A DNA stretch of 64,000 nucleotides from Dehalococcoidia bacterium (GCA_965224345.1 CBDCYU010000003.1:343936-407935), one strand, 5' to 3'. Positions 1 through 64,000 are shown, counted from the stretch's first letter. The notes: generated by a model from the sequence alone, not told the origin. Translations and numbers: made by a program.

Positions 1-268
1 AGCCGCTGCCGGTTAGGACAGAAAGCGCCTGGTAGACAGTTGGCGATCTTCGCCCATGGTACAGTTTATCGCGTAAATTAATGAGAGCTTGATGGATTAG
101 CAGGGCTGCCGACAACATTACTATAAGCGAGAGACCCACATAAGCCCCAGGTCCGTCACTGGCAGTGAGGTCTGGCGCACCATAGACAATCGAAAGCGAC
201 GATGCGAAAACAACACATGTTGCAAGCGGGGCGGTCTCACGCCGTCCATACTTCGCCATAACAACAAT

Positions 269-2247
269 GATTCCCTCGTAACAAGTCATGGGCGAGGGTA
301 TTGGAAGTGAGGGATAATAGGAGCGGGGAAAGTGGAGGAGTGAAGGCACAGGAGTAGGTGGTCGATGTTTCAAGCACGGGAACCGCAGGAGAGCCTGTGG
401 CAGTCGGAGTTTCTGATCACGCCGAGGAAGGCGAAGCTGATGCGGAGGAGCTGGGCGGAGGTGTTCCGGAACGAGGCTCTGGTTCTGATAGAGGAGGAGC
501 GGTTCGCTCCGCTGTACAGCCCGGACATGGGCAGGCCCAATCGCGCCGTGCAGACGGTGCTGGGAGTGCTGGTGCTCAAGGAGATGTTCGATCTGACGGA
601 CATGGAGGCGTTGGAAGAGTTGGAGTTCAATCTGCTGTGGCACCACGCGCTGCGGCTGGAGATGGAGGAGGCGCATCTTGCCCAGAAGACGCTGCACAAC
701 TTCCGTGTGCGGTTGATGGAGCACGACGGGGGGCGATTGGCCTTCTGCGAGACAACGGACCGGATGATAGAGGCCCTGGGACTGCGAACAGGCAAGCAGC
801 GCCTGGACTCGACGCACGTCATGAGCAATATCGCGGTGCTGACGCGGTTGGGTCTGTTCTGCGAGACGGTCCGAGTGTTCCTGTTAGCGGTGAGCCGTGA
901 GCACCCTGGTCTGGGTGAAGGGATTGGGGATGGTCTGGCCCAGCGGTACCTCAAGGAGACCGGCGAAGCATCGGGGTACGAGGACGCACGTTCAGGTGAG
1001 GGGCGTCGCCGGCTGTCGGTGTGTGCGCGAGACGTGTACCGGCTGGTGGATAGGTTCCGTGGGACGGCGGTGGCAAAGATGGAGGAGTACGGGCTGTTGG
1101 AGAGGCTATTGGGGGAGCAGTGCCACGTGGGCCGTCACAGGGACGGTCGTCCCGGAGCCGATGACGACGATGCGGCAGAGGGGAAGGTGCCGATCGCGCT
1201 GAAGGAGCCGAAGGAGGTGCGGTCGTACTCGATGCAGACGCCCCACGACCCGGCGGTAACCTACAGCGGACACAAGGGGAAGGGGTACGAGGTGCAGGTG
1301 TCTGAGACGTGCGAAGAGGGGAACGCAATGCAGGTGATCACCCACGTGGAGGTCACGCCGTCGAGCGGTGGCGACGCCGGTGTGACGGTGGGGGTGATAG
1401 ACACGTTGAGGGAGCGAGGAATCGGTCCTTCGGAGCTATGGTGCGACACGTCGTATGGTTCCGGACACAACGGATGGGAGGCAGAGCGTAGGGGGACGGA
1501 GTTGGTGAGCCCTGTCGGGGGCCGGGCGCCGGGGGAGGCCGATGAGGATGATGGGCTGGTCAGTCTGACGGCTGCTGACTTTGACATCGACGTTACGGCA
1601 AGGAGGGCTGCGGTGTGTCCTGCGGGACATGAGGCGGTGTCCGAGTACGAGGATGAAGACGCTCCCGAGCGAGTGGAGATGCACTTCGCCCGGGAGGTGT
1701 GTGAACCCTGCTCGCTGCGCCCACGGTGTCCCGTGAGGTGGCGTCGTCGTCCTGAGCTCGGGGGAGAGTGGTCGCCGAGCGGAGCCTACGTGCTGAGTGC
1801 GGACCTCGCCAGGGTGAACATCGGACGTAGGCGGCGGGCCGAGTCGGATGGACAATGGCGTAAACGGTACGGGTTGCGTGCGGGGATAGAGGGTACGAAC
1901 TCGGAGTTGAAACGGCGCCATGGTCTTGGCCGCCTACGGGTACGTGGAGGTGAGAGGGTCCGGCTCGCCGTCTACCTCAAGGCCCTGGCGTGTAACGTCA
2001 AGCGAATGGTCCGGGCACGGTTGGACGAGATGTTGGTCCCACCGGCTGTCCTGGCGACCGCTCCCACCGCTGCATGAAGCTACAGGAGCCGTTGCGAGCC
2101 CGCTGATGCCTACCCGGACGGGGTATGGCGCACCACAACGACCTCATCGGCCACAACACAAGCCCCGATCGGAACAACCAAATCCCTCACGCCTAACCGC
2201 CCTCACGCCGCAGAACCAACCCGAAAGCCCCTTGTTACGAGGGAATC
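269..2247 (+). mobile_element. Insertion sequence, IS1182-like (1979 bp)
   Basis: Perfect 17-bp TIRs GATTCCCTCGTAACAAG (269-285) / CTTGTTACGAGGGAATC (2231-2247); 6-bp target duplication AACAAT at 263-268 and 2248-2253. Confidence 0.93.
365..2077 (+). CDS. DDE transposase, IS1182-like (DUF772 N-terminus, DDE_Tnp_1_6-like C-terminus)
   Basis: LYSPDMGRP N-terminal motif, RLDSTH, WCDTSYGS, CPAGH...CEPCSLRPRC, YGLRAGIEGTNSELKRRHG; lies inside the TIRs. Confidence 0.9.
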   Translation: MFQAREPQESLWQSEFLITPRKAKLMRRSWAEVFRNEALVLIEEERFAPLYSPDMGRPNRAVQTVLGVLVLKEMFDLTDMEALEELEFNLLWHHALRLEMEEAHLAQKTLHNFRVRLMEHDGGRLAFCETTDRMIEALGLRTGKQRLDSTHVMSNIAVLTRLGLFCETVRVFLLAVSREHPGLGEGIGDGLAQRYLKETGEASGYEDARSGEGRRRLSVCARDVYRLVDRFRGTAVAKMEEYGLLERLLGEQCHVGRHRDGRPGADDDDAAEGKVPIALKEPKEVRSYSMQTPHDPAVTYSGHKGKGYEVQVSETCEEGNAMQVITHVEVTPSSGGDAGVTVGVIDTLRERGIGPSELWCDTSYGSGHNGWEAERRGTELVSPVGGRAPGEADEDDGLVSLTAADFDIDVTARRAAVCPAGHEAVSEYEDEDAPERVEMHFAREVCEPCSLRPRCPVRWRRRPELGGEWSPSGAYVLSADLARVNIGRRRRAESDGQWRKRYGLRAGIEGTNSELKRRHGLGRLRVRGGERVRLAVYLKALACNVKRMVRARLDEMLVPPAVLATAPTAA

Positions 2248-2510
2248 AACAATGGCTGATACAATCAAGAGAACAGGGCATCCCAAAAGCACTCCAGCTT
2301 GAAGTGTAGACACCGCCAAAAAATAGTTGACAGTAGGAGACACGACGATTGCGACTAACTCCGCTCCACTGCTAGCCTGACTCATCCCGTCAAGCCTTAC
2401 CCAAGGCAAGAAAAACGCTACTATGATCGCCAGCGTAGCTGCAAAGGCTACGAGACGCATTGCGAACGTGGCAAGTTCGCGGGGGTTTTGGGACAGTTGT
2501 GACATTTTCC

Positions 2511-3179
2511 TCAGCTGTTCGTATCAAATGGTGAAGCGATAATCTCGCGGATATTGTCCGACGCGATCCGAAATTGAGCCAACTTCTCCTCCAATTCCAG
2601 GATATCAGAGGGAACTTCGCTAAACCCGCCTACATCGAACGAAAAATCTGATCTCAGCTTCAGCTTTTGTAAGGCGGTATCCATATCACTGAGACGGTGC
2701 ATTATCTCCAAAGATTCTGCGCGTACACCACTAGCTCTCTCCCGCCATTGCTCGTATTGCTGAAACTCGGCATCATCATCCGCTCGTGCTCGTGTACGTA
2801 GTTCCTGGTTGTGGAATCTTTCAGTCAATGCCCTTTGAGCCGCGAAGTAAGCGTCCGCGCTGTTTTCGGCAGCGATGATTGCAGCGTCAAATCTGCGGTA
2901 CCCAATTTGGGCCTGTTGGTACCTGGGGGACCACTCGTCAAGCAGAGTAGATATGTCGGTTATCTGTCCAATGTTCGCGCTGATTTCCGTGGTGATGAAA
3001 GTTCTAGCAATATCAAGGGATTCACCCATCCGTCCAGTTTGATGATTCACCATGGAGAAGCTTGCGTCGGCGTGCGCAGCTTCTGACTTGTTGACTTCGC
3101 CAAAGGCTATCCATCCAAGGCCTGTCACGACGGCAACTATGCCGGTGGTGATGGCGATGCTAAAGAATCTTCTCAACAT
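2511..3179 (-). CDS. Hypothetical membrane-anchored helical/coiled-coil protein (222 aa)
   Basis: Start MLRRFFSIAITTGIVAVVTGLGW (one hydrophobic segment), then an Ala/Glu/Gln/Arg-rich helical body; 5 bp from the next gene. Confidence 0.7.
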   Translation of the reverse strand: MLRRFFSIAITTGIVAVVTGLGWIAFGEVNKSEAAHADASFSMVNHQTGRMGESLDIARTFITTEISANIGQITDISTLLDEWSPRYQQAQIGYRRFDAAIIAAENSADAYFAAQRALTERFHNQELRTRARADDDAEFQQYEQWRERASGVRAESLEIMHRLSDMDTALQKLKLRSDFSFDVGGFSEVPSDILELEEKLAQFRIASDNIREIIASPFDTNS

Positions 3180-3215
3180 GCTATCGGTATTTCCTTGGGC
3201 AATCCGTAGCTCTAG

Positions 3216-4413
3216 GGAAGGTCTGAACAACTGAGGGTATCTCGTATGTGATGGACAGTAAGTGGCCTGTCCGAGGTGTTTCTTCCTCCTACGGTGTGTC
3301 GATGAGGTCTTGTGGTCCTGAAACGGCTCTGCTAAGGCGTATCTACGTTCGTTTGTCCAGCTTGGGCGCACTTCGCCCTCGTCAGGCTGCCAAGTACCGC
3401 TCCGCCCTTATCAAGTTCGTCATCCCCAGTAGCAACATCAGTCGTTGCGTGTTCTTTGCCAACCCTCGGTAACGCACCTTGGCGTATCCGAAGTGCCGCT
3501 TCACGTACAGGAACGGATGCTCCACCTTCGCCCTGGTCGACGCCTTGCGCTTCTCCATAAGCGCCTCATAGCTTCCCGGCTCCAGCTGCCGACGTCTCCC
3601 GGGTCTCATCGCTACCTGCCAGTCCACATCCAACTCGCGATTCTCCAATCGCTTGTCGACTCCCTGATACCCCGCATCGCCCCACACCCGTTTCTCTCCA
3701 CCGTGCAGCAGCCGGTGAGCCTCCGTCACGTCATGAACGTTCGCAGGTGTCGTTCTTACGCTATGTACTACTCCCGTCTCAGCGTCCGCACCGACGTGTA
3801 CCTTCATCCCGAAGTGCCACTCATTCCCCTTCTTCGTCTGACGCATCTCAGGGTCTCGCTTACCTGCACGATTCTTCGTTGACGATGGCGCCTCAATGAT
3901 GCTCGCGTCCACGATCGTTCCCTCCCGAAGCCGCAGCCCCTGGGACTCCAGATGACGGTTGATCTCCTCGAACAGACCCTGTCCCAACTCGTGCTCTTCC
4001 AGCAGATGGCGGAAGTTCAGGACCGTCGTCTCGTCCGGGAGCGGGCCCGACAGCCTCAACCCTACGAACCGTCTCACCGACTCGACCTCGTAGAGCATGT
4101 CCTCCATACCAGGATCACTAAGGTTGTAGAACATCTGCACGCAGTGAATCCGCAGCATCACAGACAACTCATAGGGTCGCCGGCCCCGGCCTGCCCTGGG
4201 ATAGAACGGGCGGATGCGTTCTACGAGCTGTTCCCAAGGGATCAGACCGTCCATGCGCTCCAGGAATATCTCCCGCCGGGTCTTGCGCTTCTTGCTCTCG
4301 TACTCCAAGTCGGCAAATGTTGGCTGGTCCATCGTGTCTTCACCCCAAACATCTCTGCTTTGTGTATGGCATAGTACTATGCCACAACACACCAGAACTT
4401 GTTCAGAGTATCC
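3216..4413 (-). mobile_element. IS5 family insertion sequence (1198 bp)
   Basis: Ends GGAAGGTCTGAACAACT / rc GGATACTCTGAACAAGT (13/17 match, IS5-like); CTAG duplication at 3212-3215 and 4414-4417. Confidence 0.92.
3382..4332 (-). CDS. IS5 family transposase
   Basis: MDQPTFADLEYESKKRKTRREIFL, PDETTVLNFRHLLE, IVDASII, WHFGMKVH, GDAGYQG, RAKVEHPF. Confidence 0.96.
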   Translation of the reverse strand: MDQPTFADLEYESKKRKTRREIFLERMDGLIPWEQLVERIRPFYPRAGRGRRPYELSVMLRIHCVQMFYNLSDPGMEDMLYEVESVRRFVGLRLSGPLPDETTVLNFRHLLEEHELGQGLFEEINRHLESQGLRLREGTIVDASIIEAPSSTKNRAGKRDPEMRQTKKGNEWHFGMKVHVGADAETGVVHSVRTTPANVHDVTEAHRLLHGGEKRVWGDAGYQGVDKRLENRELDVDWQVAMRPGRRRQLEPGSYEALMEKRKASTRAKVEHPFLYVKRHFGYAKVRYRGLAKNTQRLMLLLGMTNLIRAERYLAA

Positions 4414-4463
4414 CTAGACGTCGGACCGCGTCGAAGTGGTCTGTAGGAGGCTGCCTCGGCCTC

Positions 4464-4799
4464 TCAAGCTGGGTCGGCGGCGTGGCCGCTGGCGCCGCCA
4501 GGCCGGTAGCGCTGCACCTTGATTTCCTGTGACCGGGCACGTATCTGCGAGGCGTCGTACCAGGCCTGCATCCGCAACAGCATGTCCATGCTCACGCCAA
4601 AGGCCTTTTCGATCCACAGCGCCATCTCTGGCGATAGTCTGGCGTTACCGTTCAGTAGGTCCGAGAGCGTCGCCCGGCGGACGCCCAGAATCTCGGCGGC
4701 CTTCGTCACATTCAGGCCCAGCTCCTCGATAACTTCCACACGGATGAAGTCGCCAGGATGCGAAGGGGTCATATTCACCTTGATGCCGCTGTTAGTCAT
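4464..4799 (-). CDS. higA: HigA family antitoxin (HTH)
   Basis: PSHPGDFIR...LGLNVTKAAEILGVRRATLSDLLNG...LSPEMALWIEKAFG...LRMQAWYD. Confidence 0.92.
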   Translation of the reverse strand: MTNSGIKVNMTPSHPGDFIRVEVIEELGLNVTKAAEILGVRRATLSDLLNGNARLSPEMALWIEKAFGVSMDMLLRMQAWYDASQIRARSQEIKVQRYRPGGASGHAADPA

Positions 4800-4952
4800 C
4801 AGTGGTAGTCCTCCAAGTTCAATCGGGCGACATAGCCGCCCTTTTCTTCAAACGTGGTCCGCCCTATCGACCACGTCATGCCCCAAGAATCGAGGGTTGT
4901 CGTCCTCGATCAGGCGACGCAACCCTCTGTGGCGAACAGAGCGAACGATCAT
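4799..4952 (-). pseudogene. higB: HigB (RelE/ParE-type) toxin remnant with internal deletion and frameshift
   Basis: N-terminus MIVRSVRHRGLRRLIEDD; C-terminus FEEKGGYVARLNLEDYH* in another frame; TGATG overlap with higA; only about 50 codons remain. Confidence 0.85.
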
Positions 4953-5089
4953 ACGGTCAAGTGTACGGTAGCACAGTACATCGGGCAGGTCCCTCTTGAA
5001 GTGACGCCAAGGCCGAGTCCCACGAGGTGGTGGCCAGCCCCGCAGCTGGCATGTCTTGGGGATATAATATGCACGATGGAGGGCCATCG

Positions 5090-5669
5090 ATGCGCTTCCG
5101 GTTGACGGGCCTCTGGGGACGTCCAGACTTCGTGAAGCTGTGGCTGGGAAGAACTGTCTCGGGGTTCGGCTCGCAGATCACCTTTCTCGCTCTCCCCCTT
5201 ACCGCCGTACTGGTGCTGGATGCGACTCCCCTTCAATGGGCATACTGGCCGCGGTGGGAAGCGCGCCGGCGCTGATATTCGGACTGGGTGCGTCCTAGGC
5301 GTCGTGATGGCGGGGCTCAGCGACCTGGCAACCCCTCTAGCGGGAGGCCCGGTCATCGCCATCGTCGCCCTGCTCACGGCGGCGGGGATCCTGTTCGGAG
5401 TGGGCGCTACCATCGCCGGTGTCGCCCAGGTGAGCTTGAGACAGGCATCGACGCCGATTCCGCTGAAGGGCCGCATGGACGGCGTCATGAGCTCTCTGGA
5501 GGTGGGTCTTGTTCCCATCGGCGCTCTGGTAGGCGGAGTGCTGGGCCAGACCTTGGGACTGCGTGAAACCCTGTTCCTAGCCGCCGGAGGAGAGCTGGCC
5601 GCTGTGCTATGGCTCCTGCTTACGCCAGTGGGGTTCCTGCGCGACCTACCGGAGTCCAACGACGGATGA
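5090..5669 (+). pseudogene. MFS transporter remnant (frameshift and large internal deletion)
   Basis: N-terminus LWGRPDFVKLWLGRTVSGFGSQITFLALPLTAV and C-terminus SLRQASTPIPLKGRM...PIGALVGGVLG in different frames; 580 bp versus about 1.2 kb expected. Confidence 0.8.
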
Positions 5670-5682
5670 CGAAAGTCATCCG

Positions 5683-6288
5683 TCAACCCTCGGCATCACT
5701 GTTCCGGCGGCGGCGAGCGGCTAGGACGACCCCCAAGACCAACAGCGCGGCGGCCGTGACGGCGAGGGTGAGAATCTCGAAGTTGTCGCCGATGAACCCC
5801 TCGATCTCCTCTCCGTAGAAGAGTACCAGGACGCCTATGGCGAAGAAGCGCGCCCCCCGGCCGACCGCGCTGGCCGCTACGAAGCTGCGCCGGTCCAGCT
5901 CCAGGACGCCCGCCAGGATGGCGAAGACCTTGTACGGCACCGGCGAGAAGGCCGCCAACAGTATGGCCCAGGCGCCATACTTACGGAACAGCCTCTCCAC
6001 GGTCTCGGTCTTGGCCGGCGAGACGAGCCTGTGAAGCAACGGCCGGCCCCAGCGCCGTCCCAGCCAGTGTCCCACGACGGCCCCCGCCACCGAGCTCACG
6101 GTAACGATGCCCGCAAGCCAGAGCGCTCTTTCGGGTTCCAGGACCGCGATGCCTATCAGAAGCACGTCCGGCGGGACGGGGAAGAAGATCGACTCGGTGA
6201 AGGAGTTCACGGCGAGTATCAGCACCGCCCAGTCGCTCTCGGCGAATCCGACGACCCAATCGCTCAGCCTATGGTACAGGTCGATCAT
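5683..6288 (-). CDS. DedA/YqaA (VTT domain) membrane protein
   Basis: SFTESIFFPVPPDVLLI, FSPVPYKVFAILAG, GRGARFF. Confidence 0.92.
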   Translation of the reverse strand: MIDLYHRLSDWVVGFAESDWAVLILAVNSFTESIFFPVPPDVLLIGIAVLEPERALWLAGIVTVSSVAGAVVGHWLGRRWGRPLLHRLVSPAKTETVERLFRKYGAWAILLAAFSPVPYKVFAILAGVLELDRRSFVAASAVGRGARFFAIGVLVLFYGEEIEGFIGDNFEILTLAVTAAALLVLGVVLAARRRRNSDAEG

Positions 6289-6364
6289 AGAGGCCCAGGG
6301 CAGTCGGATGCGGCGGCTGACGAGGATCGTGGGACTGCGGGTCCCGTTGACGAGAAGTAGCTTC

Positions 6365-7495
6365 TCACTCCTCCAGCCGGACCTCTACCTCGAACTCGAA
6401 GGCCTGACCGTCTACGGTCGCCTTCGCCCGGCCGGACGCGCCGCTGCTACCCTTGTCCGGGGGCTCCGCCTGGGCCAGAAGCTCGCCGTCCTCGTTCTCC
6501 ACCGCGAAGGGTACGCCGTCCAGGAGCACGCTGAACCTGGTAGACAGCGCGCCCGTGGCCCTTCTTATGTCGCGGAGGACCGTCCGCCTCTCGGCCAGGA
6601 TGGCGTGAGCCTCCTCGACGCTCACCTGCTTGAAGCTCACCGTGTTCCCCGGCATCATCTGGGCCAGATTGTCCACGTCGGCGCTGATGACGGTGGCGAT
6701 CTTGGTGTAGCCCCCCGTGGTGCCGCGGTCCGCCAGCAGCACGATGGGCTGGCCGTCCCCCGGTACCTGGACCGCGCCCAGGGGCGTCCCGTCCGATACG
6801 ATGTCGGGCCCGCCCGAGTGCTCTATACGGGGCCCTTCGAGCCTGAAGCCCATCCTGTCGGAGTCCCCGGAGATCGAGTAGTCGGAGCCCAGAAACACGG
6901 AGACCCCCTCCGGCGTGAAGGCGCCGCTCTGCGGCCCCAGAACGACCCTCATCTGCTGTCGTCGCCCATAGTAGGGAGCCGTCAAGTGATCGGGCAGCCT
7001 GTGCTCCGCACCTCCGGACGCGGGACCGCAGGACAGGACGTCCCCGACCGCTAGGGCCCTCCCCTGGAGTCCTCCTATGGAGCCCTGGAGGTAGGTGGAG
7101 CGGCTGCCCATGACCGTTGGGACATCGATGCCACCGGCGACGACCAGGTAGGAGCGGAAGCCGTCGTGCGGGCCAGTGGAGACCAGGACCGACCCCCTCT
7201 CGACCCGAACGCCCTGCCATCGCGGGAGGGGCTCGCCATCCAAGGAGAGTCCCAGGTCGCCTCCGGTAACGGCGATCCAGGTATCTGCCAGGATCCTCAG
7301 GCTGGGACCAAGAGCGGTCATCTCCAGCCCCGCCAGGCCCTCTTCGTTGCCCACCAGAAGGTTCGCCACCCTGAGGGCGTAGGCGTCCAGGGCCCCGGAC
7401 ACCGGAACCCCGAAGCGCTGATAGCCTGTGCGGCCCTGGTCCTGCACAGTGGTGAGGACTCCGGGGGAGACCACCTCCAGGACTTCCGAGCTCAT
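6365..7495 (-). CDS. pxpC: 5-oxoprolinase subunit C / biotin-dependent carboxyltransferase family (AHS2), with a C-terminal extension
   Basis: PGVLTTVQDQGRTGYQRFGVPVSGALD, GSRST, SDRMGFRLEG, GAVQVPGDGQPIVLLADRGTTGGYTKIATV. Confidence 0.93.
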   Translation of the reverse strand: MSSEVLEVVSPGVLTTVQDQGRTGYQRFGVPVSGALDAYALRVANLLVGNEEGLAGLEMTALGPSLRILADTWIAVTGGDLGLSLDGEPLPRWQGVRVERGSVLVSTGPHDGFRSYLVVAGGIDVPTVMGSRSTYLQGSIGGLQGRALAVGDVLSCGPASGGAEHRLPDHLTAPYYGRRQQMRVVLGPQSGAFTPEGVSVFLGSDYSISGDSDRMGFRLEGPRIEHSGGPDIVSDGTPLGAVQVPGDGQPIVLLADRGTTGGYTKIATVISADVDNLAQMMPGNTVSFKQVSVEEAHAILAERRTVLRDIRRATGALSTRFSVLLDGVPFAVENEDGELLAQAEPPDKGSSGASGRAKATVDGQAFEFEVEVRLEE

Positions 7496-7515
7496 GGGTG
7501 CGCCGCCTCCACCCA

Positions 7516-8217
7516 TCACCCGCCCTCACCGTCGCCCATGACGATGGACTCGAACTCCCCGGCGTCCACGGGGACGAAGCGCACGGAGTCTCCGGCGCTC
7601 AGCAGGGTGGGTTGACCACGCTGGGGATCGAACATCCTCAGCGGCGTCTGCCCTATCAGGCGCCACCCTCCGGGGCTTGCGACAGGGTACACGCCGGTCT
7701 GGCTCTCCGCTATTCCCACGGAGCCTGCCGGGATCACCGGCCTCGGCGTCGCCAGCCGAGGCGTCGCCAGCGCATCCGACAGCCCGCCCAGGTACGCGAA
7801 CCCCGGGCTGAACCCCATCATGTATACGAGGTAGTCAGCCCCTGAGTGGATAGAGACGACCTCGTCCACCGAGAGTCCCGCATGACGGGCAACGAACTCC
7901 AGGTCCGGTCCATGCTCTCCGCCGTATAGGGTCGGGACCTGAACGACGTTGGAGTCCTGCGTCGTATGCTCCTCGAGGCCCACCTCGAGCTGCCGGATAG
8001 CGTCCTCGAGCCCGGCGGCGGTGACCTCCTCCGGGTCGTAGTAGACCAGGAGGGACCTGTAGGTGGGCACGACCTCCACCACGCCGACGGTCTCGGACCC
8101 CTCGATGGCCGCCGCCAGGCTGCAGACGCGGCCGTTGGTCTCGGGGCTGATGTCGCCGCCGACCTCGACAACCAGCGCCTGGTCGCCTGCGGGAAGAAAC
8201 AGGGGTTCGTCGTACAT
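7516..8217 (-). CDS. pxpB: 5-oxoprolinase subunit B (KipI/AHS1)
   Basis: PAGDQALVVE, EVVPTYRSLLVYYDP, YGGEHGPDL, GFSPGFAYLGG, GSVGIA, SPGGWRLIG. Confidence 0.94.
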   Translation of the reverse strand: MYDEPLFLPAGDQALVVEVGGDISPETNGRVCSLAAAIEGSETVGVVEVVPTYRSLLVYYDPEEVTAAGLEDAIRQLEVGLEEHTTQDSNVVQVPTLYGGEHGPDLEFVARHAGLSVDEVVSIHSGADYLVYMMGFSPGFAYLGGLSDALATPRLATPRPVIPAGSVGIAESQTGVYPVASPGGWRLIGQTPLRMFDPQRGQPTLLSAGDSVRFVPVDAGEFESIVMGDGEGG

Positions 8218-8230
8218 CGTCCCTAGCAAG

Positions 8231-8995
8231 TCACACGATCTGTGCGACAGGCACGATGTCGACGCCGGACGCCCGCAGCTGCCGCTCCAGCGTCTTGGCC
8301 ATCTCCACGGCTCCCGGCGTGTCGCCATGGATGCAGAGACTCTCCGCCTCCACCTCCATCTCTTCCCCCGTTATCGCCACGGCCCTACTCTCGGTCACCA
8401 TCCTGAGGCTTCGCTCCACCACCTCTTCGACGTCGTGAATGACCGACCCCTCCCTGGACCTCGATACCAGCGAGCCGTCCGGGTTCATCGCCCTGTCGGC
8501 GAATATCTCCCTTGCCACCCTGAGGCCCATATCCGCCGCGGTCCTCTCCCAGGGCGAGCCTGCCAGCACCACCAGGACCATATTCTCGTCCACCTCCAGC
8601 ACAGCCTCGCAGATGGCGCGCGCCAGTGCCTCGTCGCTCACGGCCTGGTTGTACATGGCGCCGTGGGGCTTGACGTGCTGGAGCTTCCCGCCGGCGGTGA
8701 AGGCGCTCAGGGCGCCGACTTGATAGATGACGTCGTTCTTCGCCTCTTCGGGTTCTACGCTCATGTTCCTGCGCCCAAAGCCGTTGAGGTCCGGGAAGCT
8801 CGGATGCGCGCCCACGGCGACCCCGTGCTCCTCCGCCAGGCGCACAGTGCGGCGCATCCACATCGGATCGCCCGCGTGGAAGCCGCAGGCGACATTGGCC
8901 GACGAGATGTGCTTGATGACCTCTTCGTCGAAGCCCATCTTGTACATGCCGAAGCTCTCGCCCATGTCGCAGTTCAGATCGATCTTGACAGCCAT
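8231..8995 (-). CDS. pxpA: 5-oxoprolinase subunit A (LamB/YcsF)
   Basis: IDLNCDMGESFG, SANVACGFHAGDP, GAHPSFPD, HVKPHGAMYN, EIFADR, LCIHGDTPGA. Confidence 0.96.
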   Translation of the reverse strand: MAVKIDLNCDMGESFGMYKMGFDEEVIKHISSANVACGFHAGDPMWMRRTVRLAEEHGVAVGAHPSFPDLNGFGRRNMSVEPEEAKNDVIYQVGALSAFTAGGKLQHVKPHGAMYNQAVSDEALARAICEAVLEVDENMVLVVLAGSPWERTAADMGLRVAREIFADRAMNPDGSLVSRSREGSVIHDVEEVVERSLRMVTESRAVAITGEEMEVEAESLCIHGDTPGAVEMAKTLERQLRASGVDIVPVAQIV

Positions 8996-9161
8996 TGAAC
9001 ACCCCCGTCGTCGCACTCATTCCGGATGCCAGACCCAATTATACGGGCTCCGCGAAACCGTCGCCAAATGGGTGTACCTATTCAGCGCAAGCTAGATTGA
9101 GCCATTGGGTTGTTGTACAATCACCTGCGCCACGAAGCGCGGTGAATAGGAGGCGGCTGCC

Positions 9162-9452
9162 ATCGATCCGGACTGTGCGGCGGCGACCGCAACGGACGTT
9201 CTGCGGAGCTGCGGCAATGACGCGGCTATCCTGACGGCCATCGGCTTGGCCACTGCCTTCGGAATGCTGGTGGCTATGATGCTCATCATAGTGGCGGTGA
9301 GGCTGGTCTCGACACGGCTGCCCTCCCCCTCGGGCGACGACACCGAGACGCGCAACAGGGCCGCCGCTGCGGTCACCGCGGTCACCACGCTGCTGGCGGA
9401 CCCCAATCGCGCCCGGGGCCGGGAGAGAGCCTCCGCCGATGGAGATGAGTAA
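9162..9452 (+). CDS. oadG: OadG-like (gamma) membrane anchor subunit of a Na+-translocating decarboxylase; start uncertain
   Basis: Single TM (ILTAIGLATAFGMLVAMMLIIVAV), Pro-containing linker, AAAAVTAV motif; 6 bp upstream of oadB; AGGAGG at 9148-9153. Confidence 0.7.
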   Translation: MDPDCAAATATDVLRSCGNDAAILTAIGLATAFGMLVAMMLIIVAVRLVSTRLPSPSGDDTETRNRAAAAVTAVTTLLADPNRARGRERASADGDE

Positions 9453-9458
9453 AGAGCC

Positions 9459-10604
9459 TTGACCGAGCTGCTGGACTTCCTCCGCTCGACCGGCCTCTAC
9501 AACATCGACTGGCGCAACGGGGTGATGCTGGCGGTCGGGCTGGCCTTCATCTACATTGCCATCAGCAAGGACCTGGAGCCCTACGAGCTGCTGCCCATCG
9601 GCGTGGGCATCATCATCGTCAACCTCGTCCCCTTCACGGGCTTCACGACCTTCGACGCCGACTCTCAATCGGCCCAGAGCTCGGGACTGTTCGGCATCAT
9701 CTTCCACTTCGGCCTCTCCTTCTGGAACCTGCTGCCCCCCATCATCTTCCTCGGCATCGGCGCCCTGACCGACTTCGGGCCCGTGATAGCCAACCCCAAG
9801 ACCCTGCTCCTGGGCGCCGCGGCACAGGTGGGGATCCTGGTCGCCTTCTGGGGCGCCCTGGTCTCCGGCCTGTTCACCCTGCCCGAGGCGGCCGCCATCG
9901 GGATAGTCGGCGGCGCGGACGGCCCGACGACCATATTCCTATCGGCGCGGCTGGCGCCCGAGCTGCTGGGGATCACCGCGGTCATCGCCTACTCCTACAT
10001 GGCCAGCGTAGCCTTCATACAGCCGCCGCTGATGAAGCTCCTGACCACCCAGCGGGAGAGGGCCATCGAGATGAAGCCCGCGCGAGAGGTCTCCCGCCGG
10101 GAGAAGCTCCTGTTCCCAGCCATCGCAATGGTGGTCATCATCCTGGTGGTGCCCCAGTCGGCCCCCCTCATCTCCATGTTCATGATCGGCAACCTCTTCA
10201 GGGAGAGCGGCGTCGTGCCCCGGTTGACCACCGCAGCCTCCAACGAGCTGCTCAACATCGCCACCATCTTCCTGATGATCACGGTGGGCACGCAGCTTTC
10301 GGCCGAGCGGGTCTTCGACGTCGAGACCCTGGTGATCCTGGGGCTGGGGCTGGTAGCCTTCTCCTGCGGCACCATGGGGGGCCTGCTCTTCGCCAAGGCT
10401 ATGAACCTCGTGCTCAGGGACAAGATCAATCCTCTCATCGGCTCCGCCGGCGTGTCGGCGGTGCCGATGGCGGCGCGCATCTCCCACCACGTGGGCCAGG
10501 AGGCCAACCCGCGCGCCTACCTGCTGGCCCACGCCATGGGCCCCAACGTTGCGGGCGTTATCGGCTCCGCGGTGGTCGCGGGCGTCTTCATCTCCCTGCT
10601 GTAG
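9459..10604 (+). CDS. oadB: Sodium ion-translocating decarboxylase beta subunit
   Basis: IFLGIGALTDFGP, LLGAAAQVGI, IGIVGGADGPT, AYSYMA, INPLIGSAGVSAVPMAAR, HAMGPNVAGVIGSA. Confidence 0.96.
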   Translation: MTELLDFLRSTGLYNIDWRNGVMLAVGLAFIYIAISKDLEPYELLPIGVGIIIVNLVPFTGFTTFDADSQSAQSSGLFGIIFHFGLSFWNLLPPIIFLGIGALTDFGPVIANPKTLLLGAAAQVGILVAFWGALVSGLFTLPEAAAIGIVGGADGPTTIFLSARLAPELLGITAVIAYSYMASVAFIQPPLMKLLTTQRERAIEMKPAREVSRREKLLFPAIAMVVIILVVPQSAPLISMFMIGNLFRESGVVPRLTTAASNELLNIATIFLMITVGTQLSAERVFDVETLVILGLGLVAFSCGTMGGLLFAKAMNLVLRDKINPLIGSAGVSAVPMAARISHHVGQEANPRAYLLAHAMGPNVAGVIGSAVVAGVFISLL

Positions 10605-10612
10605 CGACGTAC

Positions 10613-11077
10613 ATGTCCACCAAGCTGAGGGTTAACGTCGACGGTCGTTGGTACTCCGTGGAGGTCGTCGACCTGGAGGCCCGGCCTGTCCAGGTCGTCG
10701 TAGAGGGAGAGACTGTCCACGTCAACGTAGACGACCTGCTCCCCTCCCCTGGCGCCGCTGAGCCGGAGGCGAAGCCTCCCGCCTCCAAGGCAGTCCAACA
10801 GCCCGGCGCGGCTCTGTCCCCGCCGAGTGGAACCTCCCCCCGGAAGACGCCGCCTCCACCCCCCGGTGCTAGGGTCTTCAGCTCCCCGATGCCAGGCATC
10901 ATCGTCTCCGTCTCCGTCGAGGTGGGCGCGCAGGTGGTCACGGGAGACGAGATCTGCGTCCTGGAAGCCATGAAGATGCAGCAGACACTCCGCGCCGACT
11001 GGACGGGCATGGTGAGCGCCGTACACGTGCAGACCGGACAGCAAGTCAGCGAGGGAGACCCGATAGTCGCACTGTAG
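10613..11077 (+). CDS. Biotin carboxyl carrier protein
   Basis: SPMPG...VLEAMKM biotinylation motif; Pro/Ala linker; N-terminal LRVNVDGRWYSVEV. Confidence 0.94.
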   Translation: MSTKLRVNVDGRWYSVEVVDLEARPVQVVVEGETVHVNVDDLLPSPGAAEPEAKPPASKAVQQPGAALSPPSGTSPRKTPPPPPGARVFSSPMPGIIVSVSVEVGAQVVTGDEICVLEAMKMQQTLRADWTGMVSAVHVQTGQQVSEGDPIVAL

Positions 11078-11103
11078 CCCTCTTCAGGACGGCGAAGGCA
11101 AGA

Positions 11104-12285
11104 TCACACCGGGCGCCAGAAGCCCGCGGACCCGTTCGCGACCGCTCTCGGGGGACGCTCCGCCCGGACATAGGCCACGAACACCTTGGTCGACTCCCCC
11201 ACGGGCAGAGGGCGACGCACCTTCTCGTAGCCCAGGGCTCCCGAAAACACCAGGTTGCCCCCGTCGGGAGACCAGGGCGAATGGGACATCACGTACTGGT
11301 CGAAGTACATAAAGGTCGTGAGCTGCTCTTGACTGGGACGGAAGTCAGCGAGCCTGACTACCTCCCCTGACTCCACGTCCACCACGGCCCACCGGACCGA
11401 GCCCTCGGCATCCTCGGACCGAGTTACGTAGGCGATGCTCCGTCCGTGGGGCGACCAGGAGAAGCAGAGCATCGGATCGTCGCACACCTGGTGCTCCCCC
11501 GAGCCGTCGGCTCCCATTACCCAGAGGCCGGAGTAGTAGCCGGCCTTCCGGTCGAGGCCCCGCACCATGGCCAGGGCGTTCCCGTCTGGCCTCCAGGCGA
11601 ACGCCGCGGCGCCGTCGACCTCCGTGAGCACCTGGGCGGTCCCGCTGACGGCGTCTGCGACTACCAGCGCCTGGTGCTCCCTACCCAGGCTGCGGAACAT
11701 CGCCATCCGATCGGCCTTGGGGCTCCACGAGGGCGTCATGTACAGGCTTGCCCTGGCCTCGCCGGGCAGCCGGACCGCGTCCCGGCTCCCCTCGACGTCC
11801 ACGAGATAGTGCGAGCCCCCGGAGTGCACCAGCAGGAAGCGGGAGTCGGGCGACCATCCCAGGTAGATCGGACCTCCGTCGATCAGGCGCTGGGGCTCCC
11901 CGGACCCTGACAGGTCCTGGACGTACAGACCGAGGCCCCCCAGGGACTGCGCAATGAAAGCCACCCTTTCGCTGTTGGGAGACCATAGGCTGTAGTGCGG
12001 CGTCCGCCACGCGATGGCGTCGGTGCCGGGCTCGTTGCTGTAGATGGGGCGCGGCTCAGCTTCCCCCGGCGCCAGGAGATAGAGGCCGATGAAACCGTGC
12101 CCGTTGCTCCCAGAGCGGAAGCCGGAGGCAACGATGCGCCCGCCATCGGGCGACCACGTCGGCCACGCGAACGACGTCCCCGGCGGCGTGACGACCGTCT
12201 CCAGGCCCACGTCCAAGCCCACGGTGCAGACTACGCCGTCGTGGCGAACATACGCCAGCTTACTCACGACAACCTCATACCCCAC
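11104..12285 (-). CDS. TolB-like (PD40 repeat) beta-propeller protein
   Basis: Seven W[SR]P motifs (WSPDG, WSPNS, WSPDS, WSPKA, WRPDG, WSPHG, WSPDG). Confidence 0.85.
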   Translation of the reverse strand: MGYEVVVSKLAYVRHDGVVCTVGLDVGLETVVTPPGTSFAWPTWSPDGGRIVASGFRSGSNGHGFIGLYLLAPGEAEPRPIYSNEPGTDAIAWRTPHYSLWSPNSERVAFIAQSLGGLGLYVQDLSGSGEPQRLIDGGPIYLGWSPDSRFLLVHSGGSHYLVDVEGSRDAVRLPGEARASLYMTPSWSPKADRMAMFRSLGREHQALVVADAVSGTAQVLTEVDGAAAFAWRPDGNALAMVRGLDRKAGYYSGLWVMGADGSGEHQVCDDPMLCFSWSPHGRSIAYVTRSEDAEGSVRWAVVDVESGEVVRLADFRPSQEQLTTFMYFDQYVMSHSPWSPDGGNLVFSGALGYEKVRRPLPVGESTKVFVAYVRAERPPRAVANGSAGFWRPV

Positions 12286-12583
12286 CCATTCTCACAGGAA
12301 CGAGACGGGACGAGCGTCAGCAAATCTGATATCCCAGTACATGGCCTCAGGTCATACACAGAAGAGTCCCCCATGCAACAGCCCCACCTCCAACGTCGAA
12401 AAAAGTTTACCCAAAGCCCCACTACCTGTCTAGCGAGCTCCCCAGGCCGGCCGTGCAGCGCACCGAGGCCCTCGGGCTAATCCGCCGGGCGGTGACGCAT
12501 CGGCCGGCAGCGGGTATACTTTCGCCATCGGGCTCCACATCCGGGCGAGCTCCAAGGGCCCGGTAGACCGCGGAGCTTGGACC

Positions 12584-13051
12584 GTGTCACAGACGAGCGA
12601 GCCGGCGAAGGAGGGTGTGCAGGGCCAGCTGAGGCCTGGCGAGCGCGTGGTCTCCAAATTCGGTCCCTACTACGCCACATCCCACAGGATCCTGCTGTAC
12701 CTCGAGACGGACTCGAGGACGATCACCAGGGAGATCCCCTACTCCGAGCTCGAGGGCGTCGAGGAGGTCAAGCTGGGAAACCCCAGACTGATGATACTCG
12801 GTACTGGGATGGCTCTCCTGGGACTCCTGGCGTCCGCGGGCTGGGGAATCATCATTCCCCTCATCGGGCTGGCCGTAGGCGCGGCAATTGTCATCTACGG
12901 CGGCATTAGCCGCCCCGCCTACTACCAGCTCCATAGCAGGAGCATGTCCCCCAGGGACATCCCCTATTGGCGTATCCGGCATCACGGCGCCGGCAGTTTC
13001 CTCTCGTCAGTCCGCACCATCACAGGCGACCCCCCTCCGAGGGCGGTCTGA
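12584..13051 (+). CDS. Hypothetical membrane protein (two TM helices)
   Basis: Hydrophobic hairpin LMILGTGMALLGLLA...IIIPLIGLAVGAAIVIYG; GC3-rich codons. Confidence 0.7.
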   Translation: MSQTSEPAKEGVQGQLRPGERVVSKFGPYYATSHRILLYLETDSRTITREIPYSELEGVEEVKLGNPRLMILGTGMALLGLLASAGWGIIIPLIGLAVGAAIVIYGGISRPAYYQLHSRSMSPRDIPYWRIRHHGAGSFLSSVRTITGDPPPRAV

Positions 13052-13225
13052 AGCACGTCTTACCCACTGACGCAGGTGAGGCAGCCTGCCCACCTATCCT
13101 GGCTGACCGACGCTCCGGCAACACCGGCGGGGCCACGCCAGTCACCATTGGCCCGGCCAAATGGTATGATATGAAGGGCTTCCTCTCCTGGGCATTTGCC
13201 CCCTCTCGTATCCAACCGGTGTTGC

Positions 13226-14005
13226 ATGACCGAATACCGCCGCGCCAATGGCGCGATCATCGAGGTCCAAGACCTCCGCAAGAGCTACGGCTCCTTGACG
13301 GCCATCGCGGGCGTCTCCTTCTCCGTGGAGGCGGGCGAGGTGTTCGGCATTCTCGGCCCCAACGGCGCCGGCAAGACCACGACGGTCGAGATACTGGAGG
13401 GGATGAGACCGCCCGACAGCGGAGTGGCCTTGGTCTCCGGCATCGACGTCCGGAAGGACCCCCGCCGGGTCAAGTCCATCATCGGCACCCAGCTCCAGGC
13501 CTCCGCCTTCTTCGACAAGCTCAGCCTGTCCGAGATCTTGGAGGTGTTCGGGAGCCTCTACGGCCGCCGGGTCGATTCCAGGACGCTCCTCGACCTGGTG
13601 GAGCTGGATGAGAAAGCCAAGTCCCTCTTCAAGGAGCTTTCCGGCGGACAGAAGCAGCGCTTCTCCATCGCCGCCGCCCTGGTCAACGACCCCGTCCTGC
13701 TCTTCCTGGACGAGCCCACCACCGGCCTGGACCCCCAGGCTAGGCGCCACATGTGGGAGCTGGTGAGGCGGTTCAAGTCCGAGGGCCGCACCATCTTGCT
13801 GACCACCCACTACATGGAGGAAGCCGAGGAGCTGTGCGACCGGATAGCCATCATGGACGGAGGCAAGATCATCGCCCTGGACCGGCCCGACTCCCTGATC
13901 GACCGGCTGCTGGAGCGGGGATTCAGAAAAGAGCACGTGGAACGTTCGGCCAACCTGGAGGACGTCTTCCTGGACCTGACAGGCCACGACTTGCGGGAAG
14001 ATTGA
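13226..14005 (+). CDS. ABC-2 type exporter ATP-binding protein
   Basis: GPNGAGKTT, LSGGQKQR, LFLDEPTTGLDP, TTHYMEEA. Confidence 0.95.
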   Translation: MTEYRRANGAIIEVQDLRKSYGSLTAIAGVSFSVEAGEVFGILGPNGAGKTTTVEILEGMRPPDSGVALVSGIDVRKDPRRVKSIIGTQLQASAFFDKLSLSEILEVFGSLYGRRVDSRTLLDLVELDEKAKSLFKELSGGQKQRFSIAAALVNDPVLLFLDEPTTGLDPQARRHMWELVRRFKSEGRTILLTTHYMEEAEELCDRIAIMDGGKIIALDRPDSLIDRLLERGFRKEHVERSANLEDVFLDLTGHDLRED

Positions 14006-14007
14006 CA

Positions 14008-15090
14008 TTGAAGACGAATCCCACGCTGGTCCTGACCATGGCTTCGTTGAAGATGTGGTTCCGGGACAAACAGGCCCTGTTCTGGAGCATGCTTCTGCCC
14101 CTGCTCTTCATGGTCATCTTCGGCCTGATGAACTTCGGCTCCCTGGGCCGTGTCGACCTGGGGATCGTCAACCTAGCCAGCAGTCCGGCCTCTCAGGGCA
14201 TGTTGGAGGCCCTGAAGAGCATCGAGGCCCTGAACATCACCTACCTGGCCGACAGGCAAGCGGCCCTCGCGGCCCTGGAAGAGGGAGAGCGGGACCTCGT
14301 GCTGGTGGTTCCCCCCGGCTTCGGCGCCTCCATTGAGCCCCTGGACCTGGAGGTGCTGTTCAACGAGGGCAGGCCCCAGGAGTCGCAGGTGGGCTTGGCC
14401 GTCCTGGGTCAGGTCTTGGACGAGCTCACCTTCCATATGAGCGACGCGTCGCGGCTGTTCGTCATCGACGCCACCCCCGTCGGGGGCAGGAACGTGCGCT
14501 ACATCGACTTCCTGCTGCCTGGGATCGTTGCCATGTCCATCATGCAGATGGGGCTGTTCAGCGTCGCCTTCGCCTTCGTCCAGCTCAAGAGGCAGGGAAT
14601 CCTGCGCCGACTCCTCGCCACGCCCGTGAGACCGGCCAGCTTCCTCTTCGCCCAGGTGGTCACCCGGCTGGCAGTGTCCATCCTGCAGACGGCGGTGCTC
14701 ATCACCGTGGCCGTGGTCTTCTTCGACGTCCACGTGGCGGGGAGCCTGCTGGCCATCTTCCTGCTGGCCCTGATCGGCGGTGCGGTGTTCATCAGCCTGG
14801 GCTTCGCGATATCCGGATGGGCCAGCACGGAAGAGGTGGCGGCGCCCCTCGCCAACGTCATCGCCCTGCCCATGATATTCCTCTCCGGCATCTTCTTCCC
14901 CCGGCAGGCAATGCCGGAAGTCCTGCAGACCGTGACCGAGTACCTCCCCCTCACCTACCTGGCCAACTCCTTGCGAAGCGTCGCCATCGACGGCGCGACC
15001 CTATGGTCCCAATGGGTGGGAATAGCAGGGCTGGCCGCCTGGCTGGTCGTGACCTACGTCCTGGCCATAAAGCTCTTCCGCTGGGAGTAG
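14008..15090 (+). CDS. ABC-2 type exporter permease
   Basis: FRDKQALFW, YIDFLLPGIVAM, GILRRLLATP, FLSGIFFP, LPLTY, KLFRWE. Confidence 0.93.
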   Translation: MKTNPTLVLTMASLKMWFRDKQALFWSMLLPLLFMVIFGLMNFGSLGRVDLGIVNLASSPASQGMLEALKSIEALNITYLADRQAALAALEEGERDLVLVVPPGFGASIEPLDLEVLFNEGRPQESQVGLAVLGQVLDELTFHMSDASRLFVIDATPVGGRNVRYIDFLLPGIVAMSIMQMGLFSVAFAFVQLKRQGILRRLLATPVRPASFLFAQVVTRLAVSILQTAVLITVAVVFFDVHVAGSLLAIFLLALIGGAVFISLGFAISGWASTEEVAAPLANVIALPMIFLSGIFFPRQAMPEVLQTVTEYLPLTYLANSLRSVAIDGATLWSQWVGIAGLAAWLVVTYVLAIKLFRWE

Positions 15091-15228
15091 CTTCCCTCCC
15101 CCACAGCCCCTCGCTGTCCCTCTCCTACGACCACGCCGACTACGGACGGCGCCCGGGCTTGCCACCCCATTTCGCCGGCTGAGTCAGGTTGAATAGAACT
15201 TTTGCTCCAGAACACTGACGCAAAGGTA

Positions 15229-15258
15229 TTGACACGCATGTTCGTTCTGTTCTATTCT
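15229..15258 (+). promoter_or_regulatory. Putative sigma70-type promoter for the small ORF-ftsZ unit
   Basis: TTGACA (15229-15234), 18-bp spacer, TATTCT (15253-15258) in an AT-rich intergenic stretch. Confidence 0.5.
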
Positions 15259-15269
15259 GTTCTTATCAA

Positions 15270-15569
15270 TTGTCCAGCCAGCGCGAAAATACGGAGGCGG
15301 CAGTGGAATCCACAAAGACGGATGAGCCGATCACCCAGATGGCAATGGCAGGAATGGAGATGCCCTCATCGTCGCCGTCGTCCGTGCGTTGCTGTGAACT
15401 CACCGCCGGGAGCGCCGTTGAGTACCTGGGCAGCGTACAGGGAGGGCCGCGGCACGGGAGCCGGGGGACGATCAGACAGCCGCTGGCCCGGCGCGCCGTA
15501 GTCGACATGGGTAGAGTGGGGACCTGGCACATCCCATACTACCTCCTGGCGACGCTGGAGAAGAAGTGA
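15270..15569 (+). CDS. Small hypothetical protein with a possible SH3/KOW-like beta domain; start uncertain
   Basis: LTAGSAVEYLG...GSRGTIRQ...RAVVDMG...WHIPYYLL pattern; fills the gap between the promoter and ftsZ. Confidence 0.55.
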   Translation: MSSQRENTEAAVESTKTDEPITQMAMAGMEMPSSSPSSVRCCELTAGSAVEYLGSVQGGPRHGSRGTIRQPLARRAVVDMGRVGTWHIPYYLLATLEKK

Positions 15570-15638
15570 GGCTGCCCAAGAGTCGCAGACCTCGTAGAGA
15601 TTGACAAACAAGAAGCAACACAAGAGGGAGGACCAACC

Positions 15639-16721
15639 ATGAGAGAGGCGAGCCAGAGCCAGGTGAAGATCACTGTAGTCGGAACGGGAGGCGCAGGAGG
15701 AAACGCCGTAGCGCGCATGATCAGGAGCGGCATCCGCGGGGCCGAGATGGTCGCCCTCAACACGGATGTCCAGGCCCTGAGCCAGCTCACCAGCGCCCGC
15801 ACCTTCGCCATAGGGCCCAACACCACTGGCGGCATGGGCTCCGGAGGGAGGCCTGAGACGGGCCGTAAGGCCATGAAGGAGAGCATGGAGGAGGTGTCCG
15901 AGCTCTTGGACGGCTCCGACATGGTCTTCGTGACAGCCGGAATGGGCGGCGGCACCGGCACCGGCGCAGCGCCCCTCGCCGCCGACCTCGCCAGGCGCAT
16001 GGGCGCCCTGACCGTCGGCGTGGTCACACTACCCTTCTCCTTCGAGGGGCCTCGCCGAAGGGCCACCGCCCTGAAGGGCATGAAGCATCTACGGGCCAAG
16101 GTTGACACCCTGATCGCCATCGAGAACGACAGGCTGCTCGCCGCCCTAGACGGACAGCTGCAATTGGAGAATGCCTTCGAGCTGGCGGACGAGGTCCTGA
16201 AGCAGGGGGTCCAGGGCATATCAGACCTCGTCACGGTCCCAGGTCTGATCAACGTGGACTTCGCCGACCTGAAGGCAGTCATACGGAGCGGCGGCTCGTC
16301 CTACATGGCCGTCGGCACGGGCCGGGGAAATATGGCAGCCGCCGAGGCCACAGAGCTCGCGCTCTCCAATCCGCTCTTCGACGCTCCCATCGAGGGGGCG
16401 CAGGGGATCATCTTGAACGTAACGGGAGGCGCGGACTTGACTCTGGCCCAGGTGCATCAAGCGGCCGATCTCGTACGCAACGCCAGCAGGTCCGAAGCCG
16501 ACCTGCTCCTCGGGGTCGTTCAGGACAGGAAGATGGAGCAGCGTGTGAGAATCACGCTGGTGGCCACCGGCCTGCGGACGGGCCTGGGCTCCGACAACGC
16601 GTTCCAGGAAGAGAGCGATGCCGCCGCCGATCCGGGCCCGGGTCTGCTGGAGGCGGTCGTCAAGGCCAACGGCAACGGCCACAACCTCGATGACCCAGCC
16701 AGGGCCACCACGCTGGTCTAG
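15639..16721 (+). CDS. ftsZ: Cell division GTPase FtsZ (stand-alone, probable paralog)
   Basis: VVGTGGAGGNAV, NTDVQAL, AGMGGGTGTGAAP, PFSFEG, INVDFAD; GGAGG RBS. Confidence 0.96.
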   Translation: MREASQSQVKITVVGTGGAGGNAVARMIRSGIRGAEMVALNTDVQALSQLTSARTFAIGPNTTGGMGSGGRPETGRKAMKESMEEVSELLDGSDMVFVTAGMGGGTGTGAAPLAADLARRMGALTVGVVTLPFSFEGPRRRATALKGMKHLRAKVDTLIAIENDRLLAALDGQLQLENAFELADEVLKQGVQGISDLVTVPGLINVDFADLKAVIRSGGSSYMAVGTGRGNMAAAEATELALSNPLFDAPIEGAQGIILNVTGGADLTLAQVHQAADLVRNASRSEADLLLGVVQDRKMEQRVRITLVATGLRTGLGSDNAFQEESDAAADPGPGLLEAVVKANGNGHNLDDPARATTLV

Positions 16722-16740
16722 GCACCTTTTCTTACTCTGA

Positions 16741-16772
16741 GGGTAGTGACTCCGTAAACGGGGTCACTACCC
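16741..16772. terminator. Hairpin between convergent ftsZ and hydrolase genes
   Basis: GGGTAGTGACTCCG-TAAA-CGGGGTCACTACCC, 14-bp stem with one G-U pair; no clear adjacent U-tract. Confidence 0.6.
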
Positions 16773-16839
16773 AGAAATGCCTCGAGAAGCCAAGCAGCCA
16801 ACTTCCATGTGGCCTTGGCAATGTCATGGGATTCCTCCG

Positions 16840-17712
16840 CTAACCGAAGAACCCCGACCGGATGTGGCCGCGGATGACGTCGGCCACCAGCCCCGGGCGC
16901 TGCAGCGGCACATCGTGGATGCTGTCCTCCAACCAGACCGTACTGGAGCAGCGAAGCCTCTTCTCCGCCAGGGCGATGGCCTCCTCCCCGCGAAACCGTC
17001 GGGCGCGCTCCGGGTCCGCGTTGGTCTGGCGTACGGGCATGAGCAGGACGGGGCACTCGACCTGGGAGTACAGGAGTGAAGGCTTGTGCTCCCAGAAGGC
17101 CTCGATGACCCGCATGTGGTTCTCGCGGCTCAGCTTTGCGCGCACCGTGTTGTCCTGTAGGACTTCGAAGTTCGACAGCCGTATTTCCTCGATCTCGGGA
17201 GTGGGCGGCAACTCAGGCCGCCAGGCGCGGGACCGCTCCCTCATCTCATCGACCGTGACCCCCGTGAATACCGGCGGCGCCATATCCCTCTTGGCGCGCT
17301 CTAGGCTCATGCCGGGACGGGCCGAGACCTCTATCGTACCCCCGTCAACGAAGCATAGGCCCCTCGGTACGCCGGGATGGGCTACCCCGTACTCCAGGGC
17401 TACGTTGCCTCCCCAGGAGTGTCCCACGACCACCGGATGCTCCAGTCCCAAGGCTTCGACGAAGCCGTGCAGGTCCCCGGACACGGTCGCGAAGTCGTAT
17501 CCCGCGTCGGGCTTGTCGCTCTCGCCATGTCCCCGCTGGTCCAGCGCCACCACCGAGAAGTCCGCGGCGAGGATGGGCGCCACCAGGTCCCAGATGTGGC
17601 GCGTCGAGGCGAGTCCGTGAAGAAGGACGACGTGCTGGCCGCGGCCGCCCCAATCCCGGTAGCGGAGCCGAAGGCCGCCGACCACAACGCTCCGGTCTGA
17701 TGGAATGTCCAA
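16840..17712 (-). CDS. Alpha/beta fold hydrolase
   Basis: LLHGLAS, DQRGHGES, GHSWGG nucleophile elbow, C-terminal SIHDVP. Confidence 0.92.
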   Translation of the reverse strand: MDIPSDRSVVVGGLRLRYRDWGGRGQHVVLLHGLASTRHIWDLVAPILAADFSVVALDQRGHGESDKPDAGYDFATVSGDLHGFVEALGLEHPVVVGHSWGGNVALEYGVAHPGVPRGLCFVDGGTIEVSARPGMSLERAKRDMAPPVFTGVTVDEMRERSRAWRPELPPTPEIEEIRLSNFEVLQDNTVRAKLSRENHMRVIEAFWEHKPSLLYSQVECPVLLMPVRQTNADPERARRFRGEEAIALAEKRLRCSSTVWLEDSIHDVPLQRPGLVADVIRGHIRSGFFG

Positions 17713-17817
17713 GATGCTCCCCGATCCGGTGCGCTATCCTGCGTGGCTGTCCCGCGACGGCAACGTGGACGATCGGCGGGAGCGGAGTCCGGCAGGCGTC
17801 CGGCGGAACCGGGCCTG

Positions 17818-18702
17818 CTATTCGGCCTTGCCCGGGTCCTGCCGTTGGCTCTTCAGGAACTCTTCCAGCTCTTGGACCATCTCCTCGGAGCTGGGGACCT
17901 CGGTCTCGGGCTCGTTCGCCGCGTCGTAGCGCTGTTCGAGGCGCCGCACGTAGGCGCTGACCTCCGACTCCTTGTCGATGGCCTTGGAGACCTCCTCCTG
18001 GAAGGACTCTCCGGCTACGCGAAGCTCTTCCAGGTCCAGGTCCAAGTCCACCAGGCTCCGCAGCCTCGTGAGGAGAGCGTGGCTGATCCTGGGATTGGGC
18101 GACGTGTTGACGTAGTGGGGGCAGTGACCCCAGATGCTGGCGTGCGGTATGCCCTTCTTCGTACAGGCGTCCATGAAGGCGGTGTGTATCCCGGTGGGTC
18201 CCTGGTACCCTGAGTTCCGTATCCCAAGCCACTCGACCTTCTGGGTCAGGTCCGGCGAGCTGGCCCTGCCGGTCACCTTGGGGTCCCGGGTATGGGGCAC
18301 GGCGTCCAGCAGAGAGCCCAACGACACGACGAACTCCACGCCGCACTGCTCCGCGACGCCCGTCACTATCTTGGAGAAGGCCCTCCACCTCAGGTTGGGC
18401 TCAGTGCCGACGTATAGCAGCAGACCCCGGGAGGCCTCCTCCGGCTTGTGGTAGTAGAAGTCGTTCCTGGGCCAGCGTATCGTACGCTTTCCCGTCCTGT
18501 TCACCCGCGTATGCGGCCGCGTCACCGTGAAGTCGTAGAACTCCTCCGGGTCGATCTCCGCGAACTTCCGCGCGGATATCTTCCTCACGACGTATCTCAC
18601 GGCACGGGTAGCCGACTCCGCGGCGTCCGGCCAGCCGGCGAACGCCACCAGCATGGTGGGCAGCGCCTCCTCCGGGGTCTCGTGAACGATCAAGCCTTCC
18701 AT
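17818..18702 (-). CDS. PAC2 family (proteasome assembly chaperone-like) protein
   Basis: VAFAGWPDAAESAT, IDPEEFYDF, GTEPNLRW, LGSLLDAVPHTR, YQGPTGI, PHYV. Confidence 0.9.
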   Translation of the reverse strand: MEGLIVHETPEEALPTMLVAFAGWPDAAESATRAVRYVVRKISARKFAEIDPEEFYDFTVTRPHTRVNRTGKRTIRWPRNDFYYHKPEEASRGLLLYVGTEPNLRWRAFSKIVTGVAEQCGVEFVVSLGSLLDAVPHTRDPKVTGRASSPDLTQKVEWLGIRNSGYQGPTGIHTAFMDACTKKGIPHASIWGHCPHYVNTSPNPRISHALLTRLRSLVDLDLDLEELRVAGESFQEEVSKAIDKESEVSAYVRRLEQRYDAANEPETEVPSSEEMVQELEEFLKSQRQDPGKAE

Positions 18703-18913
18703 CTACTCAACTCGTCTGATGCGTGAGGAAAATCTGTGGGGAGCGTGGCATCTCGCCGACGACCGCACGTCCACTGCCTATGAACGCTCGGTGTGAGTTT
18801 ACCACCTGAGCCTGAGGAATCCAAGACGCCGAGCGGCCGGCCAAGGCCTCGTCCGGCGGCGAGCCCTCGGTGTTATACTGCCTTGGCTTGGTACGAGACG
18901 TGAGGAGGCAGAG

Positions 18914-19858
18914 ATGGCTCGCAGAGTGATCGGAATCGCAGTTTCGGCGGCGAACGCTGCGTCGGCAGTTGCGCAGATCCGCGAGGCGGAAGATATCGGA
19001 GTCCCGGCGGTGTGGCTCACCTCCAGCGGAGGCGGAGGGGACTCGATGATGGTGCTGGCGGCCGCTGCCGCCCGCACCGAACGGGTGCTGCTGGGCACGT
19101 CCATCGTGCAGACCTGGTCCAGGCATCCTGTATCGCTGGCCCAGCAGGTGCAGGTACTCGCGAGCCTCGCTCCCGGCCGGTTTCGGCTGGGAGTCGGCCC
19201 GGGACACAGAGAGGCTATGGAGCGCACCTTCGGCGCGGAGTTTCGCGCCCCCCTGGGACACCTCGGGGAGTACGTCCACATCCTCAAGGAGCTGCTGCAT
19301 CGCGGGGAGGTGGACTTCGACGGGCGCTACTACGCGGCCCACTCCTCGATAGCGAAAGCCGGTGACGTCCCCGTCATGGCCTCGGCCCTGCGGCCTCGCT
19401 CCTTCGATCTGTGCGGCGCGGAGGCCGACGGCGCCATAAGCTGGGTGTGCCCCCATGGGTACCTGCGAGAGTCGGCTCTTCCGGCTCTGCGCGCCGGGGC
19501 GGCCCGCGCCGGCAGAGACGCACCGCCCCTGATCGCCCACGCTCCCGTGATCGTCGAGGAGGATGCCGCCGCCGTTCGCGACGCCGTCCGCTCCCAGCTG
19601 GGCAACTACCCCCGCACCGTCTTCTACTCCAAGATGTTCTCCGCCGCTGGGGTGCCGGTGAGCGCAGAGGGCGGCTGGACGGACGAGATGATAGACGCCG
19701 TTGCCGTCTACGGTGACGAGGCTTCGGTAACTGATCAGCTGGAGGGCCTATTCCAGGGGGGTGTCGGCGAGGTGCTGGCCTCGGTGGTCACCGTGGGGGA
19801 CGCGAAGGCGTCGGCGGAGCGTACGATGCGGCTGCTGGCCAGAGTCTCGGCCTCCTGA
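18914..19858 (+). CDS. LLM class flavin-dependent oxidoreductase (possibly F420-dependent)
   Basis: LAAAAARTERVLLGTSIV, RHPVSLAQQ, GRFRLGVGPGH, GAEADG. Confidence 0.9.
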   Translation: MARRVIGIAVSAANAASAVAQIREAEDIGVPAVWLTSSGGGGDSMMVLAAAAARTERVLLGTSIVQTWSRHPVSLAQQVQVLASLAPGRFRLGVGPGHREAMERTFGAEFRAPLGHLGEYVHILKELLHRGEVDFDGRYYAAHSSIAKAGDVPVMASALRPRSFDLCGAEADGAISWVCPHGYLRESALPALRAGAARAGRDAPPLIAHAPVIVEEDAAAVRDAVRSQLGNYPRTVFYSKMFSAAGVPVSAEGGWTDEMIDAVAVYGDEASVTDQLEGLFQGGVGEVLASVVTVGDAKASAERTMRLLARVSAS

Positions 19859-19881
19859 GCGGCCCCGAGAGCAAACCGCCA

Positions 19882-21021
19882 ATGACAGCGGCGATCCAGC
19901 TGGCCGAGGTAGAGTTCGCGTCGGTGAGTGTGACGGAGCGCACCACCTGGACCTTTGCCGAGCTGTCCGACAGCGAGGGGCGGACGGCCCTGGTGGAGCT
20001 TACGTGCGGCGACGAGACGCCCGACGCCGTGGCGGCGCTTGCCGAATACGTGGCGGTGCTGAAAGGCCGAAACATCCCGGATGAGTCCGGCGTGGCCGGC
20101 TCATTGGGGTTGAGCGTCTCCGCCATCCGGGCCCGGCGCCCCCTGGCGTCCGCCGTCAGCGCCCTCCGCACCGCCATCGTCGTCCTACAGGCCCAGTCCA
20201 ATCGTATCAGCCTCACGGAGCAGCTTGGCGGCAGCGTACAGGACAGCGTCGAGCTGTACGCGAACATCAACCGCTCGATGGGGCCGGGCCAGCGGGCTCC
20301 CAGCGACTTCGCCGCGGCGGCCGAACGGGCCGTCGTCGACGGCTTTGCCGTGGTGAAGTGCGCCCCCTTCGACGACGTGACGCCGCCCGCGACGCTGGAC
20401 GAGGTGCGCCGCGTAGCCGCTCCCGGGATCCAGCGCGTTGCGGCCGTCAGGGAGGCCGTCGGGCCCGACGTGCGGCTCCTCGTCGACTGCCACAGCCGCT
20501 TCGAGACCGGGTCCGCCCCGTGGGTAGCGGAGGAGCTGGCGAAGTCAGGCGTGGGCTGGTTCGAGGAGCCGGTCCAGCCCACGAGGGACGCCGCCGGGCT
20601 GTCGGAGATCGCCGGGGCGGTCTCCATACCCGTCGCCGGCGGCGAGATCGGATACGGCGCCAGCTTCTTCACCGGTCTCGTTGCCCAAGGCGCGGTACAG
20701 GTCGTCATGCCCGACGTCAAGTACTGCGGAGGGGTCGCCGAGGCGGTCAGGGCCGGTCGGTCGGCGGGCCGAAACGGAGGCCAAGCCTCGCTGCACAGCC
20801 CTTCCGGGCCGGTGTCGCAGCTGGCCAGCGCCCACGCCGCAGCGGCAACGCCGGGGTCTCTGCCGCTGGAGCACGCGGTCTACGAGGCGCCCTGGCGCTC
20901 AGAGCTGCTGGACCCCCCGGAGCGGATCGAGGGCGGGCGTCTCTGGTTCCCCGGCGGCCCCGGCCTCGGTGCGGCGCTGGACCGGGAGGCGCTGGCCCGC
21001 TACTCGTCCCCGAACAGGTAG
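19882..21021 (+). CDS. Mandelate racemase/muconate lactonizing (enolase superfamily) enzyme
   Basis: LYANINR, VKCAPFD, LLVDCH, WFEEP, VAGGE, PDVKYCGG, HSPSGP, PGLG. Confidence 0.9.
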   Translation: MTAAIQLAEVEFASVSVTERTTWTFAELSDSEGRTALVELTCGDETPDAVAALAEYVAVLKGRNIPDESGVAGSLGLSVSAIRARRPLASAVSALRTAIVVLQAQSNRISLTEQLGGSVQDSVELYANINRSMGPGQRAPSDFAAAAERAVVDGFAVVKCAPFDDVTPPATLDEVRRVAAPGIQRVAAVREAVGPDVRLLVDCHSRFETGSAPWVAEELAKSGVGWFEEPVQPTRDAAGLSEIAGAVSIPVAGGEIGYGASFFTGLVAQGAVQVVMPDVKYCGGVAEAVRAGRSAGRNGGQASLHSPSGPVSQLASAHAAAATPGSLPLEHAVYEAPWRSELLDPPERIEGGRLWFPGGPGLGAALDREALARYSSPNR

Positions 21022-21548
21022 GCCACCATCAACAGCGCCGAGATGGTCTTGGAGTCCTCGATCTCGCCCACGCGGATCAGCTTCGAGATGTCGGACATGG
21101 AGTACCTCTCGACGCTTATGTCTTCGTCGTCGTCGGGAGCCAACCGGCTGGGGACCAGGTCCTTGGCCAGGAAGGCGTACATGTACTCATCGCAGAAGCC
21201 GGGGCTGGTCCAGAAGCCGCCCAGCGGGCGCATGTACCTGGCTCGGAAGCCCACCTCCTCCTGCAGCTCGCGCTGGGCGCACTCCCGCGGCGACTCCGGG
21301 GCTTCGATGATGCCGGCGGGCGCCTCCAGGAGCGACCGCCCCACCGCGTACCTGTACTGGCGCACCAGCAGCACGTTGTCGTCAGCGTCGATGGGCGCCA
21401 CAACCACCGCGGGGGCGTGCTCCACCACCTCGCGGGTCGACTCCCGGCCGCCGGGCAGGGTCACTCTGTCGACCCTCACCTTGATGATGCGGCCCTCAAA
21501 GACCGATTCGGTGCTTACCCGCTCCTCTGCCTGCATGGTCCCCTCCAC
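21000..21548 (-). CDS. NUDIX hydrolase (ADP-ribose pyrophosphatase-like)
   Basis: REVVEH, VRQYRY, Nudix box GIIEAPESPRECAQRELQEEVG, SPGF, IEDSKT. Confidence 0.93.
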   Translation of the reverse strand: MEGTMQAEERVSTESVFEGRIIKVRVDRVTLPGGRESTREVVEHAPAVVVAPIDADDNVLLVRQYRYAVGRSLLEAPAGIIEAPESPRECAQRELQEEVGFRARYMRPLGGFWTSPGFCDEYMYAFLAKDLVPSRLAPDDDEDISVERYSMSDISKLIRVGEIEDSKTISALLMVAYLFGDE

Positions 21549-21679
21549 TGGTTGGTCTACGTGCTCTGGTAGAAGGTGGCCGCGGCTATGGACAAAAACT
21601 CTGCCTGCGTGGTCCCTCCACTGGTGCTGCGTTGCTTTGATGGTAGGTTGCTTTGGTAGAAGATGGCCGCAGCTATGGG
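21525..21679. repeat. Imperfect tandem duplication in the nadK-NUDIX intergenic region
   Basis: CTCTGCCTGC(A/G)TGGTCCC(C)TCCACTGGT at 21525 and 21599; TGGTAGAAG(G/A)TGGCCGC(G/A)GCTATGG at 21567 and 21654. Confidence 0.8.
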
Positions 21680-22536
21680 AGAAGACGCCGCTCCCTGGGC
21701 AGGCGATCGAGACCGAGCCGCCACATCAGGGCGGAGTAGAATGCGCTGGGAGCATCGGCCCGCAGGAACCGCGTCGTATATGGGCTCCGCTTGATGACGA
21801 CACTGTCGCTGGCGCCCAGGGTCGTGTCCTGGAAGCCGTCGGCGCTTAGCATGGTGTGCCGGCCGTCCCTGACCCTCAGCTCTATGAGCGACTCCGACGG
21901 CACCACCAGCGGGTCCCGCAGGCCCGTATGGGGCGCGACGGGCTTGACCACCATGAGCCGCGCCTCCGGGTACAGGACCGGCCCGCCCGCCGACATCGCG
22001 TACCCGGTGCTCCCCGTGGCGGTGGACACGATGACCGCGTCGGCCCGGCTCGTCGGCAGGGCCACGCCGTCGATGGTGGCGTCGACGTTGAGGAGGCGGG
22101 CAATCGTGTTTCGTCCGACGACGACGTCGTTGAGGGCATGAAGGGTCACGCGGGGCCTTTCCTCCGGGTCGGCCATCACCTGGGCTTGGAGCATCATCCT
22201 CTCCTCCACCCTGACGCCTCCCTCCAGGTAGGAGGGCAGCCTCTCCACGACATCGTCGGCGCTCACCTCCGTCATGAAGCCCATGCGCCCCATATTGACC
22301 CCCACCAGGGGCGCCTCGAAGGGGGCCGCCACCCTGACGGTCCTCAGGATCGTCCCGTCGCCCCCGACGATGATCAATAGGGACGTGGACGCCAGCGCCG
22401 CGCGCATCTCGCCAAGAGAGCCGGCGGAGCTGACCCAGCACCTGTCTCCCAGATCCAGCTTCTCCACTATGTGGGACACGAGAGCGCCGGACGCGGGCAT
22501 CTGTGCGTTGTGTACGAGCCCAATCAAGTCGGCCAC
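21673..22536 (-). CDS. nadK: NAD(+)/NADH kinase; start approximate
   Basis: GGDGTIL, GVNMGRMGFM, ALND, ADAVIVSTATGSTGYAMSAGGP. Confidence 0.95.
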   Translation of the reverse strand: MADLIGLVHNAQMPASGALVSHIVEKLDLGDRCWVSSAGSLGEMRAALASTSLLIIVGGDGTILRTVRVAAPFEAPLVGVNMGRMGFMTEVSADDVVERLPSYLEGGVRVEERMMLQAQVMADPEERPRVTLHALNDVVVGRNTIARLLNVDATIDGVALPTSRADAVIVSTATGSTGYAMSAGGPVLYPEARLMVVKPVAPHTGLRDPLVVPSESLIELRVRDGRHTMLSADGFQDTTLGASDSVVIKRSPYTTRFLRADAPSAFYSALMWRLGLDRLPRERRLLP

Positions 22537-22573
22537 GATCACACCATTCGGGGGGTTGCCTGCCGGAGCCCGG

Positions 22574-24100
22574 TCAGGATAGCAGAACACTCGAGGCGGC
22601 CCTGGCCAGGTCCAGCAGAGGCGTGGGATAGACGCCGAAGAACAGGGTAACCGCGAAGGCGCTCATCACCGCCAATCGAATCGCGAGCCCCGACGCCAAC
22701 GGCTGATCGTCGGCGGGCGTCGACAGGTACATGACCTTCACGACCCTCAGATAGTAGTAGGCCGAGATGACGCTGTTGACGACGCCGGCCACTGCGAGCC
22801 ACCCCAGGCCGGTGTCGATGGCAGCGCCGAAGAGGTATATCTTCGCGACGAATCCCACCGTCGGGGGCAACCCTATGAGGGAGACCATGGCGAAGGCCAG
22901 GACCCCCGCGATGTACGGGGCCCGGCGAGCCATGCCCGCAAAGTCGTCGATCTCGTCGCTGCCGATACGGTTGGAGATTGCGATGACGGTCGAGAAGGCC
23001 GCCAGATTGGTGGCCGCGTAGCCCGCCAGGTAGAACAGCACTCCGGACGGTCCGTTGCTGATCTCCACGCCAGGCGCGCGCGCCGCGATGGCGGCCACGC
23101 CCAGCATCAGGTAGCCCGCATGGGCTATGGTGCTGTAGGCGAGCAGCCGCTTGATGTTGCTCTGCCTAATCGCCACCAGGTTCCCTATGGTCATCGACAG
23201 GACGCTGAGCACAGCGAAGGTGGCGCTCCAGTCCAGGCTCAGCGCCTCATCGGCAAAGGCCATGTAGAAGACCCTCAGTATCACGGCGAACCCGGCCGCC
23301 TTGCTGGCGACCGATAGGAACGCCGTCACGGGCGTCGGCGAGCCTTCGTATACGTCCGGCGCCCACATTTGGAAGGGAACGCTGGCGATCTTGAAGCCGA
23401 ACCCGGCGATGATGAGCACGACGCCGAAGAGGAGAGCATGGCTGCCGAAGGGAATCTCCTGGCTCAGGCCCATGCCGGCCAGCAGCCCCGCCACGTCCGC
23501 CAGCATCGTGCTCCCGGTGAAGCCATAGACCACCACCATGCCGTACAGCAGGACCGCCGAGCTGATGGCGCCCAGGACCAGGAACTTCATGCCCGACTCC
23601 GTAGACTTGCTGTCTCTGAGAAAGGCCGCCAACGCGGCAATGGGCAGGGCGGTGAGCTCCAGGGCGATGAAGATGGTGATCAGCTCCAGCGAAGAGGCCA
23701 GCAGCATCATCCCCGTCGTTGAGAAGAGAACCAAGGCGTAGTATTCGCCCCGAAGCCGGGGGATTCGGTCGACGTATTCAGCCGAGGACAGCACCACCAG
23801 GGCCGCGACGCCCACGAAGAGGAACTTGAAGAACAGGCTGAACTCGTCCACGACCAGGGTGCCGAATATCCCCGGGTTGTCGGCCGCGGATTCCAGGACG
23901 CCGAACAGGTCGATGCCGTCACCGCTGTTGAGGTCGAGCCACAGCGCTACGCTCAGCGCCAGGGGCGCCGCGAGACCGGCGAAGGCTGCGGTGGTAAGAA
24001 GTCCCCTCCGCGGAGCGGCAAGATCCAGCAGCAAGACGACGATGGCCAGCGCCGCGAGGCTGAGCTCCGGGGACAGTAGGTACAGGTCGTACGAAGTCAT
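22574..24100 (-). CDS. nuoN: NADH-quinone oxidoreductase subunit N (operon 1)
   Basis: ESGMKFLVLGA, FKIASVPFQMWAPDVYEGSPTP, KRLLAYSTIAHAGY, YYYLR. Confidence 0.95.
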   Translation of the reverse strand: MTSYDLYLLSPELSLAALAIVVLLLDLAAPRRGLLTTAAFAGLAAPLALSVALWLDLNSGDGIDLFGVLESAADNPGIFGTLVVDEFSLFFKFLFVGVAALVVLSSAEYVDRIPRLRGEYYALVLFSTTGMMLLASSLELITIFIALELTALPIAALAAFLRDSKSTESGMKFLVLGAISSAVLLYGMVVVYGFTGSTMLADVAGLLAGMGLSQEIPFGSHALLFGVVLIIAGFGFKIASVPFQMWAPDVYEGSPTPVTAFLSVASKAAGFAVILRVFYMAFADEALSLDWSATFAVLSVLSMTIGNLVAIRQSNIKRLLAYSTIAHAGYLMLGVAAIAARAPGVEISNGPSGVLFYLAGYAATNLAAFSTVIAISNRIGSDEIDDFAGMARRAPYIAGVLAFAMVSLIGLPPTVGFVAKIYLFGAAIDTGLGWLAVAGVVNSVISAYYYLRVVKVMYLSTPADDQPLASGLAIRLAVMSAFAVTLFFGVYPTPLLDLARAASSVLLS

Positions 24101-24200
24101 CTCGTCTGCGCCGTCAGATGCTCATCCGCCTTCCGGCGGTCCGTACGATACTGTGGCCCCTTTCTAACCTTTCCCCTCAGGGGGATGAGAAAAACACTCA

Positions 24201-25724
24201 TCATGGCAGCTTGGCCTGGGCGGCCAGCTGGAGCGACTCGACGATGGGCTCCAGGCCGCTCTTGAATACGTCCGAGATTACCGCCGGGTAGACACCGACG
24301 ACCAGTACCGCCAGCACCAGGGCCGCGATGGGGAGCATCTCCAGCGGCGTTGCGTCTTCAACCCTGTCGAAGCGCTCGGTCTGCGGACCGAACAGCGTCC
24401 TCTGCACCATCCACAGGATATACCCGGCGGTGAGGACGAGGCCGAAGGCGCTTACGGCGGTCAGCCAGCCCCAGACGGGGAAGGTCCCCAGGAACACGAA
24501 GACCTCCGAGACGAATCCACTCGTGCCCGGCAGACCGAGAGAGGCCAGGCCCGCCAGCAAGAAGGCGGAGGCCAGCACGGGCATACGGGTGGCGAGCCCT
24601 CCCAGGTCCGGAATGTAGCGGGTGTGGGTCTTCTCGTAGATGAAGCCCACCAGCAGGAAGAGCAGGCCCGTGATGGTCCCATGGGTGAACATCTGGAGGG
24701 ACGCGCCCGTGAGCCCAACGGGCGACACGGCTCCGGCGACCCCCGCCACCGAGGAGAGGCCCAGGAGGACGAACCCCATGTGGCTGACGCTGCTGAAGGC
24801 GATGAGGCGCTTTAGGTCCGTCTGCCTGAGAGTCACGACGGCGCCGTAGAGTACGTTGATCATACCCGCGGCGGCCAGCAGCCATGCCACGTCCGAGATG
24901 ACATCGGGAAACATCGACGCCGAGACGCGGATCATGCCGTAGGCGCCCATCTTCAGCAGCACCCCGGCCAGCATTACGCTGACGGCCGTGGGGGCGTCGG
25001 TGTGGGCATCGGGAAGCCACGTGTGGAGCGGCCATACGGGCAGCTTGACCGCAAAGCCGATGAACAGCAGCGCGAAGATCAGGCCTATGGGCATGACCAG
25101 CTCGGCGGTGCGAATCGCCTCGGGAAGCTTCGTCATGTCGAAGGTGTGCGGGTCCGTGGAGAAGAAGAGGACGAGGATACCGACCAGCATGAAGGCGCTG
25201 CCCAGCAGCGTAAAGACCAAGAACTTCATGGCCGAGTACTCTTTGCGGCCGCTTCCCCAAACGGCGATCAGGAAGAACATCGGCACCAGCTCCAGCTCCC
25301 AGAAGAGGAAGAACATGAAGAAGTCCAGGGAGAGGAAGACCCCCATAACCCCCGTCTGCAGAGCTAGGAGCCACACGAAGTACTCTCTGACCCGGTGCGC
25401 GATACGCCATGACGCGAAGACGGCCACCGTGCCCAGTAGGCCCGTGAGGAGGACCAGCGGCGCGCTCAGCCCGTCCACGCCTAGGAAATACTGCACTTCG
25501 AAGGAGGAGACGGGGATCCAGTCGGCCACTCGGTCCACGAGCTGGACGCCTCCGACCTCCTTGTCGTACATGGCGAAGACGACGCCGCTCAGGGCCAGCT
25601 CCGCCAGGGCCACTGCGCCTGCCAGTACCCGCACGGTGCGCACGCTGCCCCTGGTCAGCGCAATGAGGACCGCGCCCGCCAGGGGCAGAAAGACGATGGC
25701 CGTCAACCAGCCGGAGAATTCCAA
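24201..25724 (-). CDS. nuoM: NADH-quinone oxidoreductase subunit M (operon 1)
   Basis: LGVDGLS, FWELELVPM, KLPVWPLHTWLPDAHTDAPT, LLKMG, LGLPGTSGFVSE. Confidence 0.95.
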   Translation of the reverse strand: MEFSGWLTAIVFLPLAGAVLIALTRGSVRTVRVLAGAVALAELALSGVVFAMYDKEVGGVQLVDRVADWIPVSSFEVQYFLGVDGLSAPLVLLTGLLGTVAVFASWRIAHRVREYFVWLLALQTGVMGVFLSLDFFMFFLFWELELVPMFFLIAVWGSGRKEYSAMKFLVFTLLGSAFMLVGILVLFFSTDPHTFDMTKLPEAIRTAELVMPIGLIFALLFIGFAVKLPVWPLHTWLPDAHTDAPTAVSVMLAGVLLKMGAYGMIRVSASMFPDVISDVAWLLAAAGMINVLYGAVVTLRQTDLKRLIAFSSVSHMGFVLLGLSSVAGVAGAVSPVGLTGASLQMFTHGTITGLLFLLVGFIYEKTHTRYIPDLGGLATRMPVLASAFLLAGLASLGLPGTSGFVSEVFVFLGTFPVWGWLTAVSAFGLVLTAGYILWMVQRTLFGPQTERFDRVEDATPLEMLPIAALVLAVLVVGVYPAVISDVFKSGLEPIVESLQLAAQAKLP

Positions 25725-25735
25725 CTACGACCTCA

Positions 25736-27721
25736 CTACAAGAACAGCAGATAGAGCCCGAGTATGAACACGATCCCGACGGAGATGGCCATACCGTAAC
25801 CTTGGAGCTGACCCGTCTGGGGCTGACGGATGACCTCGCCGACACTCCGTCCCAGCCAACCGACGTTGTTGAAGAGCCTGTCGACGACGTACTTGTCTAT
25901 CCAGTCGGTCGCCGCCGCCACGCGACCGTAGAAGTAACGGGTGACCAGGTGTCCCTCGTATAGCTCATCCATGAAGTACTTTCGCGACAGCAGGACATAC
26001 AGGAACGGTACGCGTCGGCTCACCGACTCGGGAGAGACGAGCTTCAGCGAGTACATCAGGTACGCCAGGGCTATCCCCAGCAGGGCCGCCAGGGTCGAGG
26101 CGCCGGCGAGAGCGTAGCTGAAGCTCTCGTACCCCACGTCCACGGGCCCCTTGTCCAGGAAATAGCTGAGGGCGTGGGAGGAGACGAGTCCCAGGTCAAT
26201 CGGCGAGTTGACGGGGAAGCCGGCCAGCACCGCCGCCGCGGCCAGCACCGCAAGCGGGATAACCATGACCGCCGGTGATTCGCCAAGGTGGACGCCGCCT
26301 TCGCCCTCCGGCGCCTCTGGGTCCTCGTCGCCTCCCCCCCGGAAGTCGCCGCCGAAGGTCATGAACAGCGCCCGGAAGATGTAGAAGGCGGTCATGCATA
26401 CGGCTGCCATCGCCATCCAGAAGACGAGGTCTCCCACCAGGCCGCCGTGATGCCACGCACTCGCTACGATCTCGTCCTTGCTCCAGAAGCCCGACAGCGG
26501 GAATATTCCCGCCAGGCTGAGCCCGCCTATCACGAAGGTGGCGTAGGTCCAGGGCATCGCCTTCCTCAGGCCGCCCATGTACCGCATGTCGAAGGTCCCC
26601 GTGGCGTGGTTCACGCTCCCGGAGCCCAGGAAGAGCAGCGCCTTGAAGAAGGCGTGGGTGAACAGGTGGAAGATCGCCGCCCCGTAGGCGCCGACTCCCA
26701 GGGCCAGCATCATGAAGCCGAGCTGGCTGACGGTCGAATAGGCCAGCACCCGCTTGATGTCGTTGGCCGCTAGGCCCATCGACGCGGCGAATATGGCTGT
26801 GAAGCCTCCGATAAGGGCCACCACGGTCATGGCCGTGTCGGACGCCTCGAAGACCGGGAAGAAGCGCGCCACCAGGAACACGCCGGCGGCGACCATGGTG
26901 GCCGCGTGGATCAGGGCGCTGACGGGGGTCGGGCCCTCCATCGCGTCGGGAAGCCAGGTGTGCAGCGGGAACTGGGCCGACTTACCGGCGGCCCCGGCGA
27001 AGATTCCCACCGCAATCCAGGTGGCCGCACCCGCGCCAATCACTCCCCCCAGGGCCACCGCCCGGTAGATGTCCGGGATATCCAGGGGGTTGAGCCCCTC
27101 CGCGGCGAAGCCGTCTCCCTGGAGGAATAGGTACATTATGGCCAGCAGAAAGCCGAAGTCGCCGATGCGCGTAACGATGAAGGCCTTCTTCGCCGCCGCG
27201 GCCGCGGCGGGCCGCTGGTACCAGAACCCTATCAGCAGGTAGGAGCAGAGCCCCACGAGCTCCCAGAAGACGAAGAGCTGGACGACGTTTCTGGCCAGCA
27301 CCAGGCCTATCATCGAGGCGGTGAAGAGGGACATGAAGGCGAAGTACCGCGCGTATCCTGGGTCGAGCCTACCCTCGTGGTCCCTCATGTACCCCGTCGA
27401 GTACACCTGCACCATCAGGCTCACACCGGTCACCACCACCAGCATTATAGCGGTGAGAGGGTCCATCAGTATCCCCATAGAGATCCCCAGGCCCCCGACG
27501 GTGACCCACGGATGCGGGGACCAGAGCAGCTCGCCACCGCCCTGGACCACGCTGCCCAAGGCCCAGAGCGAGAGCGCCAGCGATACGCCGATGGCCAGGA
27601 TGGTCAGGTACCCAGCGACCTCCGCGTACCTGTTGAAGAACGGTCTGACGACCAAGGCTATCAGCACGAAGCTGCCGATCGGCAGGAAGAGGGTGAGCCA
27701 GACTGCCCCTTCGGTGATCAT
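25736..27721 (-). CDS. nuoL: NADH-quinone oxidoreductase subunit L (operon 1)
   Basis: WELVGLCSYLLIGFW, RIGD, GKSAQFPLHTWLPDAMEGPTPVSALIHAATMV, THAFFKALLFL. Confidence 0.96.
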   Translation of the reverse strand: MITEGAVWLTLFLPIGSFVLIALVVRPFFNRYAEVAGYLTILAIGVSLALSLWALGSVVQGGGELLWSPHPWVTVGGLGISMGILMDPLTAIMLVVVTGVSLMVQVYSTGYMRDHEGRLDPGYARYFAFMSLFTASMIGLVLARNVVQLFVFWELVGLCSYLLIGFWYQRPAAAAAAKKAFIVTRIGDFGFLLAIMYLFLQGDGFAAEGLNPLDIPDIYRAVALGGVIGAGAATWIAVGIFAGAAGKSAQFPLHTWLPDAMEGPTPVSALIHAATMVAAGVFLVARFFPVFEASDTAMTVVALIGGFTAIFAASMGLAANDIKRVLAYSTVSQLGFMMLALGVGAYGAAIFHLFTHAFFKALLFLGSGSVNHATGTFDMRYMGGLRKAMPWTYATFVIGGLSLAGIFPLSGFWSKDEIVASAWHHGGLVGDLVFWMAMAAVCMTAFYIFRALFMTFGGDFRGGGDEDPEAPEGEGGVHLGESPAVMVIPLAVLAAAAVLAGFPVNSPIDLGLVSSHALSYFLDKGPVDVGYESFSYALAGASTLAALLGIALAYLMYSLKLVSPESVSRRVPFLYVLLSRKYFMDELYEGHLVTRYFYGRVAAATDWIDKYVVDRLFNNVGWLGRSVGEVIRQPQTGQLQGYGMAISVGIVFILGLYLLFL

Positions 27722-27916
27722 CTACAGCTTCCTCAGAATCTCGTCCGCCACGTGCTCACGCCCCTTCGGGACCAGGACGCGGAACGGCACACGCTCTCCC
27801 CACGTCGTTATGTCCCCCTTGGGGAGCAGCTTGGTGGGCAGTCCGTCGCCCTCCAACACGTCCTTCCACATCTCGGCGATCATAAGGTTCGGGGCTTCCC
27901 TGTAATCGACCCACAC
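27722..27916 (-). CDS. Small DUF2007-like protein inside the nuo operon
   Basis: APNLMIAEMWKDVLEGDGLP...FRVLVP...ADEIL pattern; fills the nuoK-nuoL gap, and its stop abuts the nuoL ATG. Confidence 0.72.
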   Translation of the reverse strand: MWVDYREAPNLMIAEMWKDVLEGDGLPTKLLPKGDITTWGERVPFRVLVPKGREHVADEILRKL

Positions 27917-27927
27917 GGCGCTTCTCG

Positions 27928-28281
27928 CTACCTCTTCATCTGGTCGATGTCGGATACGAGCACCGACTGCCGCGTCCGGTAGATGGCGACGACGATCGCC
28001 AGGCCAAGGGCAATCTCCGCGGCGGCGACCGTGATGATGAAGATGGCGAAGACCTGCCCCGTGAGGAGGAACTGCGCGACCTCATCCGACGCGTTCGCCG
28101 GACTCATCGCCAGGCTGCCGGGCAGGACGTAACGGGAAAATGCGACCGCGGTCACTATCACCCCGTTGAACATCAGCTCCAAAGACATCAACACGGTGAT
28201 GGCGTTCCGCTTCGAGAGGGCCCCGTAGAGACCTATGGCGAAGATGACGGCGCCGACGATCAGGAAGCTCTCGAGGCTCAC
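27928..28281 (-). CDS. nuoK: NADH-quinone oxidoreductase subunit K (operon 1)
   Basis: RNAITVLMSLELMFNG, GQVFAIFIITVAAAEIALGLA. Confidence 0.95.
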   Translation of the reverse strand: MSLESFLIVGAVIFAIGLYGALSKRNAITVLMSLELMFNGVIVTAVAFSRYVLPGSLAMSPANASDEVAQFLLTGQVFAIFIITVAAAEIALGLAIVVAIYRTRQSVLVSDIDQMKR

Positions 28282-28285
28282 CGCG

Positions 28286-28867
28286 TCACTCTTCCCTGAC
28301 CAGCGCCAGCGCGCCGATGATGGCCGCCAGCAGCAGCACCGACGCGGCCTCGAAGGCGAGCACGAAGTCGTTAATCAGGAGCCTCGCTATGAAGGGGATG
28401 GTGTCGGAGAAGACCTCGTTCACCTTGGCCGCGGACTCAGCCGGCAGCTCTACGGCGCGAGCCCCGTCTGCGGCCTCCCCTCGCATGGCCGGCTCCAGCA
28501 GCGTCCAATCGGTGTCGACCGCCACGAAGATGGCCACGGCCAAGAACAGGGCTGCAACGACACCCACTGGTATGCGAAGCCGATTGGATGGACTGCCCTC
28601 CTCGACGTCCCGGGTCATGAGTATGGCGAAGATGATGAGGACCGAGATGGCGCCGACGTAGATCAGGACCTGGACGGCGGCCAGAAACTCGGCCCGCAGG
28701 AGCACGAACATTCCCGCCACTCCCAAGAACGATACCACCAGAAACAGCGCCGCTCTGAAGAGGTCCCTGAGCTGGACGACCGCGACGGCCGCTACTATGC
28801 TGGAGACTGCGATGACCCAGAAGGCGACATCGACGATGAGCGTAGACTCTACTCCTTCGCCGATCAT
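28286..28867 (-). CDS. nuoJ: NADH-quinone oxidoreductase subunit J (operon 1)
   Basis: AEFLAAVQVLIYVGAISVL, FEAASVLLLAAIIGA. Confidence 0.94.
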   Translation of the reverse strand: MIGEGVESTLIVDVAFWVIAVSSIVAAVAVVQLRDLFRAALFLVVSFLGVAGMFVLLRAEFLAAVQVLIYVGAISVLIIFAILMTRDVEEGSPSNRLRIPVGVVAALFLAVAIFVAVDTDWTLLEPAMRGEAADGARAVELPAESAAKVNEVFSDTIPFIARLLINDFVLAFEAASVLLLAAIIGALALVREE

Positions 28868-29535
28868 CTCTCAGCCCATCGCTTCCTCTGCTCATCCTCC
28901 GTCGGACGCTCGTGCCGCCCCACCTCCCTCCATGCCGCCTCCCCGCTCTCCTGGGGCCGGTACGATCTGCCCTGGAGCTGAGGACGGAACCACGTGCTGG
29001 GCCGCTTCGGCGCCTGCCTGAGGTAGTCCACGTCCAGCACGAGCTCGCTCCTGTCGTACTTGCCCTCCTCGAAGCCGCTCCCCATGTGGATCGCGTCGTA
29101 GGGGCACGCCTCCACGCACAGGCCGCAGAACATGCAGCGGCCTATGTCTATGTCGAATACGTCGATGGCGTACTTCTCGCCCTCCTGCATGTCGTCGCCG
29201 CTGGGACTGGTAACGATTTTGATGATCCCCAGGGGGCAGTACTTGGCGCAGCTGGCACAGCCCGTACACCGCTCCTCGTACCAGGAGAACTCCTCGCCGC
29301 GGAAATTGGAATGCTGCCGGAATCTGTCCTCGACGGTTACCAGGCCGACCAGGGCCTTGACCGCCGTCTTCGGCTGTCTCATGACGTAGCTGAAGACGTT
29401 CGTCTCAGACATCTTGGCCAGTCCCAGGACCCCCACGCGGCGGTTTGGGTACTGGTGCGTGGTGAACATACGACCGGGCAGCACCATGTTCTTCATGGTG
29501 ACCGTCAGACCTTTGAGGAGGCCAAGTCCGTACAT
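28864..29535 (-). CDS. nuoI: NADH-quinone oxidoreductase subunit I (operon 1)
   Basis: CTGCASCAKYCP and CMFCGLCVEACP 2x[4Fe-4S] motifs. Confidence 0.94.
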   Translation of the reverse strand: MYGLGLLKGLTVTMKNMVLPGRMFTTHQYPNRRVGVLGLAKMSETNVFSYVMRQPKTAVKALVGLVTVEDRFRQHSNFRGEEFSWYEERCTGCASCAKYCPLGIIKIVTSPSGDDMQEGEKYAIDVFDIDIGRCMFCGLCVEACPYDAIHMGSGFEEGKYDRSELVLDVDYLRQAPKRPSTWFRPQLQGRSYRPQESGEAAWREVGRHERPTEDEQRKRWAER

Positions 29536-29537
29536 GG

Positions 29538-30746
29538 TCAGTCGCCCTCCGCATACATATTGGCCAACGGCGACGCCACCGGGTCCGGACGCTTTAGACG
29601 CCGCTGGCCCAGCACGTTAGCCATGACGAAGACAGCCGCCGCGGTGACGACCCAGTTGACGGCGGCCATCAGCCATAGAGAGCCTGTGGACAGCGCGCCT
29701 GTGGAGTCTCTGAGGAGATACACCTCTACGGCAACCAGGAATAGATTGACGATGGCCAGCGCAAACAGCCCCTTCCAGGCGAATCCCATGATCTGGTCCA
29801 CCCTGAGCCTTGGCCACGTCGCCCGAAACCAGAGCATTACGAAGATCACCACGCATACCATCACGACGAACCACACCTGCCCGGGGACCGGGCCGATCTG
29901 CTTGGGGCCGCCCAGGAACAGCGTGACCACGATCAGGGCGGTGATGATGGGTGCCATGAACTCGGCGAGCTGGAATATCGCGAACTTCATGCCGCTGTAC
30001 TCGGTGTGGTAGCCGGAGCCCAGCTCCGATTCGGCCTCGATCTGGTCGAAGGGCGTGCGGCTCATCTCCGCCGACGCAGCGGCCATGAACACCAGGAAGC
30101 CCAGTGGCTGCACCAGGAGGAATGGGACCGATTGGGCGGCCGCGATCCCCGACAGCGAGAGGGTGCCTGACACCAGAAGGACGCCCGTGATGGCCAGGGC
30201 CATCGGCACCTCGTAGCTGATCAGCATTGCGACGCCCCTCATCGCTCCGAACATCGCATACTTGTTGCGGGACGCCCATCCGCCCATGAATATGGCGATG
30301 GTGTTGACGGAGGTGACGCCGATCAGGAACAGCACTCCTATGTTCAGGCTGCCCAGGAAGGAGTCCGCCTCCAGGGGGATGACCGCGACCACCAGGATGG
30401 TCGGCGCCATCAGGGCGATGGGGGCGGCGTTGAAGACCCAGCGGTCGGCGTCGGCCGGTACGACGTCCTCCTTGGTCAGCAGCTTGATCCCGTCCGCGAT
30501 GGGCTGGAACATGCCGAAGGGACCCCACCTGTTGGGGCCGAGCCTCGCCTGAAAGCGCCCCAGGGCGCGCCTCTCGAACCAGGTGTACCCGGTAGCCGCC
30601 ATAAGGAGCACGTTGACCACGACGAACGCCAGCACCAGCCCCGCCAGGGCGAAGGCCGCCCATTCCAGCGACTGGGGCGTGTTCAGCAGGTCGCCCAAGA
30701 GCCCGTGGAGCCAGCAGAAGGCGCCTCCCGTTCCCTGCTCGCACAT
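29538..30746 (-). CDS. nuoH: NADH-quinone oxidoreductase subunit H (operon 1)
   Basis: ERRALGRFQARLGPNRWGP, QPIADGIKLLTKE, ISYE, RTPFD...AESEL..GYHTEYSG, PRLRVDQ. Confidence 0.95.
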   Translation of the reverse strand: MCEQGTGGAFCWLHGLLGDLLNTPQSLEWAAFALAGLVLAFVVVNVLLMAATGYTWFERRALGRFQARLGPNRWGPFGMFQPIADGIKLLTKEDVVPADADRWVFNAAPIALMAPTILVVAVIPLEADSFLGSLNIGVLFLIGVTSVNTIAIFMGGWASRNKYAMFGAMRGVAMLISYEVPMALAITGVLLVSGTLSLSGIAAAQSVPFLLVQPLGFLVFMAAASAEMSRTPFDQIEAESELGSGYHTEYSGMKFAIFQLAEFMAPIITALIVVTLFLGGPKQIGPVPGQVWFVVMVCVVIFVMLWFRATWPRLRVDQIMGFAWKGLFALAIVNLFLVAVEVYLLRDSTGALSTGSLWLMAAVNWVVTAAAVFVMANVLGQRRLKRPDPVASPLANMYAEGD

Positions 30747-31849
30747 CAGCGGTCGACCTCCCCCATGACGACGTCGACGGAGCCGAAGATGGTTATCAGG
30801 TCCGCCATCTTCCACCCCACCAGCATGTCCCGGAGCACGGTCAGGTTGATGTACGAGGGTGCGCGTATCTTGCAGCGATAGGGGGCTATCCCCCCGTCGC
30901 TCACCAGGAAGAACCCCAGCTCCCCCTTGGGGCCTTCGACGGCGGCGTAGGCATCGCCCTCCGGGGGCCTGACGTTGAAAGGCGTCTCCGTCCGCGCGGG
31001 CCCATCGGGAATGTCCCGCACCGCCTGCCGGACGATCTTGAGGCTCTCCCGCATCTCCAGCACGCGGACCAGGTACCTGTCGAAGGTGTCGCCGGCGGCG
31101 CCGATGGGGACGTCGAACTCGAACCTGTCGTAGACCTCGTAAGGGTCCGCCTTTCGGAGGTCCCACTGGACCGACGAGGCCCTCAGCATGGGCCCGGTAA
31201 CCGACGCGTTGATGGCCTGCTCCGCCGAGAGGACGCCGACGCCCCTGGTGCGCGCCAGCACTATCTCGTTGCCGGTAATCAGGTCCTCCAGCTCGTCGAG
31301 GTAGCCCGGCAGGTCGTCGAGGAATATGTCCAGGGCCGGCCAGAACTCCTCCGGCGGCTCCTGGAAGACGCCGCCGGGCCTCATGTAGCTGAGGGTGATC
31401 CGGGCCCCGCAGAGCATCTCGAAGAGGTCGAGAATCCGCTCCCGCTCCCGGAAGCAGTACATCAGGGGAGTGGCGAAGGCGCCCATGTCGTTGAGCAGGA
31501 ACCCGGTGGCCATCAGGTGGCTGGCGATGCGCTGCAGCTCCGCGCTGATGACCCGCAGGTACATGGCGTGCTCCGGGACCTCGATGCCCGCCAGCTTCTC
31601 CACGGCCCTGACGTAAGCGAGGTTGTTGGACATGCTGGCGACGTAGTCCAGCCGGTCGGTGAGTGTGACGACCTGAACGTAGGTGCGAGACTCCGCCAGC
31701 TTCTCGGTGCCGCGGTGGAGGTAGCCAAAGACCGGTTCGACGTCGATCACCACCTCGCCGTCGAAGGTGACTCGGAGCCGGAACACCCCGTGGGTGCTGG
31801 GGTGCTGCGGCCCCAGGTTTATGGTTACGGGCTCAGTCTTTATTGCCAT
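30746..31849 (-). CDS. nuoD: NADH-quinone oxidoreductase subunit D (operon 1)
   Basis: NLGPQHPSTHGVFRL, GYLHRGTEK, DRLDY, EGPKGELG, GEVDR. Confidence 0.96.
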   Translation of the reverse strand: MAIKTEPVTINLGPQHPSTHGVFRLRVTFDGEVVIDVEPVFGYLHRGTEKLAESRTYVQVVTLTDRLDYVASMSNNLAYVRAVEKLAGIEVPEHAMYLRVISAELQRIASHLMATGFLLNDMGAFATPLMYCFRERERILDLFEMLCGARITLSYMRPGGVFQEPPEEFWPALDIFLDDLPGYLDELEDLITGNEIVLARTRGVGVLSAEQAINASVTGPMLRASSVQWDLRKADPYEVYDRFEFDVPIGAAGDTFDRYLVRVLEMRESLKIVRQAVRDIPDGPARTETPFNVRPPEGDAYAAVEGPKGELGFFLVSDGGIAPYRCKIRAPSYINLTVLRDMLVGWKMADLITIFGSVDVVMGEVDR

Positions 31850-31864
31850 GCGACGCTATTCAAA

Positions 31865-32308
31865 CTATCCGACATAGTCTTTCCTGAGGGGGTGTCCCGG
31901 GAACTCCTCCCACAGCAGGATACGCTTCATGTTCGGGTGGCCGTCGAACCTGATCCCCATCAGGTCCCATATCTCTCGCTCCTGCAGGTCGGCCCCCTCC
32001 CACACGCTGACCACCGACGGCACCACCGGCGTCCCCCTCCCGTGGCACCGGGTGCGCACCACCGCGCTCCGGTTCCTCCTCATCGAGAGGAGATGGTATA
32101 TGAGCTCGAACTGCTCCACGTAGTCCACGGCGGTCAGGGCGGTGAGAAAGCTGAAGTCGAGATCGGGGCTCTCGTTCAGATAGCGGGAGACCTCCAGCAC
32201 GGACTCGGGAGTGATCCAGACGCTCTCCAAGTCGTGGTGAGTCACCGCTCCCGGGAGCGCCTCGTCGATTCGCCTGGCTACTTCGCCGCCCGCCAATGCC
32301 CTGGTCAT
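31865..32308 (-). CDS. nuoC: NADH-quinone oxidoreductase subunit C (operon 1)
   Basis: LTAVDY, EREIWDLMGIRFDGHPNMKRILL, GHPLRKDY. Confidence 0.95.
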   Translation of the reverse strand: MTRALAGGEVARRIDEALPGAVTHHDLESVWITPESVLEVSRYLNESPDLDFSFLTALTAVDYVEQFELIYHLLSMRRNRSAVVRTRCHGRGTPVVPSVVSVWEGADLQEREIWDLMGIRFDGHPNMKRILLWEEFPGHPLRKDYVG

Positions 32309-32314
32309 GCCGTC

Positions 32315-32944
32315 TCACCGCTGTCGCTTAATCGACGAATGGCGCCTGATCTTCTCGTGCAGCTGCATGATGCCGTACAGGAGGGCGTCGGGACGGGGCG
32401 GGCAGCCGGGTACGTAGACGTCGACAGGTATGATGTGGTTGACTCCCGGAACGACGCTGTACGCGCCATAGTAGGGCCCTCCGCTGGTGGCGCACACGCC
32501 CATCGAGATGACCCACTTGGGATCGGCCATCTGCTCGTACACACGCTGTATCGCGGGCGCCATCTTCCAGGTGACGGTACCGGCGATGATCATCAGATCG
32601 GCCTGCCGCGGAGAAGGCCGGAAGACCTCCATGCCGAATCGGGAGATGTCAAACCGCGACATGGCGCTGGCCATCATCTCGAAGGCGCAACAGGCGAGCC
32701 CAAAAGACAGGGGCCACACAGCCGACTTTCTCCCCCAGCCTATCAGCGCGTCTATAGAGGTGACCGCTAGGTTCTGCTTCAGGTCCTCGGACACGTTGAT
32801 GCCGGGAACGGGTATCGCCTCCGTGTGCGTCTCCTTCAGTTCGTTGACCTGAGCGCCCTCTGCCCTGTCCAGGTCCCAGGTGGTCTGGTAGAGCGGGATC
32901 GCGCCGCCCGAGCCGTGGTCTTCCGCGTCCGCCGTCATCCCCAT
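32315..32944 (-). CDS. nuoB: NADH-quinone oxidoreductase subunit B (operon 1)
   Basis: [33 protein letters not shown]. Confidence 0.96.
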
Positions 32945-33330
32945 TCCAACGCCCCCTTACGCCATGCATAGAGCCAGCCAACGACAAGGATACCTATGAA
33001 GACGACCATCTCCAGCAGCGCGAACAATCCGAACTGGGTCGATAGGAAGCCGAAGCTGGCCGCCCACGGGAAGAGGAACACGACCTCTACGTCGAATACG
33101 ACAAATATGAGGGCAAAGGCGTAGTACCTGAAGTTGTACTGGCTCCACCTGCCCGTCAGGGTCTCGAAGCCGCACTCGTAGATGCTCTGCTTGATGGGGT
33201 TCGGCAGGCTGGGGCGGATGTTGACCTTGGACAACATCCACGACATGAGCAGCACGCCCGTCGGGACGCCTACGGCGAGGGCCGAGAATATGGCGATGAG
33301 CCCGTACTGGCGGAAGTAGTCGTCAGCCAT
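32935..33330 (-). CDS. nuoA: NADH-quinone oxidoreductase subunit A (operon 1)
   Basis: [27 protein letters not shown]. Confidence 0.95.
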
Positions 33331-33382
33331 TGCACATTGCAGGAATCAAACCGGACTCGATGCTTACCGGATGCCAGCGTGA

Positions 33383-33427
33383 AATATAGCATAGGGGATA
33401 TCCCATTTCAAGTGAAAAATCCCACAA
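33383..33427 (-). promoter_or_regulatory. Putative nuo operon 1 promoter with an adjacent Rex-like palindrome
   Basis: Minus strand TTGAAA-17 bp-TATATT with a TG extension; TTGTGGG-ATTT-TTCACTT (33410-33427) matches TTGTGAA-N4-TTCACAA at 10/14. Confidence 0.5.
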
Positions 33428-33592
33428 ACGGTACTGGGGTCAGTCTACGAACGCTTCCTTGGCATCCGGCGCGATGCGCGTGAGCGCACGGGGCCCGCGC
33501 TCGAGTTTGGCTGGATGACCAGCTACTATTCGAATAGCCCCAGTGCGATGCTCTTGCCTGTGCGTATCTGCACGCCGACAGGCTGCGGCGAG

Positions 33593-35983
33593 CTACGGCT
33601 TGTCCATACGGTAGCCTACGCGGGGCTCGGTAAAGATGTACCTTGGGTCGCTGGCGTCGTCTCCCAGTTTGCGGCGCAGGTTCTTTACGACGGCTCGAAG
33701 CAGCTGGCCCTCCCCAGAGTACTCCGACCCCCAGACCCGCCGCAGGATCTGGTCGTGGGTCAATACGCGTCCGGCGCTGACGGAAAGCTCGAAGAGCAGC
33801 TTATACTCGGTCGCGGACAGCTGCGCCGGACAACCGGATACGGTCACACCACGGTCCGCATAGTCGATAGTCAGGTCTCCAAGGCGGTAGGGCTGACGCG
33901 GCATTTTCGCACCAGCCGCTCCTCGCTTTCGCAGTGATGCCGCGACCCTCGCAACCAGCTCAGTCGAGGAGAAGGGCTTGACGATGTAGTCGTCGGCTCC
34001 CATTCCGAGAGCCTTTACAATGTTCTCCTCCTGGTCGTCCGCGGACAGGAAGATGATCGGCGCGTCGGACACCTTGCGGATGCGGCCCATCAGCTCGAAC
34101 CCGCTGGTCCCGGGCACCATCAGGTCCAATAAGACGAGGTGGGGCTGCTCCACCTCCAATAGGTGCATCATCTCATCCGGGTTGCCGGTCCCGAGAACCG
34201 TGTAACCATCGTCGGAGAGTATGGTTCGAAGGAGCCGCAACACCTGAGGCTCGTCGTCCACGGCGAGAATCCGCCTTCCATCACTCGGCCTAACGGCCGG
34301 AGCGTCGCCGGTGGTCTCCTGAACGGCCTCGGGAATCGTGAAGGTGATCCGCGTGCCTCGTCCCTCGCCGCCGCTCTCGGCCCAGATGCGGCCTCCGTGC
34401 GCCTCGACTATTCCCTTGCAGATGGCGAGGCCGAGCCCCTCGCCCGCGACCCTTCGCTCACGGCCGCCGTCCTCTATCCGGGAGAACTTCCTGAACAGGT
34501 TGGTCAGCTGATCGGAAGGGATTCCCCTGCCTCCGTCGATTACGGAGACGGTCACGTGGTCGCCGTCTTGTGATGCAGTTACCCTGATCGTCGAGGTCTC
34601 CGGTGAGTACTTGGATGCATTGGACAGCAGGTTGTTCAGGACTTGGGCGATACGCCGATTATCGGCCGCAATGAGGGGCAGATTCGGGTCGAGGTCTACT
34701 TCGACGGCGTTCCGCACGCCACGTCGGAGGAACGCGGTCTTGGCCTCGTCAACCAGCGCCTTCACGTCCGTGGGTTTGGGAGTTACGGATAAAGCCCCGG
34801 CTTCTATCCGCGTCATGTCGAGGAGGTTGTTGACGAGGTCGCGCAGGTGACCGGACTGATCGTCTATCATTCGGAAGTACTGGAGGAGCTCGGAGATATG
34901 GAGCGGGTCGGGGCTGCGCAGCACTACGGAGGTGCAGCCTATGATGGTGGTGAGAGGCGTTCGCAGCTCATGGCTGACCATGGCGAGGAACTCATTGCGC
35001 AGCCGTTCGACCTCCTCCAAGGGCGTCATGTCCTGGAGAACGGCGACAGCGGAGATGATCTCTCCGTCATCCGAGTAGATCGGCGTCGCGTTGACGAGGA
35101 CCATGATCGTCCCGCCGTCCGGGCGGTCGAGCAGTATCTCCTCGGCCCGCACGATATCGCCTCGGTCGAGGGCCCTCACCAGCGGACGTTCGTCAGTTTC
35201 ATACTTCTCCCCGTCCGTTCGCCGGTAGATCGCTACCTCGTGGTATCGCACGAGCGTGGTGCCGGGCTCCGGCGACATGCCCAGGATGCGCTCCGCCTCC
35301 TGGTTGACGGACGCGAAGGTCCTCGTATCGGCGTCGACGACCATGACACCGACCGGTGAGGACTCCACCAGGGCGGCTAATCGTCGTCTCTCGGTCTCTA
35401 GCTCATCCCTGGCACGCCGCTCTTCTCCATGCCTGAGGGCGTTGCCAATGGCGGCTGCGGCCTGTGACGCGAACATGACGAGGGTCTCTTGGTCCTCTTC
35501 TGAGAACTCCCCGCCTCCTTCCTTCTCGAGCAGGCAGATGCTGCCAAGAGGCTCGCCGAGATGACGGACCGGCGCGCCGAGGAGGTCCTTGATGGGTGGG
35601 TGGTTGTCGGGGAAGCCGACCGACCGCGGATGCTGATAGAGGTCCGCGAGTCGCAGCGGCTCCCGAATCTCGTTCAGGTATCCCAGGAGGCCCAGCCCCT
35701 TGGGCAGGTCCCCCAGCAGCCGGCGCTCTTTGGGGGTGACGCCGGAGGTGATGAAGTCCTGTACGCGCCCAGAGTCGTCGAACACCCCGACCGCGCCGTA
35801 CTGGGCGTCGGTCAGCGAGCGGACGCCGTCCACGACCTCCTGCAGGACGGTATCAAGGTCGAGGCTCTCGGTGATGCGGCGGCTGACCTCGCTCATCTTG
35901 GCGACGCGAGCCCGCAGTGCTTCGTTCTCTCGTCTGAGCTTGTCGGCTTCCTCCATTTGGCTCGTCCTGACTGCGGTTGACAC
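33593..35983 (-). CDS. Cytoplasmic hybrid regulator: GAF-PAS-HisKA-HATPase-REC-OmpR/PhoB winged helix
   Basis: GAF SVGFPDNHPP; PAS VESSPVGVMVVD; H-box SHELRTPL; NLLSNASKY; GEGLGLAIC; REC VDDE/LLDL/KPF; LSATEYKLL...LRRKLGDD...TEPRVGY. Confidence 0.94.
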   Translation of the reverse strand: MSTAVRTSQMEEADKLRRENEALRARVAKMSEVSRRITESLDLDTVLQEVVDGVRSLTDAQYGAVGVFDDSGRVQDFITSGVTPKERRLLGDLPKGLGLLGYLNEIREPLRLADLYQHPRSVGFPDNHPPIKDLLGAPVRHLGEPLGSICLLEKEGGGEFSEEDQETLVMFASQAAAAIGNALRHGEERRARDELETERRRLAALVESSPVGVMVVDADTRTFASVNQEAERILGMSPEPGTTLVRYHEVAIYRRTDGEKYETDERPLVRALDRGDIVRAEEILLDRPDGGTIMVLVNATPIYSDDGEIISAVAVLQDMTPLEEVERLRNEFLAMVSHELRTPLTTIIGCTSVVLRSPDPLHISELLQYFRMIDDQSGHLRDLVNNLLDMTRIEAGALSVTPKPTDVKALVDEAKTAFLRRGVRNAVEVDLDPNLPLIAADNRRIAQVLNNLLSNASKYSPETSTIRVTASQDGDHVTVSVIDGGRGIPSDQLTNLFRKFSRIEDGGRERRVAGEGLGLAICKGIVEAHGGRIWAESGGEGRGTRITFTIPEAVQETTGDAPAVRPSDGRRILAVDDEPQVLRLLRTILSDDGYTVLGTGNPDEMMHLLEVEQPHLVLLDLMVPGTSGFELMGRIRKVSDAPIIFLSADDQEENIVKALGMGADDYIVKPFSSTELVARVAASLRKRGAAGAKMPRQPYRLGDLTIDYADRGVTVSGCPAQLSATEYKLLFELSVSAGRVLTHDQILRRVWGSEYSGEGQLLRAVVKNLRRKLGDDASDPRYIFTEPRVGYRMDKP

Positions 35984-36060
35984 GCGGTTGCACGGCGTTC
36001 GTATGCGTGGGCCCGCATTGTATCAGTTTCGCTGCCCTCACAGGGAACCACGGGAAATCT

Positions 36061-36148
36061 TCACAGTTTTGTCACAGAAAGGGGGTTGTTTTTCACGTCA
36101 GATTCACACGGCCCGCCTACAATCGGCAGTATCACAGGTAACAGGAGG
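36061..36148 (+). promoter_or_regulatory. Promoter copy 1 with phased TCAC direct repeats (OmpR/PhoB-type operator), -10 and RBS
   Basis: TCAC at 36061, 36072, 36093 and 36104 (spacing 11/21/11); TACAAT at 36118-36123; AGGAGG before ATG 36155. Confidence 0.7.
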
Positions 36149-36154
36149 TGCGAG

Positions 36155-36816
36155 ATGTTGAAGCGTTTGATGTTGACTACTCTGATGGCGGTCCTTGCTG
36201 CTGTAGTGCTAGTGGCGGCATCGCCACCCGAAGGTGGTGATAGCAGACAATCGTATTCTGCTAGCAATCTAGGAGTTGGTGCCTTCGCTCAGTCACTCGA
36301 AGCGGAAAGCCCGTCAGGATGTGTGCAACGCGCCCATCATATCCATGAGTCTAGCCATGAGCCGGGTCGAATGAACGGTGAAATCCGTGCTACATGCAGC
36401 AGTGCAGTAACGTATATGCACCATACGGCTCAGATGTGGGAGAAACGCTGGTGGGGATGGGATCGGATTGGAGTCAAAGGCACATTCTCAGCGGCAGGCG
36501 TAAGTCAAGGCTGATTCTCTCGTAAAAAGTCTGTGCAGGCCGAATTAGAACAACCGTACCCGCGCCGGGGTACAATATACAGTCTCTATTCCGTATACTA
36601 CCCCAACATACGGTAGCGCGCATATGTGCGAAATTGCTGGAACTTCCTCAAACCGGGTTTTTACGAGGGAATCAAGGCTCCGCCTACGCGAATGATGTCT
36701 GCAGGGATAACCAGATACGAGTCACGGGTGAGGGCTATATCATTGACGTTGACGGGCAGCAGACATACCACGCGGAAACAGAGAGTGCGCATTTCGACAA
36801 TCCATGCGATCTCTAG
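36155..36816 (+). pseudogene. Secreted Cys-containing protein A1 (164 aa reconstructed), interrupted by a MITE
   Basis: Signal-like MLKRLMLTTLMAVLAAVVLVAA; GCVQRAHHIHESSHEPG; removing the MITE restores ...VSQG|SAYANDVC...VDGQQTY...NPCDL*. Confidence 0.85.
36513..36673. mobile_element. 161-bp MITE sharing ends with the IS at 269-2247
   Basis: TIRs GATTCTCTCGTAAAAA / TTTTTACGAGGGAATC; 6-bp duplication AAGGCT at 36507-36512 and 36674-36679; no transposase. Confidence 0.93.
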
Positions 36817-36979
36817 AGAGATGTGTGCTCTGCACCCTCATAGCGCTGGTTGGTTCATCTGACTCCAATCGCCACGAGCCAGCCTGTGTACCGCCATCCC
36901 GGGTCATTCGTCCGAGGTGGCGGTACACGTTGACTGAGATGCGCTTCAACCATACGACGGCGCCAGGGAAAAAAGAGCG

Positions 36980-37744
36980 ATGGATGCTCTCGAACTAATT
37001 AAAGGCCCTGTAGGCCGCACCCTGCTGGAATCGCTACACACCGATAGACTCGACCATCCGGGTGCGCTCCAGATGATAGAAGAAGGAAAACTCCTTCAGC
37101 TCGTAGTCTCGGCGGCGCTCAGAGTGACTAGCGAAGGATTAGAAGCTGCCATGAGGCTCAATGTTCGTCAGCCAAGTCGAGGCGAGGTTGCTCTCGCCGA
37201 ACAGCTATTGGACTGTCCTGCAGCCAGATGGTGGACGGCTCCGTGGAACACTCGGGCACAGATATGGACTTGCCCCAAGGGTAGTGGGCCACCAACGCAA
37301 AGAGTATCTCCTTCGGCACCTCACAAGCCACGAGTTGTACTGTGGACTTCGTCTCGCGTCGCGCGGATTGGCTCTGCATGGATGCCAGTGGCCACGAGCG
37401 GAGTAGTGGTCCTTCCTCGGGTGCAGGAGAGTTGGCAAGTCGAAATAGAGCCTAGGTTACCGATAGTAGAGGTGCACACTGCCGCCGACTGGGGGAAACT
37501 GTGCAATTCTGCTCCAGTGCACAACATTGATGGTTTGATAGAGCCAGATTGGACGGCAGTTGCGGATCGTTCAGATGGAGTGCACCTGAGCGTGGCTGGG
37601 CTGATTGCTGCACAAGGATTACCTGTGAGAGGGACCCACGGAGTAGGGATGATGTGGGGCTGGGGCACGGAAAGCACGGCATGGCTGAACTGGCATGTAA
37701 ACTCGTGCACTACCGGCTGCCAAGCCGTGCACGAAGGTTGCTGA
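36980..37744 (+). CDS. Hypothetical cytoplasmic protein B1 (PDW..VA...DGVHL family)
   Basis: Shares AxWW, AQxW, KP...TS, EVH...DW..LC, P[DN]W.AV....DGVHLS and W..E.T.WL with 39563-40462. Confidence 0.8.
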   Translation: MDALELIKGPVGRTLLESLHTDRLDHPGALQMIEEGKLLQLVVSAALRVTSEGLEAAMRLNVRQPSRGEVALAEQLLDCPAARWWTAPWNTRAQIWTCPKGSGPPTQRVSPSAPHKPRVVLWTSSRVARIGSAWMPVATSGVVVLPRVQESWQVEIEPRLPIVEVHTAADWGKLCNSAPVHNIDGLIEPDWTAVADRSDGVHLSVAGLIAAQGLPVRGTHGVGMMWGWGTESTAWLNWHVNSCTTGCQAVHEGC

Positions 37745-37876
37745 ATCAATGCACCATGTGAGGTCGGAACCAGTAAGCGGTATGTCCAACTCGCCATAGC
37801 GCGCATGACCGTCGATGGAGTCACCTATTCGGCGGTTAAGGGTGCAGGCGCGGATGTAGATTGTGGCGGCCAGTAG
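37745..37876 (+). pseudogene. Orphan C-terminal fragment A2 of a secreted protein paralog
   Basis: INAPCEVGTSKRYVQLAIARMTVDGVTYSAVKGAGADVDCGGQ* is 29/43 identical to the C-terminus of A3; no start codon. Confidence 0.88.
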
Positions 37877-37899
37877 TAGGAAGGAGCCTGTCATCTCCG

Positions 37900-38799
37900 A
37901 TGGCTGATACTGACACACGAGCTGACCATCTTCTGAGCTCCATCGTCGGTTGTGCCTTTTGTGGTCGCACTCGACGAGACCGGCCTCACGCCGGGCGACG
38001 TGGCGGACCCGAAGACCGCCCTGCGGATGGCCGCGGCGTGCGTCGATTTCGTGGACAGGTACGACGCCAACTATGGTCTGGTCGCGCCTGGAGTGCTGGC
38101 TCTCGCAAGGGACAAGGCGCCCCAGGCGCGCGCCCTCTTTGAACACCCCGACACCGCATGGTGGTTCGACGACGTGGACCTGCGCGCCCAGGCTTGGATC
38201 TCCATACACGGGACTCTGGACAGGTTCATATATGGAACGCCGCCGGATACGGTGACGTGGCGTCGACCGGAAAACCCATCCAGACGTTGGGAGCGCTACG
38301 CACAGAGGCCCTACGGCAACCAGATCACATCGACCCTGTACGGCTCTTACTTGACGTCCAAGCTCCTGGCCTACGAAGAACGGGTGGGAGACGTCCTATG
38401 TCAGTTCCCGCTGGCGTGGTGGTCCATCCGCTTCCTCGATGAGGTGCGGGTGTTCGAGATTCATGGCCCGTCGGACTGGCACGACCTGTGCGTCAGGTAT
38501 CCCGCAAGAGGCACTGAGGACGACCGCCTGGTGCCAAATGGGGAGCCGCGTCGGAAGAGTGGGACGGCGTCCACTTGAGCTTGGGCGGGCTGCTGACCGC
38601 CGAGCAGAACCGGTACGAGTCACCCGCCGGATGGACCATGCTGGACTCGTGGCACGCTGAGCAGACCTACTGGCTACGGGCGCTGAAGACTGAAACGAAG
38701 CGTCAACCGGACTTCGACATAGGGCTGGGCCCGCCCGGCATCCATGGACTGCGTTTTCCCGACTTTGGCGAGGAACGCAGAGCACTGCTGCGCAGCTGA
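37900..38799 (+). pseudogene. Protein B2, frameshifted paralog of B3
   Basis: Same 900-bp span as 39563-40462; +1 T near 37960 and -1 near 38539 relative to B3. Confidence 0.88.
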
Positions 38800-38879
38800 C
38801 CGTAGCCCGCGGCCTCGTGCTCTCACGTCACCTCATCCTGGCGACGCGAGCCCGCATCTAGCGGGGACCCGAGGATCTT

Positions 38880-38967
38880 TCACGGTTTCTTCACAGAAAA
38901 GGGGTTGTTCTTCACGGCCATTTCACACGGCCCGCCTACAATGTGCAGTATCACAGGTCACAGGAGG
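38880..38967 (+). promoter_or_regulatory. Promoter copy 2 with phased TCAC repeats, -10 and RBS
   Basis: TCAC at 38880, 38891, 38912 and 38923 (11/21/11); TACAAT at 38937-38942; AGGAGG before ATG 38974. Confidence 0.7.
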
Positions 38968-38973
38968 TGCAAG

Positions 38974-39544
38974 ATGGTTAAGCGATTGATGGCAGTGGCT
39001 ATCGTTGCTGTGGTGGCAGCGGTGGCGACTGTGGCCTCAGACCCTACACCAGTTGCGGCGGACCCCGGTGAGGACGGCACTGACGCTATGCTCGTCGTTT
39101 CGACTGACGGTGCAACGGGAGCTAGCACAATACGGGCGGATGCTCGGATTAACCCCGTGGGGTTGCCGTCTCGAACGCGATAACCCGCACGAGTCGCGCA
39201 TTAAGCCCGGGCCTGGGAATGCTCAGGCGAAAGCGAGAATTGAGTGTGATGAGGCGCCACCCACTCATGTCGCCAGCATTTGGCAGGAACTGTCAAGACA
39301 GGAAGGCTCGGATTTCACCATTGAGAGGAGAAAGACGAGTTACTGCCCGTCCGGGGTCGGTGAGCCTGACTGTTATCCTACTCTGGATGACGGTGTACTC
39401 ATGAGGGCATACATCAATGCTCCATGTGAAGTCGGCACTAGGAAATGGTATGTTCAACTCGCCCACGCGAAGCTGACCGTCGACGGTGTCACCTATGAGC
39501 GGCTTATTGGTCGGGGAGGGTATGTAGATTGCAGAGGCTCGTAG
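38974..39544 (+). pseudogene. Secreted Cys-containing protein A3 with a +1 frameshift in a G run near 39160
   Basis: Signal-like MVKRLMAVAIVAVVAAVATVA; continues in another frame as GCRLERDNPHESRIKPG...VDGVTY...VDCRGS*. Confidence 0.82.
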
Positions 39545-39562
39545 AAGGAACCGAGTAGTCCG

Positions 39563-40462
39563 ATGGCTGATACTGACACACGAGTTGACCATCTTCTGAG
39601 CTCCATCGTCGGTTGTGCCTTCGTGGTCGCCCTCGACGAGACCGGCCTCACGCCGGACGACGTGGCAGACCCGAAGGCCGCCCTGCGGGTCACCGCCGCG
39701 TGCGTCGAATTCGTGTCGATGTACCGCTCCGGCTATGACTTGGTCGCGCCCGGGGTGCTGGCTCTCGCGAGGGAGAAGGCGGCCCAGGCCCGCGCGTTGA
39801 TCGAACACCCCGATACCGCATGGTGGTTCGACGACGTAGACCCGCACGCCCAGGCCTGGCTCTCCATACACGGGACTCTGGACGAGTTCATCTACGGCAC
39901 GCCGCCGGATACGATGGCGTGGTGTCGACCGGGAAACCCATCGAGGCCCTGGGAGTGCTACGCGCAGAAGCCCTACGGAAACCAGAGCACGTCGACCCTG
40001 CGCGGTCCTTACCTAACGTCCGAGCTTGTAGCCTACGATAAACGGGTGGGGGACTACCTGTGCCAGTTTCCGCTGGCGTGGTGGTCTATGCGCTTCCTCG
40101 AAGACCTGCGCGTGTTCGAGGTTCACGGTCCCTGGGACTGGCATGACCTGTGCGTCAGGTATCCGGCAAGAGGTACTGAGGACGACCGCCTGGTGCCGAA
40201 CTGGGGAGCCGTGTCGGAGGAGTGGGACGGCGTCCACCTGAGCTTCGGTGGGCTGCTGACCGCCGAGCAGAACCGGTACGAGTCACCCGCCGGATGGACT
40301 ATGCTGGATGCGTGGCACGCTGAGCAGACCCATTGGCTGCGCGCGCTGAAGACCGAAACGAGGCGTCAACCGGACTTCGACAGGGGGCTGGGGCCTCCCG
40401 GCATCCGTGGACTGCGTTTTCCTGACTTTGGCGAGGGACGCGGGACGCTGCTGCGCAGCTGA
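39563..40462 (+). CDS. Hypothetical cytoplasmic protein B3 (PNW..V...DGVHL family), intact
   Basis: 299-aa ORF, paralog of B1/B2, 18 bp after the A3 stop. Confidence 0.85.
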   Translation: MADTDTRVDHLLSSIVGCAFVVALDETGLTPDDVADPKAALRVTAACVEFVSMYRSGYDLVAPGVLALAREKAAQARALIEHPDTAWWFDDVDPHAQAWLSIHGTLDEFIYGTPPDTMAWCRPGNPSRPWECYAQKPYGNQSTSTLRGPYLTSELVAYDKRVGDYLCQFPLAWWSMRFLEDLRVFEVHGPWDWHDLCVRYPARGTEDDRLVPNWGAVSEEWDGVHLSFGGLLTAEQNRYESPAGWTMLDAWHAEQTHWLRALKTETRRQPDFDRGLGPPGIRGLRFPDFGEGRGTLLRS

Positions 40463-40641
40463 CCGGAGCCCACGGCCTCGTGCTCATGACGTCGTGGCCC
40501 GGATATCGGCCCTTGGCGAGTACCCTAACGGACTCGTCAGGGGCTCATCAGGCCACCCCAATCCACCGTCAAGGACGTAGACCTTCATTGTCGGCCCTTC
40601 AAGCCGACAGCAAGCAGATTCCTCAAAGGAGATACATAATC

Positions 40642-41070
40642 ATGACCGCAAGAAACAGTGGTGGACTTTTGGGTGCAGTGCTGATCTGGTTTCTCCTAGC
40701 GGCGTGTTCCTCCCATGGCGACCACGTTCAAACGCATTCCTCAGACCAAGGGAACAGGGAGAGGACCCTGGTGTACCTCGCGGAAAACTTCCCCACACGG
40801 GACCAGATGCTAAGTGTACGCGAGTGTGTGACTGAGAGGACCGAGTATGAGTTCTCCGAGCTGCCCGCTGATTTTGGGCCTGAGTACCTGACGAAGACGC
40901 CGCCCAAAGATGATCCTAGACCTCCAAACGAGGTGTACGACACCCACGTTGACTGCGCCTTCGATCTTGGTCTTGAAGACAGGTTCTTCCCACCGTGGGA
41001 TCACGAGGCACTCCGTGACGATGAGGCGTTCGGGGCCAGTAGGACGGTGAGTAGGACTTGGAGCCAGTAG
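40642..41070 (+). CDS. Putative lipoprotein
   Basis: AAGGAG RBS; MTARNSGGLLGAVLIWFLLAA-C lipobox; two further Cys residues. Confidence 0.72.
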   Translation: MTARNSGGLLGAVLIWFLLAACSSHGDHVQTHSSDQGNRERTLVYLAENFPTRDQMLSVRECVTERTEYEFSELPADFGPEYLTKTPPKDDPRPPNEVYDTHVDCAFDLGLEDRFFPPWDHEALRDDEAFGASRTVSRTWSQ

Positions 41071-41079
41071 GAGTAGAAG

Positions 41080-41778
41080 ATGAACCATACACAGACCGCA
41101 AGGCCCGCCCTTACGGGGCGGGGGCTGGTCCAGAGCTTCGGCGAGCGGCGAGTCCTGAGCAGCGTCGATCTGGAGCTCCACCATGGGGAGGTTCTCGCCG
41201 TGGTCGGAGTGAGCGGATCGGGGAAATCGACCCTGCTCTACGCCCTCGCCGGTCTCCGGCAGCCGGAGTCGGGTATGGTCGCGTGGGGTGACCGTCCCGA
41301 CATCTGGAGATTGGGCGAGCCGGAGACCACCCTCGTCCGTCGAGCGACATGCGGGTTCGTCTTCCAGTTCCCGGCGTTCCTGGACGACCTCTCCGTTGCC
41401 GCCAACGTCGCTGTCCCGCTCGTCGTATCGGGAGTCAAGCCGCGCGATGCCAGGGAGCGAGCGCATGAGCTGCTCGACCGATTCGGTCTCGGCTCGTTGA
41501 CGGAGGAGTATCCGTCGACGCTTTCGGGCGGGGAGCAGCAGCGCGCGTCGATAGCCCGGGCCTTGACGATGAAGCCTGTCATCGTGTTCTGCGATGAGCC
41601 GACCGGTGCGCTGGATGAGAAAAACTCCGAGTTGGTGGTCGGCGAGTTGCGAGGGGTCGCCGAAGAGCTCGGCGTCGGTGTGCTGATCGTCACCCATGAT
41701 CCCCTGGTGTCGGCTGCGTGTGACCGTGTGCTCCGGTTGGACCAAGGAATACTGATTGAGGAGCGTGCGGCGCCATGA
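41080..41778 (+). CDS. ABC transporter ATP-binding protein (LolD/MacB type)
   Basis: GVSGSGKSTL, GFVFQF, LSGGEQQR, FCDEPTGALD, VTHD. Confidence 0.94.
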   Translation: MNHTQTARPALTGRGLVQSFGERRVLSSVDLELHHGEVLAVVGVSGSGKSTLLYALAGLRQPESGMVAWGDRPDIWRLGEPETTLVRRATCGFVFQFPAFLDDLSVAANVAVPLVVSGVKPRDARERAHELLDRFGLGSLTEEYPSTLSGGEQQRASIARALTMKPVIVFCDEPTGALDEKNSELVVGELRGVAEELGVGVLIVTHDPLVSAACDRVLRLDQGILIEERAAP

Positions 41779-42569
41779 TGCTGTTCTTTCGGTTCATCTG
41801 GCCCCGTTCGTGGCGGTCGTTCACCGCGTGGACTCCGCTGATAGCGGTCGGTATCATCGCATGCGTTGGGCTTTCGTTGGCGATGGGATTCCGATCGGGA
41901 TTGCTGGCCCAACATGACGCAGCCATGTTACGGGACGGGTATAGAGGCTTTCCGCCTAGGACTCAGCCGGTCGATGGACCCCTGCGGTCATCCAGCGTGG
42001 TTGCCAGCGGCTATGGGCCTTTGGTGGTTACGGTCTTCTGGGGAGAAGCGGGACAGCGGCTTGATCTTCCTGGTATTCCCCAAGTCGACGCGAGCGGGAC
42101 CGTCCTAGCCTCCCCGGCAGTGCTCGCTCAGCTTGAGGATGACTAGACGGGCGAGGTAGGAGCCTGGCTGGGCGACCGGCCGGTCCGCGCACTTCCCGAG
42201 GCAGCGCTGTCCCACCCGCGCGAGATGGTGATCGTAGAGTTCACCGATACTGTCCCACCGGATCAAGAGGCGAAGTTCCATCCGATTCGCGGGGGTGGGG
42301 GTCAGTCGCCTGATACCAGCTTCGTCGTGATTGGGCTTCTCGTACTCGTGCTCCCATCGGTGGCGCTGGCGAGAGCCGGAGCTGCCATGCACCTCAACAC
42401 GAGGTCTCGTCGGTACGGACTGTTGAGGGTCTTGGGCGCTCCACCCAAACAGTTGGCCATAGTAATCGCGGCAGACATGGCGATTCCCATGTTGACGGGT
42501 GCGCTGGTGGGTTCGGTCGCCTACGTGGCCGTCATGTCGTCCTTGGGATCATTCAACCTTGCAGTGTAG
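41775..42569 (+). pseudogene. FtsX-like permease, with a premature stop and 3' truncation
   Basis: ATGA overlap with the ATPase; in-frame TAG at 42144-42146; frame resumes to RSRRYGLLRVLGA (FtsX motif) and ends early. Confidence 0.78.
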
Positions 42570-42643
42570 ACTATCAGTGTACCCAAACTGGCCACATTCC
42601 CTCGCTAACGCATTGGGAGTGTCACGGTACACGGGGTTAACCG

Positions 42644-42997
42644 ATGACTACGCTAATTACCGCACTGATAACGCTTGCTACGTTAGCTTCCCTTGCATTC
42701 AGTCTTCTGTTTGCGTTTGGGGATGGAGACACCCTTTTCTGGAGGGCTTATCCTGGTGGCGCGGGTGCGATAGGAGGCGTGGCTGGCGTTGTGGTCCTGT
42801 GGAGCCGGAGACGGCGGAGGCCAACCCCGATCTGGGGGATCGCCCTGGCGGTGTGCTATCTTGTCCTTTCTTATTTTCCGGTTCTGGCTACCGTTGTGGT
42901 TACATACTATGGGATACCTTCCGTGATCCTGATGATCGGGGCACTGATGCGGAACAGCCATCCAAACGATTCGAAAACCATCAGATGGAAGGGATAG
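42644..42997 (+). CDS. Small multi-pass membrane protein
   Basis: 117 aa with about four hydrophobic segments and an SRRRRR loop. Confidence 0.6.
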   Translation: MTTLITALITLATLASLAFSLLFAFGDGDTLFWRAYPGGAGAIGGVAGVVVLWSRRRRRPTPIWGIALAVCYLVLSYFPVLATVVVTYYGIPSVILMIGALMRNSHPNDSKTIRWKG

Positions 42998-43028
42998 GTT
43001 ACCCTCCCCCCAGCTCCACAGATGGAGG

Positions 43029-44441
43029 ATGGAGATGAGTTACCTCGCACCCATCAGGGCGATAGCCTACTCGGTCATATTGGCGGCGCTGGCGCTGGCG
43101 GCAGGGACGGCAGCGTGCACGTCGTCCAAGGCGGCGCCGCCTTCTTCGTCCGCCTCTACCGGGTTCGAGGAGGTCCTCGATGCGGGCGAGCTTGCGAAGT
43201 TCCGAGACCTCCCAGCCGAGTTCCAGGATGCCCTGCTGGAGGAGTCTGAAAAGAGCCCCGCCACTGCTCGGCAGTATCTGCGGGACCTGCCGGAAGAGGT
43301 CTCACCCATGGCGGAGATACTGCCCCCCGAGGCGTTGAGCAAGTTCGAGGAGCTGAGCCCCAGGCTCCGGCACGCAGTGCTGCTCGGGTACGACGAAGCC
43401 TTTAAGGACAGGCCAGGGCAGGACCCCGCGAAGACCGTGGCCCCCTCGAACATCCTCGCGGGAATGGTCGATCTTGCCCACACGATGGAGTTTGGAGACG
43501 GCAAGGTGTTCCTGCCGCCGATGGCCGAGACCCTCTCGCAAGAGACCCTCGCCAGGCTCGATTCCGTAGACGACCGGATGGAGCGGGCGTTCCATCTCAT
43601 CTGGGACAACAGGAGGGTGCGTCCCGAAGAGGTCGAGGGCGCAGTGCGGGGGCTGGAAGAGGCGCTGCTTGCCGCGCCAGACGCGTTGCCCGATACCGCG
43701 GGAATCGGCCTCTCTGCATACTCGATGGGGCTGATCGAGGAGGTCCCCCCAGCGAAGAGGTTCGTCGACGAGTGGCTGGCCGCCGAGATCGTCCAGGACC
43801 TGGGCTGGCGCTCCAACGCCGTCCAGTCCATCGACCGCCTCCTGGTCCAGTACCGCACCCCCGAGGATCGTGACGCCCTTGCGCGTCTCTACCTGCCCCT
43901 GGGCTCCGGGATACGCCCCATCGCCTGCGAGCTGGGCCCCAGGGACGGCGTCTGGCCCACGTGGGCTCTTCCGGCTCCCTTTCAGGACGCGCCGCCCAAC
44001 AGCCTCGTGGCCTCATGGCCCAACCACAGGGAAACCCTCTCCCCGGAGGCGTTGACCAAGCTCGACTCCCTCGACGCCCGGCTCCGGGAGACGTTCGATC
44101 TCTACTGGTACGGTACGGGCCCTCTCCCGATGGAAGCTGGGCTGATGGCCTGCCTGGCGCTGATGTGGGACGCCAGGCTGCGGCACGTCCCCTTCACGGC
44201 GCCGCCGCCCCTTGACTCCTTCCTATCGGACGAGGCTCTGGTCGAGTACGACAAGCTCTCCGAGGAGGAACGGGACATCATCAGATCCGAGCTAATGCGC
44301 GCCATACTAGAGGGGGAGGCTGCAGGGCCAACGTCGGTTGTGTATCTCCACACCGCCACCACCGAGGAGTCCCTCGAGGCCCTCGGCGCATTGGTCGAGT
44401 CCTTGATCCGCGGTATCACCGCCCGCCCAACGGACCGGTAG
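43029..44441 (+). CDS. Putative lipoprotein with five dispersed helical repeats
   Basis: Hydrophobic leader ending GTAA-C; repeats of E.L..E.L.K(F/L)..L... Confidence 0.78.
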   Translation: MEMSYLAPIRAIAYSVILAALALAAGTAACTSSKAAPPSSSASTGFEEVLDAGELAKFRDLPAEFQDALLEESEKSPATARQYLRDLPEEVSPMAEILPPEALSKFEELSPRLRHAVLLGYDEAFKDRPGQDPAKTVAPSNILAGMVDLAHTMEFGDGKVFLPPMAETLSQETLARLDSVDDRMERAFHLIWDNRRVRPEEVEGAVRGLEEALLAAPDALPDTAGIGLSAYSMGLIEEVPPAKRFVDEWLAAEIVQDLGWRSNAVQSIDRLLVQYRTPEDRDALARLYLPLGSGIRPIACELGPRDGVWPTWALPAPFQDAPPNSLVASWPNHRETLSPEALTKLDSLDARLRETFDLYWYGTGPLPMEAGLMACLALMWDARLRHVPFTAPPPLDSFLSDEALVEYDKLSEEERDIIRSELMRAILEGEAAGPTSVVYLHTATTEESLEALGALVESLIRGITARPTDR

Positions 44442-44481
44442 GTGGCACATCACAAGACAACACGCTCCGCTGCAATTCGTG

Positions 44482-44511
44482 TTGACACCGGGACTGCCCC
44501 GATGCTAGGAT
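44482..44511 (+). promoter_or_regulatory. Putative promoter of the isoprenoid cluster
   Basis: TTGACA (44482-44487), 18-bp spacer, TGc-TAGGAT (44506-44511). Confidence 0.5.
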
Positions 44512-44656
44512 TCCATCGTATTCCGATGTAGTGTTTTCGCGACCATCTTGCATCCCGTCTGACCGATGTTACAGCCCTCCAACCCACATTGCGACTGCGG
44601 CGCCATATACTGAGACATCCCCCAGCAGGGCGGCTGGAGAGACTCGTTTGGCAACA

Positions 44657-45733
44657 ATGGGCCCCACACTCGACAACACGTCCTCGTTGTCGGTTGACGC
44701 TCCGGCGATTTCGATGCCAGGGATGTTCGCCAGCTACCGCTCCGAACTCGGCAGGGCGATGCGGCGCTACCTCTCGGACGACCACGTCGCCGTCTACGAC
44801 ATGCTGCGCTACTACCTCGGCTGGGTCGACACGGACGGCAACCCATGTCTTGCCACCGAGGGGAAGGCGCTGCGGCCCACCCTGTGCCTGTTCGCCTGCG
44901 AGGCGACAGGAGGGTCGATCGGCCAGGCGATGCCGGCCGCCGTGGCCCTCGAGCTAATCCACAACTTCTCCCTGATCCACGACGATATCCAGGACGGCGA
45001 CGAGACGCGACACCATCGCCCCACGCTGTGGGCTGTCTGGGACGTGCCCAAGGCGCTGACCGCCGGCAACGTCCTCAGAGTGGTGGCCGATAGGTCCCTA
45101 GACCAGCTCGTGGACCGGGGTATGGACCATGCTCGCGCCCTGGACGTCGTTTGCCTCCTCACCGAGGCGTACCTGGAGATGATCGAAGGACAGTACCTGG
45201 ACATCTCCTATGAAGGACGCCACGACATCGGGATGCGGGAGTACTTCGACATGATAGCGAGGAAGACCGGCGCCCTGATTCGCTGCTCCCTCAACCTGGG
45301 GGCCCTGATCGGCAGCGGCGACCCGGCCGCCGTGGACGCCTTTCGCAGCTTCGGGCGCTCCTTGGGATACGTCTTCCAGATCCAGGACGACGTCCTGGGC
45401 GTGTGGGGAGACCAGCAGTCCACGGGCAAACCGGTGGGCGCGGACATCACGCGGAAGAAGAGCTCCCTGCCGGTGGTACACGCCATGTCCGAGTCGGAGG
45501 GCAGCGCCCACCGGCTGCTGGTGGACATCTACCGGAAAGAGAGCCTGGACGAAGGCGACGTCGCCGACGTCCTGGAGATAATGGACGGCGTACGGACGCG
45601 CGAGTACGCCCTCCGGTTGGCCGCCCAGCACTGCGAGGTTGGCATGGAGGCCCTGTCGGCCATCGAGCTGGAGCCCGAGGCGCGGCGGGAGGCCGAAGAG
45701 CTGGCCCACTTCCTCCTCGTTAGGCAGCACTAG
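44657..45733 (+). CDS. Polyprenyl diphosphate (FPP/GGPP) synthase; start uncertain
   Basis: GKALRP, ELIHNFSLIHDDIQD, RHHRPT, EGQYLD, KTGAL, FQIQDDVLG, GKPVGAD. Confidence 0.95.
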   Translation: MGPTLDNTSSLSVDAPAISMPGMFASYRSELGRAMRRYLSDDHVAVYDMLRYYLGWVDTDGNPCLATEGKALRPTLCLFACEATGGSIGQAMPAAVALELIHNFSLIHDDIQDGDETRHHRPTLWAVWDVPKALTAGNVLRVVADRSLDQLVDRGMDHARALDVVCLLTEAYLEMIEGQYLDISYEGRHDIGMREYFDMIARKTGALIRCSLNLGALIGSGDPAAVDAFRSFGRSLGYVFQIQDDVLGVWGDQQSTGKPVGADITRKKSSLPVVHAMSESEGSAHRLLVDIYRKESLDEGDVADVLEIMDGVRTREYALRLAAQHCEVGMEALSAIELEPEARREAEELAHFLLVRQH

Positions 45734-46016
45734 GGCCGGACCGACGTGCTCCCGTCGACGACGGATACCAGGGCCCGGAGCTTCCTGCGGGCTTCATGAT
45801 CAAGTAGAACATGTATCGTAACTACTGGCCGCTGACGGCCCTTGGCCGTTATCGCGCCGGCCTATCGGCCGCCGCGTCGGAGGTCTCCCTGGTCGGTGCG
45901 GCCTCTGGAGCGTCCCAGTGTCATTGACCCAGAGCTCGAAGCGGAATTGAAAAGGGTGCCGTACCTATGGTACTGTTCGTATCGTCACCCCGTGGTGGCG
46001 ATGGAAAGGTCCGTCA

Positions 46017-46490
46017 ATGAGAGTAATCGAGGCGTCTTACAAGACCTGTCTGTTCAAATTGAACGTGAATTCGACAACGGCCCCCGAGTTCATCGACATC
46101 ACCGACCGGATCGCAGAGTTCGTGAGAGAGTCCCAGGTGCATAACGGCTCCGCGCTGGTCTTCTCCAAGCATACGACGGCCGCCATCACCATCCAGGAGA
46201 ACGAGCCACTTCTGATTACGGACTTGACCAACACGCTGGAGCGCTTGGCCCCGCGAAACGCCCACTACCGTCACAACGACTTCGAGGTGAGAACGGTGCA
46301 CATGCACGAAGACGAGTGCCCCAACGGCCACTCCCACTGCCAGCACCTGACCTTGGGCGCCAGCGAGACGGTCCCGATAGTCGACGGCCAGCTCGCCCTG
46401 GGCGAGTGGCAGCGGCTGTTCATGGTGGAGCTGGACAGCGACAGCCCATCGCCCTACAGAGAGGTCCTCGTCCAGATCATGGGGGTGTGA
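46017..46490 (+). CDS. yjbQ: YjbQ (UPF0047) family protein
   Basis: FIDITD, HTTAAITIQENE, YRHND, NGHSH, LGEWQRLFMVELD. Confidence 0.92.
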   Translation: MRVIEASYKTCLFKLNVNSTTAPEFIDITDRIAEFVRESQVHNGSALVFSKHTTAAITIQENEPLLITDLTNTLERLAPRNAHYRHNDFEVRTVHMHEDECPNGHSHCQHLTLGASETVPIVDGQLALGEWQRLFMVELDSDSPSPYREVLVQIMGV

Positions 46491-47407
46491 GCAGGGCCGT
46501 GGATGCTCTGCTCGACGCCTCATCCCTCTGCACCGTCCAAGAGAGTTACGCCCTCTGCAGGGCGCTGGCAAAGACCCACTACGAGAACTTCACCGTGGGC
46601 TCTTGGCTGCTTCCCAAGGCCACCCGGAAGCACTTCTACGCCATCTACGCCTTCTGCAGGTTCGTAGACGACCTCGGCGACGAGCTCCGGGGCGATCGGA
46701 TGCGAGCCCTCGACTTCTGGCAGAGTGAGGTTGACCTGTGCTACGACGGCGCCCCCACTCACCCCTACACGATTGCGCTGCGGGAGACCATAGGCGCCTT
46801 CGACATACCCCGCGACCCCTTCGACAAGCTCATCGAGGCCAATCGGATGGACCAGTCTGTCTCCCGATATCGGAGCTACGACGATCTGGACTTCTACTGC
46901 CAGCACTCGGCCAACCCGGTCGGGCGCCTGGTCCTGTACGTATGCGGGTACCGGGACCTGGAGCGCCAGCGCCTCTCGGACCTCACGTGTACCGCGCTGC
47001 AGCTGGCCAACTTCTGGCAGGACGTGGCCAGGGACCACGCCTTGGGGCGGATATACATCCCCCAGGAGGATATGGAGCGCTTCGGCTACTCGGAGCGGGA
47101 GCTGGCTCGCGGTGAGGTTACCGACGCCTTCCGGGAGCTGATGGCCTTCGAGGTCCAACGGACCAGAGAGCTGTTCCACACCGGCACGGCCCTCGTCGAC
47201 ATGCTGGACCGCAGGCTGAAGCTGGACATCGCCCTCTTCACCCTGGGGGGGATGAGGGTCCTGGACGCTATCGAAGGCCAGCGCTTCGACGTTCTCAGCC
47301 GTCGACCGGAGGTGTCCAAGGCCGCTAAGCTCCGCCTCATGGCGGAGGCCTTCGCGAAGCTGTGGCTTCTGGGCGGACTGCGGCCTCCACGCCGTAGGCG
47401 GCCCTGA
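46487..47407 (+). CDS. hpnC: Squalene synthesis protein HpnC
   Basis: HYENFTVGSWLLP, IYAFCRFVDDLGDE, YCQHSANPVGRLVL, CTALQLANFWQDV. Confidence 0.93.
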   Translation: MSRAVDALLDASSLCTVQESYALCRALAKTHYENFTVGSWLLPKATRKHFYAIYAFCRFVDDLGDELRGDRMRALDFWQSEVDLCYDGAPTHPYTIALRETIGAFDIPRDPFDKLIEANRMDQSVSRYRSYDDLDFYCQHSANPVGRLVLYVCGYRDLERQRLSDLTCTALQLANFWQDVARDHALGRIYIPQEDMERFGYSERELARGEVTDAFRELMAFEVQRTRELFHTGTALVDMLDRRLKLDIALFTLGGMRVLDAIEGQRFDVLSRRPEVSKAAKLRLMAEAFAKLWLLGGLRPPRRRRP

Positions 47408-47421
47408 CGGGAACGACCTCG

Positions 47422-48300
47422 ATGGCCAGCGAGCTGGAGCTATCCTACAACCACTGCCAGCGCATAGCCAAGGAGCATGCGAGGAACTTCTACTATGCCT
47501 TTCGGACCCTGCCCTCCAAGAAGCGAAAGGCCATATACGCCGCATACGCCTTCTGCCGCGTGTGCGACGACATCGCCGATGACGACCTTCCCTTGGATGA
47601 GAAGAGACGACTGCTGGCCCAAACCCGCCAGCGGCTGGCGGCGTGCTGGAGCAGCGAGCCCCAGGACCACGTCTTCCAGGCCCTGAGAGACGCCGCGCTG
47701 TCCTTCGACATTCCCGCCGCCTACTTCGAAGAGATCATCGACGGCGTAGAGATGGACCTCACCGTGACACGCTTCCGAGACTTCCGCGAGCTTCGCGAGT
47801 ACTGCCACAAGGTCGCCTCCGTGGTCGGACTGGTATGCATCGAGGTATTCGGGTACCAGGACGAGGCCGCCAAGGAGCTGGCCGTCGATCTGGGCCTGGC
47901 GATGCAGCTGACGAACATCCTTCGCGACGTCAAGGAGGACGTGGAGAGAGGACGCATCTACATACCCCAAGAGGAGATGGACGACTGGGGATACTCCGAA
48001 GCCGAGCTCATGGACGGCGTCGTCAACGATGCCTTTCGCGGCCTGATGGCCTTTCAGGCCGCGAGGGCGCGAAGCTACTTCGAGAGCGGCGGGCGCTTGA
48101 TCCCGCTTCTCGGCCGCGAGTCCAGGGCGTGTGCTGGCGTGCTGCACCAGGTGTACAGCAAGCTCTTGGACCGCATCGAGTCCGTCGGATTCGACGTCTT
48201 CCAGCGCCGCGTTGCGGTGAGCACCCCGTTCAAGTTGTTCATAATGGCAAAGCTATGGGCCGGAAGTCTAACGCCGACAGCGCCGCTCCAAAGGCGGTAG
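47422..48300 (+). CDS. hpnD: Presqualene diphosphate synthase HpnD
   Basis: NFYYAF, YAFCRVCDDIAD, GVEMDL, YCHKVASVVG, AMQLTNILRDVKED, GRIYIP. Confidence 0.9.
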   Translation: MASELELSYNHCQRIAKEHARNFYYAFRTLPSKKRKAIYAAYAFCRVCDDIADDDLPLDEKRRLLAQTRQRLAACWSSEPQDHVFQALRDAALSFDIPAAYFEEIIDGVEMDLTVTRFRDFRELREYCHKVASVVGLVCIEVFGYQDEAAKELAVDLGLAMQLTNILRDVKEDVERGRIYIPQEEMDDWGYSEAELMDGVVNDAFRGLMAFQAARARSYFESGGRLIPLLGRESRACAGVLHQVYSKLLDRIESVGFDVFQRRVAVSTPFKLFIMAKLWAGSLTPTAPLQRR

Positions 48301-49625
48301 CCGTCATCGGGGGCGGCCTGGCCGGGCTGTCGGCAGCCCAGCGCCTGGCCGAGGACGGGTACGCCGTGACCCTCATCGAGAAGCGGCCTTTCCTGGGGGG
48401 CCGCGCCTTCTCGTTTCACGACTCCCAGGTGGGCTGCGAGGTCGACAACGGCCAGCACGTCTTCCTGGGCTGCTGCTCATACTACCTCGACCTCCTCCGC
48501 GAAATAGGGACCGCCGACAAGACATTCCTACAGCGCGGGCTGAAGGCCGAGGTCATCCTGAACGGCAGGCGCGGGGCGCTCTCCAGCGTGCCATTGATGG
48601 GGGCGCTTCACCTCCTGCCGTCCTTCATCCGGTACCCTCACCTGGGACTCCTGGACAAGCTCCTAGCCGCCTATGGACTCCTGAAGATCAAGCTGACGGA
48701 CCGGTCCGCCAACCGCCGCGCCCTTGACCGGCAGACGCTGTACCGGTGGATGAAGGACAACCACCAGACGGAGCGGGCTATCGATAACCTGTGGAACCTC
48801 ATCATACTGCCCGCCCTCAACGACGACATTCGCGAGGTCAACGCCGACATGGGCCTCATGGTGCTTCAAGAGGGGCTGGCGAATCGGGCCGACTCAGCCA
48901 TCGGCTACTCCAGGGTGGGCCTCACCTCCCTGACCGGCGGACCCGCCCACAGTCTCCTGGAGAGGCGGGGGGCCGAGGTCATGCTGGGCAAGAGCGTCAA
49001 CTCCGTCCGAATTGAAGGAGACGAGGTCGCTGGAGTCGAGCTGACGGACGGCTCCCTCATCCGCGCGGACGCGTACCTGAGCGCCCTACCCTTCGACGCC
49101 CTGCTGCAGGTGCTGCCCGGGGAGACGGCCCGCCGCCCCTTCTTCTCCAGGCTGAGGGAGCTGACCTCCTCGCCCATCGTCGGCATCCACCTGTGGTACG
49201 ACCGTCCCGTCATGGACTCGGACTTCGTCGCCGTTCTGGACAGCCCGGTGCAGTGGGTGTTCAATAAGAGCCTCATCACCGGCGCCGATTCCAACGGAGG
49301 CCAGTACGTCAGCGTGTCGGTCAGCGGCGCCTGGGACGTGGTGGACAGGCCCAAGGAGGAGCTCAGAACGCTGTTCTCGCGGGAGATGGCGCGCATCTTC
49401 CCGGAGGCAGGCAAGGCCCGTATAGAGAAGTGCCTGGTTGTGAAACAGCCGCGAGCGACCTTCCGGTCCGTACCCGGGGTCGCCGAACACAGGCCGCCAC
49501 AGGATACGCCGGTCCGCAACCTCTTCATCGCGGGAGACTGGACCGAGACGGGCTGGCCCTCCACGATGGAGGGGGCCGTTCGCAGCGGCGTCCTGGCGGC
49601 ACGGAAGCTGGCCTCAACCCTATGA
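48255..49625 (+). CDS. hpnE: Hydroxysqualene dehydroxylase HpnE
   Basis: IGGGLAGLSAA, LGGRA, DNGQHVFLGC, AGDWTETGWPSTMEGAVRSG; follows hpnCD. Confidence 0.92.
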   Translation: MGRKSNADSAAPKAVAVIGGGLAGLSAAQRLAEDGYAVTLIEKRPFLGGRAFSFHDSQVGCEVDNGQHVFLGCCSYYLDLLREIGTADKTFLQRGLKAEVILNGRRGALSSVPLMGALHLLPSFIRYPHLGLLDKLLAAYGLLKIKLTDRSANRRALDRQTLYRWMKDNHQTERAIDNLWNLIILPALNDDIREVNADMGLMVLQEGLANRADSAIGYSRVGLTSLTGGPAHSLLERRGAEVMLGKSVNSVRIEGDEVAGVELTDGSLIRADAYLSALPFDALLQVLPGETARRPFFSRLRELTSSPIVGIHLWYDRPVMDSDFVAVLDSPVQWVFNKSLITGADSNGGQYVSVSVSGAWDVVDRPKEELRTLFSREMARIFPEAGKARIEKCLVVKQPRATFRSVPGVAEHRPPQDTPVRNLFIAGDWTETGWPSTMEGAVRSGVLAARKLASTL

Positions 49626-50614
49626 CGGCGCCCACCCTGATCCTGGCGCCCTTCAGCGCCCGCCAGCTGGCGAGGCTGTGCGAGTCGCTCCAGGTAGAGC
49701 ACGAGAGCTGGCTGGACACCAGGCGCGTCTACGACCCGGAGGAGCTGGCTCGGAGACTTGACCGGGATGGAGTCGAGATACTGGTAGTGGAGGCCGATTT
49801 CATATTCGAGGAGGTGTTCCAAGGAGCCGGCAGCCTCAGATTCGTAGGCGTCTGCCGGGGCTCCACCGGCCACGTCGACCTAGACGCTGCCACGGAGCAT
49901 GGCGTCGTGGTCGCCAACACTCCGGGTAGGAACGCCCAGGCTGTCGCGGAGCACGCCCTCGCCCTGATGCTGGCCCTGGCGCGTCGGATCCCCGAGTCCA
50001 GCTCGTACCTCGCCCGCGGCGCCTGGCAGGACCCCACCGAGCCCTACAGGAACATGCGGGGCGTCGAGCTGGCCGGCCGTACCCTGGGCATAGTCGGCCT
50101 GGGGGCCATCGGAGAGCGGGTTGCGCGGATGGGGAGAGCGCTGGGGATGGAGGTGCTGGGGCACGACCCCTATCGAAAGTCCGCGGCGGACTGCTGCACG
50201 CCTGTGAGCCTCGACACCCTCGTCGCCGCCTCGGACTTCGTCTCCATCCACGTGCCCGGGATACGGGAGACCGATAACCTTGTGGACCGCCGCCGGTTGG
50301 CGATGATGAAGCCGTCGGCATACCTCGTCAACACCTCGGACCCCTCCGTCGTGGAGCGGGAAGCGCTGGTGCGCGCCCTACGCGGGAGGCGGATCGCCGG
50401 GGCGGCGTTGGACGTGTTCGAGACCCACCCAATAGCCCCCGACAACCCCCTTCTTGGCCTGGACAACGTGGTGCTGACGCCGCACCTGGGGGGAGCGACC
50501 GCCGAGACCATCGAACGCCACTCCCGCATGATGACGGACGACGTGCTGCGCTTCGTTGCCGGTATCCGGCCCAAGAACATCGTCAATCCCCAGGTGTGGA
50601 GGGAAAGTGTCTGA
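49622..50614 (+). CDS. D-isomer-specific 2-hydroxyacid dehydrogenase
   Basis: NTPGRNAQAVAEH, GIVGLGAIG, MKPSAYLVNT, AALDVF, LTPHLGGAT. Confidence 0.92.
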   Translation: MTAPTLILAPFSARQLARLCESLQVEHESWLDTRRVYDPEELARRLDRDGVEILVVEADFIFEEVFQGAGSLRFVGVCRGSTGHVDLDAATEHGVVVANTPGRNAQAVAEHALALMLALARRIPESSSYLARGAWQDPTEPYRNMRGVELAGRTLGIVGLGAIGERVARMGRALGMEVLGHDPYRKSAADCCTPVSLDTLVAASDFVSIHVPGIRETDNLVDRRRLAMMKPSAYLVNTSDPSVVEREALVRALRGRRIAGAALDVFETHPIAPDNPLLGLDNVVLTPHLGGATAETIERHSRMMTDDVLRFVAGIRPKNIVNPQVWRESV

Positions 50615-52109
50615 CGGCTACGTCCTGGTGCTGGACGCCGGCTCCAGCCGCGCCCGATGCCACGCCTTCGACCGCAGAGGAAAGATCGTGGGCTCGGCTA
50701 GCCGGGAGTGGCGCTATACCGATGACACCGGGCGGCCTTCGATCTCTCGGGCCTTCGACCCCAAGTCCCTATGGTCCATCTTCCCCGAGCTGATAGGCGA
50801 CTGTATCCAGAGCGCCCGGATCACCCCAGGCCAGGTCTGCGCGGTCAGCGCCACCAGCCAGCGCCAGGCGGTGGTGGCCCTGGACAGCTCCCGGAGAGTG
50901 CTCTACGCCGGCCCCAACCTCGACCTGCGGGCGGTCTTCGAGGGAGCGGCTATCGACGAGGAGATGAGAGACAGGGTGTACCGGACGACGGGGCACCTGC
51001 CGTCCTTCCTGTTCGCCCCGGCCAAGCTGCGCTGGCTCCAAGCCCACCTGCCCGAGGTCTACGGCGAGATAGAGTTCGTGGTAACCCTGGCCGACTGGCT
51101 GCGGCTGCGGCTGACGGGCGTACTGGCCAGCGAGACGACTCTGGCCGCCGAGGCCGGGCTGCTGGACATCCACCGACGGAGCTGGTGCGGCGGTCTGCTG
51201 GCGGACCTGGGGCTGGCTGTCAACGAAGTCCCGCTGGTGGACGCCGGAGCCATCGGCGGCGAGATAGGCGCGTCGGCGTCCGCCGAGACGGGGATCCCGC
51301 GGGGCACGCCGGTGGCCGTCGCTCCCGCCGACACCCAATGCGGCCTGCTGGGTCTCGGCGCGGCGGAGGAGTACCAGGTCGGCCTCGTGGCCGGATGGAG
51401 CGCTCCCCTCCAGATGATCACGCCCCGACCGGTGCTGTCCCCAGAGGCGCGGACCTGGGCCGGGTGCTTCCCCGGCGGGGACAAGTGGGTCCTGGAGAGC
51501 AGCCAGGGCGACGTGGGAAACTCGTACCGCTGGCTGGGGGAGACCCTCTTCGGGCAGGGGCGGGAGCCCTTCCTGGAGATGGACGCCCTGGCGAAGAAGT
51601 CGGCGGTTGGAGCCGACGGCGTCGTGATGCTCCTGGGAGCGCAGACCATGGACGTGTCCAGAGTGGGCATGTCCATGGGTGGAATCCTGTATCCCACGCC
51701 GCTGACCTTCAGCGAGATAGGCGGGAGCCAGGTGGTGCGGGCGTGCCTGGAGGCCATCGCCTACGGCGCCGTGTCGAACCTGCGCCAGGCGGAGGAGGTC
51801 GCCGGTCAGCCCGCGAAGAACGTCGCGCTAGGAGGCGGCATGGTGCGAACGAGGACGTGGCCCAGGATCGTGGCCGACGTCCTGAACGACGAGCTCCTGG
51901 TATCGCCCACTCCGGAGGTCACCGCCTTGGGCGCGTACCTGTGCGCGACCAAGGCCCTTGGTAGATTCGACTCCATCGAAGAGGCGGCCGAAAGCGTCCG
52001 CCCGCGGCTGCGCCGCCTGGAGCCGGACCCGATGAGGGCCGCCGAGTACCGGCAGTTGCATGAGCGGTGGGCCGAGCTATCGGCCAGGCTTCAGGGGCTG
52101 GACCTCTGA
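50607..52109 (+). CDS. FGGY family carbohydrate kinase (LsrK/xylulokinase-like)
   Basis: LVLDAGS, SATSQRQ, AKLRWL, ADTQCGLLG, GGG, EVTALGA. Confidence 0.9.
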   Translation: MSDGYVLVLDAGSSRARCHAFDRRGKIVGSASREWRYTDDTGRPSISRAFDPKSLWSIFPELIGDCIQSARITPGQVCAVSATSQRQAVVALDSSRRVLYAGPNLDLRAVFEGAAIDEEMRDRVYRTTGHLPSFLFAPAKLRWLQAHLPEVYGEIEFVVTLADWLRLRLTGVLASETTLAAEAGLLDIHRRSWCGGLLADLGLAVNEVPLVDAGAIGGEIGASASAETGIPRGTPVAVAPADTQCGLLGLGAAEEYQVGLVAGWSAPLQMITPRPVLSPEARTWAGCFPGGDKWVLESSQGDVGNSYRWLGETLFGQGREPFLEMDALAKKSAVGADGVVMLLGAQTMDVSRVGMSMGGILYPTPLTFSEIGGSQVVRACLEAIAYGAVSNLRQAEEVAGQPAKNVALGGGMVRTRTWPRIVADVLNDELLVSPTPEVTALGAYLCATKALGRFDSIEEAAESVRPRLRRLEPDPMRAAEYRQLHERWAELSARLQGLDL

Positions 52110-52149
52110 TCGCCGCGGCCGAGATGAGTCCAGACGGGGAGCGTGCGCG

Positions 52150-52818
52150 ATGAGCAACCGGTGGGAGACCCAAAGGCGAGAGGTGACCTGGGCAGCCAGG
52201 GAGATGGCCAAAAGGGGCCTGGTGTCCGGCTCCAGTGGGAACGTCAGCGTGAGGCTGAGCCCCCAAGACGCGCCGGACCCCCTGATCGCGGTCACGCCCT
52301 CGGGCAAGCCCTACTCTGCCTTGGAGGAGGCGGACATCGTGGTGGTCGACCAGGACGGCGAGCCCGTCGAGGGTGACGGAGTCCCGTCCTCCGAGACCCT
52401 CCTGCACCTGGCGCTCTACCGCTCGCGGCCCGATATCGCCGCCGTGGTCCACACCCACTCCCTCTTCGCCAGCGTGGCCGCCGTCGCGGGTATGGAGATA
52501 CCTCCGATACTGGACGAGATGGCGACGACGCTGGGTGGCCCCGTACGGGTCTCCGAGTACGGCTTCCCCAGCAGCGCGGAGCTGGCCGACAAGGTCGCCC
52601 TGGCCCTGGGCGACAGGGCCGCCGCTCTGATCAGAAACCACGGCGCAGTCGGCGTGGGCGGAAGCGCCCAGGAGGCCCTGGAGGTCTGCACACTCCTGGA
52701 GCGAGCCGCTCAGATCTTCATATACACTTCTCTGCTGGGCAGAGCAACCCCGGTACCCCAGGACTCCATCGAGGCCGAGCAGGCCATCTACCGAATGACC
52801 CACGGCCTGCCGGGGTAA
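52150..52818 (+). CDS. Class II aldolase/adducin family (FucA-like)
   Basis: SSGNVSVR, VTPSG, PSSETLLH, VVHTHS, IRNHG. Confidence 0.93.
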   Translation: MSNRWETQRREVTWAAREMAKRGLVSGSSGNVSVRLSPQDAPDPLIAVTPSGKPYSALEEADIVVVDQDGEPVEGDGVPSSETLLHLALYRSRPDIAAVVHTHSLFASVAAVAGMEIPPILDEMATTLGGPVRVSEYGFPSSAELADKVALALGDRAAALIRNHGAVGVGGSAQEALEVCTLLERAAQIFIYTSLLGRATPVPQDSIEAEQAIYRMTHGLPG

Positions 52819-52952
52819 CCAGCCATCTGTCCCCTCCTTTTGTATCTTAATCATGGAGCGGGGTGCGGTAGACCGCCCTTGGCGCCATTCTTGAGGGGCC
52901 TCGGGGCCTGTGCTTGTCTTCACGGCCATCGGCGATTACCATCGACGTTGAG

Positions 52953-53324
52953 ATGATTACCGTACCCGGATTCCTGTTGAGGCGGCTCTACGTAAAGGGG
53001 AGCCTGAGGAACACCCCGTCGGGGTTCGAGTTCCAGCTGCGGAACGGGCTGGGCTCCGGCTACGCCCATAAGCTGTGGCCCCTGACGGTGGACGGCGAAG
53101 AGGTCCCCGCAGACGCCGCCTTCTTTGCCTTGGACGACGTCGTCACGCGATTCGACGAGGTGTCGCGGGAAAACACCTTCACCCTAGCGTTGAACAGGAC
53201 CATCAACATCCGGGCCGAGAGCGTCGCGCTGCCCCCCGGAGCGCGCAAGATCGGAATGGGCTTCGACGTTCCGGGTCTGGGCACGTTGAGGTTCGACTTC
53301 GTCGACGTAGTCGCGGATGGCTAG
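52953..53324 (+). CDS. Hypothetical small beta-rich protein
   Basis: MITVPGFLLRRLYVKGSLRNTPSGFEFQLRN...LTVDGEEVP; overlaps the start of the next gene. Confidence 0.75.
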   Translation: MITVPGFLLRRLYVKGSLRNTPSGFEFQLRNGLGSGYAHKLWPLTVDGEEVPADAAFFALDDVVTRFDEVSRENTFTLALNRTINIRAESVALPPGARKIGMGFDVPGLGTLRFDFVDVVADG

Positions 53325-54303
53325 CCGCGCCAGAAGAGTGGCGGTCACCGGCGCCTCCGGGCGTTGCGCCGCCGGCCTGCTGGACCGCCTGGAGTGCCAG
53401 CAGTCCATCGAGCGCGTCTTGGCCATCGACATACGGCCTCCGGCGGCGCAGCGGGGCCCGAAGGTGTTGTTCCATAGGCACGACGTCTCCCAGCCCCTGG
53501 GAGGCCTGATGGCGGACCACGCCATCGACACGATTGTACACCTGGCCTTCGCTATGAGCCCCGGCCACAACCGGGCCGCATCTCTACGGGTGAACATAGG
53601 CGGCATGGAGAGTGTGCTGGAGGCGGTGGAGCAAGCAGGGGTCCGGCACATCCTCTATCTGAGCAGCACGACGGTGTACGGCGCGCACTCCGACAACCCT
53701 CCACTCCTGACCGAGGAGTCCCCGCTGCGTCCCCTGAAGGGGTTCCGGTACAGCGAAGACAAGGTCCGTGCGGAGCGCATGCTGAGGGAGACCACGGACC
53801 GCCGCCCGGGCGTCACCGCCTCCGTCCTGCGCGCCTGCCCCGTCGTCGGCCGCGGCTCCCCAGGTCCGATGGGCCAGGCGCTGGCCAAGCCCATAGGGAT
53901 CAGCATCAGGGGACACGACCCGCCGATGCAGCTGCTGCACGAGGACGACCTGTCGGAAGTGATGGTCCGGTGCATTCTGGATAGGGTGTCCGGCCTTTAC
54001 AATCTGGCCGGAGCGGGCGGAGTCAGGTGGAGCGACATGGTCCGGTCGTCAGGACGCAGGCGCGTGAGCCTGCCCGCCCCGGTGCTCTACACTCTGACGG
54101 GCGCGGCGTGGCATCTCCGGCTCCAGAGCGACTCGCCGGCGTGCGGACTTGACCTCATCAGATACCCCTGGAACGTCAGCACCCAGAAGATCCGGCACGG
54201 CCTCGGCATCGAGCTCCGATACTCCTCCACGGAGGCTTGGAACACCTACGCGTCGGAGGTCTCCGCGGCGTCATGCCGCCACCGCATGAGGACCGACGGA
54301 TGA
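53317..54303 (+). CDS. NAD-dependent epimerase/dehydratase
   Basis: VAVTGASG, IVHLAF, LSSTTVYG, YSEDK (YxxxK). Confidence 0.9.
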   Translation: MASRARRVAVTGASGRCAAGLLDRLECQQSIERVLAIDIRPPAAQRGPKVLFHRHDVSQPLGGLMADHAIDTIVHLAFAMSPGHNRAASLRVNIGGMESVLEAVEQAGVRHILYLSSTTVYGAHSDNPPLLTEESPLRPLKGFRYSEDKVRAERMLRETTDRRPGVTASVLRACPVVGRGSPGPMGQALAKPIGISIRGHDPPMQLLHEDDLSEVMVRCILDRVSGLYNLAGAGGVRWSDMVRSSGRRRVSLPAPVLYTLTGAAWHLRLQSDSPACGLDLIRYPWNVSTQKIRHGLGIELRYSSTEAWNTYASEVSAASCRHRMRTDG

Positions 54304-54639
54304 AACTGATCATCGACACAGACCCGGGCACCGACGACGCCATCGCCATCATGATGGCGATGGGCTCTCCGGACATCGACCTCCTCGGGCTGACCACCGT
54401 CGGGGGAAACGGAAGGCTGGCCGACTCCACCCGGAACGCCCTCCGGCTGCTGGACTATCTGGGCCAGCCTGAGGCCGGAGCTATTCTCCTTCAGGCGGGC
54501 CAGCGTCGCGGTGGACGTCTCCGACACCGAGCGAAGGGGAGCGACCTCCGCCAGCTACGGCGGGGGCAAGGTCAGCGTGGCGGCGGACGTCCAAGCGAGG
54601 GAGGCGAGAGAGGCCATGGCGGCCCTGCTGAGGGGATAG
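54300..54639 (+). pseudogene. Nucleoside hydrolase remnant with internal deletion
   Basis: N-terminus IIDTDPGTDDAIA...TTVGGN; C-terminus PELFSFRRASVAVD...RGAT...VSVAADV...* in another frame; 340 bp versus about 930 bp expected. Confidence 0.85.
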
Positions 54640-54781
54640 CCATCCCTCCCAGATAGTGGTTACCGGGATAGAGGGAATGGAGGACGGCTCGGGGCTGGGG
54701 TGAGGGTTGACGACGGTGGGCCGCATGGTCGGTGAGATAGTATAATCGGCCCGGACTCACAGTCGACCCAGGAGATATGGA

Positions 54782-55669
54782 ATGAGTACAGGCTTCACCG
54801 GCATGCACTGGATGCTGGCCACACCCTTCGACCAGGAGGAGAACCTCGACACCGAGTCGATCCCTCGACTGGTCGAAAAGGCCAGGGAGGTTGGCTGCAA
54901 CGGGCTCGTGGTCCTGGGGGTTACGGGCGAGGCCGCGCGTCTGACTGACCGGGAGCGGCGTGCCGTGGCCGAGAAGGTGATCGAGTCCGCGGGGGACATG
55001 CCCGTCACCGTGGGGACCAGCGCCGCCGGCACCCGCGTCGCCATCGAGTACAGCAGAGAGGCCCAGTCGATGGGGGCGTCTGCCGTCATGGTGGCCGCTC
55101 CCCCCATGCCCAAGCCCAACCTGGATGTACTACTCGCTCACTACCAGCGTATAGCCGACGCGGTAGACCTGCCCATAGTGGTGCAGGACTATCCCCTGAC
55201 CACCGGCGTGCAGATGCCTGTCCCCTTCATCGCCCGCTTGGCGGAGGAGATAGAGGTGGCCAGGTACCTGAAGCTGGAGGACCCGCCCACTCCCACCAAG
55301 ATCGAGGCCATCCGCAGGCAGACAGGAGACGCCCTTGGTATCTTCGGCGGGCTCGGGGGCGTCTTCCTGTTGGACGAGCTGGCCCAGGGCTCCGCCGGCG
55401 CCATGACCGGTTTCGCCTATCCCGAGGTCCTGGTGGAGGTCTGCGGTCACATGTCCAAGGGGGACCGCGCCAAGGCGGAGGAGGTCTTCTACAGGTACCT
55501 GCCGCTGATCCTGTTCGAGTCCCAGGAGGGCATCGGAGTGAGCATCCGGAAGGAGGCTCTGCACCACAGGGGCCTGATCGACACTCCCAGAGTCCGCCAC
55601 CCCGGTGGGCCCATCACCAACGCGACCAGGGAGGAGCTTCTTCACCTGATCGAATCCCTGGACCTGTAG
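54782..55669 (+). CDS. Dihydrodipicolinate synthase (DapA/NAL) family aldolase
   Basis: TPF, LGVTGEA, VMVAAP, VQDYP, YLKLE, GAMTG. Confidence 0.9.
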   Translation: MSTGFTGMHWMLATPFDQEENLDTESIPRLVEKAREVGCNGLVVLGVTGEAARLTDRERRAVAEKVIESAGDMPVTVGTSAAGTRVAIEYSREAQSMGASAVMVAAPPMPKPNLDVLLAHYQRIADAVDLPIVVQDYPLTTGVQMPVPFIARLAEEIEVARYLKLEDPPTPTKIEAIRRQTGDALGIFGGLGGVFLLDELAQGSAGAMTGFAYPEVLVEVCGHMSKGDRAKAEEVFYRYLPLILFESQEGIGVSIRKEALHHRGLIDTPRVRHPGGPITNATREELLHLIESLDL

Positions 55670-55756
55670 CTACTGGCGCCCCGTCTCGTCCTATGGGGAG
55701 TGTTTCAGGAACACACCTCACGACGCCAAGACCCCTGGACGGATTTATACGGAAAA

Positions 55757-56482
55757 TCAGCGCCGGAAGGTGATGCGTCTGAAGGCCTCGGCGTACTGCA
55801 TGCCCTTGCCAATGGCCCTCTCCCGGCGCCACCTGCGCATCATGTCGCCCACCTGGTCGGGCTCTCGGCCGTTGACCTGGGATGAGTGGGCCAGGAGCGC
55901 GTCGATTGCCGTATCGAGGTGGTCTGTGACGTCGATCCAGACGTCGGGCTCCGGGTGACCCATGATCCAGACCTCGGCCACCTTGTGCGGCTCGAATCCC
56001 TGCTCCAGCAGCTCTGGGAAGGTCAAGTGGTCGCGGGCCGTCGGGAAGATGGCGGCCAGGGCCGCCTCGCCGGCCGCAAGGTGGTCCGGATGACCAATGC
56101 CCCAGCCGCCGTCCAGGTTGCGCATGGGATACGGGCACACGACGACATCGGGCCGGTAGCGCCTGATCTCCCGGGCGATGTCCCTGCGCAGCTCCAGGGT
56201 TGGCTGGAGCATACTGTCCTCGTGGTCCAAGAAGACCACGTCCGACAGACCCAGTACCCGGCCGGCGTTGATCTGCTCGCCGCGGCGGATGCTCGCCAGA
56301 TGCTCTTGGCTCACCTCCCGTTCGCTGCCGCCCTTGCTGCCGTCGGTACATATGACGTACACGACCTCCCAGTCCTGGGAGCACCACTTGGCCACTGTGC
56401 CGGAGCATCCGTACTCGGCGTCGTCGGCGTGGGCGACGACCACCATCGCCCGGCTGAAATCGTTCTGGTTCTCTTCCGTCAT
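55757..56482 (-). CDS. PIG-L family deacetylase
   Basis: AHADDAE, TDGSKG, RRGEQ, HPDH. Confidence 0.92.
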   Translation of the reverse strand: MTEENQNDFSRAMVVVAHADDAEYGCSGTVAKWCSQDWEVVYVICTDGSKGGSEREVSQEHLASIRRGEQINAGRVLGLSDVVFLDHEDSMLQPTLELRRDIAREIRRYRPDVVVCPYPMRNLDGGWGIGHPDHLAAGEAALAAIFPTARDHLTFPELLEQGFEPHKVAEVWIMGHPEPDVWIDVTDHLDTAIDALLAHSSQVNGREPDQVGDMMRRWRRERAIGKGMQYAEAFRRITFRR

Positions 56483-56521
56483 GCTCTGCGTTCCTCGCTG
56501 TCTCAAGCTATAGCTCGCCTT

Positions 56522-57220
56522 CTAAATCATTCGTTCCATAGAGTTCGCAACCCATCTCTTCCCCAGAGACATGAAATCTCGTGGACGAATGATGGCTTCT
56601 ACAATGTGGCCCTCCTCCAAAGATGCGGGAACTCCATCTGGGTGACACCAGATTGCATAGCTCATCTTGTCCACCGCGCTTTCGTCGTTAAGGTAATCGT
56701 CAACCAATACTGTAATTTGAGCGACATCCAAACCACCTAAAACACTACTGATTGCTGAAGCGACCAGAGTGTCAGAGTCAATACTGAATCGGGAGCCAAT
56801 TGCGAACCGGTAGATATGCGAAACAACGCCGACAATGGATTCCTGCCGTTCGCCATACGGATCCATCGAAACGGTCTCCCTAGGTTTCGAGACGGAATCT
56901 ACCGATCTATGTATGATTCCCGGCGGAATTCTCTCGGTTCCTCTGCGCAAACCTAGAAGCAGGCCTGAGTTTGGTTCCTCAACGGTAAAGGACACGTCCT
57001 TTAGCGTTTGCAACGCCACCTTGCCCGGAGGGCGGGGAGCGGATGGTGGAGAGCTGTTCCTGCAATCGTGCATGGGCCATGGATCCCCAAGCATGTCGAA
57101 CAAGACGCGAGAGCCACATTCACACTGGAAGAAGAAAATTCGACTACTGCAGAATTGGCAGTTTAGTGGAAAGGTCTTCGTTCTGCAGTTGATACCGTGT
57201 GTGAAGTACATGGATTTCAA
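56522..57220 (-). CDS. Hypothetical protein with an N-terminal Zn-binding motif (lower GC)
   Basis: CQFC...CECGSRVLFD..GDPWPMHDC; 232-aa ORF filling the intergenic gap. Confidence 0.7.
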   Translation of the reverse strand: MKSMYFTHGINCRTKTFPLNCQFCSSRIFFFQCECGSRVLFDMLGDPWPMHDCRNSSPPSAPRPPGKVALQTLKDVSFTVEEPNSGLLLGLRRGTERIPPGIIHRSVDSVSKPRETVSMDPYGERQESIVGVVSHIYRFAIGSRFSIDSDTLVASAISSVLGGLDVAQITVLVDDYLNDESAVDKMSYAIWCHPDGVPASLEEGHIVEAIIRPRDFMSLGKRWVANSMERMI

Positions 57221-57276
57221 ACCAACGAAATCAGTGATAGTGCGTTCAGATCTTGGAGCTTAGCCAAGGCAATTGC

Positions 57277-58787
<1,511 letters not shown>

Positions 58788-58791
<4 letters not shown>

Positions 58792-60344
58792 GACACCGCC
58801 GCCAGGGCGCCCAGGAGGTCCCTAACCCCCACGTCGATCACTCGAATGAACGGAAAGGGGAACAGTCCCACCAGGAATATGAAGCCGACCAGCACCGCCG
58901 CGGAGAAGCGCTCCACCGGCAGGGCGTCGGTCTGCTCTCTCCACTGCTCCGCCAGTGGCCCGAAGAAGACCTTGGCCAGCAGCCTGAGGATGTAGACTGC
59001 CGTTATTCCGGCGCCGACGATCCCCAGGATGCCCAGTACCGGGCCCATGAGGCCGTAGCTCTGGAATAGGCCAAGGAAGACCAGGAGCTCGGCGACGAAC
59101 CCGCTGAGCCCCGGAAGCCCCAGGGAGGCAAGGCCGGCCACCGTAAAGAAGGCCGCCGTGAACCCCATCCGCTTGGCCAATCCCTCCAGGACAGTTATAT
59201 CCCTCGTGTGGGTCCGGTCGTAGATGACGCCAACCACGGCGAAGAAGAGAGCCGTCATGATCCCGTGGGAGAACATCTGCAGTACGGCGCCGCTCACGCC
59301 CAACTGGTGCAGCGTGGCGATCCCCATCAGAACGTAGCCCATGTGGCTGACGCTAGAGTAGCCAATCACGTACTTCAGGTCCCGCTGCCCCGTGGCCGAC
59401 CAGGCCCCGTACAGGACGTTCACCGTTCCCAGGCCTATGAGCACCGGCATCCAGTCCTCGGCGCCCTCCGGGAGTATCTGGACTCCCAGCCGGAGGATTC
59501 CGAAGGCGCCGAGCTTCATCAGGACGCCGGCGTGGACCATGCTCACCCCCGTCGGGGCCGCCACGTGGCCGTCGGGCGACCAGGTGTGGAAGGGCCACAT
59601 CCCCGCCAGCACGCCGAAGCCGACCATCAGCAGCGGGAAGAATATGCGTTGGAAGCTCTCCGAGAATACCACCTGGCTCCTGTCGGACAGGTCCGGGATG
59701 CTGAAGGTGCCCAGGCCCCCCTCCACGAATATCGCCAGGATCGCGATCCATATCAGCACGCTGCCGGCCACCAGGTAGATGGTCAGCTTCATGGCGCCGT
59801 ACTCTTTGGTGCGGCTGAAGGTTGGGAACACGCTGCTGCTGCCCCACACGCCGATCAGCAGGTACATGGGCAGCACCGCCAGCTCGTAGAAGAAGAAGAA
59901 GAAGAACATGTCCAGGGTGACAAAGACGCCGAAGACACCCGAGAGCAGCAGGAAGTAGAGGACGAAGAAGTCCTTGTTCCGCTCCTTGATTGTCCACGAG
60001 ACCAGCACGCCCGTGAACATAACGATCCCCGTGAGAAGCACCATGGGGGCGGAGATGCCGTCCAAGCCCAGGGTCAGGGAAATGCCCTTCTCGGCCAGCA
60101 CCCCGGCGCCGGGCAGCTCCAGCCAGGCCCAGGTCCGCGTGAGCTGCATGCCCCCGACGTCGCGGTACTCCAGGTAGTACACCAGGAAGGAGTAGAAGCC
60201 CAGGAGCATCAGCGTAAAGGCGAAGGCCGTGGCCGTCACCCGGACCAGGTGCGGCCGGTACACCGGAATGAGCATGATCGTCACCGCTCCCACCAGGGGC
60301 AGGACGATCATCATGAACAGAACGTAGCTGTCGAAGGTCTCCAT
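58788..60344 (-). CDS. nuoM: NADH-quinone oxidoreductase subunit M (operon 2)
   Basis: LGLDGIS, FYELAVLPMY, PFHTWSPDGHVAAPT, LMKLG, LGLPGLSGFVAE. Confidence 0.94.
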
Positions 60345-62225
60345 CTAGGCCCGCACCATCCACAATAGGAGGGCCATCCCGAAGGTCCCCAGCGCCATGG
60401 CCATGCCGTAGTTGTAAAGCCGTCCGCTCTGAGCTAGCTTGAGGCGTTGGGCGGAGAGCCACACCGAGAACGCCGAGCCGTCCACGGCCGTGTCGTTGAC
60501 GACGACGCGGTCGAACAGCGCCACGAACCTGCCGAAGGCCAGCACCACGCGATCGATCACCCACTGGTAGAGCTCGTCCACGTAGTACTTGTTGACAAGC
60601 ACCCTGTGCGCGAAGGCGTACCGGCTCGCCACGGCCTGGTGCGATATCCGGCCTTTCCAATAAGTGAGCCCCCCAAGAGCGACTCCCGTCAGGGCCAGCA
60701 CCAGCGCAGACGCGCTCAACCAAGGCGTGATGTGAAACTTCGCGCCGCCAGCCGAGAGGGGCTGGTCCTGGAGAAGGAACTTCCCGAAGCCCTGGTAGGC
60801 CTCCGTCCAGTTGAAGACGACGAGGCTGACGGCCAGCGCCAGGAAAGCAAGCAGCGCCAGCGGCGCCGTCATCAGCAGCGGCGACTCGTGCCGGTGCTCG
60901 TTCTCCGGCTTCAGCGGGCCGTAGAAGACCACCAGGGTGACGCGGGCCATGTAGAGGGCGCTGAGGAGCACCGCCGCCAGCGCAACCACCAGGAACACCG
61001 GGCCGCGGTGGTCCAGGACGGATAACAGCACCTCGTCCTTGCTGAAGAAGCCGCTGAACGGCACGATGCCGGCTAGCGAGGCCGCTCCGATGGCGAAGGT
61101 TATCGCCGTGACGGGCATGCGCTTTCGCAGGCCCCCCATCTTCCAGATCTCGGTCTCGTCGTCGAGGCTGTGCATCACGCTCCCCGCGCCCAGGAACAGC
61201 AGCGCCTTCGACACCCCGTGGGCCACCAGGTGCAGTATGGCCGCGGCCACCCCAAGGGCGCCCAAGGAGAGCATCATCAGCCCCAGGTGGCTGACCGTCG
61301 AATAGGCCAGCACCCTCTTTATGTCGGTTGCCGTAAGGGCAAGGGTGCCGGCGAATACGAAGGTGAAGAGACCGACCCCGGCAACTAAGACCAGCACGGC
61401 GGGAGTGAGCTCGAACAGCGGCATCATGCGGGCTACGAGGTAGATGCCCGCCGCGACCATGGTGGCGGCGTGGATGAGGGCGCTGACCGGAGTCGGGCCC
61501 TCCATGGCGTCGGGCAGCCAGACGTGGAAGGGGAACTGGGCCGACTTGCCCATCGCCCCGACGAAGATCAAGACCGCCGAGGCGTTGAGCACGGCCTGGC
61601 TCATCCCGCCCGACTTGGCCACGTGGAAGATGGTCGAGATATCAAAGGTGCCCACCTCCCTAAAGAGGAGGAGGATCCCGACCAAGAGCGCCACGTCGCC
61701 CATGCGCGTGGTGATGAACGCCTTCTTCGCCGCCTCGGCCGCCGAGCGCCGCTCGTACCAGAAGCCTATGAGAAGGTACGACCCAAGCCCCACCAGCTCC
61801 CAGGATATGTACAGGAACAGCAGGTTGTCGGCCAGGACCAGGGCCAGCATCGCCGCCGCGAACAGGGAGTGTGCCGCGAAGTACCATCCGAAGCGCGGGT
61901 CGCCCCTCATATACTCCAATGAGTAGACCTGCACCAGGAGCGCGACGAAGGTCACGAGGCCTAGCATCGTCACGGAAAGCCGGTCGACCAGGACGCCCCA
62001 CGTAATCCGTGTGTCCCCCACCGGCAGCCAGTTGATCGCCATGGAGCCCGGTCCGCTCTCCAGCAGGTCGACTAGGACGAACCAAAAGAGGACGAAACCC
62101 AGGAGTATCGCGGCTATCGAGATGAAGGCCCCTCGACCCGGGAGGAACCTTCCCAGCAGCACGATGAGGAAAAAGGCGCAAGCGCTGAGGGCCGGAATCA
62201 CCCAGGCCCACTCAATGCCTACCAT
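60345..62225 (-). CDS. nuoL: NADH-quinone oxidoreductase subunit L (operon 2)
   Basis: WELVGLGSYLLIGFW, GKSAQFPFHVWLPDAMEGPTPVSALIHAATMV. Confidence 0.96.
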   Translation of the reverse strand: MVGIEWAWVIPALSACAFFLIVLLGRFLPGRGAFISIAAILLGFVLFWFVLVDLLESGPGSMAINWLPVGDTRITWGVLVDRLSVTMLGLVTFVALLVQVYSLEYMRGDPRFGWYFAAHSLFAAAMLALVLADNLLFLYISWELVGLGSYLLIGFWYERRSAAEAAKKAFITTRMGDVALLVGILLLFREVGTFDISTIFHVAKSGGMSQAVLNASAVLIFVGAMGKSAQFPFHVWLPDAMEGPTPVSALIHAATMVAAGIYLVARMMPLFELTPAVLVLVAGVGLFTFVFAGTLALTATDIKRVLAYSTVSHLGLMMLSLGALGVAAAILHLVAHGVSKALLFLGAGSVMHSLDDETEIWKMGGLRKRMPVTAITFAIGAASLAGIVPFSGFFSKDEVLLSVLDHRGPVFLVVALAAVLLSALYMARVTLVVFYGPLKPENEHRHESPLLMTAPLALLAFLALAVSLVVFNWTEAYQGFGKFLLQDQPLSAGGAKFHITPWLSASALVLALTGVALGGLTYWKGRISHQAVASRYAFAHRVLVNKYYVDELYQWVIDRVVLAFGRFVALFDRVVVNDTAVDGSAFSVWLSAQRLKLAQSGRLYNYGMAMALGTFGMALLLWMVRA

Positions 62226-62241
62226 CTACCTCTCATCTCGC

Positions 62242-62565
62242 TCACCACTTCATCAGGTCGGTCTCGTCCACGTTCACCGAGGAGCGGTTTCTGTACAGGC
62301 GCAGGATTATGGCCATCGCTAGGGCCAGCTCCGCGGCGGCGATTGTGATGACGAAGATGACGATCACCTGCCCCAGGGGACGCGCGGACTCGGGGTCCGC
62401 GAAGTCGGCGAAGGCAGCATAGCCCACCAGGTTGATGTTGACCGCGTTCAGCATTAGCTCGATGGACATCAGGATGAGGACCGCGCTCCTCCTGGCCAGA
62501 ACGCCGTACATACCGATGCAGAAGAGCGCCGCGCCCAGTATCTGGACGTGAGCGAGCTCGATCAC
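62242..62565 (-). CDS. nuoK: NADH-quinone oxidoreductase subunit K (operon 2)
   Basis: LMSIELMLNAVNIN, GQVIVIFVITIAAAE. Confidence 0.95.
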   Translation of the reverse strand: MIELAHVQILGAALFCIGMYGVLARRSAVLILMSIELMLNAVNINLVGYAAFADFADPESARPLGQVIVIFVITIAAAELALAMAIILRLYRNRSSVNVDETDLMKW

Positions 62566-63062
62566 TCTCGCCCTCCGGTGCTCCTCACCAGCACGATCGC
62601 CCCGATGAGGGCCACCAACAGCACCAGGGACGCAACCTCAAAGGGGACGGCCCACTGCACGAACAGGCTGTCGCCCAGGGCCTCGAAGCTAACCGCCTGC
62701 CTCGAGTCCGCGACGCGGACTTCCGTCCCGACGATGCCGGCTACCAGGAGCCCGAACACCGCGACGGCCACGGCCGCCGATATCGGCCACTGCCGATGGT
62801 CGGACAGGTGCTCGAAGTCCTGTATCCGCGTGAGCATCAGCGCGAACAGCACGACGATGACGATGGCCCCGCCGTAGATCAGGACCTGCACCAGCGCCAG
62901 GAACTCCGCGAACAGCATCAGGAAGATCCCCGCGACGCCCAGCAGGGCGACCAGCAGCGCGAAGGCTGCGTAGACGATGTTGCGGGTCATTACGACCCCG
63001 AGGGCGCCGCCGATCGTGAGCGCCCCCGCGAGGTAGAAGAGGACTAACGAGGGTGTGACCAT
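62562..63062 (-). CDS. nuoJ: NADH-quinone oxidoreductase subunit J (operon 2)
   Basis: AEFLALVQVLIYGGAI, PFEVASLVLLVALIGA. Confidence 0.94.
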   Translation of the reverse strand: MVTPSLVLFYLAGALTIGGALGVVMTRNIVYAAFALLVALLGVAGIFLMLFAEFLALVQVLIYGGAIVIVVLFALMLTRIQDFEHLSDHRQWPISAAVAVAVFGLLVAGIVGTEVRVADSRQAVSFEALGDSLFVQWAVPFEVASLVLLVALIGAIVLVRSTGGRE

Positions 63063-63646
63063 CACTCTGGGGAGGCTGCCCGCCCTGTATCTCTGCGGGC
63101 GCCGCCGGCGGCCTTGGCCTTCGGGGCCGCAGTCTTCGGGGCCGCAGCCTTCTTGACCGGCACGCCGCTGTTCTTCTTGGGCTGCTTCGGCTTCCAAGCG
63201 CTCTCCGCCTGGTAAGCGGTCCCCATCTTCAGGAGCTGCTGGAGCTCGACCCGGTTGCCGTTTCGCTGGTACTTGCTCAGCTCGTGGTCGTAGCTCATCT
63301 CGATGGCGTCGAAGTTGCACACGTCCACGCAGATACCGCACAGTATGCACCGGCCCAGGTTGATCTCGAACTCGTCGATGATCTTGCGCCGTCTGCTCTT
63401 CTCCTCGGCGTGGAGGGGGTTGTCCTTCATCGTGGCGCTCATGCACTGGGTGGGGCAGTCCCGAATACAGACCATGCACCCGGTGCAGTAGGGCTCGCTC
63501 ACGTCGTAGTCCCAGGTCAGAGCGGGGAAGCCCATGTACCGGTCGGCGACCGCCAGCCGCTTGCCCGGCTCTGGGTATTGGGCCGTGACGGGGCGGCGCA
63601 GCGTCGTCTTGAGGGTGACTATGAGCCCTTCGAGGAAACCTATCAT
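63062..63646 (-). CDS. nuoI: NADH-quinone oxidoreductase subunit I (operon 2)
   Basis: CTGCMVCIRDCP and CILCGICVDVC; Lys/Ala-rich tail. Confidence 0.93.
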   Translation of the reverse strand: MIGFLEGLIVTLKTTLRRPVTAQYPEPGKRLAVADRYMGFPALTWDYDVSEPYCTGCMVCIRDCPTQCMSATMKDNPLHAEEKSRRRKIIDEFEINLGRCILCGICVDVCNFDAIEMSYDHELSKYQRNGNRVELQQLLKMGTAYQAESAWKPKQPKKNSGVPVKKAAAPKTAAPKAKAAGGARRDTGRAASPE

Positions 63647-63652
63647 CGCAGC

Positions 63653-64000
63653 CTAACCATCCACCGTCCCGGCTCCCTGCTGAAGGGGAGGCGCCGGCTC
63701 CGGCCGTGCGATGTGCGCGGGGTGTACAGTCACCGTCATCCTCTCCATGGACGTACCCGAGTGCTTAGAGATCACGTAGAAGGTCCCAGCCAATAGTACC
63801 AGAGAGAGCAGCGTCAGCGCCCACAGTGGCCACCCGTAGAAGAGTACCACTCCGGTTATCAGGATGTTGATGAAGGAGAGCGGCACCAACAGCTTCCAGC
63901 CAAAGGCCATGAGCTGGTCTATGCGCAGCCGCGGGTACGTCCCCCTGATCCAGATGATAACCATTATCACCGCGTATATCTTCACCAGGAACCACGCCAC
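63653..64000 (-). CDS. nuoH: NADH-quinone oxidoreductase subunit H (operon 2), partial; 5' end lies outside the window
   Basis: WIRGTYPRLRIDQLMAFGWKLLVP. Confidence 0.92.
   Translation of the reverse strand: MAWFLVKIYAVIMVIIWIRGTYPRLRIDQLMAFGWKLLVPLSFINILITGVVLFYGWPLWALTLLSLVLLAGTFYVISKHSGTSMERMTVTVHPAHIARPEPAPPLQQGAGTVDG

What the first reader, a model, noticed from the sequence alone, without database searches (positions are those of the whole stretch)
5683..11077. Candidate new Na+-pumping decarboxylase: OadG/OadB/biotin carrier with no alpha subunit, head-to-head with pxpABC
Seen: oadG-oadB-BCCP form a tight operon (6 and 8 bp gaps) that ends at a convergent unrelated gene. No OadA/MmdA/GcdA-type carboxyltransferase and no biotin carboxylase is present in the window. 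pxpA-pxpB-pxpC-dedA start under 200 bp away on the opposite strand. Established: Na+-translocating decarboxylases need a carboxyltransferase to load CO2 onto biotin, and PxpB+PxpC are homologous to the carboxyltransferase domains of urea carboxylase. Inference: PxpBC (with PxpA acting as a hydrolase) could be the missing carboxyltransferase, coupling breakdown of a lactam, ureido or carbamate compound to Na+ export. That would be a mode of energy conservation I do not know to be described.
Basis: partly seen in the sequence, partly recalled or inferred. Interest (0 to 1): 0.85.

Follow-up and report, generated by a model that had tools for sequence, protein, structure and literature searches.

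The report
Sodium-pump biotin hub linked to pxpABC
A marine-type Dehalococcoidia bacterium keeps its only sodium-pumping biotin decarboxylase module next to a 5-oxoprolinase-like gene set, which hints at a new biotin-dependent partnership, although ordinary partner enzymes for the pump are encoded elsewhere in the same genome.

Summary
The genes are as described: dedA-pxpC-pxpB-pxpA (- strand) back to back with oadG-oadB-BCCP (+ strand). "No alpha subunit" holds only for the window. The same genome (Dehalococcoidia, 100% complete) has an MmdA-type and an OadA-type carboxyltransferase side by side on another contig. It also has a fused AccD-AccA, one OadB, one free BCCP and no biotin carboxylase. 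So the operon is first of all the cell's single Na+-coupled carboxybiotin decarboxylase and carrier hub, with canonical partners.

The link to pxpABC is nevertheless real. In 44 of 60 genomes of the order that hold both genes, PxpC and OadB lie within 6 kb: 41 divergent, 3 as one tight operon pxpABC-oadG-BCCP-oadB. The count is 0 of 23 in other Chloroflexota. PxpC carries a lineage-specific C-terminal domain of about 65 aa. A 2026 cryo-EM paper shows PxpC/PxpB homologues gripping biotinyl-BCCP.

I read PxpABC as an extra client of this biotin hub (about 0.45), direction unresolved. An ordinary ATP-dependent 5-oxoprolinase that is merely co-regulated remains a strong rival (about 0.35).

The parts
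5683..6288 (-). dedA-family membrane protein, last gene of the pxp operon
   Evidence: VTT_dom 58 bits. It follows pxpC in 26 of 27 pxp-linked loci. It also follows pxpC in unlinked pxpABC loci L113, L114, L120-L122.
6365..7519 (-). pxpC (384 aa): CT_A_B core (residues 36-297) plus a helix (301-322) and a C-terminal beta domain of about 60 aa
   Evidence: PF02626 318 bits. TIGR00724 302 bits, above its 230 cut-off. The PxpC equivalog NF045499 scores only 256 bits against a 500-bit cut-off. AlphaFold model pLDDT 89. Best fold matches are E. coli YbgJK 5dud, K. lactis urea carboxylase 3va7 and MSMEG_0435-0436 3mml.
6368..6565 (-). the part of pxpC that encodes the lineage-specific C-terminal extension (last 66 residues)
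   Evidence: Present in 26 of 26 PxpC ORFs next to OadB and in f2, f24, G192 and G041. Absent from 4 of 4 f7 PxpC and from G052. No Pfam family. Only 59 hits at E<=1e-3 among 1.84 billion representatives.
7516..8328 (-). pxpB; the probable true start is the ATG at 8217, 13 nt after the pxpA stop
   Evidence: PF02682 259 bits. TIGR00370 231 bits, above its 145.55 cut-off. The start is inferred: the domain begins at residue 44 of the long ORF, and relatives' matches begin at residues 38-48.
8231..9016 (-). pxpA (LamB/YcsF lactamase subunit)
   Evidence: PF03746 342 bits. NF003814 372 bits, above its 226 cut-off.
9017..9245 (.). divergent control region. It holds a TTGGCG-18-TATAAT promoter-like site for pxpA (9067-9038, - strand) and a palindrome around TTGTACAA (9108-9125) that contains a TACAAT -10-like box for oadG.
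   Evidence: The GTACA-centred motif recurs in 11 of 28 intergenic regions, and CAATTATA in 13 of 28. Consensus matches only; function not shown.
9246..9452 (+). oadG-like membrane anchor (68 aa from the first canonical start; the frame is open from 9150)
   Evidence: OAD_gamma 24 bits, under the 27-bit cut-off, when read from 9150. One TM helix and a conserved Ala-rich C-terminal helix in 74 of 80 loci. The L098 orthologue scores 33.5 bits.
9459..10604 (+). oadB, Na+-translocating carboxybiotin decarboxylase beta subunit; the only copy in the genome
   Evidence: PF03977 462 bits. TIGR01109 448 bits, above its 190.6 cut-off. One match in the whole genome.
10613..11077 (+). free biotin carboxyl carrier (154 aa): a 45-aa N-terminal beta-hairpin domain, a Pro/Ala linker and a biotinyl domain with EAMKM
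   Evidence: PF00364 62 bits. Best NCBIfam matches are PRK05641 and MmdC, both under their cut-offs. It follows OadB in 77 of 80 loci. Besides it, the genome's only other biotin-type domain is on the OadA-like protein.

Best explanation
oadG-oadB-BCCP encodes the genome's single membrane-bound, Na+-coupled carboxybiotin decarboxylase together with its only free biotin carrier. The genome has no ATP-dependent biotin carboxylase, so this module is a shared hub.

Canonical carboxyltransferases encoded elsewhere exchange CO2 with the same biotin pool. They are an MmdA-type and an OadA-type enzyme on contig 2 and a fused AccD-AccA on contig 3. That gives ordinary methylmalonyl-CoA and oxaloacetate decarboxylase Na+ pumps. 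It probably also gives transcarboxylation to make malonyl-CoA.

On top of that, PxpABC is a lineage-specific extra client of the hub. In this reading PxpC/PxpB are homologues of the urea-carboxylase carboxyltransferase domain, and PxpC here carries an added C-terminal domain. They dock the biotinyl-BCCP and pass a carboxyl group between biotin and the lactam nitrogen of 5-oxoproline or a related lactam. PxpA opens the ring.

The direction I favour is that carboxy-BCCP is consumed to activate the lactam. This is a split, BC-less counterpart of the fungal LamA/LamB system (recalled). OadGB links the carboxybiotin pool reversibly to the Na+ gradient.

Shown: gene content, genome-wide inventory, conserved linkage, the extra domain, and the published PxpCB-biotin contact in mycobacteria.
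Inferred: docking of PxpBC on this BCCP, any carboxyl transfer, the direction, the substrate and Na+ coupling.
For: Inventory of the own genome:
- One OadB and one PxpC.
- No Biotin_carb_C or accC.
- MmdA-type carboxyltransferase (TIGR01117, 804 bits) directly followed by an OadA-type protein (TIGR01108, 653 bits; PRK09282, 688 bits above its 402 cut-off) on contig 2.
- Fused AccD-AccA.
- Only two biotin-type domains: the window BCCP and the OadA-like C-terminus.

Hub character:
- In all 5 f2 genomes the pxp-linked BCCP is the only small biotinyl protein.
- OadB and biotin carboxylase are complementary. In the class sample of 201 genomes the counts are OadB+AccC+ 17, OadB+AccC- 54, OadB-AccC+ 112, neither 18 (hand count). 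In the order sample of 121 they are 20, 54, 42 and 5.

Linkage:
- In the order sample 70 of 121 genomes have PxpC, 74 have OadB and 60 have both.
- In 44 of those 60 the two genes start within 6 kb of each other: 41 divergent, 3 co-directional. Two more lie at 7.3 and 14.4 kb.
- Among the 80 best OadB loci, 27 have pxpA/B(/C) upstream, while the window's other flank (the TolB-like gene) recurs in 1 of 80.
- On a quick OadB tree the linked state is basal and scattered: 8 changes, at least 4 of them forced.
- In family f2 (OadB 45-48% and PxpC 24-43% identical to the window's) the genes form one operon, pxpA-pxpB-pxpC-oadG-BCCP-oadB, with gaps of 12, 13, 27, -10 and 3 nt in L096.
- In G192 and G515 no OadB was found in the genome, and BCCP still sits beside pxpABC. 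In G192 it does so with a TM-less OadG-like ORF.

Extra domain: the PxpC extension is present in 26 of 26 linked loci and in the f2, f24, G192 and G041 PxpC. It is absent in 4 of 4 f7 PxpC, whose genomes lack OadB.

Precedent: MSMEG_0435/0436 (PxpC/PxpB homologues) bind BCCP domains and hold biotin 'positioned to participate in a carboxylation reaction' (PMC13012033, section 11). PDB 9yx5 appeared among the fold matches.

Expression hint: contigs from 4 RNA libraries of 2 studies, 95-99% identical, cover parts of pxpC, pxpB, pxpA, oadG and oadB. Three of them bridge oadG-oadB. This is weak, because DNA can be present in such libraries.
Against: - Canonical alpha subunits exist, so nothing is 'missing'. 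The hub works without PxpABC in 14 of 74 OadB genomes of the order and in 54 of 71 of the class.
- PxpABC occurs without OadB in 10 of 70 PxpC genomes of the order.
- PxpC and OadB are not adjacent in 14 of 60 genomes of the order that have both. Six of those 14 have the genes on different contigs of fragmented assemblies.
- The genes are unlinked in family f24, 9 of 9 genomes.
- Outside the class, 0 of 23 Chloroflexota genomes with both genes have them adjacent. The linkage may therefore be one old event kept by descent.
- PxpA and PxpB pass NCBIfam 5-oxoprolinase cut-offs. The literature treats PxpBC as the ATP-using part of a biotin-independent enzyme (passages of PMC13274462 and PMC8453981).
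- The extension has no detectable homology to any known association domain.
- Retention of BCCP beside pxpABC in G192 and G515 is expected anyway if it is the only BCCP.
- In mycobacteria the PxpCB homologue acts as an inhibitor, and no carboxylase activity was found.
Confidence: 0.45

Rival explanations
1. PxpABC is an ordinary ATP-dependent, biotin-independent 5-oxoprolinase. It sits beside the oad operon because of inherited synteny and/or co-regulation within one pathway. An example pathway is 5-oxoproline to glutamate to 2-oxoglutarate, then to succinyl-CoA/methylmalonyl-CoA or to oxaloacetate, whose decarboxylation drives the Na+ pump. There is no physical or chemical contact with BCCP.
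For: - PxpA (372 bits, above 226) and PxpB (231 bits, above 145.55) pass NCBIfam 5-oxoprolinase models.
- Published work describes ATPase activity in PxpBC and lactamase activity in PxpA.
- Canonical MmdA/OadA partners exist for the pump.
- The genes are not adjacent in 14 of 60 order genomes and are unlinked in 9 of 9 f24 genomes.
- There is no adjacency in 0 of 23 other Chloroflexota with both genes.
Against: - It does not explain the conserved PxpC extension.
- It does not explain the fusion into one tight operon with BCCP placed between oadG and oadB in f2.
- It does not explain why this junction is kept (27 of 80 loci) while the other flank is not (1 of 80).
- PxpC scores only 256 bits against the 500-bit equivalog cut-off.
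- PxpCB homologues do bind biotinyl-BCCP in mycobacteria.
Confidence: 0.35
2. PxpBC is the carboxyltransferase (alpha-like subunit) of a new Na+-exporting decarboxylase. A lactam, ureido or carbamate compound is opened by PxpA, its N-carboxyl group is passed to biotin, and OadB decarboxylates it to pump Na+. This would be a new mode of energy conservation.
For: The same linkage, operon and extension evidence as for the best explanation. PxpC/PxpB resemble the urea-carboxylase carboxyltransferase domain in fold (3va7 and 5i8i, E about 1e-27). OadB is normally a decarboxylase.
Against: - The premise of a missing alpha subunit is wrong.
- PxpABC with the extension persists in genomes where no OadB was found but AccC is present: 8 of the 10 PxpC-only genomes of the order, plus G192. 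That fits a carboxybiotin consumer better than a donor to a pump.
- No candidate N-carboxylated substrate or supplying pathway was identified in the neighbourhood.
Confidence: 0.1
3. PxpBC is a regulator, not an enzyme of the biotin cycle. As reported for MSMEG_0435-0436, it sequesters the biotin or BCCP and throttles the decarboxylase/transcarboxylase hub.
For: Cryo-EM and activity data in M. smegmatis show that binding sequesters biotin and lowers propionyl-CoA carboxylase activity (PMC13012033, abstract and section 11). The linkage to the only BCCP gene fits.
Against: pxpA, the hydrolase, is always kept with pxpBC, and the three genes are translationally tight. This argues for an enzyme. 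A regulator would not need dedA.
Confidence: 0.1

Closest known systems
Na+-translocating methylmalonyl-CoA / oxaloacetate decarboxylases (MmdABCD, OadABG; TC 3.B.1)
   Same: A beta subunit of full length (462 bits), a small gamma/delta-type anchor, and a free MmdC-like biotin carrier in one operon. MmdA-type and OadA-type alpha subunits are present in the genome.
   Different: The alpha genes are on another contig: 0 of 80 related loci have them within 10 kb. The host lacks any biotin carboxylase. The operon is kept next to, or fused with, pxpABC.
Prokaryotic 5-oxoprolinase PxpABC (E. coli YbgJKL, B. subtilis PxpABC)
   Same: The same three families in the same order. PxpA and PxpB pass NCBIfam cut-offs. 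The PxpC core superposes on E. coli YbgJK (5dud, TM 0.95 on the target, 39% identity).
   Different: PxpC is under the equivalog cut-off (256 bits against 500). It has a helix plus beta-domain extension of about 65 aa that the family model (306 positions) lacks. The genes are linked to BCCP, OadG and OadB.
Urea carboxylase / fungal LamA-LamB lactam utilisation system (the LamA domain make-up is recalled, not checked here)
   Same: A carboxyltransferase domain homologous to PxpC+PxpB that works on carboxybiotin carried by a BCCP (fold match 3va7/5i8i). LamB is the PxpA family's namesake, and lamA/lamB are lactam catabolism genes (passage of PMC8016842).
   Different: There is no biotin carboxylase domain anywhere in the genome. 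The parts are separate proteins. A Na+-coupled OadB stands where the ATP-grasp domain would be.
[quoted passage not shown]
   Same: A PxpC/PxpB-type heterodimer that contacts BCCP domains and their biotin.
   Different: In mycobacteria it is an inhibitory add-on to an ATP-dependent carboxylase, no PxpA role is described, and no gene linkage to a Na+ pump exists. No binding has been shown for the proteins here.
Methylmalonyl-CoA:pyruvate transcarboxylase (12S + 5S + 1.3S)
   Same: A 12S-type and a 5S-type carboxyltransferase are adjacent on contig 2, with a small free biotin carrier and no biotin carboxylase.
   Different: The 5S-type protein carries its own biotinyl domain (OadA architecture). 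Its score against the 5S model NF008984 is 492 bits, under the 827-bit cut-off. An OadB pump is present.

Membership tests
Na+-translocating decarboxylase (Oad/Mmd/Gcd) | Integral-membrane beta subunit (OAD_beta) | tested here: met
   PF03977 462 bits; TIGR01109 448 bits, above its 190.6 cut-off.
Na+-translocating decarboxylase (Oad/Mmd/Gcd) | Small gamma/delta anchor subunit (OAD_gamma) | tested here: inconclusive
   24 bits, under the 27-bit cut-off, when read from 9150. Conserved TM helix and Ala-rich helix in 74 of 80 loci. The L098 orthologue scores 33.5 bits.
Na+-translocating decarboxylase (Oad/Mmd/Gcd) | Biotin carrier with the MKM biotinylation site | tested here: met
   PF00364 62 bits; EAMKM is present in the translation.
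Na+-translocating decarboxylase (Oad/Mmd/Gcd) | Carboxyltransferase alpha subunit | tested here: met
   Not in the window. In the genome there is an MmdA-type (TIGR01117, 804 bits, under the 998.8 subfamily cut-off; PF01039 648 bits) and an OadA-type (TIGR01108, 653 bits, under 756.5; PRK09282, 688 bits, above 402). That they work with this OadB is inferred.
Na+-translocating decarboxylase (Oad/Mmd/Gcd) | Na+ transport coupled to avidin-sensitive decarboxylation; conserved Na+/H+ site residues of OadB | not tested
   No reference numbering was at hand. Activity cannot be tested with these tools.
PxpABC 5-oxoprolinase | PxpA (LamB/YcsF) and PxpB at equivalog/subfamily level | tested here: met
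   NF003814 372 bits, above 226; TIGR00370 231 bits, above 145.55.
PxpABC 5-oxoprolinase | PxpC at equivalog level | tested here: not met
   NF045499 256 bits against a 500-bit cut-off. Only the domain model TIGR00724 passes (302 bits, above 230). There is an extra C-terminal domain.
PxpABC 5-oxoprolinase | ATP-dependent, biotin-independent hydrolysis of 5-oxoproline | not testable with these tools
   Known only from the literature on other organisms.
Urea carboxylase-type biotin enzymes | Biotin carboxylase (ATP-grasp) component | tested here: not met
   PF02785 gives 0 matches. TIGR00514 gives only 3 weak ATP-grasp hits (at most 51 bits against a 626.5-bit cut-off), in a 100% complete genome.
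Urea carboxylase-type biotin enzymes | Carboxyltransferase domain of the KipA/KipI (CT_A_B + CT_C_D) type plus a BCCP | tested here: met
   PF02626, PF02682 and PF00364. Fold match to 3va7. Present as separate proteins.

The most novel reading that the evidence does not exclude
In one order of Dehalococcoidia, PxpC/PxpB are true biotin-dependent carboxyltransferases. They dock, through the added PxpC C-terminal domain, on the OadG/BCCP/OadB module. Together with PxpA this makes a lactam (5-oxoproline) hydrolase whose energy coupling runs through carboxybiotin and the Na+ gradient instead of ATP. In the opposite direction it would be a pump that harvests the N-carboxyl group of a ring-opened substrate. 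Either way it would be a new alpha-type module for the Na+-decarboxylase family, and it would give the PxpCB-biotin contact seen in mycobacteria its first catalytic meaning.
Probability: 0.3. Interest if true: 0.9.

Novelty: new variant of a known kind. Interest (0 to 1): 0.62.

Why it matters
Na+-translocating decarboxylases are known with only three kinds of alpha subunit: oxaloacetate, (methyl)malonyl-CoA and glutaconyl-CoA types. PxpABC is regarded as a soluble ATP-driven enzyme whose ATP site and mechanism are still assumed rather than shown.

Three observations now point the same way. The gene linkage is conserved, and in one family the genes are fused into an operon. PxpC has a lineage-specific extra domain. 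PxpCB homologues have recently been found to hold BCCP-bound biotin. Together these make a concrete question testable: can PxpCB exchange CO2 with biotin?

If the answer is yes, abundant marine and subsurface Dehalococcoidia (SAR202-type) would open lactams such as 5-oxoproline at the expense of the Na+ gradient or a carboxybiotin pool.

Separately, many of these genomes have an acetyl-CoA carboxyltransferase and OadB but no biotin carboxylase. That raises the question of how they make malonyl-CoA at all.

Tried and rejected
1. Complex prediction. Chains were OadG 20-68, BCCP 1-50 and PxpC 296-384 as the partner, each with its own alignment. The verdict was 'no answer': score 0.50, but one unrelated-partner control scored 0.46. 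I draw nothing from it in either direction.

2. Is the PxpC extension related to the BCCP N-terminal hairpins or to an OadA association region?
- hhalign of the two alignments gave only a 15-column match, probability 80%. That is too short to claim homology.
- Pfam at E<=10 gave only noise.
- An HMM of the extension against 1.84 billion representatives gave 59 hits at E<=1e-3. They were mostly short fragments, a few proteins of about 380 aa, and large repetitive proteins. No recognisable BCCP or OadA hits appeared. The hits were not annotated further.
- The extension-only model (pLDDT 71.7) had no Foldseek PDB match at E<=1e-3.
- The idea that the extension is an OadG-binding 'association domain' therefore stays a guess.

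3. Riboswitch or other RNA in 4500-12500: Rfam found 0 matches at E<=1.

4. RNA libraries. Only Logan contigs were available, so no level, strand or start can be read. No listed piece covers 9017-9135, and this says nothing. A promoter assignment from contig ends at 9136-9189 is not claimed.

5. Literature. Searches for a described link found nothing relevant by title or abstract.
- 5-oxoprolinase + pxpA + biotin: 7 papers.
- Oxaloacetate decarboxylase + Dehalococcoidia + sodium: 1 paper.
- SAR202 + oxoprolinase: 1 paper.
- KipA + KipI + decarboxylase + sodium: 1 paper.
- The original PxpABC paper was not in the library and is cited only through others.
- Supplements were not requested. The supplements of PMC13012033 (biotin-contact residues) could bear on an active-site comparison that I did not attempt.

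6. A comparison of biotin-contact or catalytic residues between this PxpC, urea carboxylase and E. coli YbgK was considered and dropped. I had no verified residue list.

8. The careful tree did not finish. The tree is the quick IQ-TREE (SH-aLRT only, midpoint root). Three loci with under 4.5 kb upstream were labelled 'short' and not counted as unlinked.

Rows dropped:
- For alignments A2 and A3 I left out ORFs that contained X and ORFs of outlying length: 70 of 74 OadG and 72 of 77 BCCP ORFs were kept.
- A1 holds 34 PxpC sequences chosen. L075, L080, L086 and L091 were left out because they had near-duplicates or long spurious N-termini.

Full report
WHAT IS THERE.

The window holds, on the minus strand, pxpA (8231-9016), pxpB (7516-8328; probable start 8217), pxpC (6365-7519) and a dedA-family gene (5683-6288). 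On the plus strand it holds a small membrane ORF (9246-9452), oadB (9459-10604) and a 154-aa biotin carrier (10613-11077). The plus-strand genes are separated by 6 and 8 nt, and the operon ends 26 nt before a convergent TolB-like gene.

All family assignments are strong except two. OadG is sub-threshold on its own (24 bits). It is, however, conserved as a TM-plus-Ala-rich-helix protein in 74 of 80 related loci, and one orthologue is above threshold. The second exception is PxpC, which passes only the domain-level model. No Rfam family matches the region.

THE PREMISE 'NO ALPHA SUBUNIT'.

The window lies on contig 3 of a 3.24-Mb, 3-contig genome rated 100% complete. Its relatives are Dehalococcoidia/SAR202-type MAGs.

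- The genome has one OadB.
- Contig 2 carries an MmdA/PccB-type carboxyltransferase (520 aa; PF01039 648 bits; TIGR01117 804 bits). It is directly followed by an OadA-type protein (HMGL-like + PYC_OADA + biotinyl domain, 617 aa; TIGR01108 653 bits). Isocitrate and malate dehydrogenase genes come next.
- A fused AccD-AccA (618 aa) lies elsewhere on contig 3.
- There is no biotin carboxylase.

So canonical partners for the pump exist. The parsimonious core reading is a methylmalonyl-CoA and/or oxaloacetate decarboxylase whose membrane and carrier parts are encoded apart from the alpha parts. That separation is the rule in this clade: 0 of 80 OadB loci have an MmdA- or OadA-like gene within 10 kb, while 77 of 80 have the BCCP right after OadB.

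A BIOTIN HUB WITHOUT BIOTIN CARBOXYLASE.

The window BCCP and the OadA-like C-terminus are the only biotin-type domains found in the genome. In five genomes of the sister family f2 the pxp-linked BCCP is the only small biotinyl protein.

Presence of OadB and of Biotin_carb_C is complementary.
- Class sample of 201 genomes: 17 with both, 54 with OadB only, 112 with AccC only, 18 with neither (hand count).
- Order sample of 121 genomes: 20, 54, 42 and 5.

Kin are not independent, so these are descriptions, not tests. They suggest that in these bacteria carboxy-BCCP is made by transcarboxylation from methylmalonyl-CoA or oxaloacetate, or by reversal of OadB (shown in vitro long ago; recalled, Dimroth and Hilpert 1984). 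They also suggest that the single BCCP serves all carboxyltransferases.

THE LINK TO pxpABC.

- Among the 80 closest OadB loci, 27 have pxpA-pxpB(-pxpC-dedA) divergently upstream. PxpC identity falls as low as 40%. The gene on the other flank of the window operon recurs in only 1 of 80.
- On a quick OadB tree the linked state is basal and scattered: 8 changes, at least 4 forced by supported branches. This fits an ancestral linkage with repeated loss.
- In an even sample of 121 genomes of the order, 70 have PxpC, 74 have OadB and 60 have both.
- In 44 of these 60 the two genes start within 6 kb of each other: 41 divergent and 3 co-directional. They are spread over more than 25 GTDB family labels.
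- Two more lie at 7.3 and 14.4 kb. Fourteen are not adjacent, six of them on different contigs of fragmented assemblies.
- In family f2 the genes are one operon, pxpA-pxpB-pxpC-oadG-BCCP-oadB. It is followed by a DHDPS-family gene and a TauE/SafE permease. The gaps are 12, 13, 27, -10, 3 and 0 nt in the complete genome G142, and the carrier-pump order differs from the window's. OadB there is only 45-48% identical to the window's.
- In G192 (f2) and G515 no OadB was found in the genome, but BCCP still sits beside pxpABC. In G192 it comes with a TM-less OadG-like ORF that carries the Ala-rich motif twice. Both genomes have a biotin carboxylase.

Limits of the linkage:
- It is confined to this order. 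0 of 23 genomes of other Chloroflexota classes with both genes have them adjacent, and PxpC there has the canonical 310-345 aa.
- Family f24 has both genes unlinked in 9 of 9 genomes.
- 14 OadB genomes of the order lack PxpC, and 10 PxpC genomes lack OadB.

THE PxpC EXTENSION.

All 26 PxpC ORFs next to OadB, and the window's own, end in an extra segment of about 65 residues with two hairpin-like motifs.

- It is also present, in diverged form, in 4 of 4 f2 operons. It is present in G192, in 5 of 5 f24 PxpC examined, and with one motif in G041.
- It is absent in 4 of 4 f7 PxpC, whose genomes have no OadB, and in G052.
- AlphaFold models it as a long helix (301-322) followed by five strands at pLDDT 64-83.
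- It has no Pfam family, no significant PDB fold match and only 59 hits among 1.84 billion representative proteins.

Its resemblance to the BCCP N-terminal hairpins, and to a similar motif just before the biotinyl domain of the OadA-like protein, is suggestive but not demonstrable.

PRECEDENT.

The fold search of the PxpC model returned the following:
- E. coli YbgJK;
- the carboxyltransferase part of K. lactis urea carboxylase;
- MSMEG_0435-0436, including PDB 9yx5.

The paper behind 9yx5 is PMC13012033; I read the abstract and sections 11 and 13. It reports that this PxpC/PxpB-type pair binds two BCCP domains of the mycobacterial acyl-CoA carboxylase. It grips the biotin in a position 'to participate in a carboxylation reaction' and lowers propionyl-CoA carboxylase activity. 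No urea carboxylase activity was detected. So contact between PxpCB-type proteins and biotinyl carriers is experimentally real in one lineage. Its catalytic meaning is open.

The literature on canonical PxpABC assumes ATP-dependent phosphorylation by PxpBC and ring opening by PxpA. It gives Keq (Glu/5-oxoproline) of about 0.035, so only a modest energy input is needed (passages of PMC13274462 and PMC8453981).

READING.

I commit to a two-layer explanation.

Layer 1 (about 0.85): the operon is the membrane and carrier half of canonical Na+-translocating decarboxylases, and the hub of a biotin cycle that lacks a biotin carboxylase.

Layer 2 (about 0.45-0.5 for any coupling through biotin): PxpABC of this order is an added client of that hub. 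Within layer 2 I favour carboxy-BCCP being consumed to N-carboxylate the lactam, which is urea-carboxylase chemistry, before PxpA opens it. Two points lead me there. PxpABC with the extension persists where OadB is replaced by AccC. The fungal LamA (urea-carboxylase-like; recalled) and LamB (PxpA family) pair offers a biotin-dependent model for lactam use.

The main rival, at about 0.35, is an ordinary ATP-dependent 5-oxoprolinase kept beside the pump by descent or co-regulation. That rival leaves the extension and the operon fusion unexplained.

EXPRESSION HINT.

Contigs from four metatranscriptome libraries of two studies, 95-99% identical to the window, cover parts of pxpC, pxpB, pxpA, oadG and oadB. 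Three bridge the oadG-oadB junction. Such libraries can contain DNA, and contigs give no level or strand.

NOVELTY AND VERDICT.

I found no paper describing a PxpABC-OadGB/BCCP link. The finding is not the 'alpha-less pump' it was presented as. It does uncover a conserved, partly fused gene association and a new PxpC domain that make a biotin-dependent role of PxpCB testable. It also points to a wider oddity: acetyl-CoA carboxyltransferase and OadB without a biotin carboxylase. I rate it a new variant of known kinds, with interest 0.62.

Noticed in passing
own genome; class and order samples: The genome has a fused AccD-AccA carboxyltransferase, an MmdA-type and an OadA-type carboxyltransferase, and no biotin carboxylase. 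Across 201 class genomes and 121 order genomes, OadB and Biotin_carb_C are largely complementary (54 and 54 genomes with OadB but no AccC). How these bacteria make malonyl-CoA is open; transcarboxylation or reversed OadB are candidates.
   Followed up: partly
L004 10051-13719 (G000 contig 2) and L112 (G192 contig 10): The MmdA-type carboxyltransferase sits in a conserved locus with isocitrate and malate dehydrogenase genes. In G000 an OadA-type gene follows the carboxyltransferase. In G192 that gene is missing, and a 465-aa biotin carboxylase lies after the dehydrogenases.
   Followed up: partly
window 9150-9246: The conserved N-terminus of OadG (seen in relatives) is encoded upstream of the first ATG/GTG/TTG (TTG 9246), in a frame open from 9150. 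The gene may use a non-canonical start codon.
   Followed up: partly
window 9108-9125 and 9038-9067: A palindrome around TTGTACAA, containing a TACAAT box, recurs in 11 of 28 pxpA-oadG intergenic regions. A TATAAT box for pxpA recurs in 13 of 28. These are back-to-back promoters or a shared operator.
   Followed up: partly
window 2511-5100: Just beyond dedA the G+C content drops to 0.53-0.59. The stretch holds a DDE transposase (3382-4392, -; DDE_Tnp_1 109 bits) and an Xre/HigA-like HTH gene (4464-4799, -). This looks like a mobile-element insertion at the edge of the cluster.
   Followed up: partly
L102 6131-6481 (G192): A 116-aa ORF between pxpC and BCCP has two copies of the Ala-rich OadG C-terminal motif but no TM helix, in a genome where no OadB was found. 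It is either a soluble OadG remnant or an adaptor. It has no Pfam or NCBIfam hit.
   Followed up: partly
L096-L099, L102 (family f2): The f2 operon continues with a DHDPS-family (class I aldolase/dehydratase-like) gene and a TauE/SafE permease. In three loci it is preceded by 2-oxoacid dehydrogenase E1 alpha/beta genes and a GFO/IDH/MocA oxidoreductase gene. These may be clues to the substrate.
   Followed up: partly
L013 4832-5887 and similar loci: In several linked loci a ketopantoate-reductase-family (ApbA/PanE) gene is inserted between pxpC and dedA.
   Followed up: no
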